The notes under the pieces are model-generated. The model was not told the origin of the DNA. It worked only from the letters and a program-made list of their open reading frames with translations, and made no database searches. From Euprymna scolopes (Eukaryota), in NCBI GenBank assembly GCA_053919585.1, contig CM132791.1: DNA of 64,000 bases. The stretch is one strand, 5' to 3'. Shown piece by piece: positions 1 to 64,000 of the stretch; position 1 is the stretch's first letter; every line of letters begins with the position of its first letter. Made by a program: the position numbers and the translations under genes.

Positions 1-506
1 AAAAAACCTTGTTAAACTTTGTGACATATTTACATTCTATGGAGGTCAGGCGCGAATGAACACCCCATAATTTTATTATATCATCTTTTTTCAAACTGAA
101 ACATAATTACCAAAATATACGTACGCAAATAGATATGAAACGTCTTTGTTAAAGTCGGTGCCATATTCCCATGGAGGCCAGGCGCAAACGCAGACCCCAC
201 AATTTTATTATACAATCCCTATTTGTTGAAACATACTTATTAAAATATTCTTATGTACATCTATATCAAACACCTTTGTAAACTTTTTTTTTTCATTTTT
301 AATTTCCATACGTTGGGGACCAAGAACGAACGCAGACCCCACAATTTTTACGAACCACCGTTCTGCCAGATCAAACATACGCATTCCTGATGCTCGATAC
401 ACCTATCATTATATGTAATCAGTTTTTAAAATAGTCAACCATATAGGAGCCTATTTGTGACCAGACACACACACAGACGTTCAGCTTTATATCATAGATA
501 TATAGA
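1..506 (-). mobile_element. Non-autonomous Helitron, 5' part (runs off the window edge); same family as 36713-37474
   Basis: Collinear with about 36955-37470 along its whole length. The minus strand begins TCTATATATCTATGATATAAAGCTGAACGTCTGTGTG, a Helitron 5'-TC end. Internal sub-repeats of the form ggaggtcaggcgcgaa...cccataatttt. Confidence 0.75.
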
Positions 507-687
507 GAGTACTTATTTAATATTGATGTGATTATACATTAGTATTTTATTTTTTTTTTACAATTTATTTTTTTACAATTTGGCATGCAGGAATTGGCAA
601 TTAGGTTAGTTAGGATATTTACAGTCTTTTAATTTACCCTCGGCTATTAAAAATTATTTTTTACACGAAATATCTTCATATCAATGC

Positions 688-3600
688 TCATAATTTTCAC
701 TCCAAACAAGGCAGATTGCCACTTTCTTGTAGGGGGCTACTATCAGGGACATAGGCATCATGGGTACTGTTTAGGAAGTTGGGCAGCAAGATTTCGGTTC
801 ACGTTACACTTGAACTTCTGCATATCAGTACAGTCGGGGAAGCAGGGACCCGGAAGGGAATCCACTGTCTAGCTGTTCTGGGGAATAAACTATTGGAGTA
901 GAAGGCTCTCTTGCATCTAATGATCTCTACTGGTTAGGAGTGGGATTTAGCTGCTTGTCGAGTTTGTCGGGTGTATTTACGTCGGGGGACACAAGTGCCT
1001 GCAGTTCGTCAGAGCCTTCACCGTTAACATACTTGTAGAACAGGCAGAGGGATGCAACATTTCGTTGATGTGACAGAGGTTGAAGTTTATCTGACAGTTC
1101 AAGATCTATCAGATTGGCGTCTCTCTTTTAAACCTTGTCTAGGAGCGAGAGATTAGTGGTAGATGCACCAGCCCAAATATGACAACAATACTCCATACAT
1201 GGGTGAATGGTGGCTTTATAGAGGTATAGGATGCTTTCAGGCGTTAATAGCTTTCTAGCATGGTAGAAAGAACCCACCTTCTTCGCAGCGGTCATGGCAA
1301 TGTTCTCAATGTAATTGATCCAACTCATGTTTCCTGTGAAAGTTAGGCCGAGGAGTTGAAAAGATGTATTTTCAGATAAATAAGCATTGTCCATTGCTAT
1401 TGGCGGTGGGGAAGGTTTCTTGTAATTATTGAAGGAAACAATTTAGTCTTGTCAGCATTGAATGTGACTATCCATTTTTGTCCCCATTCCACTACGGATC
1501 GTAGGTCCTCCCCTAGTGTTTCTGCCATTTCTTTAGATATGCGTTTATTTGTTTTCCTGTCGTGTCTGTTATAGAACGTAGTGTTGTCAGCATACATACC
1601 CACCTCACAGAAAATTTTGTCAGGGAGGTCATTTATGAATATTAGGAACAACAGAGGTCCAAGGATAGACCCCTGAGGCACTCCCGCATTTATATCATAC
1701 TGTTTAGATGTACGACCGTCAAGGACAACCTGGATTTTTCTCTTATCTAAGAAGGATCTAATTATGTTAAGTATTCTTCCAGTGATACCGTATGATCTGA
1801 TTTTCGTGAGAATACCCTCATGCCATACCCTGTCAAAAGCCTTAGATATATCTTGAGCTACCACTCTACCTTCCCTCGCTTTGTCCAGTGAATGGTATAT
1901 ACGTTCTGAGATTACAGTGAGGATGTCTGATGTGGAACGGACTTACCTAAATTCATATTGTTTGCCAGTCAGAAGTTTAGCATCTGTAAGGTGATGGACT
2001 AGAGCTTGGTTAATTATGGCCTCAAACATTTTGGCGAAAAGTGGAGGGAGGCTAATGGAGCGATAATTTACTGGGTCAGTTCTTTCAACAGAATTCTTGA
2101 AAACTGGCACTACAGAAGAAGTTTTCCAGCATGCAGCAAAGCAAGCTTCATTAAGGCATTTGAAGCTACTTCGGCGGCGCACTTTTTTAATAGCACAGCT
2201 GGGATGAGATCAGGTCCACATGCTTTTGATTGTCAAGCTTTCTTCTGATAGTTTGCGCCTTGATTTTCAGATCGTCTAATCTGGCGTCTGTCTGCAAAGG
2301 AAAATCAAGGAGTGGGTGGTTAGCAGAGTCCAGTGTGGAGTTGGGGGCAAACCGACTGGCAAGCGTGCTAGCCTTCTCAGTTGCTGATCAAACAACCTCA
2401 TGATTGTTGGATAGTGGGGGAATTTTTATTGACCATTATTTACTACACTGTTGTTGATTTTCCAGAAGTCTCAGGTTCCTAATTTCTGTGCTTCGATGCA
2501 TTTAGGGGGGTTTCAGTAAATTCTCTCTTAACTGTCGCTATTTCTTTCTTACAGTTATTTCTTGCTTCTATGTACTTCTGTCTGTTTGAACTCGACTTAA
2601 ATTTGCAGTACACATGCTTTTGCATGCGCTATGACAGCTGCATAAGTTGGAGTGAACCATTGGGGAGAGTGAGTTTTTCTATAGAATTTGCGTGTGGGAA
2701 TATGTGCTTCAATTGCCGCATTCAGTGGTCTCATTTGCGCAATGTTCTGCAATGATGATGAGATCCCGGATTACTTCTTACTCGGCCTTTTTATAATATA
2801 TCGTTGTTTTGAGCTCTTCAGTTCTGGCTCTAGAGTTTAGGGCAAGTTCAACCATTACAACTGCATGATCGGCGTTCCTAAAAGGGCTATGGGTATTAGT
2901 TACACAGTCATCGTGAACTCTGGTCAGAAACAGATATAGAAGTGATGCATGTTCTTCTTGCTGGTCTGGGAAACGGATTTGAAACGTAACCATCTGTGAT
3001 AGGGAATGAGATATAGAAAAGTTACGTGCTGTGGTACAAGCTGCGCCTGTCTAAGTAGAAAATCCAAGCCAGTTTCTGTGGTGAGCATTGAAGTCGCCAG
3101 ATACATGCACTTGGGCGCTAGTGTCGAGGGAACGTGCTGTATCTATGCTGTCAGAGACTTTGTTTATTAGAGTACAGTCGTGGGTCGAGGGAGAGCGGTA
3201 GAGAAAACAAAAGTAGCTAATGTTATATTGCATGTTATGTCTAAAGCACATAAAGTCTTGATCGTCCGATTCTAGTTTAGTTTCTCTATTACAAAGGGAG
3301 GATGTTTCGAATATAGACTCCAAACCCGTGCAAATCTCTGTCAGAATGCTTACGGCAGAGTGGGAGATATCCAGGCATGTTAAAGTAGTTAGAGAGGATG
3401 GAGGAGTGTAGGTTAGTCTGACTTAGTGCTAAGATATCCGGGGTGTGTGTTAGGAGAAATGCTTCAACATCAGCTAAATTAGTTCTAAGCCAACGGATGT
3501 TGGTAAATGCGAGGCCTGTTTTTGTTTGAGTTTTGGCCTGGTTTTAGCGTAATTTTTTACTGTACTGTCATTTATATTTTTAAGAGATTCAGTTTAGGTA

Positions 3601-4340
3601 AGGGGTGCTGAGCAAGTGGTTATGCAGAATACCAGACATACAACACAGGCATATCATCAGCTGTCCCTCCATCTACTAGGATTGTGGCCTCAGGATAGCC
3701 CACCGAGGATGAGTACAGGGTCCTTTCCATGCGCGACATGGCACTACAAACATCCAGATATCATACAACTGTTAATGGAGTTTCCGCTCTAAGCGCTACC
3801 AAAGAGTTTCCTGTACTACCAGTCGGGAACAGCAGCCAGGAACTGTCTATCCGGTACCCTCAACCCATCAGATGATGGTCAACCCAATCTGCTTGCACTG
3901 GCATTACAGTATGCAAGCATTCCCAAGTGCCCAGTTTAAGGGTTGGGATGTGTCGGGAGAGGGGAAATACGTTCAATGCCCTAGTCAGGAAACAAGATCG
4001 ACTACCGAGTGTTTCTGTCGACTCTCAGTGGTACGACCTCTACGCTTGGCTAATCGATAAAAGAGTATGGAAGCCGGGCGATAGACAGTGTCTATCTACT
4101 CCTTAAGCAGTTTAGGTTTGCAGACCGGTAATTTGTTTGAGTCACCAGCTCTAAGAAGGTTGTCATCCAAGACTGGAGAGACTTTCCCCCCTCAGGTATA
4201 GCTTCAGAGTTTTCATTCTCCAAGACAGATGACCTGGGAAGATCTACGGGTCCATCAGTACCGAGAGGGTTTACCCCACACCTGGGTCCTAAACAGGTAT
4301 TTCTCCGATCCCGCGAAGGTTGTTAGTGTAGTTACTGGGT
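688..4340 (-). mobile_element. CR1/L2-group LINE (family A), near full length, pseudogenised APE-endonuclease/RT ORF plus putative 5' region
   Basis: Fragments in the expected order: AFTNIR.LRTN...DILALSQT (about 3510), YRSP and VSGDFNAHH (3051-3323), NYRSISL, DISKAFDRVWH, GVPQGSILGPLLFLIFINDL, YADN, IHPCMEYCCHIWAG. ATG at 3571. Many stops and frameshifts. No ORF1 seen upstream; the 4340 boundary is approximate. Confidence 0.9.
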
Positions 4341-5644
4341 TAGTTTATAAAGGTTATATATCTACTGAGAGTATATACTCCTGAAAGTGATTACCGGGAC
4401 ATTTCTATTTCATTGTTTATTACTGAAGGAGACGGTACGTAAGATTTCATGCAGTGGAAGCAGTTATATTAGCAAACATGTCTGTTGGCTTAATGTCTTT
4501 TTTTCCTTTAAATTTATAATTGAGGAAATAAATAAATGCATCAGTAAAAAATAAAAGTAAAATAAAATTATATTCTTTTATTTTTATATTAGCTTAGGAA
4601 TAGGATAATGCGTTACAGAATCGCTTGATATTACGAATAATCTAACAATTGTTGTACGAGCTCTGAATATTTTAGATGGCAGAAGGGGTATGTATATTCA
4701 ATAGATACAAGTAACTTCATTTTTGATAAATACAATACTGTACAGGTGGAAGTAAATTATACGCTATGGCGCCTACATTATGTATAATACAGTAAATAGA
4801 TATCTGGGGAGATTTCCAGTAGATGCGAATGTATGGGGGAGTTATGGGTGTTAAGTAGGTTTCCATTTCTAATAAGGAAATATTCAGCTTTCGTGTATGA
4901 ATCAGGAAATTGTATTTTGCGTTACAGAGTATCGGTTCAGTTTTTGTATTTAAGATTGTAAGGTTAAGGAAGAGAAAGCTATTGCTATGTAATATAGATA
5001 GCTGTAAATCTAAGTACAGACCCTAATTAATAAGTATCTGCCTGGTTAAGAAAAAAACTAGTGCATGCCTTAGGGGTAGAAATGAATGGATGTTTAGTGA
5101 CCATGACTTCCAATCGGTTAGTATGCGATGGTTAAGGGCTGAAAGCTGCGGACCCCCATCCAAATCGTGTGTAATATATGCTTGTTAGAGGCAGCTTGGA
5201 AAGTAGGGCAAATTGTTAGTTTTCAGGAGAGGGTCAAACTTACAGAATACAGTAGAATTCATTTTTAGAATTTTGAGTGTCAAGTGAAGTTTAGTTAGAA
5301 GAATTTTTAATAAATTTAATTTAACATGCAAATCAGACATAGGCAGTTGTCTTGGAGGTAAAGTATATATATTGGATATACATAGAATACAGCAACGGTT
5401 TGTACCGTAATGAGAGAAAAACTATTAGTGTATGGTGTGTCGGGATTAATAGTAAAATACAGTCAGTTTGGTACGGTTCAGTAAAAGTCCTATCGACGTA
5501 GCTATGGTCACTACGTTTCAGTTACAAATAAAATAAAAAGTAAGACAATGTTCAGCGATTTCATGTAGCTAGCAGGGAAGCAACATTTCAAGAAAAGCGA
5601 GCTTATAGTAATATATATTAAGTATACTACTAAAATAAAGGCAT

Positions 5645-6255
5645 GGCTTCCTATATAGGAGAAAATAATTCCTGTTTTTTTTGGAACATTCTAGCCTTTT
5701 TATCGCTAGCTTACTTGAATATAGCATGGGTGCGCAGGGTTTTTGCCCCTTTTAAGTAGGGGGTGTGACACTTTTCATCTTAGTTTGCAAGACAAAAATA
5801 AACACAAATATACATAACTAAAACAAATAGAAAGACAAAATTATAACGAGGCACCATGGTACATTTGTTAGGAGTTAAGATGAGTTAAAAAAAAATTAGT
5901 ACTTAGGTCGTTCCGGTTTGCTTGGCCGAATGACAATATGGCAATATCTTTTACAGGAAGAAGAGGATTTCTATATTTCCGGTTATTTTCTGCACGTGTT
6001 CCTAGCTATATTTATAAAAATAGTCGTTACGTTTATCAGTAAATTTTATATTTATTTTGATTTTTTTTGTTGTTGTGTAGTTAAAGTCCTAGCTTCCTAT
6101 ATAGGAAAAAATGATTCCTGGCTTGTGGAACATTTTGGAATTTTGCCTAGCTTTTTATCGATAGTTTACTTGAACATAGCATGGGTGCGCAGGTGTTTCA
6201 CCCCTTTTAAGTGGGGGGAGACAATTTTCATCTAAGTTTGCAAGACAAAATAAAA
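5645..6255. repeat. Diverged direct duplication of about 160 bp (5645-5800 and 6092-6255)
   Basis: Both copies read gcttcctatatagga...tacttgaa.atagcatgggtgcgcagg...ccccttttaagt...ttttcatct.agtttgcaagacaaaa. Confidence 0.85.
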
Positions 6256-6509
6256 AAAATGAACCCTTATTAGAGTATTCTACAAACTGTAAGTTTGAAA
6301 TTATTCCTGTATCATATATACTAGTCCACTACATTTCATATACTAAATTTGGCATGAATAAAGCGGAAGTAGAAGTATAATATTTATTAATAAAAATAGG
6401 AATCAAACAACAGTGTTTCAGGCTTAAATAATAGTAAATCGGGGAAGTAGTAACTCAACCTATGCTTTGCAGTTTAATTTTTTTTCCTGACATAAAACGT
6501 ATGTATAAT

Positions 6510-7255
6510 TAGGCCTTTATTATTCCTAACATTCATAAATGACCTCCCTGATAAATTGTCTTTGAGATGCGTATATTTACTGATAAAACCACGCTCTATA
6601 ATAGGCACGAAGGGCACGGACACAGATCAAATGAAATGGCAAAAACACTAGAGAAAGACTTTCAATCTGTGGTATAATGGGGGGAAAATGGATAACCACA
6701 TTCTATGCTGCCAAGGCTAAGCATATCTCCTTCAATAACTACGAGAAACCTTCTTAACCATCAACAATTATGGCTTAAGATAAATTACATGAAAGTACTT
6801 CTTTCAACTTCTCAGCTTAAAGTTCACAGGGAAAAAAAGTTGAACAGATACACTGAGAGCATTTCCAGGACCACTACGAGGAAGATGGGCTCGCTGTACC
6901 GTGCTAGAAACTTACTTACCTCTAAAATATCCTGAACATCTACAAGGCCATTATTCGCTCATGTATGCAGTATTGCTGTCGCCATTTTGAGAAGTCCTAG
7001 AACTGTCATCTTAGCTTCAGCCCCTGTCCCATCGATGAAATCTGGCATCCCTCTGGCTGATTTCCAAGTTTTTAAACAGTGGATGATCCGACTAAAGACA
7101 GGTCTTTGTACCCGATCGACGTAAATACCTCCGAAAATCAGGAAAATCCCACACCTGAACTTTAGATATTCCTAGACGTAAGGCCGCCTACTTTAATAGT
7201 TTCCTCCCCAGAGCTGCAATACTTTGAAACTCTCTTCCGTGGATCCGTGCTATGT
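6510..7255 (+). mobile_element. CR1/L2-group LINE (family A), decayed RT 3' fragment
   Basis: LIFINDLPDK at about 6525 and RKMGSLYRARNLLT at about 6880, followed by 3' sequence matching the other family A copies. Confidence 0.8.
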
Positions 7256-7437
7256 TGAGTTTAATATGTAATTTAAAAAATGTAATAATTTTCTCTGTTT
7301 AATTTATTCTCCTGTAAATGGTCTTTCTAACATTCTTTCTCTTAGTTATTCGTTCCACAAGGCAACAACAAGTACAAATAGAAGTTTCATCCAACCTGCG
7401 TTAGCCCAGTAGTCCAATATCGACAATAAGAATTACC

Positions 7438-7439
<2 letters not shown>

Positions 7440-7514
<75 letters not shown>
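7440..7514. repeat. (TA)n microsatellite
   Basis: Pure TA run. Similar runs occur at about 16808, 30525, 36656, 37474, 45190, 53490 and 57407. Confidence 0.95.
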
Positions 7515-7518
<4 letters not shown>

Positions 7519-7607
7519 GCCAGACTGCGTCGCAGCTCACAAGTTTTCTGGCTGCGGAAATAATTATATATTCTCTCACATTCTGAAAATTATATATATA
7601 TTTCTCG

Positions 7608-7656
<49 letters not shown>

Positions 7657-7766
7657 CATATATATGTACATATATATAGTGAATAAATGACAAAAAACTA
7701 TATTCGAAAATTCATAATGTTGACCATCTTATTATTGATTCATTTAATGTTGTTGACATTTAAAAT

Positions 7767-7856
7767 TCTTGACAGCGTCTGTTTCGTTACGCAAAATCAA
7801 TCATTTATTTATTATACCAATCGGTGAATTTATTATGCACATAACTCATCAGAAGA
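7767..7856 (-). ncRNA. Type I hammerhead ribozyme motif with intact catalytic core
   Basis: Minus strand: UCUU CUGAUGA GUUAUG [48 nt] CGUAAC GAAA CAG acg CUG UC^AAGA. Stems I (4 bp), II (6 bp) and III (4 bp) all pair, and the cleavage triplet is GUC. Confidence 0.7.
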
Positions 7857-8778
7857 GATAGCAACAATTTTAATGGTCTATACTAGGTAGTTCTAATAAA
7901 TACTCACCAAACAAGTGTGGCCGATGAAACCCTTGCAATTTCATATCGTATCAGTTAATACTATCCAAGCAAATGTTCTTAACAACACCAGGAAGTAATT
8001 CAAAACTGTTTACATGAATTAAAGTATATATTATTGCGATTACAACCTGCTTAGAAAATTAATTAAATGAAAATTGTATTAACGTACACCAGGAAGAAAA
8101 TTTAATTTTGATTCATAGAGATTAATATATAAATAAAAAAGGTGAGAAGACAAATGAAAAATAAAATAAAGTAATAATAATGTTTAGGCAAACAAATAAA
8201 TCTGAGTTTAGTATAACAATAATTTTAATGATAAATTAGACTGATAATAAAAAGGAAAGGGTATGAATTTTATGTTGTACTGTATTTTATGTTGTACTAT
8301 ATTTTATGTTGTACTCTATTGTATGTTTTAAAAATACCACGATAAGTTATAATTTAAGTTGTATTAAATTCTATAATAGTAATTTATAATTCGTTTAATT
8401 ATATGTAATAAGTAACCAAAGGGCTAAAATAAAATTTGATTCGAAAAATAGATTTTAGAAAATATATGAAACTATCATAACATTAAAAGAAATAATATGA
8501 AGAGAAATACTGTATATAATTAGCTAATGAAGATAAACAGAATTACAATGGTACAATTTATAAACTAATTAAATAGTTCAAATCAATTTAGATAATAGTA
8601 GTAAATAGGATGGCAAGATATATCTAAATTAATATTTAATATGAACAAGGAAGACAGGAAAATTATACTAAATACAATTCGTAAAGTGTATATTAATTCT
8701 AGATTGTCGAGGTTTGAACAAGTAAAAGTATGGAAAATGTGGAATTTAAAAATATTACTTTCAAAATAAATGATGATC

Positions 8779-8780
<2 letters not shown>

Positions 8781-8826
<46 letters not shown>

Positions 8827-8853
8827 GTAATAATAATAGTAATAATAATAATA
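8781..8853 (+). repeat. (AAT)n microsatellite
   Basis: AAT run with AGT interruptions. Confidence 0.95.
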
Positions 8854-9455
8854 TTGATAAAAAATATAAATACATAAACAAAGTACTTAAAATTAAGGTA
8901 AATATAAGTAACCAATTAATTTACAATTTGACATTAGTAGAAGTGAAATAACTTATGACTATCGATTGAAATATAATAGTTTTAATACTAACATTTTATA
9001 TTGAACGGGTTAGTTATTTTATTTATAATCTATATTGATTTAACTGTTTAATAACATAAAGTGAACTAAACTAAAAATAAGAAAAGTTAATATATCGATC
9101 GATTTAGTCTAAGAGAAGTAACCCTATCATACTTGGAATTAAATTAATTTTAACGTTTTACGTTTAAGGGACACAATTGAGAATTCAACAATTGTCTATC
9201 TAAACCAAATATAACTATGTGTTTAGAATTAACTGATACTAAGAATAAAATTGAAATTGTAATAAACTAAATATAATAAGCAGTAATAAAATAAAATAAA
9301 CACATTCAATTATGTATCGTTTACATTCAAATCAATAAATTATTTAATATAAAGGTTTAGTTCAATCGGTCGTTTCTAGTTTAGTTTAGTTTAGTTTCGT
9401 ATTTGGAAACGTTTATTAGCACTACCTATTATCGACCATTATAATTGTTGCTATC

Positions 9456-9544
9456 TCTTTCGATGAGTTATATGCATAATAAATTGACGAATGATATAAT
9501 AATTTAATGATTGACTTTGCGTAACGAAACAGACACTGTCAAAA
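9456..9544 (+). ncRNA. Degenerate hammerhead motif (right inverted arm)
   Basis: tctt TCGATGA gtta...gtaac GAAA CAG aca CTG TC aaaa. The core CU is changed to UC and stem I is weakened. Confidence 0.55.
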
Positions 9545-9676
9545 ATTTTAAATGTCAACAAAATTAAATGAATCAATAATAAGATGGTCAACATTATGAC
9601 TTTTGGAATATAGTTTTTTGTCATTTATTCACTATATATATGTACATATATATGTACATATATATGTACATATATA

Positions 9677-9708
<32 letters not shown>

Positions 9709-10497
9709 CAGCGAGAAATATATATATAATTTTCAGAATGTGAGAGAATATATAATTATTTCCGCAGCCAAAATACTTGATAGCTTTAAAGAATTTCTAA
9801 ACATCGAGATAAAAATTGGAATCTTTAAAACTACTCTGACTAAAACTATCGGATTTTTGCTCCTTATGTATTAGACAAGATAACCTGACGTCGTCCGACA
9901 AAATAATACTTGTTATACGTTTTATCAAAAATATTAATATGAACAGATAATACTGTATTATTTACATAAAACTATGATTCATACTCTGACTATCACTTAA
10001 CATTAATCCGCGCTTACAGACATGCGTTTTGCTAATGAATATAAAATAAGGTTAGAATTTATTCGACATTTCATGCAAATGTATCAGTAATATAATGACT
10101 GAGTGCAGAACACTATAAACCTATAGCTGTGATTATGTGTCGTCCTATCTATATAGGGTTTTGATGAATGTACTGGGTAGGTAGGACGACATCTTATTAC
10201 AACTTGAATACCTATGGATAGAACTTGAATGCTTACTAGACACTCTCCTCGTCTGTGTAAGGTATTTTTCTACAAGGGTTGTCAGGAACACAGGTTTCAG
10301 GATATTTCCACTTGGAAGTATATCTTAATTAAAGATTCAAACTACATAACCACTATTGTTATTACTGAACGTCTGAGAGATGAAATGACATTTTCAAACA
10401 TATCTTCGTTTCATATGCAGACTAAGATTAGGGCTCAGAAAAAGGCTTCTTCATATGTAAGTAGTTTGACTGAAAAAAATAGAACATTTTCTCGCGT

Positions 10498-11220
10498 TTA
10501 AATACGGGTAACGGAAGCTAGTTCTAATAAATAAATACGGGTAGCAGAAGCCAGTTCTAATAAATAAATACGGGTAACAGAAGCCAGTTCTAATAAATTA
10601 ATACGGGTAACAGAAGCCAGTTCTAATAAATTGATACGAGTAACAGAAGCCAGTTCTAATAAATTAATACGGGTAACAAAAGACAGTTCTAATAAATTAA
10701 TACGGGCAACAGAAGCCAGTTCTTATAAATTAATACGGGTAACAGAAGCCAGTTCTTATAAATTAATACGGGTAACAGAAGCCAGTTCTAATAAATTAAT
10801 ACGCGTAAAAGAAGCCAGTTCTAATAAATTGATACGAGTAACAGAAGCCAGTTCTAATAAATTAATACGGGTAACAGAAGCCAGTTCTAATAAATTAATA
10901 CGGGTAACAGAAGCCAGTTCTAATAAATTAATACGCGTAAAAGAAGCCAGTTCTAATAAATTGATACGGGTAACAGAAGCCAGTTCTAATAAATTAATAC
11001 GGGTAACAGAAGCAAGTTCAAATAAATAAATACCGGTAACGGAAGTCAGTTCTAATAAATTAATACGGGTAACAGAAGCCAGTTCTAATAAATTAATACA
11101 GGAAACTGAAGCCAGTTCTATTAAATTAGTACGGGTAACAGAAGCCAGTTCTAATAAATTAATATGGGAAACAGAAGTCAGTTCTAATAAATTAATATGG
11201 GAAACAGAAGCCAGTTTTAA
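10498..11220 (+). repeat. 33-bp minisatellite, about 22 copies
   Basis: Unit aatacgggtaacagaagccagttctaataaatt. Confidence 0.95.
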
Positions 11221-11908
11221 TCATCCTGAATGGATTTGCTCTAAGCACCAATCTTGTTGTCAATTCCTTGCCTGATCCGCCAGTAAAGCAACTGCAATAT
11301 TCTCGGATGAAAAGAATTCCAGATTCTCAAATTTCGCATATTCATTGCGATTATAATTTTTTACTCTTTTACCCATAAAACAAGATAGATGAACAACAAT
11401 ATTAAGAATTCTATTTAACATAAGATTATAAGGAGTTGAATAGCGACGATGCCTGTGCAGAGTACATTAAAATTTAGGAAAAATTATTCAGTCAGAATGC
11501 ACGGAAAACAAAAAGGGAATATCTTACTCTAGTGATCCGCAAGAAAAACTATTAGAAACGACGATTTTCCAGCATATAACGAACACAACAGTGAATGGAT
11601 CTGGAGTTCGTGTTCTTCAGGTTAGTTGGGAAAAGGTACCTTGAGAAGGCATGAATGCTAATATTTTTTCAGGGCATTCTCCATTATAGTACGTGTAAAA
11701 CAGACAGTGATACTACATTGTTACGATGGATCAAAGTTTAAAGTTTTATAAATAGTGCTGGTAATATTAAATTGGAGATTCATTTTGCGCCATGTCTACG
11801 AAGAGCTAGTGGTAGATGTGATCATTATGTTGGAAAAGCGTCAACATATAAGATACACTCTGATGTATTTTTAGCACGATAGAAAGATCATAACATGTTT
11901 CTCACAGC

Positions 11909-12009
11909 TTGGTTATTGTCATAAAGTATTTGGTTATTGTCATAAATAAAGTATTTGGTTATTGTCATAAATAAAGTATTTGGTTAATGTCATAAATAAA
12001 GTATTTGGT
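11909..12009 (+). repeat. 25-bp minisatellite, about 4 copies
   Basis: Unit ttggttattgtcataaataaagtat. Confidence 0.9.
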
Positions 12010-12329
12010 GTGAGTGTTTGGCTGAGGAGTTTCAGATGAGCTTTCAGGTTGGTTGTAATTTCTCATGGAAATTGCTAGTTGAAAAAACTTCTAAGGAGTT
12101 GCCAAATAAAAGAAGTTCAATCTTAGTAGCATTAAATGTTACTTTAAATTAAATATCCTACCCTACTAAAGACTTAATTTAGTTTTGTTTCTTCTTTTAA
12201 CTATTTTTATTTTATTCTCTATTTAGTTTATAAATGTTCGTGTTTTCTTGATTTTTTTTTCATTTTTTAAATGTTTGTGAAAAAAGTATTATTTAAAGAA
12301 AGAATTATATCAATCATAGGGAAATTGAC

Positions 12330-12625
12330 ACACCCAACTGGATTTGGCGCTGACCAGCAAGTACCAATAGAAATAGGCTTCGCTTCAGAAGTATTTTATG
12401 ACTTTGTACCCTTCTCTCACTGTGTCCCTAATCCCACGATCTGAACCCGCTAGACTACTCTTTTGGTCATACATCAAGAACATTACCAGCATGACCACCC
12501 ACAACACAAAAGTCATCCACCCGCCGAGTATACATCGCTTGTGGAAATGATATGCTCCCAGTTCCGACCCGCGCGAGGCGATGATTAGGGCTGAAGGCAG
12601 CTACTCTAATAAGATGGCAGCTTTA
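12330..12625 (+). mobile_element. Tc1/mariner-superfamily transposase C-terminal relic
   Basis: gatctgaacccgctagactactcttt encodes DLNPLDYSF (the SPDLNP motif). It is followed by YIKNIT...HNTK and a C-terminal MIRAEGSY-like end. Frameshifted. Confidence 0.65.
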
Positions 12626-12671
12626 CTAAATGACCACGTTACATGGATTTTATTCCTGATAGTATAAATAG

Positions 12672-13160
12672 TATATATAACAAAAAAACTGATATTATAT
12701 ATATATAACAAAAAAACTGATAATATATATATAACAAAAAAACTGACAATATATATATAACAAAAAAACTGATAATATATATATAACAAAAAACTGATAA
12801 TATATATATAACAAAAAACTGATAATATATATATAACAAAAAAACTGATAATATATATATAACAAAAAAACTGATAATATATATATAACAAAAAAACTGA
12901 TAATATATATATAACAAAAAAACTGATAATATATATATATAACAAAAAAACTGATAATATATATATAACAAAAAACTGATAATATATATATATAACAAAA
13001 AAACTGATAATATATATATATAACAAAAAACTGATAATATATATATATAACAAAAAAACTGATAATATATATATATATAAAACTGATAATATATATATAA
13101 CAAAAAAACTGATAATATATATATATATAACAAAAAAACTGATAATATATATATAACAAA
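12672..13160 (+). repeat. AT-rich minisatellite of about 27-31 bp with a variable (TA) tract, about 17 copies
   Basis: Unit (ta)n-taacaaaaaaactgataa. A short remote copy lies at about 14945-15000. Confidence 0.95.
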
Positions 13161-13204
13161 ATTTAATTAGTTTTTTTTTAAATAAAGCTGTAGTGTTGTA
13201 TCCT

Positions 13205-13355
13205 TAAGGGTGACAATTCGATCGTAGTTTTAGGGTGGCAATTCGATCTGTAGTTTTAGGGTGACAACTCGATCGTTGTTTTAGGGTGACAATTCGATCG
13301 TAGTTTTAGGGTGACAATTCTATCGTTGTTTAAGGGTGACAATTCAATCGTAGTT
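13205..13355 (+). repeat. 25-bp minisatellite, 6 copies
   Basis: Unit tagggtgacaattcgatcgtagttt. Confidence 0.9.
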
Positions 13356-13521
13356 GCAAAAGTATTATTGAACTATATTTTTATTAAATACAAAATTAAA
13401 ATAATCAAAAGGAGTTTATTTGATGAACAAAAGTTTCATTAATTTTCATTCATACATATTAATATTTTTACCTAAAGAAAATAGTGTTTCATTTATAAGC
13501 AATCATCAACGTAGGAAGTGC

Positions 13522-13560
<39 letters not shown>

Positions 13561-13619
13561 AATTCTGTAAAAATATTTTTATATAACATATATATTATTT
13601 AAGAGCTGAACATAATTAC

Positions 13620-13810
13620 AGATCAATAAGACAAAAAATATAATTCAAAATTTATGATGCTGATCATCTTAGAATTTCTTCTTTTACTTCAGTTGACATT
13701 TACAACTCTTAATAGTAACTGCTTCGTATTACAAAATCAATCACTCAACTATTATATCAATCAATGAATCCATCATGCCTTTAATTCATCTGAAGGAATA
13801 GCAACCATCA
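13620..13810 (-). repeat. Diverged solo copy of the hammerhead-bearing repeat arm
   Basis: Aligns to about 7685-7870 (gttgacattta...caaaatcaatca...attata.caatc..tgaat...tcatc.gaag..atagcaac). The core has decayed to CAGAUGA...GAAG. Confidence 0.65.
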
Positions 13811-13879
13811 ATCCGTCAAAAGGAAATAAAGTGTTATTTGACATGATTAAAATCCGAAATTTGGAACAGAAGCTGCATA

Positions 13880-14550
13880 TACCTTCCCCTCTTCTCCAAC
13901 ATCAGTTGTCTTCGTTTCACACTTCCAGATGTTGAAATCCAATTAAAGCAGACCAAACTAAGCATATTGTTCTTATGTGAAACAAGCACTGAGCCAACTA
14001 TTTCCTTATATAATTTCCTGATCAAAGGATATTTTACAACATCAAATTCTGACCCTCAAATTGGCATGAGTATGAAGTGTGTGCCCGCATTAGATATTTG
14101 ATTCCATGTGGTAAAGGCATATCCAGAAAAGACTCTTTGTCCGATATGTGTTTTCGGGTTGTACTTGCTCACAGCACTGCGTACATATTTGCCCTCTCTG
14201 CCCCCCCCCCACAGCAGTGGTGTTACTATCATTAAGTGCATATCTGAAAAAATTTTACCAGATACTGTCTGTTAATTCCTCGGCAAACATTAACGTCTGT
14301 GGTGGAGTCAGTGTTCAAAACGTGGAATGTTTGGCACACTGAAAGAAGACAGATAATGAGGCGAGCTTCCGTCACGATTTTTCCATTCCTTATAAACTAG
14401 CTAAGATTATTCACGAACCAAGCCGTATGCTATACACTGACGGTCAGTATGCTAGTCCGCTAGACCTTTTTCTTACAACTTCTGCTGTACTATGTTATTC
14501 CTTTGTTCCGAATCAACTGCCATCTTTCGACCACTCATTTGCCTCAGATA
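13880..14550 (+). mobile_element. Decayed LINE APE-endonuclease fragment
   Basis: SNISCLRFTLPDVEIQLKQTKLSILFLCET (endonuclease N-terminal motif) at about 13895 and PLDLFLTT at about 14460. Confidence 0.6.
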
Positions 14551-16805
14551 ATGAAAAAAGAAACAAAATGTAATAATTAGACTGACTAATTATGACTAGA
14601 AAATATTATTGCCATTATTTTAACTTACGAGTATATATCCGACACAACTAGACACAGTTAATCATTTGAGAACCACATCACTTTATCTAAAAACATATAA
14701 GATATTTACTGATATATACTGAAAACTCAAAATAATGAAAAGTATTTTGTCTTAGCCCTAGTAATAAGTTCTCTGACGTATAGCGATACCTAATCTACAT
14801 TTATAACTAAAACGCACACACCCACACATATATATATATGTGTGTGTGTGTGTGTTTGTGTGTGTGTGCGTGTCTGTGTGTGTGTAGTAGGCGTTAAATT
14901 AAGTAACTATTTACATTCAACACAGAAAACGTAATTTCCTAATTTACTGATAATATGTATAACAAAAAAAATGATAATATATATATATATAACAAAAAAC
15001 TACCCAAATCCTATTTATTTAAAACAAAAATAATAATTTCTATTATTATAAAACTGACCCAGTCTAAATCTTTAATTTGTGAGTCAATTTCTTTAAAGAT
15101 GTCGACTTATCTCTCTAACAAGTAAAACTGTTTATTCCTTATAGTAAAGTTTCTTGTACCTTCATGCTATAAACAGGGTATCGAATCAACGTTTCAATCA
15201 TGATTTATACATTATTACTGTTTTAGAATAGAATTCGTAATTTAAAGTGAAATATAACATAATATAATAGATGAGGATTCGTTTGCTCGATGCATTTTAA
15301 TGTGAATATAATCAGTAGGGCTATGACAAACGCATATTCGTTTCATTTTTCTGACTTTTGAATATACATTCGACACAGTTAGAAACAGTTAATCAACCGA
15401 GAAGCACATCACTCTATATAAAAGATATATCAGGAGATAGACGTTTTCTTTGTATTATTAACTTGTTTTTTTTTATTTCCTTTATTTTTAATTGTTTATT
15501 CCTTCTGTAACCGGTGTGCAGTTTTATTTTTTTATTATATTTTTACTATTAATTTGTTTTGGTATACAATATTCTTTATAGAATATTAATATGTAACCTT
15601 AATTCCTTAGTATTATTAGTTAATATTTAACCATTATGACTTTGTATTATTAGCTTCCCTTTTTGCCTTTTTAAAATTTTTTTCCTGGAGTCATGTCTTT
15701 TTTGTCGAAAGACGAACACATGCTGTTTTTCTTTTGTTCTGTCTTCTATAAACATACCTTTTCCATTATAAAATGAATTATATATGTTTGTCAACCTGAA
15801 TTTAATGTTGTTAACGAGAAATGTAAGGTGAATGTTTTACGAACATTTTGAGAAGAAATCAAGAAAATGTTTAATTTTTGCAGTAAAAGGAAGTCATTTG
15901 ATTTGGCATGATTTCAACAGTGCAGAAATGTACACATATTTATAAATAAGTGAACATATTTCCTATCGCAATGCATTCAGTAAAAAAATTACAAAAATAA
16001 CAGTTTGGAATTGTAATTAATATATTGCTGCAGTTTGAAAGGCTGCATTGACAATGGAGAAAAAAGATTAAGTATACTATCAGAACAGGTGACAACTTTA
16101 CCGTAAATTCAATTATTAAATTACTAATAATAACCGACGATCAGTATGATTATAATAAACGTTAAAATATATGTTTTGCCTCGAATGTATTCCTTTTCTC
16201 TATAATTCATGAAAACGTGTATGCTTAATTCTTTGCATTGCTTTGTTGTTTTTTTCTTTCTAAAAAATGATACGGCTTTTAGTAATATAAAATACCCAGT
16301 TTACAAGGTACTTTCCGCATTTTAAAATAAACGGCATAGATTAATACGGCATGCACATTAAAAATTACAACATCATTGTGAAGTAGAGTATTATTACATT
16401 GCGTTTTTTTGTAAATAATAATAATTATAATAATCAGAAACATGTTTACAATTAAAAAGTGAGACCTCAATTTAGTCAAAAATAACAATAATAATTTCTC
16501 CACCCCCCTTTTGTTAACGTAGTTGTTGTATTTTTGTTCAATGTATTCTTCGTACAAATATGTTCTTTTTTTAACAAAAAATCTTGAGGTATTTCAAAAT
16601 CGGATTTTCATTTTGAGATTTCAAATTCTTGTTCGACAATTGTTGTGTCAGAATATTAAGTAAAAATAAAATAGACACGGATATCTCACCCAACAACTCA
16701 CTTTGTCCTATTGGCCTTCTGAGCAAGATCAATGTGTAGTATCTGTTATTCAGATGCTGCGCTTCAATTTCTTGTTCTCTCTTTGTGGAGTAGCCACCCC
16801 TCACA

Positions 16806-16858
<53 letters not shown>

Positions 16859-17129
16859 CATATTAAACGAAGTTTTAAAATAGATTACAAATACTATTGT
16901 ACAAATATTTGTTATTTTCAAAAAATAAATTTTAGTATTTAGAATTAAAATACAATTTCACACAGTAGGCCCATTGCATGCGTGTATATAACGTAATCAA
17001 GAGATGCAAATTTCAGAAACGGATAAAATTATGTTGCGAAAATAGTGTGTAAAATACTTTCTTCCGAGTGTATGAGACTTCACATATCTTGTTTTTATCT
17101 GTTTTTTTTACACCAAAAAAGTGAGGAGC

Positions 17130-17400
17130 TATGATTTGGGACGAAATTTGTAGGTACACTATGTAAGGAGTTTGGCAGTGTGATGATTGTTCACATTGCA
17201 CATGGAATTCAAGCAGAACAGTCCAGACCCGGGTAGAAATTCCAAAGTCTAGCAATTCGTATAAAGAAGTTATTTGCGTATTATGCTTTTTGGCATCTAG
17301 AGAGGTCTGCCGTGTGTGTTGGGGGGGATTTGCCACTTGTGAGATTTGTCGGGAGCATTTACATCAGTGGGCACCAGTTCGTTCTTTTTACATAGAAGTC
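17130..17400 (-). mobile_element. CR1/L2-group LINE (family A), decayed 3' fragment
   Basis: aattccaaagtctagc...catctag...gggatttgccacttgt matches the 3' ends of the copies at about 20560 and 33370. Confidence 0.55.
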
Positions 17401-17859
17401 ACACCTTATCAACGCCCAGATAATGTTAGCCAACGGGATAATATCGTTGTAATCGGAAGTAATGGAAATTTGGTAATTTGGGTTACTAAAGTGGACGGTT
17501 CAACAAGAATTTCCTTACGTTAGACTTGAAGGTATTGTAGTCAGCTGGAAATCAAGCAAAGAGAAGAGACGTCCACGGGCGTGCAGTTCTAAGAAAGAAA
17601 CTTTGTTCATGGGATGTACGGTTATGTTTGGGCACATATAAAGAGTGACGGGGAAATAATTGATAGTAACCTCAGCTAGACGAGTGCTTTTCGTTATAGT
17701 TTGGCAAAGGGGGACCATGTATTGGAGCTCTTGCCATGAAAATAACGATAAAACAGACAGGCTCGAAGCGTCTTTTTTGTGGTAAAAGTTTGCACGGAAG
17801 AGAAAAGGGAACCTCCACTAGGCTACTAAGTCTATTTAGAACTCTGTCAAGGTAGGAGA

Positions 17860-19095
17860 AGGCCTTCTAGAAGCTCCTGCCAAGTAGCAACAGTACTTCA
17901 TACTTGGACGTACCTGGCTTTACCTCCATATCAGAGAAAACAGAATCAGCGAGAACTTGGTCATTCACGAATGATTTTAGGATGTGATTTGGAAGATTAT
18001 TGATATAGATCAGGAAGAGAGTTTTGCCCATGGTGAGCCCCAGAGGGATTAATACTAATACTGATATTGATACTTTGGGTTTCTGATTTTTGCCTATCAA
18101 CCACCACTTTTCGGAACCTATCAGAGTAAAATGATTAAATAATTGAAAAAAAAAAACATTTCCAGATATGCCGTATCTGGAAATCTTGTGAAGTAGATCT
18201 TTATGCCATATCATATCAAAGGCCTTGATATGTCCGCAGCATTTGCCCTTGAAAGGAACCCTCTGTCCAGAAATTCGCTTATTCTATGAGATATAACTTT
18301 TAACACATCTGCTGTAAATCTAACGTAACGGAAGCTAAATTACATGTCGCTGTCAAAATTATTTTGCTGGTGTGATTAACTACTTCTATACTTAACACAT
18401 ATTCCAGCAACTTTCTCTTAAGCCACATTGGTCTATACTGAGAGGAAGATGATAGATAACGTGAATTCTTAAATTTACGACATACTGATGAGATTTCTCA
18501 AGCTTTCTGGACATTTCCTATTAAAGCATTTGTAAAACAGACACAGACATGCCACATTTCGACGATGGGACAGAGAATGGGGTTTGGATTTAAGTACGGG
18601 GCCTATAAAATTGGAAAATTTTCTTTAGGCTTTATCTAAGAGCGAAAGGCTAGTGGCAGACACACCATCCAAGATGTGACACTCATACTCCATGCAGGAT
18701 ACTTTCAGATTTGAGCAATCTTGTAGCTCGGTAGAAAGAACTAACATCCCTCGCACACGCTTTGGATATTAGCTCAATGTATATGTTCCAGTTCATGTTG
18801 TTTGTGAATGTTAAGCCAAGTAGCTTGATGGTAGTGCATTAAAGAAGCGTATCCTTAACCATGACTATAAGTTGTGAGGAAGATTTCTTGTAATTATTTA
18901 AGTAAATTAACTTAATCTTGGTGGCATTAAACGTTACCATACAGTTTCGCTATAGTATTCCTCTTAGGTTTTTATCATATCCTTAGAAATTCACGCATTC
19001 GTTTTCCCTTCGTGTCTGTTATAGAGCGTAAACTCATCAGCAAGTACACCCATCTCTGAGACAATTTTATCAGGTCATTTCTGAATATCAGGAAT
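17860..19095 (-). mobile_element. Adjacent decayed CR1/L2-group RT fragments (family B about 17860-18540; family A about 18540-19095)
   Basis: WHKDLLHKISRYGISGNVF and LFLIYINNLPNHILKS match family B at about 25170-25390. The distal part matches the family A RT 3' half. Confidence 0.7.
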
Positions 19096-19337
19096 AAACA
19101 CTCAGAATCGAGCAAACGAAGATTGAATTGAAAATCAATCTTTCCGTGAATAAAAAGTCATTTTAAAATATCAGGAAAAAAGTCATTTTAAAATATCAGG
19201 GAAAAAGTCATTTTAAAATATAATGTACTTCAAACAAAATAAAACAAAAATCGTAAAGATGACCAGTCTTTAAAAAAAAATAAGGAATAAACTTTATCTA
19301 TGGGATAATTTAGAGGAGAGTATTTTCCGGTGCGTAA

Positions 19338-19338
<1 letters not shown>

Positions 19339-19423
<85 letters not shown>

Positions 19424-19428
19424 TGTGT
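19339..19428. repeat. (GT)n microsatellite
   Basis: Long GT run. Confidence 0.95.
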
Positions 19429-20384
19429 ATGCAGCTGGGCTTTTAAAACATCAGAAAAAAATACCGAAAGTCCATCGTGTTAGCCGAAAACGTTTAGTTT
19501 AAGAAACCCTTTTGTGCTCTTTTCAGGGTACAAGTCAAGGATTTTGACAAGTAGGACACCGTATCACTACTAGTGGTCTCGAGCGGCAATAAGCTTCTGG
19601 CAACGAATATCCACCAAAGTGGCAGTAGCTTTGTGGACGGTGGCTCTCAGGTTTCATCTCTGACACAGTTGCCAAATCCTGTAGATTTGTCTTGACTGGA
19701 AAAATGTACTAATATTCTTTTATACGACAATCGTTTTTCTTTGGGTTTTAAATTATCCGTACAAAAAATAACGGATTCCAATGTTGTATTCTTCGATGAA
19801 AATGGCATAACCTGCTGCAGTTAAGCTCTAGTGAGCATACACTCTATGCTTCATGAATTGGTTTTGTCCAGCACCTCAAGCTCTTATATATTCGCTACGG
19901 CCTGTCGTAAAAGATATTTTTCAGTCTATATAATTGCTTAAAAAATAACCTTCGTCAGTGTCTGCTTATATACACTTGGCAGCTAAATAACAATTTACAT
20001 ACAGCTGGTTATATGATATATTGTTTGTTTAAAATACCCGTTTCTGTTTCAGAATGACAGTTATAACAAATAGTGACGGTGTGCACGGTGGGGGTGATGT
20101 GTATGTGTTTATTTTTGAGTGATAAAGAATGTGTCGCTCGCCCGTCATCGCCGCTTCAACTTTGTTGTTGTCTTCTAAACTATGTTATTGGCACAGATAA
20201 CCCAAAACCTTCCGCCATGTATTGTGTTGACATATCGGCCAGTCTCGCTAACCTCATCTCTGGCGATTCTACCTCCCTCATTTTGATTTTTTGACATAAT
20301 TCCCAGGAGTACACGATTATAGAATGTTGACCGACTACTTTAAACATAATTACTGGTAACTGGATTTTTATTTTAAAAAAATTT

Positions 20385-22925
20385 TTTTATTACATTTTCA
20401 CCCCATACAAGACACATTCCACTTTGGTGTAGGGAGCTACTAACAGGGGCAACAGCTACTGGGGTACTATGTAGGGATTTGGGCAGGAAGATGTTGGTTC
20501 ACGTTGTACTTGAACTTCTGAACGTCAGTACAGTTGGGGAAGCAGGGACCTGGAATGGAATTCCAAAGTCTAGCGGTTCTGAGGAAGAAACTACTGGAGT
20601 AGAAAGATCTTTTACATCTAGGGACTTCTACAATGTAGGGGTGGGATTTTGCAGCCTGTCGGGTCCGTCGAGGGTGTTCACGTCGTGCGGGCATAAGTGC
20701 TTGCAGTTCGTCAGAGCATTCACCATTAAAATACTTGTAGAAAAGGCAGAGGGATGCAACGTTTCATCGATGGGACAGAGGCTGAAGCTTAGATGCCAGT
20801 TCAGGGCCTATCAGATTTTCGACTCTCTTTTGAACCTAGTCAAGAAGCGAGAGACTAGTAGCCGATGTACCAGCCCAAATATGACAGCAATACTCCATAC
20901 ATGGGCGAATGGTTGCTTTATAGAGGTGCAGGATACTTTCGGGTGTTAGTAGTTTTCTAGCACGGTAGAGAGAGCCCACCTTCCTTGCAGCGGCCCTGGC
21001 AATGCTCTCGATGTAATTATTCCAACTCTTGTTTCCTGTGAACGTTAGACCAAGGAGGTTGAAAGACGTGCTCCCAGATAAAGAGTCGTTGGCCATTGCT
21101 ATAGGTGGTAGGAAAGGTTTCTTGTAATTATTGAATGAAACTAGTTTAGTCTTGGCGGCATTGAACGTGACCATCCATTTTGTCCCCATTCCACTACAGA
21201 TTGGAGGTCATCTTCTAGAGTGTCTGTCATTTCTTTAGATATGTGTTCATTTGTTTTCCTGTCGTGTCTGTTATAGAGTGTGGTGTCATCAGCATATATA
21301 CCCATCTCAGAGGCAATTTTGTCGGGGAGGTCATTTATGAATATCAGGAACAGCAGAGGTCCAAAGATGGACCCCTGAGACACTCCCGCATTTATATCAT
21401 ATTGTTTAGATGTACGACCGTCGAGGACAATCTGGATCTTTCTCTTATCTAAGAAGGATTTAATTATGCTAAGTATTCTACCAGTGATACCATATGATCT
21501 ATTCTTCCCGAGGAGACCCTCATGCCATACCCTGTCAAAAGCCTTAGATATATCTAGAGCTACCGCTCTGCCCTCTCCCGCTTTGTCCAGTGAATGTTAT
21601 ATCCGTTCAGAGATTACAGTTAGAATGTCTGCTGTGGAAAGGGCTTGTCTAAATCCATATTGTTCGTCAGTCAGAAGCTTAGCATATGTAAGGTGACGGA
21701 CTAGAGCATGGTTGATTAAGGTCTCAAATATTTTGGCAAAAAGTGGGAGGAGGCTAATGGGGCGATAATTTAATAGGTCAGTTCTTTCGCCAGAATTCTT
21801 GAATACTGGTACCACAGAAGCAGTTTTTCAACAGCCCGAAAATCAAGCTTCATTAAGGCATTTGTTGTAGAGTTTGTAGAGAACTGGGGCTACTTCAGCT
21901 GAGCAATTTTAATAGCACAGCTGGGATGAGGTCGGGTCCACATGCTTTGGAAGTGTCAAGATTTTTTATGATAGCATGTGCTTAAGCAGGGGTGATTTGT
22001 AGATCGTCTAGTGTGGCGTCTGTCCGCATAGGAAATTCAGGTAGGGGGTGGTTGGAAGGGTCCAGTGTGGAGTGTGAGGCAAATCGACTGGCAAGCATGT
22101 TAGCCTATTCGGTTGCTGAGCAAACAACCTCGTGATTGTTGGTTAATGGGGGAATTGTTGATTGCCCATTACTTACTACACTGTTGTAGACTTTCCAGAA
22201 GTCACGAGTTCCTAGTTTTTGTGCTTCTATGCGTTTTTTAGTGGTTTCCATAAATTCTCTCTTAGCTGTTGCTATTTCCTTCTTAACATTACTTCTAGCT
22301 TCTATGTACTTCTGTCTGTTTGAACTGGACTTATGTAAGTTAAATCTGCGGTATGCATGCTGCCTTGGAGCAATGGCAGTTGCGCAGGTCGAAGTAAACC
22401 ATTGGGGAGAGTTGGGCTTGGTATAAAATTTCCGCATGGGAACATGCGCTTCGATTGCAGTTTTGAGCCATTCAGTTGTCTCGTTTACACACTGTTCAGC
22501 AGGATGAAAAAAGATTTTTCCCCATGGTGCATCTCTGATAAGATCTCTAATGGCTCCCCAGTCAGCCTTTTTATAATATCTCGTTGCTTATAAGCACTAG
22601 GTCTTCAGTTTTGGCTCTAGAGTTTAGGGCGATTTCAACCATTATCACTGCATGATCAGCGTTCCCAAGTAGGCTGTTGGCATTCGTTATACAATCATCA
22701 GGAACTGTGGTCATAAACAGATCGAAAAGTTATGCGTGTTGTTTTTCCTGGACAGGGAAACAGGTTGGAAAAGAACAAATTTGTGATAAGGAGTGAGATA
22801 TAGAGAAGCTATGAGTTGTACTGCCTGCTGCATCTGTGTAAGTAGAGAATCCAAGACAGTTTTTGTGATGGATATTAAAGTCACCAAATACATGTACTTG
22901 GACGCTAGTGTCGATTATCTCCACT
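20385..22925 (-). mobile_element. CR1/L2-group LINE (family A), 5'-truncated within the endonuclease, pseudogenised
   Basis: VFGDFNIHH, PQWFTSTC, NYRPISLLP, QYGFR, QGSIFGPLLFLIFINDLP, YADD, IRPCMEYCCHIWAG, FFLRTARLWNSIP. The 3' UTR ends in an A-rich tail at about 20385. Confidence 0.92.
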
Positions 22926-23032
22926 TCTTATTTACAAAATATATTTGATATATTTTTCGAACTTTCTCGCACCTTTCTTACGAACCTTCTTTATCATAGA
23001 ATGCAACAAAATAATAGACATGTATTCACAAA

Positions 23033-23415
23033 AATGCACAATAATAAACACAACATAATATATTTATAATGCACAATAATAACCACAGCATTATATATTT
23101 ATAATGAACACTTATAACTATAACATTATATATTTATAATGCACAATAATAACCACAACATTATATATTTATAATTCACAATAATAACCACAACATTATA
23201 TATTTATAATGCACAATAATAACCAGAACATTATATATTTATAATGCACAATAATAACCACAACATTATATATTTATAATGCACAAATATAACCACAACA
23301 TTATACATTTATAATTCACAATAATAACCACAACATTATATATTTATAATTCACAATAATTACCACAACATTATATATTTATAATTCACAATAATAACCA
23401 CAACATTATATATTT
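23033..23415 (+). repeat. 35-bp minisatellite, about 11 copies
   Basis: Unit ttatatatttataatgcacaataataaccacaaca. Confidence 0.95.
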
Positions 23416-23999
23416 AGTCCGCCGCACACAAGTGAATTTTCATGGATCATTTTTTTTTTCATTTTTCTTTTTTACTTTTCAGTTTTCTGAAGATTTTTCT
23501 GTAATGTTTGTCAAGTTAGTTCATATATTTGTCATGAACATTACGTTTTTATAATTTACACAATTTAATATCATATGCACATAAAAATGAGTCTTTGTTT
23601 TGTTTTTTTACTGGGGACACCTCGGGTCGTGTTCATTAATCATTGAGAGTAAACGCGTCGTAATTATTAAATTTCAAATAAAATATAAACTTTTATTTTT
23701 AATTTTGTTATTAAAAACGCAAATAAAGATTAATTGTATTATTTTTTATTTGTATAGTTTTGTTAATTTTTTTGTATCCATTATGTCCTTTCCTTCTGCT
23801 TAGTTTATTCTTCATATCTTAACTTCTTTCTATTCCACGTTCTATGTTGAAACGAAAGCGTTTTATCTAAATATCATTCGTGAATAGCCCAATGAAAGGA
23901 GTGTTTTTTATTATTTTACTTTGCACCTCCAATAGATTACCGTCTCTATAGGCAAGTGAGGTTACATTTCCAACTAACTGCTAATTACGTTATGGAACA

Positions 24000-26363
24000 C
24001 CTACCTATACTCTGCCTTAAGCACACCAGAATAAGGAAAAGTTTGATTTTTGAATTCGCAATACTTGCCCCTGTTGCATTTCTCTGTTATCTTTCGAACC
24101 ACTTCACTTTCTCCACATAAGCATCTCTCTTTTGACCACCAACCCTTAAACGTCAATTATCTGGAAGTGCTTGAGTTACGCCACGTAGCATCTCCTCAGA
24201 TCGTGTCGAGCTATTATGCTCGTTTACATATGCCCTACCGGCAGGAGATTGAGATGCAATTTGATATATGAGCTACTGCTAACAGCATTGTAATACAAAA
24301 GCGTGCGTTCTATCCCAAATATCATCAATGGACCTGAGATCATCTCGTTAGAATCAGACAAGGCCAGACTATTTGCCAAGACCTTTGCAGCTAATTGTAC
24401 CCCATGCGGCAATGGCCTGTTTTCCTCCTATAACAGACAACACGTTATACAACATACACATATCTGTGCGTAAGTTAACCAAGCTAATGAAGAATCTTGA
24501 CTCCAGTAAAGCAACTGGCAATGACGGCATTCCAGTTATAGTGCTAAAAAAGCTCCAACCAGAACTTGACCCCATACTTACAAAACTGTTTAAGCGTTGC
24601 CTTAAGCAGAAGTGCTTTCTAACACCCAGGAAAACCTAATCGGCATGCCCTGTATTTAAGAATTCAGGTGAAAAGTCATCTCCCTCTCAGTACAGAGTAA
24701 TAAGTCTCCTGTGTTTCATGAGTAAGTTGTTGGAATCAATATTAAATAAAGAAGTAGTCAACCACCTCAACAGAAACAACCTTCTTAGTGACATGCAATA
24801 AGGTTTCCGCTCTGCAAGATCTGCAGGAGATGTGCAAACGGTTATATCACATAGGGTTAGTGAATCTCTTGAAAGAGGTTTCCTTTCCAGGATATCATGA
24901 ACAAAGCTTCTTTCTTAGAACTGCCCGCCTGTGGAACTCTGTTACGTCTGCCTGCTTCCCACCTGACTACAACTTGGATGTCTTCAAGTCCAACGTTAAC
25001 AAATTCCTAATGAACCGCCCCGTTAAGTAAACACTTAATCGAATCTCCACACTTACGTAATGTACTTGCAATAACCCTTATCCCTGAGTGGCTTCCGGGC
25101 CTTGATAAGTGGTGATCACTGTGTACAAAAAAATTGCTCTTGACATATCAAAGGCCTTCGATAAGCTATGGCATAAAGGCCTACTCCACAAGATCTCCAG
25201 CTAGAGTATTACTGGAAATGTTTTCTCAATCATTAAATCATTTCTCTCTGATAGGTTCATAAGAGTAGTGGTTGATGGGCAGAAATCAGAGACCCACAGT
25301 ATTAATGCTGCAGTCCCCCCAAGGGTCACTCCTTGGCCCAACTCTCTTCCTGATCTACATCAATGATCTCCCAAAACACATACTTAAATCAGTCGCTGAC
25401 ATCTATGCTGATGACACGAACAATTTATGGCAACACATAAAAGGCCGTAAATGAAAAAGTTCTCTCTAATTCTCTCTCCTCTGATCTTGAGCGCGTGGTA
25501 CAATGGGGGAAGAGGTGGCTGGTCACTTTTAATGCATTCAAAACCATGCTTCTATCTTTACATCATCAACGCTGCGATCCCCATCTGGCATCAATTGAAA
25601 TGAATGGCTCTCATCTAGGAGAGACCCCATGTTTTGACAAGCTTCTGGGTTTGATCTTTACTCCTGATCTGAAATGGAACACATACATCAAGTCTGTAGC
25701 CAGGGACGCTGGGAAAATGGTGGGATCCTTCTACCGCTCCAGAAGATATCTCACTAATGATACAATTCTCTATCTGTATAAAAGCCAAGTACGTCCAAGG
25801 AAGGAGTACTGCTGCCACATCTGGGCAGGAGCTGCTAAAAACAGCCTATCCTGCATAGACAGAGTATAAAATAGCCTTCGTTGTTTTGTGGGGGATGCCC
25901 TTTTCTTTTCTCTGCAGCCTCTCTCTCACATAGGAGGTGTTGCGAGCCTGTCTTTGTTTTATCGTTATTTCCATGGCAAGTGCTCGTTTGAGCTCCAATC
26001 TCTCGTGCCCCCTCGCCAATCTTTCACGAGAAACACCCGTCTGGCTGACACTACTGTCAATAATTTTCCCCACTCTTTATCTGTGCCTAAATCCAAACGT
26101 AGATTCCATGAGCAGAACTTCTTAGAAGTGCACGGTTGTGGAACTCTCTTCCGTTCGCCTGTTTCCCACCTTACTACAACTTGGATGTCTTCAAATCCAA
26201 CATAAAAAAATCCTGACAAACCGCCCCCTCAAGTAAGACACTTTCAAATCTCCAATACTAATGATTACTACAATACTATTCATTGATTACTGTACACGCA
26301 ATAACCCTTATCCCTGAGTGGCCTTCGGGCCTTGATAAGTGGTGATCCCCTGGTGAAAAAAGA
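24000..26363 (+). mobile_element. CR1/L2-group LINE (family B), 5'-truncated, interrupted by a short copy of its own 3' end
   Basis: [64 protein letters not shown]. The 3' UTR ends ccttgataagtggtgatcccctggtgaaaaaa. Confidence 0.9.
24881..25133 (+). mobile_element. Short 5'-truncated family B LINE copy nested in the RT of the host copy
   Basis: HEQSFFLRTARLWNSV...MNRPVK*, then the 3' UTR (aataacccttatccctgagtggc...ccttgataagtggtgatc) and an A tail. This duplicates about 26105-26363. Confidence 0.8.
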
Positions 26364-26439
26364 ATGTACAATAAGCGTGATGAATTTCTCCGAGTTTTTT
26401 TCATGCGTTTACTGGACAGCATCTGAATGTCGCATCGAT

Positions 26440-29400
26440 AGAGAATGGAAGGGAGGAGCACTAATTGCAGACTTTCAGTTTTGTACCCGAAAGCTTGACT
26501 GAACATTCAGAGTTTTCATAATAAATGCATAGCAGCTCCTTAGCTCTGTGACACCACATGCATAATTGCAATCCTGTACACGTCCGGCACACTCCTCCGC
26601 AGATGGTGAACTTTCATATGCTCGTAGGGCAAAGATATCTTCTTGAGTGAACAGATAACCCTTCTTTGCTGCGGGGTCTGAAACCACAGTGGCAAACATA
26701 TTCTTTAGGTGATTTTTTGTGTTTTTCCTTCATATTTGCACGAAGGGCATCCCTATGACAAAGGCGCCTATGTTCAAATTCTTTGGTTCCCAGGAAACAC
26801 ATCTTCCTCCATTCTCTGCGATCCCCTACTGCACTCTCCCATGAACCCAGAGAAATTCCCCAACGTTTCAGGTTGTCTTTTAGTTTATCTTTGTAACGAA
26901 GCAGGGGACGCACTATTGGACGGCAAGAATGTGTTATTTGCCCATAAAAAGGTTGCTTAAGAACTGTTGAGTCATCCATTCTCATAAGATGACCCGGCCA
27001 CCGCATTTGTATCCTGATAAAAAATGATTCAATACCAGTGATTTCACATCTGTCCAGTAATTCACTATTCGGAACACAATCCTGTCATCCAACATTTCAA
27101 ATAAAACGCAGGCATCTCATATTTAAGGAATCAATCTGATGTATATGCTTGCGGTACAATGTCCACGTTTCACCACCATACAGAAGAGTAGGCAGAAGAA
27201 CAAATTTTACTTTTAGAGACACATCGTGGCTGTTGCAAAGTCTGTGTCGCAACCTATCAAATGTCTCACTAGTTTTATTAATTCTACATTGAATGTCCTT
27301 TTCAAATGTAGCATCATTAGATGCAACAGAACCGAGACATGTAAAAGAAAATACTGTTTTCAAAGGTTCACCATCAACATATACCACTGGTTGTGAAGAG
27401 GACGTAGGGTTTGGTTTTGGCTGGTGAATAATTACAGTCTTTTTTATGCTAATTGTAAAACCGAAGGCCTTACATGCATCAGAAAAGCTATTGTTCTGCA
27501 TATCATCAAGACTATGGGTGACAAGAGCACAGTCATCAGCATAAAGGAGGTCAATAACAGTCTGCAGAGGAGTCATGGTTTTGGCCTTGAACTGTTGCTG
27601 GTTAAATAACCCTCCACTTGATCGATACTCAACACCTATGCCTCCTGAGATGTTCCTGAAAGCTGTCTCAAGCATCACCGAAAAGAAAAGAGCAAATAGG
27701 ATCCGAGCAAGGACACATCCTTGCTTAGTTCCATTTGACACTTCAAATGGTTCACTTTGTTCAAAGCCAGATCGTACTGTCGCCACCATTCCCCAGTGAA
27801 AGGAGACAATCACATTGAACATCTTCTCCGGAATACCAAGCCTCCTCAAAACAGTCCACAGGGCATCCCTAGAGACAGTATCAAATGCCTTTGTGAGGTC
27901 AACGAATGTGCCAAAGGCTGTAGATCATGTCCACAGTGCCTCCTCCTGCCCTAAAACCACACTGAGTTTCTGGGAGCACAGTTTTACAGATTGAACCATT
28001 GAGTATGTTTAGGATTACACGAGCTAGAATCTTATCAGCAACAGACAAAAGAGAAAGTCCTCTATGGTTATCACACTCACACTTATTTCCGTTGTGCTTA
28101 AACAAGTGAATAATTGACGCGTCTTTGAACTGTTGTGGCACTGTACAAAGTTCCCATATAAATGAAAACATGCCATTTAGTTTCCTGATTAACAGTTGGC
28201 TTCCACATTTGTATACTTCTGCAGGTATGCTGTCATCAACTGGAGCCTTACCATTTGAAAGTTGTTTTACAGTCCATTCCATCTCCGACATGGATAGATT
28301 ATCAGCGAGCGCCTCGATGGTTGGCCTCTGAGGAATATCATCAATCACTCCTAGGTCCACTGTGGATTCTCTGTTTAAAACATTGGAAAAGTGTTCAGCC
28401 CAGGCTTAGTAATTTCTTTCTTAGCAGAGAGGAGAATGCCATCCGACGAAAATATTGGAGATGCCCCCCCCCCTAAAATTGGACCAATCACCCCTTTGAG
28501 GTTTTGGTAGAATGATTTAAAATCACACTTATTCGCCGCATCTTGTAAGGCCTCAGCTTTCTGCTCCCACTAGTTTTGTTTCACTTTCCGGAGTCGAGAT
28601 TGTGCCAACCTTTTGGCTATTCTGAAAGCCTTGTGACAAAAATTCGTCAGTAATGCATACTTTATGGATGTGATGCATGTTATTGAGCAGTGGACGATAG
28701 TTGGATCATTTTCATCAAACCAATCTTGGTGTTTCCTTCGAACATATCCTAATGTTTCTTTGGCAAACTCATACACGGCAGCTTTAAACTCTCTCCAAGA
28801 TGCCTCAATGTGATTCCCACATACAACGGAGGCCAGCTTTTCATCAGTAGCCTTTTGAAATGAGTGCATTAACTCCTTAACCTTCGACTTGCTTACATGA
28901 ATTCTCTTGATAGAAGAATTACGTTGGTTTCGACCAGGGCGCTTGATTTTCATCATGACTGTGCAGCAGATCAATTTATGGTCTGACCAACATTACCCCA
29001 TGCTATAAGAACGTGTAAAATTTATATCTTGTCTATCAGAACGACGTACAATGACATAATCAATGAGATGATAATGATTAGACCGAGGATGTTTCCAACT
29101 GGCTTTCTTGCAATTAGGCAGCTGAAACACAGTATTAGTGAGCAAAAGATCGAATTCACTGCAAAGAGACAATAAGAGAACACCATTTGTGTTGACTTTA
29201 CCAATTCCATGTGAACCAATGGCATTTCTCAAAAATTGTGTATCACTACCCACACGAGCATTGAAGTCACCCAAAACAAACAGCTTATCCTGTATAAAGA
29301 CCTTGTTAATCTGTTCGCATAAAGAGGAGTAAAACCTCTCTTTTAGCTCATCAGTTGAACTAATTGTAGGTGCATAGCAATTAAAAATATGGCATATTTG

Positions 29401-30524
29401 TCATTTTCTACTGCAATGCGCAAGGACAAAAATATGTAATTTATACCAACGGGTAGGGACTCAAGATTTTTGTCAATGTCATTCCTGATGGCAAAACCAA
29501 CGCCAGATTCACGTTTCTCAGAACTTTCTTTTCCAATCCAATAAAAAATGTATCCATCTTCAACTTCCTCTAGCTGTCCTGTATCAGCAAACCTAGTTTC
29601 AGAAAGAGCTGCAACAGACATTCTATGATGCCTTAACGCACGTGCTGTGATAGCGGATTTTCGTTCAGGGTTGTTTTTGTTATCCTCGAGTCTTCTTACA
29701 TTCCGAGTCGCAATGAACATATTCGTTTCATGTATTTTGTTTCTATTATTGATTTGGGTGCAAATATTGGATGCCCAGGCATCTGCACTTGATGGCAGTG
29801 TCATCCTATATAGGGCTGCTTTGTTATCAAAGGAGGACACGAGTCACACAATTACTTGCGGGTGTTGTGAAAGACGGACATCTACCTTCAACCACTTATG
29901 TGTAATGTTCATGCTAGGGACTACCAGTGACATCCCTCACCTATTGCAGTCACAATCCCACCCTCGCCACAGGATTTATTGATTTATTATTAGTAAAAAA
30001 AAACACATATCGATGTACCAAACCTTAGGGTTAAATGAGTGAAAATGGTTCACTGAACAACTGGCACTTTGATTTGTTTTAAGTGGTCATTGTTTATGGT
30101 GAACAAAGCACCCTCTCTCCATCGGATTAACGTGGCTTGTTCAGGTGCAGGCATGTGCCGCACATCAGATAAAAAACGATCGCAGGATTTTCTTGTAAGA
30201 GTGTTCCATCTCCTAGATCAGTTGTGAGCCAACACTAAAGGGCCTGATCAACCCTGGTAAGCTTTCTGTGCAGCTGGGTACCAGACCAGCTATTGCTTGG
30301 CCCTTGACTCTAACTTTTAGTTCAGTCTAGTGGAGACATTGCTTAGCGATGCTGTACCAACGCCGTCCCCCCACAAGGTTTGGCCTGCTGAGACCAGTAC
30401 CCAGGGTATAGCTCTTGGAGCTATCAAGTGAGAGATTTAGATGAGTGAGGACTAGTGATCTCTGTCCACCCTATTTGGTGCAGCAACCAGAGATTCCAAG
30501 GTACTACCTCTACCCAGAGCCCCC
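26440..30524 (-). mobile_element. RTE-clade (BovB-like) LINE, near full length, pseudogenised
   Basis: Endonuclease motifs ATRNVRRL, AALSETR, ESGVGFAI, GDFNARVG, WKHPRSNHYHLIDYVIVR. RT motifs GKAP.D.IPAEVYK, NHRGLSLLS, PETQCGFR, GTKQGCVL, LYADD. RTE C-terminal RWPGHLMRM...RYKDKLK. A 5' UTR of about 700 bp ends at a (TA)n tract. Confidence 0.93.
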
Positions 30525-30583
<59 letters not shown>

Positions 30584-31619
30584 ATATATATATGTATGTA
30601 TTGCACGAATTCCCATGCGCCTTTCTCACCCTCTATTTCGTATATCTCTTTCACAATTTAATTCTGATTTTTTTGTACTTTTGATATCTAACGGTAAACT
30701 CTCGATAAGTCTGTTTGTGAAAAAGGCTCTTAGGGTTTGTTCGTATATAATTTTCAAAGCGTTATATAGTTTTATTTACTGTTAAAAATTTACATACGAT
30801 CATCTTTCCCTTATACGTTACAAAATATTTAAAGTCTCGCAGACTAATTCCGCCCCTTCTAATTGGATGAGCTTTGGCCATTTCTATATTCAGGTTTAAC
30901 GGTATTAGAATGCTAAGCGAACGCTAATGTACCATTCGAAGATGACGTCTCAATGATACCTACTTTTTCCTATGAGAAAAACTGCTCGCCATCTCTCTTT
31001 GTACATTTGTTTCAGTAATTAATTATATTTTTCAAACTGGGTTATGTTTTTTAGGTAATTCATTTAAATGGACTTTATTTAAACCTGCGCGATTTACTAT
31101 ATTCTCTCGCTGTATATATTCTTCCGAACTCTCTCTCTCTCTCTCTCTCGCTCTTTTTCCCTCTCTCTCTCTCTCTCTCTCGCGTCGAAGACAAAACAAA
31201 ACAAATTCAGTACCTCTTTCTCCTTGTTCGCTTATTTGGCATAGTCTTTCCATTTTAAAACTGCTTAAATGCTGTTATACTTCACTTTTATTTTTTACAC
31301 GACCGTTATGATTAAAAATACTTAAAAATAATTAACCTTTTTTAGCAATTGATTTTTTAGTTTTTATCATATGTATTTTCAAGTAACTATGTTTATTTAA
31401 GTTAATATCTTAGATGTTCAAACATGTTCCATCTTTTGCTTCCATATCTCACTTGAAAGACCTACGCGCGTGTTTCATACATAGGCACAATTGCCGATTT
31501 TTTACACGGATTACATACACTGCATTACATAGGAAATTGAATTTAGGGGAGTATTTCATTTAAATTTATTTTACGGACTGATTCTAGAGATGCATACACG
31601 TTAAGTTTTTCTTTTGGTG

Positions 31620-32090
31620 GTGGTGGTGATGGGGGTAAATTTGTACATTAGCTCCACCTTCACAATTTTATTTAAAATGATTACTTTTATGAGTATTGGA
31701 CTATGTAGATTTAAAAAAATCACATTTCAATTTTGCTGAGAAAATTATAGAGAGTTGAATACCTGTTTTATGCACTGAATTTTACTTGCACGATAACCAA
31801 ATATACTTCTTTCTACCGACACTGTAAACCCACAATTTACTTTTAACATTGACGGGTCGGTATACTGACAACGATTATTATAGCTACATTTGAGGGAATT
31901 TTTCCACGCCCTCCCCCATCCCGAAAAGGGGACTGTCTACTGTAAAAACCGTTTTTTACATGTGGATGTTGAGGATGTTTATTCCGAACGCCGTTCTGAA
32001 GATGGGCAGGTTGGTAAGGACTATTCCGAAAGCCGTTCTTAAAATGGGAAGTTTGGAATGGCTATTCAAAACGCGTTCTTAACATGAAAT
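31620..32090 (+). repeat. Dispersed non-coding repeat with sub-repeats of about 43 bp (related copies at 52030-52125 inverted and at 54635-55160)
   Basis: Shared unit gtttattccgaaa.ccgttcttaa.atgg..aggtt.g, and a shared flank ggggtaaat...tccacct.cacaattt...aaatga..acttttat. Confidence 0.55.
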
Positions 32091-32540
32091 TACTCAAAGA
32101 AGTGAAAAAGATCCTCATTGTTTTGTTTTACACTTTAAAAAATACGTAATAAATCTGAATTTACTTTACTACTATTGGTGGAAGATTTGAAAAAAAGAAG
32201 AACACTTGAACACCGATGAAACAACTAGGATTGCTACCGCTGATTTCGATCACTTTTAACGGTTCATATTAGGTGAGAATCCCTAACTTCTAAAACTTGT
32301 GTTTTTACTTTCTACTATTCTAATGAACCATATTTTGTACTTTTATTAACTCATACTGATTTACACATTCCATTAATTGCTTTTTTTTTACATCAAAACA
32401 ACGACGCATGTTATCTCCCCAAATCATCACTAGTCGGCAGATATTTTTCAACTACGGCCGCCAGTGTCCACATTTGTTCAGGGACGGCTGTGATTACCAA
32501 TATCAACCGTATTATACTTTTGTGCAAGGAGGAGACTTCC

Positions 32541-32573
32541 ACCGGGCAAAGCCGGTTAAACGGGCCCTGCTAG
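32541..32573 (+). mobile_element. Orphan Helitron-type 3' terminus
   Basis: GC hairpin accgg-gcaaag-ccggt, followed 13 nt later by CTAG and then T. Confidence 0.45.
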
Positions 32574-33191
32574 TATAATCATAAAATAAACGTTCCAAAC
32601 GAAAACAAAACGTGACTTTATTTTTATTTTTCTCCGGTGAGATACACGTAACTTTACATTAAACATCTATTAAGCGCATGTACAAGGAACGTTCACATAT
32701 TTTTTAAAGCTAATTTGCTATAAAATCCCAAATAAAATACCGTTGGATTAGTAAATTGGAGAAACCTATTAAAGCAGCATGATGGGCAAATAAAGAGTAG
32801 TTATATAGTAAGCAATACATAGTATATTTAAAGTGGCAATTAGAAAAGTGGATGCAGAAATAAAACGGAATGCATGTCACAATAATGTTCAACTGATTTT
32901 TAGTAATGTAAAAGATAATAATCTTTGTCTAGAAAAATATAACATAAGGTGTGCTTGTAGTCGAAATGGGTAAATTTTAAAAGTCGTAATACAATATTAC
33001 CGAATCACATATTTAAGCAAGGTAAGTAGCAAGGGAACTAGCAAGGTAACTAGCAAGGTAACTAGGCAAAATGAAAACATATTTAGAATTTCTTTTTTAA
33101 AGTATAGAATTTCAGTGTTTATAAACAATTTTACAATAAGTGGAAATCAGGATGTAGTAGTGTGTATTCCAGTGTTTGCTGTAGCTGTTCA

Positions 33192-33932
33192 TTTTTTTAT
33201 TACATTTTCACCCCAAATAAGGCATGTTGCCACTTTGATGTAGAGGGCTACTATCAGAGACATAAGCTACAGGGGTACTATGTGGGGAGTTGGGCAGCTA
33301 GATTTCAGTTCACGTTACATTTTAATTTCTGCATGTCAGTACAGTTGGGGAAGAAGGATTTCGGAAAGGAATTCCAAAGTCTAGCGGTTCTGAAGAAGAC
33401 GCTGCTAGAGTAGAAGGCTCTCTTACATCTAGGGATCTCAACTGTGAAGGGGTGGGATTTTGCTTCTTGTCAAGTTTGTCGGGTGGTATTTATGTCGAGG
33501 GAGTACAAGTGGTTGCAGTCCTCGGAGCATTCACCATTAAGGTAATTGTAGAACAGGCAGAGGATGCTATATTTCACTGATGCGACAGAGGATGAAGCTT
33601 AGATGACAGTTCAGTACATATTAGTTTAGTGAATCTCTTTTGAACATTGTCTATGATTGAGAGACTAGTAGCAGATGCACCAGTCCAAATATGACAACAG
33701 TACTCCATACATGGGCGAATAGTGGCCTTAGAGAGGTACAGGATACTTTCGGGCGTTAGTAGCTTTCTAGCACGGTCGCGAGAACTTACCTTTTTGCAAC
33801 AGTCCTGGCAATGCTCTCAATGTAATTGTTCCAACTCATGTTTCCTGTGAACGTTAGACCGAGGAGTTTAAAAGATGTACTTTCAGATAAAGAGTCTTTG
33901 GTCATTGCTATTGGTGGCAGAGAAAGTTTCTT
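33192..33932 (-). mobile_element. CR1/L2-group LINE (family A), 3' fragment
   Basis: Collinear with about 20385-21125 (attacattttcacccca...tactccatacatgggcgaat...tttcctgtgaacgttagacc). Confidence 0.88.
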
Positions 33933-34694
33933 TGAACTCGAAATCATATAATTGGTCAGTCATCTCATAAGATATATAGAAATAACGTACAGAATTTTCA
34001 AGAGTCCACGACGATTTGTAATGACGGGTCAAAAAGTCGGAAACTTATTGAAGGCATTTCATATCTCAGACGTACAAAATTATAGTACGTGCTTCTGTAA
34101 AAACGTGATGAAAAATCTTTTTACACCTTATTTTTGTTTTTACTGGTCAATATAAAATAAAATAAAACCCCGAGAAAAAAGATTAAAAGAGGACAATGTA
34201 ATGATAATATTTTACGACTGGTATAACCTTTTTCGATATATGCGATTGATACTAGTTCCCCCATTAATTTTTTAGAGATAGTTATTAACAGAAATTACCA
34301 CGTGAAGGTTGTTAACATCAATAATGACAGTATATTTTTAGACTAACAGTATTTGAAATGATATATCACAGTCTACATTTGGATGAGCTATACCACAGCC
34401 TCATTATAATACAGAAGATCAATTAAAATATTAATCGATTACCAGGGAGGAGAAACATACTTTATTCATATCTAATATTAAATCACGTTTGCAAATACGG
34501 TTAGCACTTATTTTTAACATCTCTTCTCGGCTGGAAAATTTATTGTTACAACGTATATGCATATTTTAAGTTAGTAAAATCTGTCATGTATTATTTTATG
34601 CATTTAAAACGTAATAGTTTCTTTCTAAATTAATAGCTTTCACCTTTATTTCGATTAGCAAAGTCTCCATACGTATTGATTGATTCTTAATAAA

Positions 34695-34830
34695 AGCTGG
34701 TTCCAAGCCTGCGCATACTCGTGAATGCAATCCTCAAGGGAGAAGACGGATTTGTTTTGTTTGAGTTTATGCCTGGTCTGATTGAAATTTTGGATTGAAC
34801 TGTCATTTTATTTTATTAAAAGTTTTAAAA
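34695..34830 (-). mobile_element. Family A LINE fragment spanning the ORF start
   Basis: Resembles about 3483-3590 (ttc.aagcc...aatgc...ttttgtttgagttt...gcctggt...actgtcattt). Confidence 0.45.
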
Positions 34831-36653
34831 TTAGCTTTTCTTTTACGTGCTCAATAGAAAAAAAAACATTTAAACGCATAAGTTAGATCGCGGTATCGGA
34901 TAAAATGTGGTACTTGTTATGTTTATGTAAGATACTGAAACACACCAATAAGAAGTAAATTTGAAATGCAAATCAAACAGTTGGTACAATGAAAGTTCGT
35001 AAACAGATTAGTTGTATTGCATAAAGACACTTGTCAGAAACATATGCGTTGAGGCATTTCTTTATGGCCTGAGATGATCGCGGCCTTTGATATACGGAAT
35101 GAGTTCAAAAGAATTTATTGAACGACTGTGCAGAATAATTTTGCATTTTCCGCACTGTTTGTGCTGTATAAAACCAATCAATTATCTCGATTTTAAAGTC
35201 CACCAATATTGTGGGAGACTGGCATGTTTACGTAACTATCGACACGTAATTAAACTTTTCCTTATATCAAGATTGTTATATATTTTTTACGGTAGATGCT
35301 TATGTATTGTTTGACAGAAAGCTCAAATAATAATACACCTTATATAATCATCAGAATTATGGCCACTCAAATCGAATATACGGGTTTTCAGTGTATCTAT
35401 TCGTGGGTTTGTATATAAGTAACATAGTTCAATGCGAAATCGAAATATCGTAATTGAATATTCTTTTTTATAATTTTATAGAATTGAGGTAAACGATTTT
35501 ATTTTAAATTTATCAATTTACAACGTGTACTTTTACACATTACAATTTTAATTTGGTTTAAAAATTACCTGGGATTCATTTTATGTTGTATACATTTTAC
35601 TGCACTTTGCAATTGCAATTAATTTGGTATTTAGCAATTACTAATGTTCAACTACATTTCCACAATATGTACGGTTATAACCACAAGTAAGCTGTTACAC
35701 TGAAAACAGAAGACGAGAAGAGAGTTGAAATAGTTACTAACAAGAACAAACAAAAATGTTAGCTGTTCGTCTAGCCAACGAACCACCTCGGTTGGTTCGC
35801 CGAATTTAAACCTTTGTATTGAGGCTTAATACCCGGTATGTATTGTATCTGAGTCAGAGGAAATTTAGAAAGCAAAATGATCAGCTTTGAATAAACATAT
35901 TTTGCTTATTAGTGCAAATATTCAAAATGTTATTAAATATTATTTAAAAAGCATACATGAAAGACATAATACGGCCTAGACAACTAAACACCATTTTGTA
36001 AACTTAGAGAAAGAAAAGTCTGGTTGTATACCTATTTTCATATGTAGACCGATTTTCTGAGAATCTGAGTTCAATTAGTTACATGCATGGGGAAACATTC
36101 CATCAGGACTCATACGGAGATGAAGACAAACTGACAGGGTCGCTGAGACACAGTCATAATTGCTGAATTCTGTCTGATTTTGAAAAGAGACCTCTCTTCG
36201 CCCAGTTAAGCCCAGAAATTTGAACATTACTGAGGAGTAACCTGACATGTACGTATACATAGTACATACCTTTATCAATGCCCTCACCCATTCAATTTCT
36301 AGTGTTCAATGCCTCTATCTTATAATCAAATGTGTTTTAGTTAAACCTAATAATATATTTAGCATAATGTGTTGAGAGAAGTCAGCTTATAATGACACAA
36401 AAATATAGTCGATTTTTTTTTACAATATCTGTTTTTATTTTCAAATTAACTTAGCACAAAAATCTTGACCTGAGAAGGAAAAACAGAAGCTATCCTGATT
36501 CAATCGTGCAAAATACACTAACCCCATCGTAGAGAAGTAGACAACATTAAAAATGTAAGAGATTAATGTTCATTGTAATCAATGGATATAATAATAAATA
36601 CGAACTATTCATGAATACAAAATGTAGTTAATCATATTTTATAACCGAGCAAC

Positions 36654-36712
<59 letters not shown>

Positions 36713-36713
<1 letters not shown>

Positions 36714-37471
36714 TAGCAAAATGGCCCGCCGTTTACTGGGTTTAAAAACAGCCTACAAAAATGGACTCTGATTTATGAAAGTATGATAGGTTATGAAAAG
36801 GAAGGGTTGTAAAGAGATAGCTTCGAATTTAGGGGTATCAAAACCGAAACAAAATATGATGAAAGTAAAAATAAAATAGATAAACCCCATAATTTATTAT
36901 ACCATACATGTTCACATTGAAACACTTATCACAATACTCTGTGGATCTATATTAAAAAACCTTGTTAAACTTTGTGACATATTTCCATTCTATGGAGGTC
37001 AGGCGCGAACGAACCACCCATAATTTTATCATGCCATATTTCTTCAAACTGAAACATAATTATCAAAGTATAGTTACGCAGATAGATATGAAAAGTCTTT
37101 ATTAAAGTTTGTGCATATTTCCATTCTATAAAAGCCAGGCGCGAACGCGGATCCCATAATTTTATTATACCATCCCTATTTAAGTAAAAACATACTTATC
37201 AAAGTATTATGTACATCTACATAAAAAAACACTTGTAAACGTTTTTTTTTTAATTTTTAGATTTATTTTTGCATACTTTGTGGACCGGGCGCGTACGCAG
37301 ACCCCAAAATTTTAATGAATAAGCATTATGCCAGATCAAACATACCCATTCCTGTGGCTCGATCCATCTTCTATCATTATATGTGAACAGTTTTCTTTAA
37401 TAATCAATCATATAGGAGCCTATTCATGACCAGTCACACACACAGACGTTCAGCTTTATATTATGGAAGAC

Positions 37472-37474
<3 letters not shown>
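36713..37474 (-). mobile_element. Complete non-autonomous Helitron of about 760 bp
   Basis: The minus strand has a 5' TC...ataaagctgaacgtctgtgtg end and a 3' GC-rich dyad (cccagtaaacggcggg) followed by CTAG. Flanked on both sides by (TA)n. Homologous to 1-506. Confidence 0.8.
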
Positions 37475-37532
<58 letters not shown>

Positions 37533-37539
<7 letters not shown>

Positions 37540-37710
37540 TTTTCACAGCCAAAATAATATTGCAGCCCAAAAGTGCCTAGAAATCTTACAAACTGGAAGA
37601 CCAAGACCTGAGTTTCGCCCTCATTTGGGCTCAATTGTTAGACACATCCGCGCTCATGGTTTGAACCCCGAACCTCTTGCATGCTAGGCGAGCACTCTAA
37701 CAACTGCTAT
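37533..37710 (-). mobile_element. tRNA-Ala(AGC)-derived SINE-like unit with a decayed hammerhead motif
   Basis: Minus strand: tagcagttgttagagtg ctcgc CTAGCAT gcaag aggttcgg GGTTCAAACC (anticodon arm and B box). This is followed by ctaa caattga GCCC aaatga GGGC GAAA C tcag G TC ttgg. Confidence 0.65.
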
Positions 37711-38499
37711 TGATAAGAAAATATTTGTTTTACTTGATTAAAATTAATTAAACATAGATTATATCTGTAGTATATAAATATTTTTTTATAATGAAACAAT
37801 TTATTAATTTTTGCTGATTTACGATTTTTTCATTGCCGGTTTTTATTTTGCAAATTAAAAATAATCCGATAATCTTTTTTGATAATGAAAAAATGTGCTG
37901 ACAATTAAGTGATTTAAAATATTTGAATATTTTCTTAAATGAACAATAAATTAAAATCAATTTACTAAATAATCATTTTTTTTCAAGATTTATTTACACA
38001 ATTTACTAATATTTATTGATATAATTGGATAATTTTGCATTGTTCTTCTAATGTTTTATATTCATTTTATTTCTTCTGTCAAAAAATTATAATCAATATA
38101 ATAATCGTTTTTTATAATGAGAACATTTATAAATATTTAAAATCTTAAAAAGTTCAACAAAATGCCAATTGCATTTTTATTAGTGCATAAGGCACATCTG
38201 ATTGAGTTGAAATAAAATATTTTTTGCTTAAATTCTAGTATCTTTCTTTTTATAGTTTAATATTAATAGTTTTTGGTAAATTTTATGGTTAAACATTTTG
38301 TTGAACATCTTTCTGTTGAGGCCGAAATCCTTTTTCAAGAAAATACCTAACTTTTTAAAATTCTATTCATCAACAACGTAAGCAACAATAAAAATAATGG
38401 AATTATATTTATTAATTAATAGAACATGCTAATGATCACAGGAAAAGTATTACATAAAAAAAATTTACAGAAATTTGTTTTAAATTCTGAATTTAAGTG

Positions 38500-39022
38500 A
38501 TTCATAAAAGTGCTATCGTTCGCCTGCAGGGATACAGTTATAGCCCCATACCACGCTGATTGGGAGGTTAGCACTCAAGTTTTTGCTATTTCGATTGGAT
38601 ATATGGTCTGATTTTTCTCAATTATTTGTTTCTTTTATATTTTTCAAAAGAAATGCCAATATTGATGGACGACATTTTGGAATGAAAATTAAAATTATAT
38701 GAAATATTGGTGTCACTGATAATATTTCACTTGTTATTATTCTAAATAATGCAAGTAAAATGCCCAAATCGACTTTCATAAAAGTGAAGAATATCTGGTT
38801 TTACAATGAAATTTCTGCAAAAAAAATTTATTGAAATATATAATTTCGGAATTAATTCATTGAGGATCGTAATTTTAAAATAAAAATCTATTTGTTTGAA
38901 CACACACATATTCCATTGCAGTAGAAAAATTCTATTTCTAGTGGCTTTTTGCAAATGCTCAGTATTTTGTTGACAATATTTTCGAATTGAAGAGTCAGTT
39001 TTGAGATAAATTTTGAATTGCT
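38500..39022 (-). pseudogene. Diverged duplicate of the USP C-terminal half and its 3' flank
   Basis: 38641-39022 aligns to 39332-39728 (ILHFYESRFGHFTCII versus ILHTLNRVDFGHYTCIV). 38497-38555 aligns to about 39175-39235. Confidence 0.85.
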
Positions 39023-39324
39023 TGAGTGTAAATAAAATTGTTGTTTTTTTTAACTCTAATATCTTCCTTTTTAGAGTGTAATACTGATCAATAGTTTTCA
39101 GTAAAATAATTTTCCGGTTAAAATTTTATATTACATTTATCTCTTGAAGCAGAAATCGTGTCTCCAGTTTAGTTATGATTCATAACAGTGCTATTGTTCG
39201 CCTGCAGAGTAACAGTTACAGCCCCATGCCATGCCTAGGTGATTGTTGAATTTTAAAAGCGAAAACCACCACTATTTATTTCTATTGAATGTATGACCTT
39301 GTTTTTATCAAATGTTTGCTTACT

Positions 39325-40290
39325 TTATATTTTTTCAAAAAAAATGCCAACAATATTGGACATTTTGGAAGGAGAATTGACATTATTAGAATAGTTAGTG
39401 TCACTGACAATATTCCACTTAATATTATTTCTAACAATGCAAGTATAATGCCCAAAATCGACTCTATTCAAAGTGTGCAGAATAGCTGTTTTTACTTTGA
39501 AATTTGTTCCAAAAATATTTTGTTTTTTTGTACTGAAATTCATAATTCCAGCATTAATTCGCCGAGGATTATAATTTTCAAACATAAATCTATTTATTTG
39601 AACACACAAATATTTCATTGCAGTAGGAAACGTTCTAGTGACATTTTCCAAGTGCTCAGTATTTTGCTTACATTTGATACAATGTTTGAGCACTGAAGCA
39701 TCAGTTTTGAGCAAACTTTTAAATTGCTGTCGACCATCAGTAGGATGAAGTTGAATAACTAATCTCTGTGGTATTCCAGCAATCTGCAAGGTTTGGAACC
39801 CACAGCCAACTTTAAAGGTGCAATTACATTCACTATCTTGTAGTCTTTGGCAGTTTTGTTTGTGTATTCTAAGACATTTCATCACTTTACTTTCTTCAAA
39901 AGTGAATAATTGTTTGGCACTGTCAGGGCACTTGTTTATCAAAAATTCCCAAAATGCAATAGCACATTCTTGTTGGCCACTATTAAAAAAAACGCCTCCG
40001 ATTGATTCTCTAAGATCAGCAACACTGTGAGTGCCAGGGACAAGCAATCTTTTTAATTGCTGAATTGGCAAATCAATGTTTGGAATGCTTTTAATGATGT
40101 TAGACAACAAAGGAAGGTGGTAAATTGTCTGAACAATACTGTTAGCAAAACAAGAATTTCTTTCATTGATCAATTTGAGGTCCAAATTATTTTGAGAAAT
40201 TGAATTGTCTATTTTCAGCCATTTTCTATTTGGACTATTATGTTTTTGCTTCAAATCATGATCTATAACGATTGTTTTTTTTTTTTCGTT
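39325..40290 (-). CDS. USP / peptidase C19 (ubiquitin C-terminal hydrolase)-like domain, probably the C-terminus of the transposon polyprotein
   Basis: Uninterrupted reading frame. Cys box LINERNSCFANSIVQ, GQQECAIAFWEFL, CIKC, YLCVQINRF, His box AILH...FGHYTCIVR...WNIVSD. Confidence 0.8.
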   Translation of the reverse strand, partial: NEKKKTIVIDHDLKQKHNSPNRKWLKIDNSISQNNLDLKLINERNSCFANSIVQTIYHLPLLSNIIKSIPNIDLPIQQLKRLLVPGTHSVADLRESIGGVFFNSGQQECAIAFWEFLINKCPDSAKQLFTFEESKVMKCLRIHKQNCQRLQDSECNCTFKVGCGFQTLQIAGIPQRLVIQLHPTDGRQQFKSLLKTDASVLKHCIKCKQNTEHLENVTRTFPTAMKYLCVQINRFMFENYNPRRINAGIMNFSTKKQNIFGTNFKVKTAILHTLNRVDFGHYTCIVRNNIKWNIVSDTNYSNNVNSPSKMSNIVGIFFEKI

Positions 40291-42110
40291 TATAAGTCTG
40301 TTTGTACAATGACAAACTTTGAGGCATAACAGAACAAGGAGGAAGCGGTGGCAAATCAACCCTGTCTCTTTTGGCCCTCAATCTATTATATTCAGTCCAT
40401 GCACTTTTGTTACACATGGTCAATTTATGAGGGTCAAGGTCAATCAAATAGACATTGCACAGCTTTCTAGCACGTGACAAAGCTACATAGGCCATTCCAT
40501 CTGAAAATACATCAGATCCCAAGTCAACAATGATACCATCGACTGAAATACCTTGGGTTTTGTGGACAGTTAAAGCATAGCTGAGTGACAAAGGTATTTG
40601 ATATCTAGTCACAAAGAGTCCAGGAGAAAGTTCATAGTCAGCTTGCACAAATTCAACATTGACTGCATATGATCAAATTTTACAGTCACAGCAACAACTT
40701 CGCCATCTTTCATTTGTATTTCAGTGACTGTACCCATTGTACCATTGCAAAGTCCTTTTTCAATATCAATATTTCGACGCAACATGCATCTAGCACCAAT
40801 TCCAATTTAAAGCACAGTTTCAAGTCCAGCTGTGTCAGAAATCTTTTTAAGGTTAGAAGTTTTTGGTGTCTGTTTTGATTTTTTTTTTTGTTACGGTTTT
40901 TTGTCTTAAGTTGGAATCAGTTGCTGAAATTTCAATGATATGAATATTATTTTTTTTCAACATTTTATAATTCACTTCCTCAGCAGATTCATTTGTGGGT
41001 ATAATGCAAATAATATGCATTTTCTTTTGCAAATTTTGCAAAAGATCAGTAACTTGATCAATATTTGCTTTTTGTTTAGGATTGATTCGATGCCTTTTCA
41101 AGATCTCAATATCCTGATCAGTTGGTGACCCAAGTCTTATTCTGTTAAGAATATTAACAAAGTTTTCATTGTCATCTTTTTGTCGCACATTTATGGTCAA
41201 TTCATCATAATCGAAATATGACCACAAATTTATACCAGCAATTCCCAAATTTGATTTTCTAGCATCTTGAATAGATATTTTGGAAAATACAGGTTTTTCA
41301 TTAACAGGTGGAAGCTGAAATAAATCACCAAATGCAACAATTGACATGTTTGCAAATGGATACACTTGTTTCCTAATATCACCAAAAACATCTTGCAAAC
41401 GTTGGTGAATAAATGCTAATTGCAAGTGACTAACCATGCTTATTTCATCAATAATGAATAATCTCGCATATCCAAGCATGGTTCTCAAACTTTTTATTTT
41501 ATCCTTTGATAATGGTTCATATTTAGGTGTAGAACCATGCTGCACATTTAGTTGAAAGACTCTATGGCATGTAGATCCTTTCAAAATGTAAGCACTGACA
41601 CCAGTAGGAGCACAAATAACTACACTGGGTCCATTGATGGCAGGATATGTGAGAGTAATTTTATCTGCCAGTGCATTGATCAGAAAAGATTTGCCCACAT
41701 CCACAAAACCATTAATAAATTTGAGAATTTGTGGACAATCGTCACAATTGCACCTGTGAATAGGGTTTTCCTCATTCCAATGAAGATTTTGTTGCTCAAG
41801 TTTGGAAATAATTTCATTATAAATTTCTTTTTGAATGAAATTCAATTTTTGCTCATTTTCTAAAACTTGAACTTCAGTGACATGTCTGATTTGAAGCATA
41901 TTCAAATCAGCTTCATTTTTATCTGCCTCTTTAGCCATATTAGGATCGCAATCAATTTGATCATCATCAGCGTTATTTTCATTTTCATAATTTTTAGATT
42001 TTCGCTCTATTTTTTTGCTTATTTCAATAGCATCTTTAATTTTTTTCTTAATACTTTCATAATTTGTCATTTCAGACAAATATGGAGCATTTTGATGTAA
42101 TGATTGCTCA
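40256..42110 (-). pseudogene. PIF1-family SF1B helicase of the Helentron, disrupted
   Basis: Altered Walker A GFVDVGKS, APTGVSA, GSTCH, IIDEISMV, FGDLFQLPPV, ELTINVRQ, LNRIRLG, TAGLETVL*IGIGARCMLRRNID..GLCNG (in-frame stop at about 40808), LSYALTVHKTQG, GMAYVALSR. Frameshifts near 40880 and 40700. Confidence 0.9.
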
Positions 42111-42123
42111 TATGATTTACAGA

Positions 42124-42983
42124 TTACAAATTGGCATATTTTGTTGTAACATAAACCTCAGTGTGAAATTCATTTTCATTTGAAAAGGATTCATTGTAAA
42201 GGTCAGAAATAGTAGCATCCCTGCTAACCTGGTAAATTAACTCACTATATATTGACCAGTCCCCTTCAAGTGTTGCGATGTCATATTTGTTAAGCCATGT
42301 TCCAATCGACAATAATCGATATATTTTTCTGATCACTGTTCTCAGGTGTTGCGAGTGTGGTGACAAGAGTTTCGGCAGGGCCAGCTTGTCCGTGCAATCA
42401 CTTTGGCCACAGCAATAAATTCTATCAGAATGCATACCTTTGCAACTTTGGAAACTATCCAATTTCTTCCTCATTTGAGCAATTGTCAAATTCGGACTCA
42501 AATCAGACAAATTGTTATGCAATCTTTTAGCATATTCCAATTTCTGAGCTGAGTCTGGACAGCCATCTTCGATTCTACACAGACGAGTCATTGATATTCT
42601 GTAGTCACTGTTATTAATTTGATTTTCATTGTGTCGATGAAAATTAGCATCTTTGCGTGACATTTCGAATTTGCAAGTAAATTTAGATGCTTTTTTTCTA
42701 TGTTTATTTTTATATTTGTTATAATATGCTTTTGCACAAATTTTTTCTCTATTTTTTTTATAATACTGGGCCATTTTCGCATGCATTTTTTCTCTATTTT
42801 TATTGAAATATTTTTTATTTGACTCTTTTTGCTTTTTTTATAAGTATCATTAGTTACCGCTTTGAGTTTTTTTTTATAATTCTGAACTCTTTGTTTTATT
42901 TTATCTTTATTTTTTCAATAATATTCAGCTTTTCTAGCTTTTTCAGCAATTTTATCATATACTTTTATATTGCCATCATTCAT
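42124..42983 (-). pseudogene. Lys-rich N-terminal region of the Helentron polyprotein
   Basis: ATG at 42983. One stop and one homopolymer frameshift join it to ORF 42786-42124. Repeated Y(Y/F)xKN(K/R)(D/E)K motifs, then a Cys/His-containing segment. Confidence 0.6.
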
Positions 42984-43764
42984 AATATATTCTTGACAGG
43001 CCACAAAATCACCGCAATACCACATTCACTCCAGGAGGGGTGTCCTACGTAAGTCCCAGGAGTCCTACGTAAGTCCCTTATAGTAAAAATGTTGGTGCGC
43101 ATGCACTAATTGTAACACGCTATTATTTTCTTAATAATATAAAAGAAAATAAGAATTTTATTGACACAGTATTTGTAAACAAACAACAACAAAAAAAATA
43201 GTACGCTTACGTGTTGAAAATAATGCAAGAAAATGTTACATGTAATATTTTACACAAATACTGAACAGTAGCCCTCCCCTCTCTGTCTGTCTGTCTGTCT
43301 GTCTCTCTCCCTCTCTCTGTGTGTTGCTGTTATTATGGTAGTACGAATAGTGGTTTGTTTACGTTGTAGTTGAAAATATATCTTGCATTATTTACAAAAA
43401 GTTGTAAATAATGCAAGAAAATGTTACAGCCAGTTACAAAATTAAAAATGATAATAATATATTCATAATATATTCTTGACAGGCCACAAAATCACCGCAA
43501 TACCACATTCACTCCAGGGGGGGGTCCTACGTAAGTCCCAGGAGTCCTACGTAAGTCCCTTATAGTAAAAATGTTGGTGCGCATGCACTAATTGTAACAC
43601 GCTATTATTTTCTTAATAATATAAAAGAAAGTAAGAATTTTATTGACACAGTATTTGTAAACAAACAACAAAAACAAAAAATAGTACGCTTACGTGTTGA
43701 AAATAATGCAAGAACATGTTACATGTAATATTTTACACAAATACTGAACAGTAGCCCTCCCCTC

Positions 43765-43796
<32 letters not shown>

Positions 43797-44459
43797 CCTC
43801 TCTGTCTGTGTTGCTGTTATTATGGTAGTACGAATAGTGGTTTGTTTACGTTGTAGTTGAAAATATATCTTGCATTATTTACAAAAAGTTGTAAATAATG
43901 CAAGAAAATGTTACAGCCAGTTACAAAATTAAAAATGATAATAATATATTCATAATATATTCTTGACAGGCCACAAAATCACCGCAATACCACATTCACT
44001 CCAGGGGGGGCCTACGTAAGTCCCAGGAGTCCTACGTAAGTCCCTTATAGTAAAAATGTTGGTGCGCATGCACTAATTGTAACACACTATTATTTTCTTA
44101 ATAATATAAAAGAAAGTAAGAATTTTATTTACACAGTATTTGTAAACAAACAACAACAAAAAAATAGTACGCTTACGTGTTGAAAATAATGCAAGAAAAT
44201 GTTACATGTAATATTTTACACAAATACTGAACAGTAGCCCTCCCCTCTCTGTCTGTCTGTCTGTCTCTCTCCCTCTCTCTGTGTGTTGCTGTTATTATGG
44301 TAGTACGAATAGTGGTTTGTTTACGTTGTAGTTGAAAATATATCTTGCATTATTTACAAAAAGTTATAAATAATGCAAGAAAATGTTACAGCCAGTTACA
44401 AAATTAAAAATGATAATAATATATTCATAATATATTCTTGACAGGCCACAAAATCACCG
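42978..44459. repeat. Three near-identical tandem units of 475-487 bp plus the start of a fourth
   Basis: Units start at 42978, 43461, 43948 and 44423 (attcataatatattcttgacaggccacaaaatcaccg). A further partial diverged copy lies at about 44500-44620. Confidence 0.95.
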
Positions 44460-45111
44460 GTAGTAATGTAACGGATAATCAAAACAGGGGAAAAATCAGT
44501 TATGTAATATTTTACACAAATACTGAACAGTAGCCCCCCTCTCTGTCTGTCTGTCTCTCTCTCTCTCTCCCTCTCTCTCTGTGTTGCTGTAATAGTGGTT
44601 TGTTTAGGTTGTCGTGGAAAACTCTGATGAAACTAAAATCCGGCAATTTTTATTTTTTTAATAACGGTATTAGTATCAAAATATCTGAAAATGATATCTT
44701 AAACTAAACAGAAGAATGTCAAGGTAATTATTGTACTATTTCAGAAAATGTTCAATAAGTATGTCTCAAGTAAATTAATTTTTTATTTTTTCTACCGGTA
44801 CCCTACGCTGGATTACACAATAGTAGTCTCTAAGTAACATTTTGTTTGTCTCGCAGTTACTTGCGAGACTAATTTATATATAAACTAACATTAAAAAAAA
44901 CACTAACCTAGTTTTAAAACAAATCAAGAAATTAAATAGAGCACAAACAAAGGAACAGTTCAACCAGAGGCCAAATAGGCATTTGTCTGATAAATGCATG
45001 CTCATTGACTGATAGGAAGGGTCCGGTGGATACTAGAAAGCTGATTAGCTAACTAAAATCTCAATAGAAGAGGAACGTATAAAAACGATAAACAACCATA
45101 GAATTCGCGCA

Positions 45112-45163
45112 TAAGCCTGAAGAGGCCTAAATGGATGAAACGCGGAATATTTAGTGTAGCTTA
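45112..45163 (+). ncRNA. Type I hammerhead-like motif with damaged stem II
   Basis: UAAGC CUGAAGA GGCC uaaau GGAU GAAA CGC ggaauauuua GUG UA^GCUUA. Confidence 0.5.
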
Positions 45164-45186
45164 ATCGCCATATATATTTTAGAAAT

Positions 45187-45270
<84 letters not shown>

Positions 45271-45351
45271 TGAAAGGTACTGCACCTTTACCAATGTTTA
45301 AATCATAGTCATTTATCTTCCCAGTTTTGCGTATAAATTACAAAATATGTA

Positions 45352-45698
45352 ACATTTTCTCCAAAATATCTGGCCTTGATGGAGCAAAAACGAAACTTGG
45401 TGCTATGATTTTAACTTATTTAAATACCTCGGAGTGAGTGATTTGATTTCAAATATATCTGGTATGTTATATATGCCCTCTTTGGTTTTCACACATGAAG
45501 TAAAGTTCACAGCGTATAAAGATTATTTGATACGGGAGGTATTCATAATCGTAATATAGTTTCAAAAAGGGTAGATATAAAAAATGAGAAATATTTGGAA
45601 CCAAGTCTCACTCTCTTTGCTGTTGTTTAAGATTATTTGAAACCATAGTAGCAAGTTTTAATTTCCGCTCCATCAATGCCAGATGTTTTTTAGAAATA
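45352..45698. mobile_element. MITE-like element of about 350 bp with diverged TIRs of about 75 bp
   Basis: The left arm atctggccttgatggagc...aaacttggtgctatgattt mirrors the right arm aaaccatagtagcaagttt...gctccatcaatgccagat. Confidence 0.65.
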
Positions 45699-45706
45699 CA
45701 TATATA

Positions 45707-46436
45707 CTAGCTATATCCGGCCACGCATTGCGGTGGCTTAGTGTAAATCAAAAAGAAATGCCCTTCCCCTCTGAATCCACGCAGGACACCTGTTTTTTTT
45801 CTTTTATCACGATAATCTCATCGATTACAAACGATAATCTCATCGATTACAAACGATAATCTCATCGATTACAAACGATAATCTCGTCGATTAGAAACGA
45901 TAATCTCATCGATTAGAAACGATAATCTCATCGATTACAAACGATAATCTCATCGATTACAAACGATAATCTCATCGATTACAAACGATAATCTCGTCGA
46001 TTACAAACGATAATCTCATCGATTACAAACGATAATCTCGTCGATTACAAACGATAATCTCATCGATTACAAATGATAATCTCATCGATTACAAATGATA
46101 ATTTCATCGATTACAAACGATAATCTCATCGATTACAAACGATAATCTCATCGATTACAAACGATAATCTCATCGATTACAAACGATAATCTCATCGATT
46201 ACAAACGATAATCTCAACGATTACAAACGATAATCTCATCGATTACAAACGATAATCATCATGAGTTAAAAAATAAAATGTTATTTCCATGATTTTTACT
46301 GTTGAGTTTAAATTAAAAAAAAAAACGTTTGGTGAATGTGAAACGGGAATACCGTCGCGCAATAACCGAGAAAATGACTACGCGCCCATCAAACTTAACT
46401 GAAACATGATATGCAATGAAACTTCAATTATTTCTT
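45707..46436 (-). mobile_element. Helitron 3' portion containing a minisatellite (cut by the assembly gap)
   Basis: The minus strand ends gccac-cgcaatgc-gtggc cggatatagCTAG, then T. This is the same terminus type as 57376-57406. Confidence 0.7.
45809..46257 (+). repeat. 22-bp minisatellite, about 20 copies
   Basis: Unit acgataatctcatcgattacaa. Confidence 0.95.
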
Positions 46437-46570
46437 NNNNNNNNNNNNNNNNNNNNNNNNNNNNNNNNNNNNNNNNNNNNNNNNNNNNNNNNNNNNNNNN
46501 NNNNNNNNNNNNNNNNNNNNNNNNNNNNNNNNNNNNNNNNNNNNNNNNNNNNNNNNNNNNNNNNNNNNNN
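46437..46570. other. Assembly gap (134 N)
   Basis: Run of N. Confidence 1.
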
Positions 46571-46603
46571 TCATTTGGACACGCGTTTATCAGGAAAAAA
46601 AGC

Positions 46604-46807
46604 TGATGTAATAGAATGACCTAACATTCATAGATGAAACAAACTATACTGTCTACCGTGACTGAGAGAGAAGAAAAAAAACAGGAAGAGAATAAAACAA
46701 GATGTCGAGTAACTCTTATGTCACATGTATTCCCTTGTAAATAAACTCCTTGAACTTTAACCTATAACCCCGTGTTTCTTGTTGTATTCTTATTTAAGGG
46801 TATAACA
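46604..46807 (+). repeat. 5' LTR
   Basis: tgatgtaatagaatgacctaacat...gtgactgagagagaagaaaaaa...aataaaacaagatg...tataaca, matching 51134 onward. Confidence 0.9.
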
Positions 46808-47249
46808 AATAGCGACAGGATTCAAACTCACAAAAACGGAAATTTAAGCCAAAAATATTGGAAAACAAAGTGAAGAATATACGGCACGGATAAATTCAAC
46901 TTCTGATAAAAAAATCTAAGACACACAAAAAGTAAGTTATATTTTTAATTCAGTCTGTTACGGTCCTACTGAAGAACAACAAAAAAGAGACATTGACGTT
47001 TTACGAAGCATTGAAAGGAACAATTTTTGTATGTGTCCATTTCAAATTTCTTTTGTTTCAGAAGAAGAAAAAATACAGCAGAAAAAAACACGGGTAGGAT
47101 ATGTTTTTAGTGCCAATTTCATGTGTGTTGAAAAACCTTGTCTTCAGAGGTTTTTTTTGTGGTAAAAAAATCCAGTGAATTTATTTAATGCTTTGTGCAG
47201 GTACTGCTAACCTTTTGTTTTATTACTGTATTTACAAACAAAATCTTTA

Positions 47250-50200
47250 ACATGGAACGATTAGCCGAGTTTACGAAAACGATATTGTTAGCATTGGCAG
47301 CGCAGCAAAGTCAGATGGGATTTTTTTTCAAAAAGAGCAGTTAAAACAAAGTGACGTATTAAGACAATATTAATAAAACAAGAAGAAAAGAAGGATTGTC
47401 GATTCACTCCGGAAGGAATTGCAAATTCTCTAACAGAATGTTTATATGATCCAAAGAGTGGCTTAACATTTCCAGCATATTATCGTAGATACGAAAATAT
47501 TTTTTCCAAACGACGAATAAAAAATATTTTACTTTTGCAAAAACTGGGTTCCCATGAAAATACCAAGTATACAAATTTTATACTCCCAAGGAAACCCGAA
47601 ATATTTCTTTTAAAGAGGCTATAGAAACGTTATCAAACATTTTCGAGGAACGGATAGCCACATGCGGGTTATTTAAGTTGAAAGACCTAAAAGAAGACAT
47701 GTTTAAATGCTTGATATTTGTGCAAGGGTTAACATCCTCGAATAATAAAGAGATTCCTTCTAGGATATTGTTCATTATGAACCAAGACATAGAAATAACC
47801 TTACAGAAAGTTACTGAGGAATGCCAGAAATTGTTAAATTTAAAACACGATAATACTAGTATCGAATGGAAAAATGTTGACAAAATACAAAGGGTAAAGC
47901 AAGGTGACCACTATGTAAAAAGATACTGTAAGAAGTGTGCAGGAAAGAATCACTTCACAAAAAAGTGCTACTTCAAAAGCAAAATATGCTAGAAGTGCGG
48001 GCGTAAAGGACACAAGTCAACAGTATGCAAAAAAGAGAAATACTGTAAACCTGAAATAAAGACCATTGATTCTAAAAAAGAGTCCATGTATGGTAAAAAA
48101 AGGAAATATATTGAAGTTAGAATCAATGGCCGGAAAGTAAACTGCCTTTTTGATACTGAAAGTGACATATCTTTAATTGAGGAAACAACATGGAAGAGAA
48201 TTGGTTCTCCAAAGCTGCAAAACACAAAGAAAATTGCCAGAGGAATGTCTGGAAATAGATTAAAATTAAAGGGTGAATTTTATACTAATGTGACCCTGAA
48301 TGAAAAGACGTTAAAAACTAAAATATATGTGATACCCGGAAAAATTCTAATCTATTCGGTATAGATTTGATGATACTTTTCAATTTATGGGAGAAACCAA
48401 TAAACTCATTTTGCAAAAGAGTAAATGTAACAGGATCTGAAAGTCCAAAACTGCAAGGAAGATTTGTTAGGGATTTAAAGAAGGATTTAAAAAATGTATT
48501 TCCTGACGGTGTGGGTTGCTGCACTAAAACGGAAGTGAAATTTGACTGTAAAGTGAAGCTAAACCGGCGTTTATACCAAAAAGGAAGGTTTCGTATTCGG
48601 CATTAGAAACAACCGAGAAAGAATTAAATAGAATCGAAGAAATTGGAGTAATAAAAAGGTGTAGTACTCTGAATGGGCATCGCCCACAGTTTATGTGAAA
48701 AAGAAAAAAAATCAAGGTATGTCGAGATTTTTCGACGGGACTTGATGATTCCTTAAAGGATCATAACTATTCACTCTCTACCCCTTAGGAAATATTTTCT
48801 AAGTTAAATGGAGGAAAACTTTTCACAAACTTGACTTGTCAGAAGCATATTTGCAGGTCACTGTCCACGAAGAGTGTTCTAAATACCTGACAATGAATAT
48901 ATATAAAGGATTATTTTTCCCTAAAACGATTGCTGTTTGGGTTGAAACTAGCACCAAATTTATTCTAACAAAGTACGGATGCCTTGCTAGCAGGCTTGGA
49001 TTTTTCAATGGCTTATTTAGACATTTTGATAAGAAGCAAAAATGTTGAAGGACATTAAAACCATATTCGGAAGGTATTCGAGAAAATAGAAGACTATGGA
49101 TTTAAAGTGGCCCTCGAAAAATGTAATTTTGGTATGGACAAGATTGAATATTTGGGACAAATAATTGATTGGAAATGTAGAAGATCTAACCCAAATAGAA
49201 CCGAAGCAATTAGAGACATTTCTAGACCAGACAATGTAGTGAAGATACAATCATTCTTGGGTCTAGCAAACTACTATAATTCTTATATCCCAAATATGCC
49301 TGAACTAAGAGCACCATTAAATGAATTATTGAAGAAGAATACAACATGGCTCTGGACAAAAGAAAGTGAGGAAGCATTCCAAAAAATTAAAATATGTTTG
49401 TTATCGGATCTAGCGTTAGCACATTACGATCCGAAAAAGGATCTAATTGTAGCGGCAGATTCGAGCGAATACGATTTAGGAGCGATGCTTCTACACAGAA
49501 TGGAAAATGAATCTACTAAACTAATTTCTCACGCCTCAAGGGTTTTATTACCCGCTGAAAGAAAATACAGCCAGATCGAAAAAGTGGGTCTGGCGATTGT
49601 GTATACCATGAGAGAATTTCATAGATTCATTCATAGAAGATCTTTCGTCTTCGAAACGGACCATAAACCATTACTATCGATTTTTTGTTCGAAAAAAGGG
49701 ATTCCTAATCTTACGGCAAATAGGTTACAGAGATGGAGTATTATTTAGCTCAATTACGATTTCAAAATGAAACACCTAGCATCTAGTAAAATTGCAGATG
49801 GTTTGTTGACATCCATCCCCAGTAAAACTGCATTTGAAGAAACTGTTATAGCAGCACTAAAAGAAGAAAATGAACTGACATATATATTAATAAATACTTC
49901 CGGTTACACTTGATGAAATAAAGAAAGCAACGAAAACAAACAAATATATTCATAAAATAAAATAAAAAACAAGTTGTACAATACGATAACAATAGAAAAG
50001 GATTAAAAGTGTTTCCATATTCTGTGTGATGAAACCCTCATGTACGCAGACAGAGTGGTAACACCGGATGTATTACAAAAGAAAATCCTAAAGGAATTCC
50101 ACATGGGGCATCCTGGAATCTCCAGAATTAAGGCCGTAATGAGAGGATTCACATACTGGCCTGGAATTTAACAGGACATTGAGGAAATGGTCAAATTATG

Positions 50201-50900
50201 TAGAGATTGCCAACTAGCCGCAAGATCTCCTCCCATACGGACACAACCTTGGCCTAAAAACGATGTACCCTGAACACGCCTTAATATAGATTACGCAGAA
50301 CCTCTGAAGGATTATAATTACCTAGTGATCGTAGATAGTATGTAAAAATGTCCAGAAAATTTTAAATACAAACACACTACAACGGCAAACAAAATAAAAG
50401 CGCTGGATGAGGTATTTAGTCGGTTTGGAGTTCCGAAAACAATTGTTAGGGATAATGTTCAGAGCCCAAGAATTCAAGCGCTACTGTGAGACATTGGTTA
50501 TTGAGCCTCGATCAAAGGGACAAGCGGAAGGATTTGTCGATACTTTTAAACAAGGTTTAAAAAAGTATAATAACATCGACACATTCTTGGTAATATATAC
50601 GATAAAACCAAATTCAAATACAAATGCTAAATTATCGCCAGCTGAACTTATGGTGGCCAGGAAGGTATGTTCGGTGTTCGACCGGTTAATCCGTAGAGAA
50701 AAAGTAAAAATAAAAATATCAAGGATAATGTAAGGACGGGGATAAAGTTTTCTTCAAAAATTATCGGGCAGGGAATAGTTTTTGGGAAGAAGGCATACTC
50801 TCAAGAAGAATTGTGAGTATGGTTTACATTATGAAAGGACATACTGTTTTCCACACAAAAAAACATATTAACCAACTGAGACCCCGATACATAGAAACAG
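47250..50900 (+). pseudogene. gag-pol pseudogene of the Gypsy element
   Basis: Gag YDPKSGLTFPAYYRRYE; two CCHC knuckles (CKKCAGKNHFTKKC and C.KCGRKGHKSTVC); protease LFDTESDISLI; RT SEWASP, DLSEAYLQV and a damaged YLDD; RNase H YSQIEK...TDHKPL; integrase HMGHPGI...C..C and NIDYA. Confidence 0.9.
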
Positions 50901-51133
50901 TCAGAAACCAAGAGTTACCAATGTAAGTGCTATATGACTTTCCATATACAACCTCCGAACAAGGAAGTACCAGTAATTCAGAAATCCAGCGACTCTTCGA
51001 AAGTAATCGGCAACCACAAAGGGTGAGGAGAAGTGAAAGGAAAAGGAGAAGGACCGAATTATTTGGACAAAGTCTAAAAAGGAAAAAATGGTAGAAGCAA
51101 AATACTATGGAATAATTTAGCTTGGGAGAAAGG

Positions 51134-51367
51134 TGATGTAATTGAATGACCTAACATCCTTTCCTAGATAAAATGAACTATACCCTCTCACGTGACTGAG
51201 AGAGAAGAAAAAAGACAGAAAGAGAATAAAACAAGATGTTGAGTAACTCTTGTCACCAGTATTCCCTTGTAAATAAACGCCTTTGTCTTTCACCCATAAC
51301 CATAAGTAAGAATGATAACGAAATAGCAATTTGTTTTTGTTATATCCTTACTTTAAATGATATAACA
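51134..51367 (+). repeat. 3' LTR (distal part replaced by a foldback copy of the flank)
   Basis: Matches the 5' LTR up to about 51301 and again over the last 30 nt or so. Confidence 0.85.
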
Positions 51368-51604
51368 AAAACAAATTGCTATTTCGTTATCCTTTTTACT
51401 AATACAAAATTGTTATTTCTTGTATTTTTTCGATGCGTACTTTCTTGAATTACTTTTTTGGATTCTCCTGACCTTTGTGTCTCCCCATTTTTAGTTTGCT
51501 ATAATTTATATCACGTGATTGCATTGAAGTGAAAATAAAATAAAGCGTTCATTTAATTGTCGCTTGTTATGCATTTAGCGGGGTACGATAAAAATCAATT
51601 TATT

Positions 51605-52404
51605 GGTACTTATGCACTTATGTTACCGGACTGGCGTGTTTTTGTAACTATTCTATAGTTTTCTCCAAGAATGCAAAATATCTTTAATTTATATATATAT
51701 ATAGGATTAATCATTTTATTATAAAATAAATCAGGTAAAACTGTTTTACGGTTGGTCTTAAAATGGAACGAAAATGTAAAATTCGTTGTGTTTTAATCTT
51801 TTTTTTAATTGTACTCCCTCAAAACGAAAGTGTTCGAAAGAATAACATTCAACAATCGTTCCTTAACGAAAGATTTTTTATAGAAATACAATTTTGTAAA
51901 CAAAAACGAAATAATCTAATTTTTAAACGCAAAAAGTCAATTTGGTGTACCTTTTCGGAATTTTTACATAAGTCTAGCTCGCAGTACACATTTCAAATGT
52001 CGACATGTATAGGTTTTCGGGGATACATACAATGAGTAAACATTCCAACCTCCCCATGTTTAGAACAGATTTCGGAACAGACACTCCTAACCTACACATG
52101 TTTAGATCGACTTTCTAAATAAACTTTGTCAGCAAGAAAACCTACAAAAGTGGACATGTCGAATGTGAACGATTAAATGGGCGTAATGAAAAAATGTACC
52201 GAGTGTAAAACGGAACGAAATTTAAATTTCCCTTCCATTTTTACCACAACCAAAACACAGAATTCTCTGCACGTTTTACCAGAAATCATTTATTTTCAAT
52301 TAGTCTGTACTTTCACCTAACAATTTAATAAACAGAAATATATTGTGAAAGTTCAATTTAATTGTTTACACAAAATTAAATGCTAATATAAGTGCATAAG
52401 CACC
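51605..52404. mobile_element. Non-autonomous TIR element of about 800 bp
   Basis: ggtacttatgcacttatgtta (51605-51625) and taatataagtgcataagcacc (52384-52404) are inverted repeats matching at 19 of 21 positions. The same motif occurs at 55542. Confidence 0.55.
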
Positions 52405-53488
52405 GCCTCATTTGACATATTTATATTCCAATTTCAGTTGGGTTCGTGGTGTATTTCAGCAATTTCGTAATAATTTCATAATTATTAATGAATTTGCGAA
52501 CACTAAAAAAACTAGTATTTCGTTCGTTGTGCTTAATTTTAATTTTTTATTTACTATCATCTTGGAAACAGTGGTTTGGGCAGTAGCTGTATTTTCTGTT
52601 CTGATCCTGCAAGTTCATGTTAACATAACGAATCCATACGTACAAGAAAAACACACACATGCACGCACATACACCTACTCAAAGAAAACACACACGCATG
52701 CAAGAAAAACAAAACAAAAAAAGCAAACAAACACGCACATGTACATGTATGTGTAGAAACACAAACATGTTTTGCGGCCTATTAGTTTAATGGCATACAC
52801 ACACATGTACAAACACACGAACGCAAGTAATCAAAAATAAACACACACGTATGTGTTTGTGTAAATATAAGCACACCCTTATTCATGATGCACATTATTA
52901 TAATGGCACACGCACACACCAACTTTTTATGTATAAATATGTGTAATGCGTTGTCAGTGCGCTTTAAGTTATAAGTCAGAAGGGTTCTCTTTCGTATGTA
53001 TGCAATCGGAAGAGGCCATATTGAAATAAGTGAGCGTTCTGTTTTGAGGTTGATACCATTAATCTTGAATGTAGGAATGTTTATAGTTCAGCCAATCGAA
53101 ATCTAGTTAATACGTAAAGGGAGATATTATTTGTGTAGATGAAAAGTGGTAATAGTATGCGATGTGTACGAATACACTAGCCATTTAATGACAACGTAGA
53201 CACAGGAAAGTAGGAAAAGTAAATTCACGCGGTGTAAAATGGGGCTGTAAGACAACTTATGGAATGGGGTAAATTTGAAAGTACTTTCTGTGTAGGATTT
53301 GGCGATGAGGATGTGGCCGCTCCTAGGAATAAGTGTAAGTTTTAATATTACGAATTAATGCATCGTAAATTCCGTTTTAGAGTAAAATAACGTAATGACT
53401 AATATAGTGTAAGCATAATAAATACTATCTGCCACCTGTTGTTGTTAACCTACGATATTTTGGTCTAGAGTGGAAAAATGCGCCTCTT

Positions 53489-53555
<67 letters not shown>

Positions 53556-53604
53556 ATACAATGACACTTTTATGTATATATACAATGACACTTTTATTTT
53601 ATCT

Positions 53605-53810
53605 ATCTAGGACATAATTTGCGGACATACTATGTAGGGAGCTGAGCAGCAAGATAGCTATTTACATGACATTTGAACTGCATGTTAGTACAGCCAGAGA
53701 AGCAGGGATCCGAACGGGAATTACAAAGTATAGCAACCCGAGAGAAGAAACTACTAGGCTTTCTGTTGTGTAGGGATGCGATTTTGCTGCTTGTTGTATT
53801 TGTCGGGGGT
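53605..53810 (-). mobile_element. Family A LINE 3' fragment
   Basis: SSFFSRVAILCNS..DPCFSGCTNMQFKCHVNSYL parallels the family A C-terminus. Confidence 0.65.
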
Positions 53811-53902
53811 ATTTTCCGCATATTTCGTAATCGTCTCCTGCATTTCTGCTTATTTGATGAAGTGATAAACAATATTAGATAGCAAAACTTGAAAACAATG
53901 CA

Positions 53903-54120
53903 CACCTGTGGGACTCTCTTCCGATTGCGTGCTTTCCAGCTGGCAACAATCTGATTGTCTTCAAGCCCAATGTAAACACGTTTTTTATGAACCGTCCCCC
54001 TAATAAATCCAATTTACAAAATTCGCGCTACTTATGTTTACTACGCTATAATCACATCGACTAATGTATACCAATTAATCCTTGTCATCGAAATGCCTTG
54101 ATACGTGGAGATTACTCTGT
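53903..54120 (+). mobile_element. Family B LINE 3' fragment
   Basis: cctgtgggactctcttccg...gtcttcaagcccaatgtaaac...atgaaccgtccccc matches about 24930-25025. Confidence 0.6.
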
Positions 54121-55799
54121 AATATATATATACAACTCTACATTTCTCTTTACAATAATAATCAGCAGGAATCTTTAGGTACTTAGAGAATAACTTGCGT
54201 TTTATTTTTCTTATCTGTCCTTTTCATTCGAAACACTAACGGTTTTTGATAACACGCAATAGACAATATGAAAACATCAACTCAGCCATCTATATTCTTG
54301 TTCCATTTTTTACAACAGACTTTAATATGAACAATAACCCATATGTATGAGTACCAAAACACTTACGGAATTCCTATGCACCCGTGGACTAAAATCTAAT
54401 CACCGAAATATAATTAACATCCGCCGGAATAAAATTGCTACTCATCTAATGACTCATGCGTAGCGTTTTTCTAACAGATAAGACGTAAGAACATCAAGGA
54501 CACGACCCAAACTACTAAGACATTTGGCCAATAGTGTAAATAAACCAACCCGGAATATTCAGGGGCAAATATGATTAACTGTTGGAAGAATGCGGTCGCG
54601 TTAGACACAAACTTTGTATTGCATTGTAAATAAAAATGGTGTTTATTCCGAAATCCGCTGTTAACATGGAGAGGTTTAGGGTGTTTACTCTGAAAGCCGT
54701 TCTTAACATTTGTGGAGGTGAAACTAATGTAAAAAAAAATAAATTAAAAAAAATTAAATCATTTACTGATAACTTCTCACTTTTACAAATATTTTTTTTA
54801 TTTACATGCGCGGATGAACAAATTGTTGAATAGTGCGAAAACAAAACGTTTTTGTAATAAACTTCGGGATAATTTTTGGGGTAAATATTTACATTTAGGT
54901 CCACCTCCACAATTTTCTTTTTTAAATGACGACTTTTATTGATAAATAAATTTACTTCTCCGCAACTTTTATTGATAAATAAATTTATTTCTCTGCCACG
55001 GGCACTGAACCCATCCTTATTTTTAATAGTATTTTCGGGCGGGTATGCTGACAACAAATATCAGTTAAATTTTGCAAATAGCCCCCCCCCTCCAAAAGTG
55101 GTGTTTATTCCGGAAGCTGTTCTTAAGATGAGGAGGTTGGGGATGATTATAAGGTGGACCTAATCTAAAAAAAAAAAAAAAAAAAAAACATGTTTTTTAT
55201 GCGCACATAAGCAACAATTTTTTTATTACCTTTTTTTAAATTTTTTTATTTAAAAATTAGTAAATTTCAATGAATAGAATAATAAATCATTTATCATTAA
55301 TATGTGTTTTTGGTTTTGTGTTGAATGAAACAATAATGACCCAATTTAAATCGTCCGGCATGCGTTTAAGGGTTACGAAATTATCAATAAATCGTTTAGT
55401 TACTAAGCCAACGTCACTAAATAAAAAAAAATGTTACGTACGCATGCATTAGCCTTGACTAAGGGGGGGGGGCTAAAGGAGCGACCATTAAATAATTATG
55501 CTGGTCGCCATTGAACTCAACGCCCAAGGAGTACCTACAGTGGCACTTATGCACTTATGTTATCGTGCTATTTTTTAAAATAGTATTTTCATGTTAAATT
55601 AAAATTTTACAATATGTTTTTCTTTTATTAATTTGTTAAGTGGAAGTACAGATAACGCGGTCGGTTTCTAATGTGAGGAAAATCTAGCCCCCCGCCAAAG
55701 GGGTACTCTGGATAATAACAAAACATTAAAATTGCCTCAGTCTCGAAAGATTTCTTCTCTACTGAACGAGGAAAAAAACGGTGAAGTGTAGTTCACCTT

Positions 55800-56105
55800 C
55801 TGTTTCTCTCTCCCACTCTCTTCCTCTCTTAATATCTCTCTCTATCCATCACTCCCTTTTCCTTTCTCAATCTATCTTTCTCTCTATATCACCCTCTCCA
55901 TCTCTCTTTGAGCTCCTTTCTCTCTCTAACTCCCCCTATCTCTCTCCTTTCCTCTGTCTCATCCCTCTCTGTTTCTAACTCTCCCCCTCTCTCTGTTTAT
56001 CTATCAATCCCTTTATCTCTCTATCTACTTCTCTTTCTCTATTTTCCTCTCACTTTCTCTTTTCTATCTATATATCTTCCTCTCTATCTGCCCATCTCTA
56101 ATCCT
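55800..56105 (+). repeat. CT-rich low-complexity tract
   Basis: Degenerate (CT)n/(CTAT)n polypyrimidine run. Confidence 0.85.
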
Positions 56106-56229
56106 TCATCCTATTTTAGTCTCCTAAATTAATTGCAGTGAATAAGGCATTGTCAAAACATGGATAAATACTATTTCAATCACCTAATTTACTGACTATG
56201 AGAATAGAAGTTATTTGGAAATTACTGCT

Positions 56230-57405
56230 ACCTTGAACAGCACCAGAAGTTACTGGTAAAACCTTTCTAATTAAATTGATTTTGGCAGCCATTTGGTAAA
56301 AAGATGACATAGCCTTAGCCCTTGCTGCATGAGGAATACCTGCGACCTTGCTGCCAAGTAGAAGTATTATTTATTCTACTTTACAACATTCATTTTTTTT
56401 GGGAAAATATTGCAGAAATGCAAACTTATTGTTTAGGATGAATGCACAATGGTACGCAAAAAATCACTTGAGGCTCTTGGTCGATCCTTGCAAGATTTGA
56501 GTGGCAATGTCACTGTTGCTTGCAGGAGATTTCAGACAAATGTTACCTGTTATTCTTCAATCAATACCAGCAGATGAAATAAATGCGTGCCTCAAATACT
56601 CTACTTTTTGGGGCCATGTGAAGACATTAAACTTTACTCAATATATGCATCTCCAGTTGCAGACTGTTCGATCCGCACAAAAAACTTTTGCATCACTTGT
56701 GGGAAATTGGGTACGAAAAAGTGCCAGCTGATCAGAGTTAAGAGCAAATTTCTTTGACTTTTAACTTCTGTAATTTCTGTAATTTTATTTCATCAAAAGA
56801 ATAGTTAGGTGAAAAGGTTTTTTGCAAATATTCAAATTATAAGAATTCAATTTGACTGAGTGAATGAGCTATTCTTGCAGGTCAATACAAAGATGCCCAT
56901 GAACTTAACGCTATTATTCAATGTAAAATTCCAAGTGAGGTAGTCAAATACAAATCCATAGACACTGTTGTGAAAGCAGATAAAGTGGTTAATTATCCAA
57001 CAGCTATATTTGCCAGAGATGCCACCGCATCAGGACCTTTCACAGATGAATATATCTTCATTCCATGCATTCCTATGATTCCACCGGATACATCATTACA
57101 CTTTAGGAAATTGCACTTTCCAATTTTGTCATTTGCAATAACCATCAACAAAGCACAGGGAAAAATCTTTACAATTGTGGGTCTTACAGTTACACACTGA
57201 CTGTTTTTTTTCACATGGACAATGTATGTTACGTATTCAAGACTCACCAAACCAGAAAAATTTCTATATCAGCTAAGAAAATGGAACAACAAAAAGTGTG
57301 TACCAATGCAAAATGGAAAATTAGACCTATAAGAAACGTGCTTTTTCTCATTTTGGAACTATTGCGCCAATTTGAGCCACAGCAACGTGTGGCAGGGTAC
57401 AGCTA

Positions 57406-57406
<1 letters not shown>
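56230..57406 (+). mobile_element. Canonical Helitron relic: decayed helicase C-terminal half with an intact 3' terminus
   Basis: TGKTFLIKLILA, GIPATLLP, DECTM..KKSLEAL, LLAGDFRQMLPVI, EINACLK, IPCIPMIP, FAITINKAQG. Terminal hairpin gccac-agcaacgt-gtggc, then CTAG and T. Confidence 0.88.
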
Positions 57407-57441
<35 letters not shown>

Positions 57442-57952
57442 GTGTGTGTGTGTGTGTGTGTTCAAATAAAGAGATTTCTTCAACAATATTTTCTGTTAGA
57501 CAATCGCTTGTGTGCGGGCTTTTGCTATTGTGCCGGTCGAATTTTTTGTTTATATCTAGATACATTTTCTTTTATCATACAACATGAGAAAGCATGTGCA
57601 ATACCCCACACTTATTAGCTGTCAACAAGAGTGAAACACATTTTCGGTGGCTCCAGGCAGTACTACCACATCCGGTGCCACCAGCAGCTATACATAATTC
57701 AGCCGCTGCGTAGGGTATTTATAAAATATTAAAAACAACAACAAAGAAACTTGATCAACTAGAAGAAAAGAGAAAAACATGAAATAAAATATATTTGCTC
57801 ATATATATGCTATTTCTATTAATAAATATGTAAATAGATATATATGTGTACATGTGTGCATGTATTAATATATATGAACATATATACATGTATACCTTCC
57901 AATACATATATGTATATATATATACATATATGTTTTTGCATATATATATACA

Positions 57953-57985
<33 letters not shown>

Positions 57986-58469
57986 TGGTATAAAGATATA
58001 CATACAAGAAGAATCGAACTTACGTTTAAAATGAAAAGGCCAAGTATCATTGTACAATTGTGTTTAAACAAAAACATTTATTCTAAAACAATACCTGTCA
58101 TATCAAGAAATATACTGTTGGTTTTATATTTCGGGACCTCGTTATTTCTGGTAATAAAACTTCTCAAATATACTTGTGATGTAAGGCTGTGTAAGGTGTT
58201 ATCTTTGTTTCAAGTTTCCTGTTCATTCTTTAATCGTATTATTTTGATTATCGATTATCAATACTTATCGAACATACTTCGATAAAATATATCTAACAAA
58301 ACTGCCAAGCGCACACAATACTTTCATGCACTATTTCATAAAACTCGTCCTTTTTAAGTACAAAAGGAACGAACGTGTACGCACATAGGCACAAAGAAAC
58401 ACACGTACACACACAGGTAAAGTTCCTTTTATATACAAGTAGAAATATATTACAAATACAAACCACCTT

Positions 58470-59520
58470 AAATAAGTTTCCAGACTTTTTTGAAAAAAAA
58501 ACATATCCAAATTTCCATAGAACTTGAAAATTCAGTATGTTATTAATATAAATCTTATGAAACCTTATGTCTCATATTTATAATTCAATGTTAAAACGAA
58601 CAGATGCAGCAGGAAATTGAATACAATCTACTGAACCCTGATTTTAAAAGCTGGTGAATTTCCAAAATGAAATCTGTACGCGGGAACAATTTAGAAGAAT
58701 GATACGCAACAAAATTCTGTTTTAAAATTTGAAAAAGGCACTCAAACTAATGGAATGTTTCAAACTGATTTTCTAATATCTTGCAGTAACCGCGGATCGG
58801 TTTTTGAGTGCCATAAGAGATTCAAGGATCGCAAAACGTATGTGAGGGATCGTAGGATGTGTGGGAGATTAAAAAGTCAGAACACCAGAGTTGCCAAATA
58901 AAAAATGTCATGGATAAGGTCATCCGTGTGTCTAGATACAATAAACGATGTCAGCATGGGAACATCACACACAATTATTCGCGAGAAACTGAAGATGCGG
59001 AACATTTGCGTTACGTTAGGCCCAAGGGTACCCACAGAAGGTCAGAATCAAGACGTTTTCATGACAGCAGGGAAGTGGTCGGGATCATCAATTTAGTTCC
59101 ATCAGTTATTGCTGCTTTGATGACCTGCAAAAAGCTGGATAAACTGTTATGGCCTGGATACCAAAAGACAGAATGGAAACATCCTATTCGAAAAACATCC
59201 AAACAGTAAACGAACATGATCATCATGCACTGTGTTCTCACTGGATAGACAATCAATAAATGATAGGATGTTGATGTTTTAAGGGAGTATAGGAAGTGAT
59301 TCTGTCGAAAAAGGCTAACATTCTTCAAATAAAGTATGTGAAATTTTCACTAGGACAATGCACCAGCCGCAACTCTATCCTTGTCACATACTATTTGAGC
59401 AAGATGAGCATCAGTTCCTCACTATCCATCTAGTCCAGACCTCGCTTCCTTTGACTTTTGGTTATTCCCTAACCTCGAGGAAAACTTTAGAGGCTATCTT
59501 TATGGGATAATCGAGGAGTT
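58470..59520 (+). mobile_element. Mariner (DD34D-type) transposon relic
   Basis: KFCFK..., SVFECHKRFKD, IIREKLKMRNIC, DNAPA, SPDLASFDFWLFPNL (the YSPDLAP motif). Many disablements. Confidence 0.8.
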
Positions 59521-59939
59521 AGGTCAATGGAACATAAGTGGGGTGGTCTGTAATAGTGTAAACTGGTTCGAAATTGATTATTAAAGCAAATTCCCCATTG
59601 AGAATTGTATCCATTAAAATTTAAAGTAAACATGTTGTAGACATAAGAAAAACAGGCCCGCGGCACAGAGTTTTACAGAGGGTAGTTTTATAAAATACGT
59701 TTGTATTTTGTATTTAGGTTTACATTCCGCATAGGAAGAGTGTGGGTCAATTGTTGACAATGCTTATATCTAGCGCATTTTTGTTGTTAATGTTTGAAGG
59801 AAGCTCATATATTTACCTTGGCAACAATTTGATGTATTTTATTCAGTTTGAGGGTGAATATCAAATCTGGAAGTTGGTTTACCCTGGGTCCTTCGTCCAT
59901 CAGAAAGATATTTATATAAGTTAGGCGCAAGTTCATATC

Positions 59940-60150
59940 ATTGCGTTATTGGTTAGAAATATCGGAACTTGGTTTTGAATGTATGAAACATTAACAACAC
60001 TGTTTTGCCCCATGGCATTACGTACTTATGATCAGATGCGATATCTGATCATTGCTGGCTTCTGACGTATTACCAGAGTTCGCAATGTTGTCTGCGCATA
60101 TATCGACGAAATATGTTTAACTGTGTTTTGGGAGGTCATTGATACATTTT
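59940..60150 (-). mobile_element. Old family B LINE RT fragment
   Basis: Minus strand CINDLPKH...VDICADNI and VMPWGK...FHTFKTK parallel YINDLPKH...ADIYADDT and VQWGK...FNAFKT. Confidence 0.6.
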
Positions 60151-61849
60151 TCATCTCAAGGTTTTGATTTTGTATTTCTTGTCATTAAGTAGGTCGTTTT
60201 TGCTGAGGTGTTCACAGATTCGAGCAACTTGGTTATGATGCACAGAGCACTAATTGAACAGAGGTCAGCTTACTATGGTTTCCAATATGTTCTAGAACAT
60301 TGCTCCAATCAATTGTGTAATGCAATCTTCTTAGCAAGGAGTCTGTTTTTGTCTTGGATAATTAATAATTGAGGAAATAGAAGAGTGCATATATTCAAAA
60401 GCTTGTTTGTTAATCAAACATCGGCTCTTATTAGATAGACAGGCCATATACTGCATTTGATTTTTATAATTGTAGTGATTGCTGGCTGTTCTAAATGTAG
60501 GTTTGCCTAAAAATCCATTACGTTGAAAGCAATTGAAGTAGTTATTTCTGTGTACAATGGTGCTAACACATTTACAGGTGTTCGATTTCTCCTGACATTT
60601 TTTGGAAAGTACGCATCTTTCGCTTTATGAATCGATAAAATATAGCAGACATATTCTTCCAGTCAGCTATCAATTATCGATTAACTGTTTGATAGAGAGG
60701 GATATTTGGAGTTACCCGTTGTTTTAACTTTATTGAGACAATCAAGCGATTAGCAGAACTTTGCAGAGACGCAACGATGGAGGAGCACAGTTAAGGACAA
60801 AGTGCTTGAATGATGATTTAGAAAATAAAAATCATCCGTCAGTATTGGTCACCGTAATTTGTTTGTTAATAATTTCTGTAAGATTACAAGCAAGACAGAA
60901 ATCGTTACAAACGCTCTGTTTACCTTCTGTTTTTCTGTTTTGAGTGGATAAGCTATTCAGCAGTGGAGTCGGGCGTGAATGTTGCTGAGGGATGAGCAGA
61001 CAGAGCAATATTCAATTTACATATGGGGATGGTAGAGAGAAAATATAAATGCTATTTCGTAAGTGCTAATCGAATACACACGTTAGGGAGTAAGAGCCTT
61101 TCTTAGAGATGCCTTTGTAACAGGTTAAGTTACCCTGAATGTAGGGACATATTCCATGTCTATGGCGACTTTGGAGGCCGAGTTCTGATGTCAGGTTAGA
61201 AAATTATTTGATTACAATATCGGCTAGAGTGAAATTTAAGCTAATGCCAGGTTTGGCTTAGTGTCATTGACTCAGTTTCCATACGTTTAAAAGACGTCAG
61301 TTCAGTATATAAAAATATAATCTTCTGTTCTATCGTCGATAAATACTGCTCTCCTAATATGTTCAATGCTTTGCAGCCATAGCCTATAGCTTCTCGCATT
61401 ATCGGATGAAGAACCTTCTCATCTAGGCTCTCTCATTCTCAAAATGACAGTTGTAATCTTCAACCGAATGAAATTAATTATTAGCCCTTCCGACATTCAC
61501 GTTAGAAGAAGTACCTTTAGACTTTTACTTGCTGTCTGTCGTTGCCAAACACTCGACCCGTTCCTCTCCACAGTTCTTTCTTCCTCTTATATGCGAAATT
61601 CTATTTTAAAACCACAACCTCCTTGCCAAAATAGTTTTGTAATTTGACCAATCAATTCAAATAATTTGGTTTTAATGAGATTTTTACGACCTTAAGCTAG
61701 ATGAATAAATGCTAAAGGAAAATACATATTGCGTTGAGATATTTTATAAAACTATAATCACATTTATTTAGTTAATGTTTTAGATTTTCTGTTTTATATT
61801 ATATATACATTTTAATGTTCTTGATTTTAAATTATGTATTACTTATGCA

Positions 61850-61960
61850 TTAATTATGTATAAATTATGTATTAATTATGTATAAATTATGTATTAATTG
61901 TGTATTAATTATGTATAAATTATGTATTAATTATGTATTAATTAGGTATAAATGATGTAT
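61850..61960 (+). repeat. 11-bp tandem repeat, about 10 copies
   Basis: Unit aattatgtat(t/a). Confidence 0.9.
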
Positions 61961-62169
61961 TACATCACAAGTAAGCTTTTATCTAACACTATAATATGCT
62001 GCTTTTTTATCGGTAATTTAATAAAATATATTTATATGGGGAAATAGGATCCATTTAAATTGCGTGTGAAAAATAGTAACTTTAAATATAAAAACAAAAA
62101 TTACAGATAAAATGTTACACAAGTGTAAAAGACATTAACGGTAAACACATAATATATTTTCAGTTTTTT

Positions 62170-63050
62170 TTTATTTTGACCCCAAACTAGACACAGTGCT
62201 TCTTTGATGCATAAGCCTACTATCTGGGACATAATTTGCAGGGGTATTATGTGGGGAGTTGAGCAGTAAGTTGTCTGTTCACATTACACTTGAACTTCTG
62301 TATGTCCTTACAGTCAGGGAAGGAAGAAACCGGAAGAAAATACGAAAATCTGGCAGTCCTAGGAAAGAACTATTAGAGTAGAAGGCCTTCTTACATTTAA
62401 GGATGTTTAAAGTGTAAGGCTAAAGTGCAAGAGAGTACATGAGCTTATAGTTCGTCGGAGCACATGAAATAAAAGTACTTGCAAAACAAACAGACATATG
62501 TAACATTTCTTTGATGGGATAGCGCTTGAACCTTAGCTTATACTCCGGGACCTATACGGCTGGCGACTTTCTTTTAAACTCTATCTAAGACAAAGAGACT
62601 AATAGCAGATGCACCGTCCCAAATGTGGCAAGAATATCAATACATGGGTTACTGTTGGCCTTGTAGAGGTACAGTATACTCTCAGGCATAAGTAATTTTA
62701 TAGCTCGGTAGAGATAGCCCACCTTCTTTGCAGCAGCACTTGCAATGTTCTCAATATATCTGTTCTAACTCATGTTTCCCGTGAATGGAAAGTCTAAGAG
62801 TTTGGACGAAATACTTTCAGATAATGTATAATTAGCCATGGATATTAGTTAGGATAGTGGTTGAGAAAGTTTCTTGTAGGAAAGAGCTTAGTCTTGGCAA
62901 CATTGAATGTGACCGTCCATGTTTGTCCCCATTCAACTACAGACTGGGCATCTTCCGTTAGGTTATTCGTCATTGCATTGATTACGTATTAATGTGCATT
63001 CCCTCGTGTATGTTATAGAGTGTGGTGTCGTCACCAAATGTGTGTATCTC
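62170..63050 (-). mobile_element. CR1/L2-group LINE (family A), decayed 3' part
   Basis: Collinear with about 20390-21310 (acttgaacttctg...cccaccttc.ttgcagc...tttgtccccattc.actacaga...ttatagagtgtggtgtc). Confidence 0.82.
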
Positions 63051-64000
63051 AGTGTAACACTAAAGAGAGGCCACATCAGACCGGTAAGGTTGATGTGACG
63101 TTTATTTTGGTTGAAAGTAATTTTTTGTTCCCGGACGATGATCGGGTTGAAAAAAAATTATTATTAATTTTTATTTGTGAATAAATTCTGAGCTAAGTCT
63201 GTTGTTGAAATGGTGGCGGCAAGAGTGCCTTTGTAGCGAAAAGTTGAATCAAATTCTAGACTTCAAAAGCGAAAAAGAATGCATAAAATATGTTAGCCAA
63301 AATACATAGGCGTTTGATCTCCAATGGCCGAAATCATAGTGTACAGTAGCCGGAGGGGTGGGGATTTCACACCCGCAATTGGCAAAACTAGGAGCTAAAG
63401 TTGACCTGGGAATTTGACAAGTTGAAAAGTCGGGTTGTTTTTGATCTAAGAGAAACACACGCAGTGACTCGGCATTGTGTTTAGAACAAAGAAGAGGAAA
63501 AAATGAATTGTCCGAAATTTCAAAACAATAAAATAACGTATCGAGAATTGTCATTTGGTGAATCAGATCGAACGAAAAAAGGGAATTTATGAAATATTTT
63601 TGCTCGGATGGGAACATGTGTTGTCCGATAAGTTCAAAGCGACAAATGCATTCTTGGTCTTTTGACGTAAACAAAATGCCTGATATAATAAAATGGCCGA
63701 CAACCAGAACTTAATTCAAAGATAAACTAAAATTCCTTTGAATTATCAAAGCGAAAAGTGAGATCAATAGATAATTTTAAAACAAATAAAATCGCGTGAT
63801 TTGCTTTAATTCAAAAGAAAAATAATTTTCCTGGATAGGGGGAAATTCCATTAGTAAGCCAGGGAGGAGTTAATTAATACAACGTGTAAGTTGGGCGTTA
63901 ATTAAGGGAGGAGTCAATCCAATTTTGGCAATGGACCAATGAAAAAGGGCCCTGTCGAAGTATAATCAACCAATGAGAAAAGGCCCCGTTGAATTATAAT

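What the first reader, a model, noticed from the sequence alone, without database searches (positions are those of the whole stretch)
39325..42110. Rolling-circle transposon with a USP/C19 deubiquitinase-like domain fused to its PIF1 helicase
Seen: the helicase C-terminus (HKTQG...VALSR...EYNRLR...KQTYKRKKK) and the USP frame (KKKTIVIDHDLK...NSCFANSIVQ) overlap across one poly-A run at about 40275-40287, so a 1-nt slip makes a single protein. The USP frame is open to its stop codon and keeps the Cys box, QQ box, a CxxC pair, LxVQINRF and the GHY...W..SD His box. Known: Helentrons usually carry an AP endonuclease after the helicase and sometimes an OTU protease, and other DNA transposons carry Ulp1/C48 SUMO proteases. 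I do not know of a characterised Helentron family with a C19 USP in this position, but I cannot search to confirm that. Inference: a captured deubiquitinase could stabilise the transposase or counter ubiquitin-dependent silencing or repair (for example H2A-Ub or PCNA-Ub).
Basis: partly seen in the sequence, partly recalled or inferred. Interest (0 to 1): 0.85.

Follow-up and report, generated by a model that had tools for sequence, protein, structure and literature searches.

The report
Helitron transposase with fused USP deubiquitinase
The window holds a broken copy of a very young, abundant rolling-circle (Helitron-like) transposon whose intact copies encode one 2,231-residue protein that joins the replication nuclease, a PIF1 helicase and a USP-type deubiquitinase domain; the fusion is real, but USP domains in this group of elements were already reported in a 2024 survey.

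Summary

**The window copy.** Window 39325-40290 (minus strand) encodes a USP/C19 domain (Pfam UCH, E 3.9e-10). A PIF1 helicase C-terminus lies directly upstream, and one poly-A run (40275-40286) separates the two frames. The run is A12 here and A8 in intact copies. The copy runs from 44871 to about 37701 and is dead:
- its Rep domain is deleted;
- the helicase carries two more frameshifts;
- its Walker A motif is mutated;
- its 3' terminus is missing.

**Intact copies.** At least 16 copies elsewhere in this 5.9-Gb genome carry a fully open 2,256-codon frame. That frame reads DUF6570, Rep (Helitron_like_N), PIF1, then UCH. Four such copies differ by only 2-4 of 2,433 bases. Poly-A RNA libraries hold contigs that cross the helicase-USP junction without a splice.

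**The USP domain.** The catalytic Cys, His and Asp are conserved, and the predicted fold matches USP2, USP14 and USP21.

**Prior knowledge.** The same single-protein architecture exists in a boll-weevil protein and in a colinear 2,245-residue metagenomic protein. The HELIANO survey (NAR 2024) already lists UCH as a domain of HLE2 elements. I therefore class this as a new member of a known kind. DUB activity and its role in transposition are untested.

First readers of this scan noted the same family on two other pieces of this genome.

The parts
44838..44871 (-). 5' terminus of the element. It contains an 8-bp stem hairpin (GTCTCGCA / TGCGAGAC) at element bases 3-24.
   Evidence: This is an exact match to the 5' end shared by four full copies. 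The motif occurs 174 times in the genome against 0 for the reversed control. Hairpin fold.
42978..44459 (-). 5' untranslated tandem array: 483-bp unit, 3.1 copies.
   Evidence: Tandem Repeats Finder gives 97% matches. The array is homologous to the 5' repeats of full copies.
42124..42786 (-). Remnant of the N-terminal part of the transposase ORF. Internal deletions remove element bases 3657-4118 and 4626-7098, and with them the DUF6570 and Rep domains.
   Evidence: The same 2,473-base skip with AAT between the two sides is present in contigs of four RNA libraries. This shows a deletion-derivative subfamily, not a private lesion of this copy.
40853..42079 (-). PIF1 helicase N-terminal half. The Walker A motif reads GFVDVGKS here and GFGGVGKS in intact copies.
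   Evidence: Pfam PIF1 E 6.6e-20. The G1440V and G1441D changes are shared by 30 copies. A +1 frameshift in a poly-A run lies at about 40889.
40256..40785 (-). Helicase 2B domain and C-terminal domain, split into two frames by a 7-base deletion at about 40669.
   Evidence: Pfam Pif1_2B_dom and UvrD_C_2. The 7-base deletion is seen. It is shared by most of the 30 other sampled genomic copies and by contigs of RNA runs X17 and X18.
40275..40286 (-). Poly-A run at the helicase-USP junction. It is A12 here and A8 in intact copies, and it encodes the basic linker KRKK.
   Evidence: The intact ORF reads through as ...YKQTYKRKKTIVIDHD....
39325..40290 (-). USP / peptidase C19 domain, open to its stop codon. 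Catalytic codons: Cys 40150-40152, His 39448-39450, Asp 39400-39402. One 3-base insertion adds a Phe.
   Evidence: - Pfam UCH E 3.9e-10.
- Conserved catalytic columns in a 42-sequence alignment.
- AlphaFold2 mean pLDDT 86.2.
- Foldseek hits to USP2, USP14 and USP21 at E about 1e-17.
- Residue coordinates.
38587..38975 (-). Diverged (about 78% identical) duplicate of the 3' end of the USP coding region, lying in the 3' untranslated region.
   Evidence: Self-comparison of a full copy aligns element 9548-9943 with 10244-10626. Window matches.
37701..38345 (.). Rearranged 3' region. 38040-38345 is the single surviving arm of a 310-bp inverted repeat. 37701-38039 is part of the loop in flipped orientation. 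The terminal arm and the 3' terminus are absent.
   Evidence: In full copies the arms are element 10869-11178 and 11685-11990, 98% identical. The 3'-end motif is found only on the plus strand, at 38312-38346.

Best explanation
**What it is (shown).** Window 44871 to about 37701 (minus strand) is an immobile, non-coding deletion derivative of a rolling-circle transposon about 12 kb long. The family belongs to Helitron-like element group 2 (HLE2, the Helitron2/Helentron side) but lacks the AP endonuclease.

Intact family members carry one intron-less gene for a 2,231-residue protein. Its parts, in order, are:
- an N-terminal region with no Pfam match;
- DUF6570;
- the HUH Rep nuclease;
- a PIF1-type SF1B helicase;
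- a short basic linker (KRKK, encoded by an A8 run);
- a C-terminal USP (peptidase C19) domain.

The family is very young. Its sequence is present in poly-A RNA libraries, and it has spawned an abundant Rep-less subfamily to which the window copy belongs.

**How it most likely works (inferred).** The USP domain is probably an active cysteine deubiquitinase tethered to the transposase. It would remove ubiquitin from the transposase itself, or from host replication and repair factors at the site of rolling-circle transposition. That would protect them from degradation or from ubiquitin-dependent signalling. Other HLE2 lineages carry VTD or OTU deubiquitinase domains, which may fill the same niche.
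For: **Single ORF and architecture**
- ORFs of 2,231 residues in two copies.
- Pfam order DUF6570 543-678, Helitron_like_N 778-962, PIF1 1435-1636 plus 2B and UvrD_C_2, UCH 1951-2211.
- At least 16 copies with a 2,256-codon open frame.

**Youth and abundance**
- 124 scored USP copies at 96-100% identity out of 1,749 first-look candidates.
- 174 copies of the 5' terminus motif against 0 for the control.
- Intact copies differ by 2-4 of 2,433 bases.

**Element ends**
- Ends were defined in four full copies, with unrelated flanks and no clear target duplication.

**RNA**
- Contigs from four oligo-dT or poly-A libraries (two studies) cover the stretch.
- One 2,041-base contig spans the helicase-USP junction with no joint.

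**USP identity**
- The family profile matches USP12, USP2 and USP46 at E about 1e-40.
- AlphaFold2 mean pLDDT 86.2, pTM 0.83.
- Foldseek matches USP2, USP14 and USP21 at E about 1e-17, TM about 0.7.
- The catalytic Cys, His and Asp columns are 90-100% conserved.

**Long-term retention of the fusion**
- P0021 (2,245 residues) is colinear with this protein at 31% identity and has the same four domains.
- Anthonomus grandis XP_050314924.1 has Rep, PIF1 and UCH.
- The nearest USP relatives, including the Octopus bimaculoides protein at 39% identity, carry a helicase C-terminus just before the USP.

**Precedent**
- Helentron VTD domains are active deubiquitinases in vitro (PMC9741609).
Against: - No enzymatic data exist for any HLE2 USP domain.
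- The predicted USP-ubiquitin complex gave only weak support: score 0.46, best control 0.00. USP-ubiquitin complexes are solved, so the pass may come from memory.
- Within-genome substitutions do not show significant purifying selection on the USP. Singleton dN/dS is about 0.48 in the USP against about 0.89 in the helicase, which is not significant, and most sampled copies are dead.
- RNA-library contigs do not strictly prove transcription, because no silent control stretch was laid.
- The QQ box reads QQEC, not the usual QQDA, and the first zinc-ribbon Cys pair is irregular.
- The T/T insertion rule of HLE2 could not be settled, because AT occurs on both sides of the ends.
Confidence: 0.8

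Rival explanations
1. The USP is a passenger. On this view it is a host gene fragment picked up by Helitron-style gene capture that happens to lie in frame and contributes nothing to the element.
For: Helitron-like elements are known to capture host gene fragments. HELIANO itself treats such extra domains as captures. No significant purifying selection was detected among copies within this genome.
Against: - The same Rep-PIF1-UCH order is kept in proteins only 31% identical overall and in a beetle.
- The catalytic residues are conserved across 42 homologues at 19-37% identity to this USP.
- The nearest relatives of this USP are almost all helicase-linked.
- A useless passenger would not survive that much divergence with an intact reading frame and intact catalytic residues.
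Confidence: 0.08
2. The domain is kept but is not a ubiquitin hydrolase. It could be a ubiquitin-binding pseudo-enzyme, or be specific for another modifier such as NEDD8, an ISG15-like protein or SUMO. It could also be a self-processing protease that cuts the polyprotein.
For: - Sequence identity to solved USPs is only 12-16%.
- A single-sequence search of the PDB found nothing.
- The QQ box and zinc ribbon are atypical.
- The complex with ubiquitin was only weakly supported.
- Helentron VTD domains also cleave NEDD8.
Against: - The Cys, His and Asp of the triad and the oxyanion Asn are all in place.
- No LRGG-like cleavage motif is visible in the helicase-USP linker (read directly).
- The USP fold, including the fingers, is predicted with high confidence.
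Confidence: 0.12
3. The frameshift in the window copy is a homopolymer sequencing error, so this copy really encodes a fused helicase-USP.
For: I did not lay reads on this exact copy.
Against: - Even with A8, this copy lacks the Rep domain, has a +1 and a -7 frameshift in the helicase, a mutated Walker A motif and no 3' terminus.
- The point therefore does not change what the copy is.
- With more than 100 copies at 96-100% identity, short reads could not be assigned to this locus.
Confidence: 0.1

Closest known systems
HLE2 Helitron-like elements carrying a UCH domain (HELIANO survey, subgroups c and d; PMC11417382)
   Same: DUF6570, Rep and PIF1 together with a Pfam UCH domain, and no AP endonuclease. 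The paper lists UCH among 20 domains stably included in HLEs and says it is almost exclusive to HLE2.
   Different: - The paper's subgroups c and d come mostly from lungfish and axolotl. This host is a mollusc, as shown by the RNA-run labels and the nearest relative in Octopus.
- The paper states that domains other than four named ones lie in separate ORFs. Here, and in P0021 and the weevil protein, the UCH is in the same ORF as RepHel.
- I could not place this family on their tree.
Helentrons with VTD (herpes-tegument-like) and/or OTU deubiquitinase domains (PMC9741609)
   Same: A rolling-circle transposase ORF that carries a papain-type cysteine deubiquitinase domain. The VTD domains were shown to cleave ubiquitin chains, and the authors proposed that they protect proteins needed for transposition.
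   Different: - The DUB class is different (USP/C19, not VTD or OTU).
- Those elements also carry a C-terminal AP endonuclease, and this family has none.
- Nothing here has been tested biochemically.
Anthonomus grandis XP_050314924.1 (uncharacterized protein LOC126749270, 1,996 residues) and the metagenomic protein P0021 (2,245 residues)
   Same: The same single-protein order: (DUF6570), Helitron_like_N, PIF1, UCH. P0021 is colinear with this protein over about 1,900 residues.
   Different: They share only about 23-31% identity with this protein. They come from an insect and from an unnamed sample. They carry no transposon annotation in the source.
Cellular USPs (USP12/USP46, USP2, USP21, USP14)
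   Same: The USP fold and the catalytic Cys box and His box. The family profile gives E about 1e-40, and Foldseek gives E about 1e-17 with TM about 0.7.
   Different: - Identity is 12-16%.
- The domain is compact, about 280 residues.
- It is fused to a transposase and not embedded in a host regulatory protein.
- No specific cellular orthologue could be named; the tree is unresolved.

Membership tests
Helitron-like elements, group HLE2 (Helitron2/Helentron side) | HUH Rep nuclease domain with two catalytic tyrosines | tested here: met
   Intact copies match Helitron_like_N at E 7.1e-26, residues 778-962. The HVH motif and the Y-x-x-x-Y motif (YITSY) can be read in the ORF. The window copy itself has this region deleted.
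Helitron-like elements, group HLE2 (Helitron2/Helentron side) | PIF1-like SF1B helicase fused C-terminal to Rep | tested here: met
   PIF1 at E 1.7e-21, plus Pif1_2B_dom and UvrD_C_2, in the same ORF. The window copy also has these domains.
Helitron-like elements, group HLE2 (Helitron2/Helentron side) | DUF6570 upstream of Rep, the HLE2 marker proposed by HELIANO | tested here: met
   PF20209 at E 3.1e-18, residues 543-678. The marker claim is in PMC11417382.
Helitron-like elements, group HLE2 (Helitron2/Helentron side) | No target-site duplication; insertion between T and T | tested here: inconclusive
   Four full copies share their ends and have unrelated flanks. One boundary placement gives T on both sides. 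However, AT adjoins both ends in all copies, so an A/T site or a 2-bp duplication cannot be excluded.
Helitron-like elements, group HLE2 (Helitron2/Helentron side) | Terminal hairpin and asymmetric terminal inverted repeats | tested here: inconclusive
   The 5' end has an 8-bp stem hairpin, and there is an 11-base inverted match between element bases 26-36 and 11937-11947. The 3' end lies in a 310-bp inverted repeat. This was not compared with curated HLE2 termini.
Helentron in the strict sense | AP endonuclease domain after the helicase | tested here: not met
   There is no Exo_endo_phos hit in the 2,231-residue ORF at E up to 0.01. No other ORF of 150 residues or more lies on the coding strand of the element. 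The USP occupies that position.
USP / peptidase C19 (Pfam UCH PF00443) | Profile match above the curated threshold | tested here: met
   The window copy scores 40.2 bits and the intact copy 30.9 bits, against a cut-off of 23.9. The family profile matches solved USPs at E 4.9e-40.
USP / peptidase C19 (Pfam UCH PF00443) | Cys box with the catalytic Cys, and His box with the catalytic His and Asp/Asn | tested here: met
   C44, H277 and D293, plus N39, are 90-100% conserved across 42 homologues. They are also present in the window copy.
USP / peptidase C19 (Pfam UCH PF00443) | USP fold (palm, thumb and fingers) | tested here: met
   AlphaFold2 mean pLDDT 86.2, pTM 0.83. At least 415 PDB chains match at E up to 0.001, and the best-ranked are all USP catalytic domains. 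The single-sequence model was useless, with pLDDT 31.
USP / peptidase C19 (Pfam UCH PF00443) | Binds ubiquitin in the S1 site | tested here: inconclusive
   Predicted complex with the host's own ubiquitin: weak support, score 0.46 with best control 0.00. The three runs agree in at least 88% of contacts, and the partner's pLDDT is 83. In calibration the mark was reached by 51 of 78 solved complexes and 2 of 108 mismatched pairs, but passes at 0.60 or under are unreliable and may come from memory.
USP / peptidase C19 (Pfam UCH PF00443) | Isopeptidase activity on ubiquitin conjugates | not testable with these tools
   This needs purified protein and Ub-AMC, Ub-PA or di-ubiquitin assays.

The most novel reading that the evidence does not exclude
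This mollusc family is a currently active natural HLE2 transposon. Its fused USP is an obligatory, catalytically active module that took the position held by the AP endonuclease in Helentrons. If so, rolling-circle transposition in animals generally depends on an element-encoded deubiquitinase, supplied as USP, VTD or OTU in different lineages. A further possibility is that the A8 run at the junction works as a slippage switch that sets the ratio of RepHel-USP to USP-less RepHel.
Probability: 0.25. Interest if true: 0.65.

Novelty: new member of a known kind. Interest (0 to 1): 0.35.

Why it matters
Helitron-like elements repeatedly acquire deubiquitinase domains: OTU, VTD, and USP as seen here. 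No one has shown what these domains do for transposition.

This family offers unusually good material for that question:
- at least 16 natural copies have a fully open frame;
- the intact copies read here are almost identical to one another;
- the sequence is present in poly-A RNA libraries;
- the USP domain is compact, about 280 residues, and models with high confidence.

It also corrects a detail of the published survey. In this family, in a beetle protein and in a metagenomic protein, the UCH domain is part of the RepHel protein itself and not a separate ORF.

For genome annotation, these copies should be masked as transposon sequence. They should not be called host USP or PIF1 genes, as has happened for the Octopus and weevil proteins labelled 'uncharacterized'.

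Tried and rejected
- **Word-indexed protein search.** Restricting the search to the USP region of the full-length protein found nothing. The exhaustive representative search was needed instead.
- **Single-sequence PDB search.** phmmer of the USP against the PDB found nothing at E up to 0.01.
- **Single-sequence structure prediction.** The AlphaFold2 model was unusable, with pLDDT 31. Both problems were solved with the 42-sequence alignment.
- **USP phylogeny.** A tree of USP domains, built to ask whether helicase-linked USPs share one origin, was unresolved. Twenty of 39 inner branches were open and branches were long. The only firm result is that this USP pairs with the Octopus protein at SH-aLRT 99.
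- **Selection test.** Singleton substitutions in 34 copies gave dN/dS of about 0.48 in the USP and about 0.89 in the helicase, which is not significant. The few shared variants mostly mark the dead subfamily.
- **USP-ubiquitin complex.** The verdict was weak support only (0.46 against 0.00), so I do not count it as evidence.
- **HELIANO supplements.** The supplementary tables that would list the species with UCH are not held as text.
- **N-terminal region.** Pfam on the first 553 residues found no domain.
- **Host-gene reading.** I considered and rejected a host USP gene at this locus. The copy number and the constant position rule it out.
Full report
**1. Checking the observation**

ORF 39325-40359 carries the USP frame. 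The two frames overlap across a run of 12 A at 40275-40286.

Pfam confirms both domains above their curated thresholds:
- UCH (PF00443): E 3.9e-10, 40.2 bits against a cut-off of 23.9, on 39325-40290.
- PIF1: E 6.6e-20, on 40853-42079.
- Pif1_2B and UvrD_C_2 / Herpes_Helicase on the two fragments in between.

The Cys box, QQ box, CIKC pair and His box are all present. The catalytic codons are Cys 40150-40152, His 39448-39450 and Asp 39400-39402.

**2. What the window copy is**

I searched the window's own assembly with the USP domain. The assembly is 5.9 Gb in 925 contigs, and hits fell on contigs numbered up to C46. The first look gave 1,749 candidates. All 124 that were scored are 96-100% identical at the protein level and lie on many chromosomes. 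Sixteen of them sit in an open frame of 2,256 codons.

Two such copies were read through. Each has a single ORF of 2,231 residues from the first ATG. In it the helicase runs straight into the USP through the linker ...YKQTYKRKKTIVIDHD..., with no frameshift.

Pfam places the domains on this ORF as follows:

| Domain | Residues |
|---|---|
| DUF6570 | 543-678 |
| Helitron_like_N (Rep) | 778-962 |
| PIF1, with 2B and UvrD_C_2 | 1435-1860 |
| UCH | 1951-2211 |

No AP endonuclease was found, and there is no second gene on the coding strand. Four full copies share about 11,990 bp between unrelated flanks.

Aligned to a full copy, the window copy shows these lesions:
- It keeps the 5' terminus (44838-44871) and a 483-bp tandem array (42978-44459).
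- It lacks element bases 3657-4118 and 4626-7098. The second deletion removes DUF6570 and Rep.
- It has a +1 frameshift at about 40889.
- It has a 7-base deletion at about 40669.
- It has A12 where intact copies have A8 at the junction.
- It has a 3-base insertion inside the USP.

Its 3' end is also rearranged. Only one arm of the element's 310-bp inverted repeat remains, followed by part of the loop in flipped orientation. The true 3' terminus is missing.

This copy is dead for several independent reasons.

**3. The family**

The Rep deletion, the 7-base deletion and a mutated Walker A motif (GFGGVGKS changed to GFVDVGKS) are shared by most of the 30 sampled copies. The Rep-deletion joint also appears in contigs of all four RNA libraries examined. 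The window copy therefore belongs to an amplified non-autonomous subfamily.

The autonomous copies differ from one another by only 2-4 of 2,433 bases. This points to very recent activity. The 5' terminus motif occurs 174 times in the genome, against none for the reversed control. In some copies it is duplicated in tandem about 42-59 bases apart.

Contigs from four oligo-dT or poly-A RNA libraries (two studies) cover nearly the whole 5.9-kb stretch that I laid. Two of the runs are labelled mollusc metagenome. One 2,041-base contig crosses the helicase-USP junction without a joint. This is consistent with transcription of an unspliced RepHel-USP message. It is not proof, because DNA carry-over was not controlled for.

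The host is a mollusc according to these labels. The nearest protein relative is from Octopus bimaculoides. From the genome size and the 46 large contigs, I infer a decapodiform cephalopod.

**4. Is the domain really a USP?**

A single-sequence search of the PDB and a single-sequence fold prediction both failed. The exhaustive search of 1.84 billion representative proteins gave only 84 hits.

A 42-sequence alignment of these hits keeps the catalytic Cys, His and Asp, the oxyanion Asn and the zinc-ribbon cysteines at 90-100%. Its profile matches solved USP12, USP2, USP46 and USP21 at E about 1e-40.

With this alignment, AlphaFold2 gives mean pLDDT 86.2 and pTM 0.83. Foldseek finds at least 415 PDB chains at E up to 0.001. 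The top 50 listed are all USP-family domains at E about 1e-17 to 1e-14, with TM about 0.61-0.71.

A predicted complex with the host's own ubiquitin gave only weak support: score 0.46, best control 0.00. I do not count this as evidence.

**5. Is the fusion kept by selection?**

Within the genome the copies are too similar, and mostly dead, so the test has little power. Singleton dN/dS was about 0.48 in the USP and about 0.89 in the helicase, which is not significant.

The stronger argument is comparative:
- P0021 (2,245 residues, from a public read assembly) has the same four domains and is colinear with this protein at 31% identity.
- A boll-weevil protein, XP_050314924.1, has Rep, PIF1 and UCH.
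- The closest USP relatives that have any N-terminal extension carry a helicase C-terminus directly before the USP. This includes the Octopus protein.

A reading frame and a catalytic triad that survive this much divergence argue against a useless passenger.

**6. Mechanism**

Shown: the element encodes one protein that joins Rep, helicase and a USP-fold domain with an intact triad.

Inferred: the USP is an active deubiquitinase that works beside the transposase. It would keep the transposase, or host replication and repair factors, free of ubiquitin during rolling-circle transposition. This is the same role proposed for the VTD deubiquitinases of Helentrons, which were shown to be active in vitro (PMC9741609).

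The linker has no LRGG-like motif, so self-processing seems unlikely.

**7. Comparison with what is known**

The HELIANO survey (PMC11417382) already lists UCH among 20 domains stably included in Helitron-like elements. It describes UCH as almost exclusive to HLE2 and enriched in subgroups c and d, which come mainly from lungfish and axolotl. No other paper in the library links Helitrons with USP or UCH domains.

The association is therefore published, although no one has characterised it. What this case adds:
- a mollusc host;
- a very young family whose sequence is found in poly-A RNA libraries;
- clear evidence that the UCH is part of the RepHel ORF, whereas the survey says domains other than four named ones lie in separate ORFs.

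The family is not a Helentron in the strict sense, because the AP endonuclease is absent.

First readers of this scan noted the same family on two other pieces of this genome.

**8. Verdict**

This is a new member of a known kind, of moderate interest. Its main value is as material for testing why rolling-circle transposons carry deubiquitinases.

Noticed in passing
window 47678-50733 (+): Remains of an LTR-type retrotransposon lie next to the Helitron copy. One ORF has an aspartyl protease (48086-48364) and another an RT-linked RNase H (49107-49748; Pfam RT_RNaseH_2, E 4.2e-26). The frames are broken.
   Followed up: partly
full copy, element bases 10869-11178 and 11685-11990 (e.g. L033 with its flanks); window 37701-38345: The element ends in a 310-bp inverted repeat (98% identical arms, about 500-bp loop). 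This is far longer than the short 3' hairpins usually described for Helitron-like elements. In the window copy the loop is flipped and the terminal arm is lost, as if by recombination or strand switching at the palindrome.
   Followed up: partly
window 38587-38975; element bases 10244-10626: The 3' untranslated region holds a diverged (about 78% identical) duplicate of the last 400 bases or so of the USP coding region.
   Followed up: no
genome, e.g. G000:C11:31040849 and 31040891; C1:138203828 and 138203879: In several copies the 34-base 5' terminus motif is present twice in tandem, 42-59 bases apart. These duplicated ends might reflect how rolling-circle transposition starts or ends.
   Followed up: no
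L032:3867-6341 joint; window about 42122-42126: The Rep-less deletion derivative (a 2,473-base skip with AAT inserted) has the highest contig word-depth of all parts in two poly-A RNA libraries: about 230, against 20-100 elsewhere. The non-autonomous subfamily may dominate this family's sequence in those libraries.
   Followed up: no
window 37474-37710: The homology to the element stops at 37701. I did not examine that unit.
   Followed up: no
window 46437-46570: A run of 134 N, which is an assembly gap or a masked stretch. I left it as it is.
   Followed up: no
P0001 (Octopus bimaculoides XP_052827946.1); P0026 and P0087 (Anthonomus grandis): Public proteins labelled 'uncharacterized protein' are fragments or full copies of RepHel-USP transposases. 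In other words, transposon genes have been annotated as host genes.
   Followed up: partly
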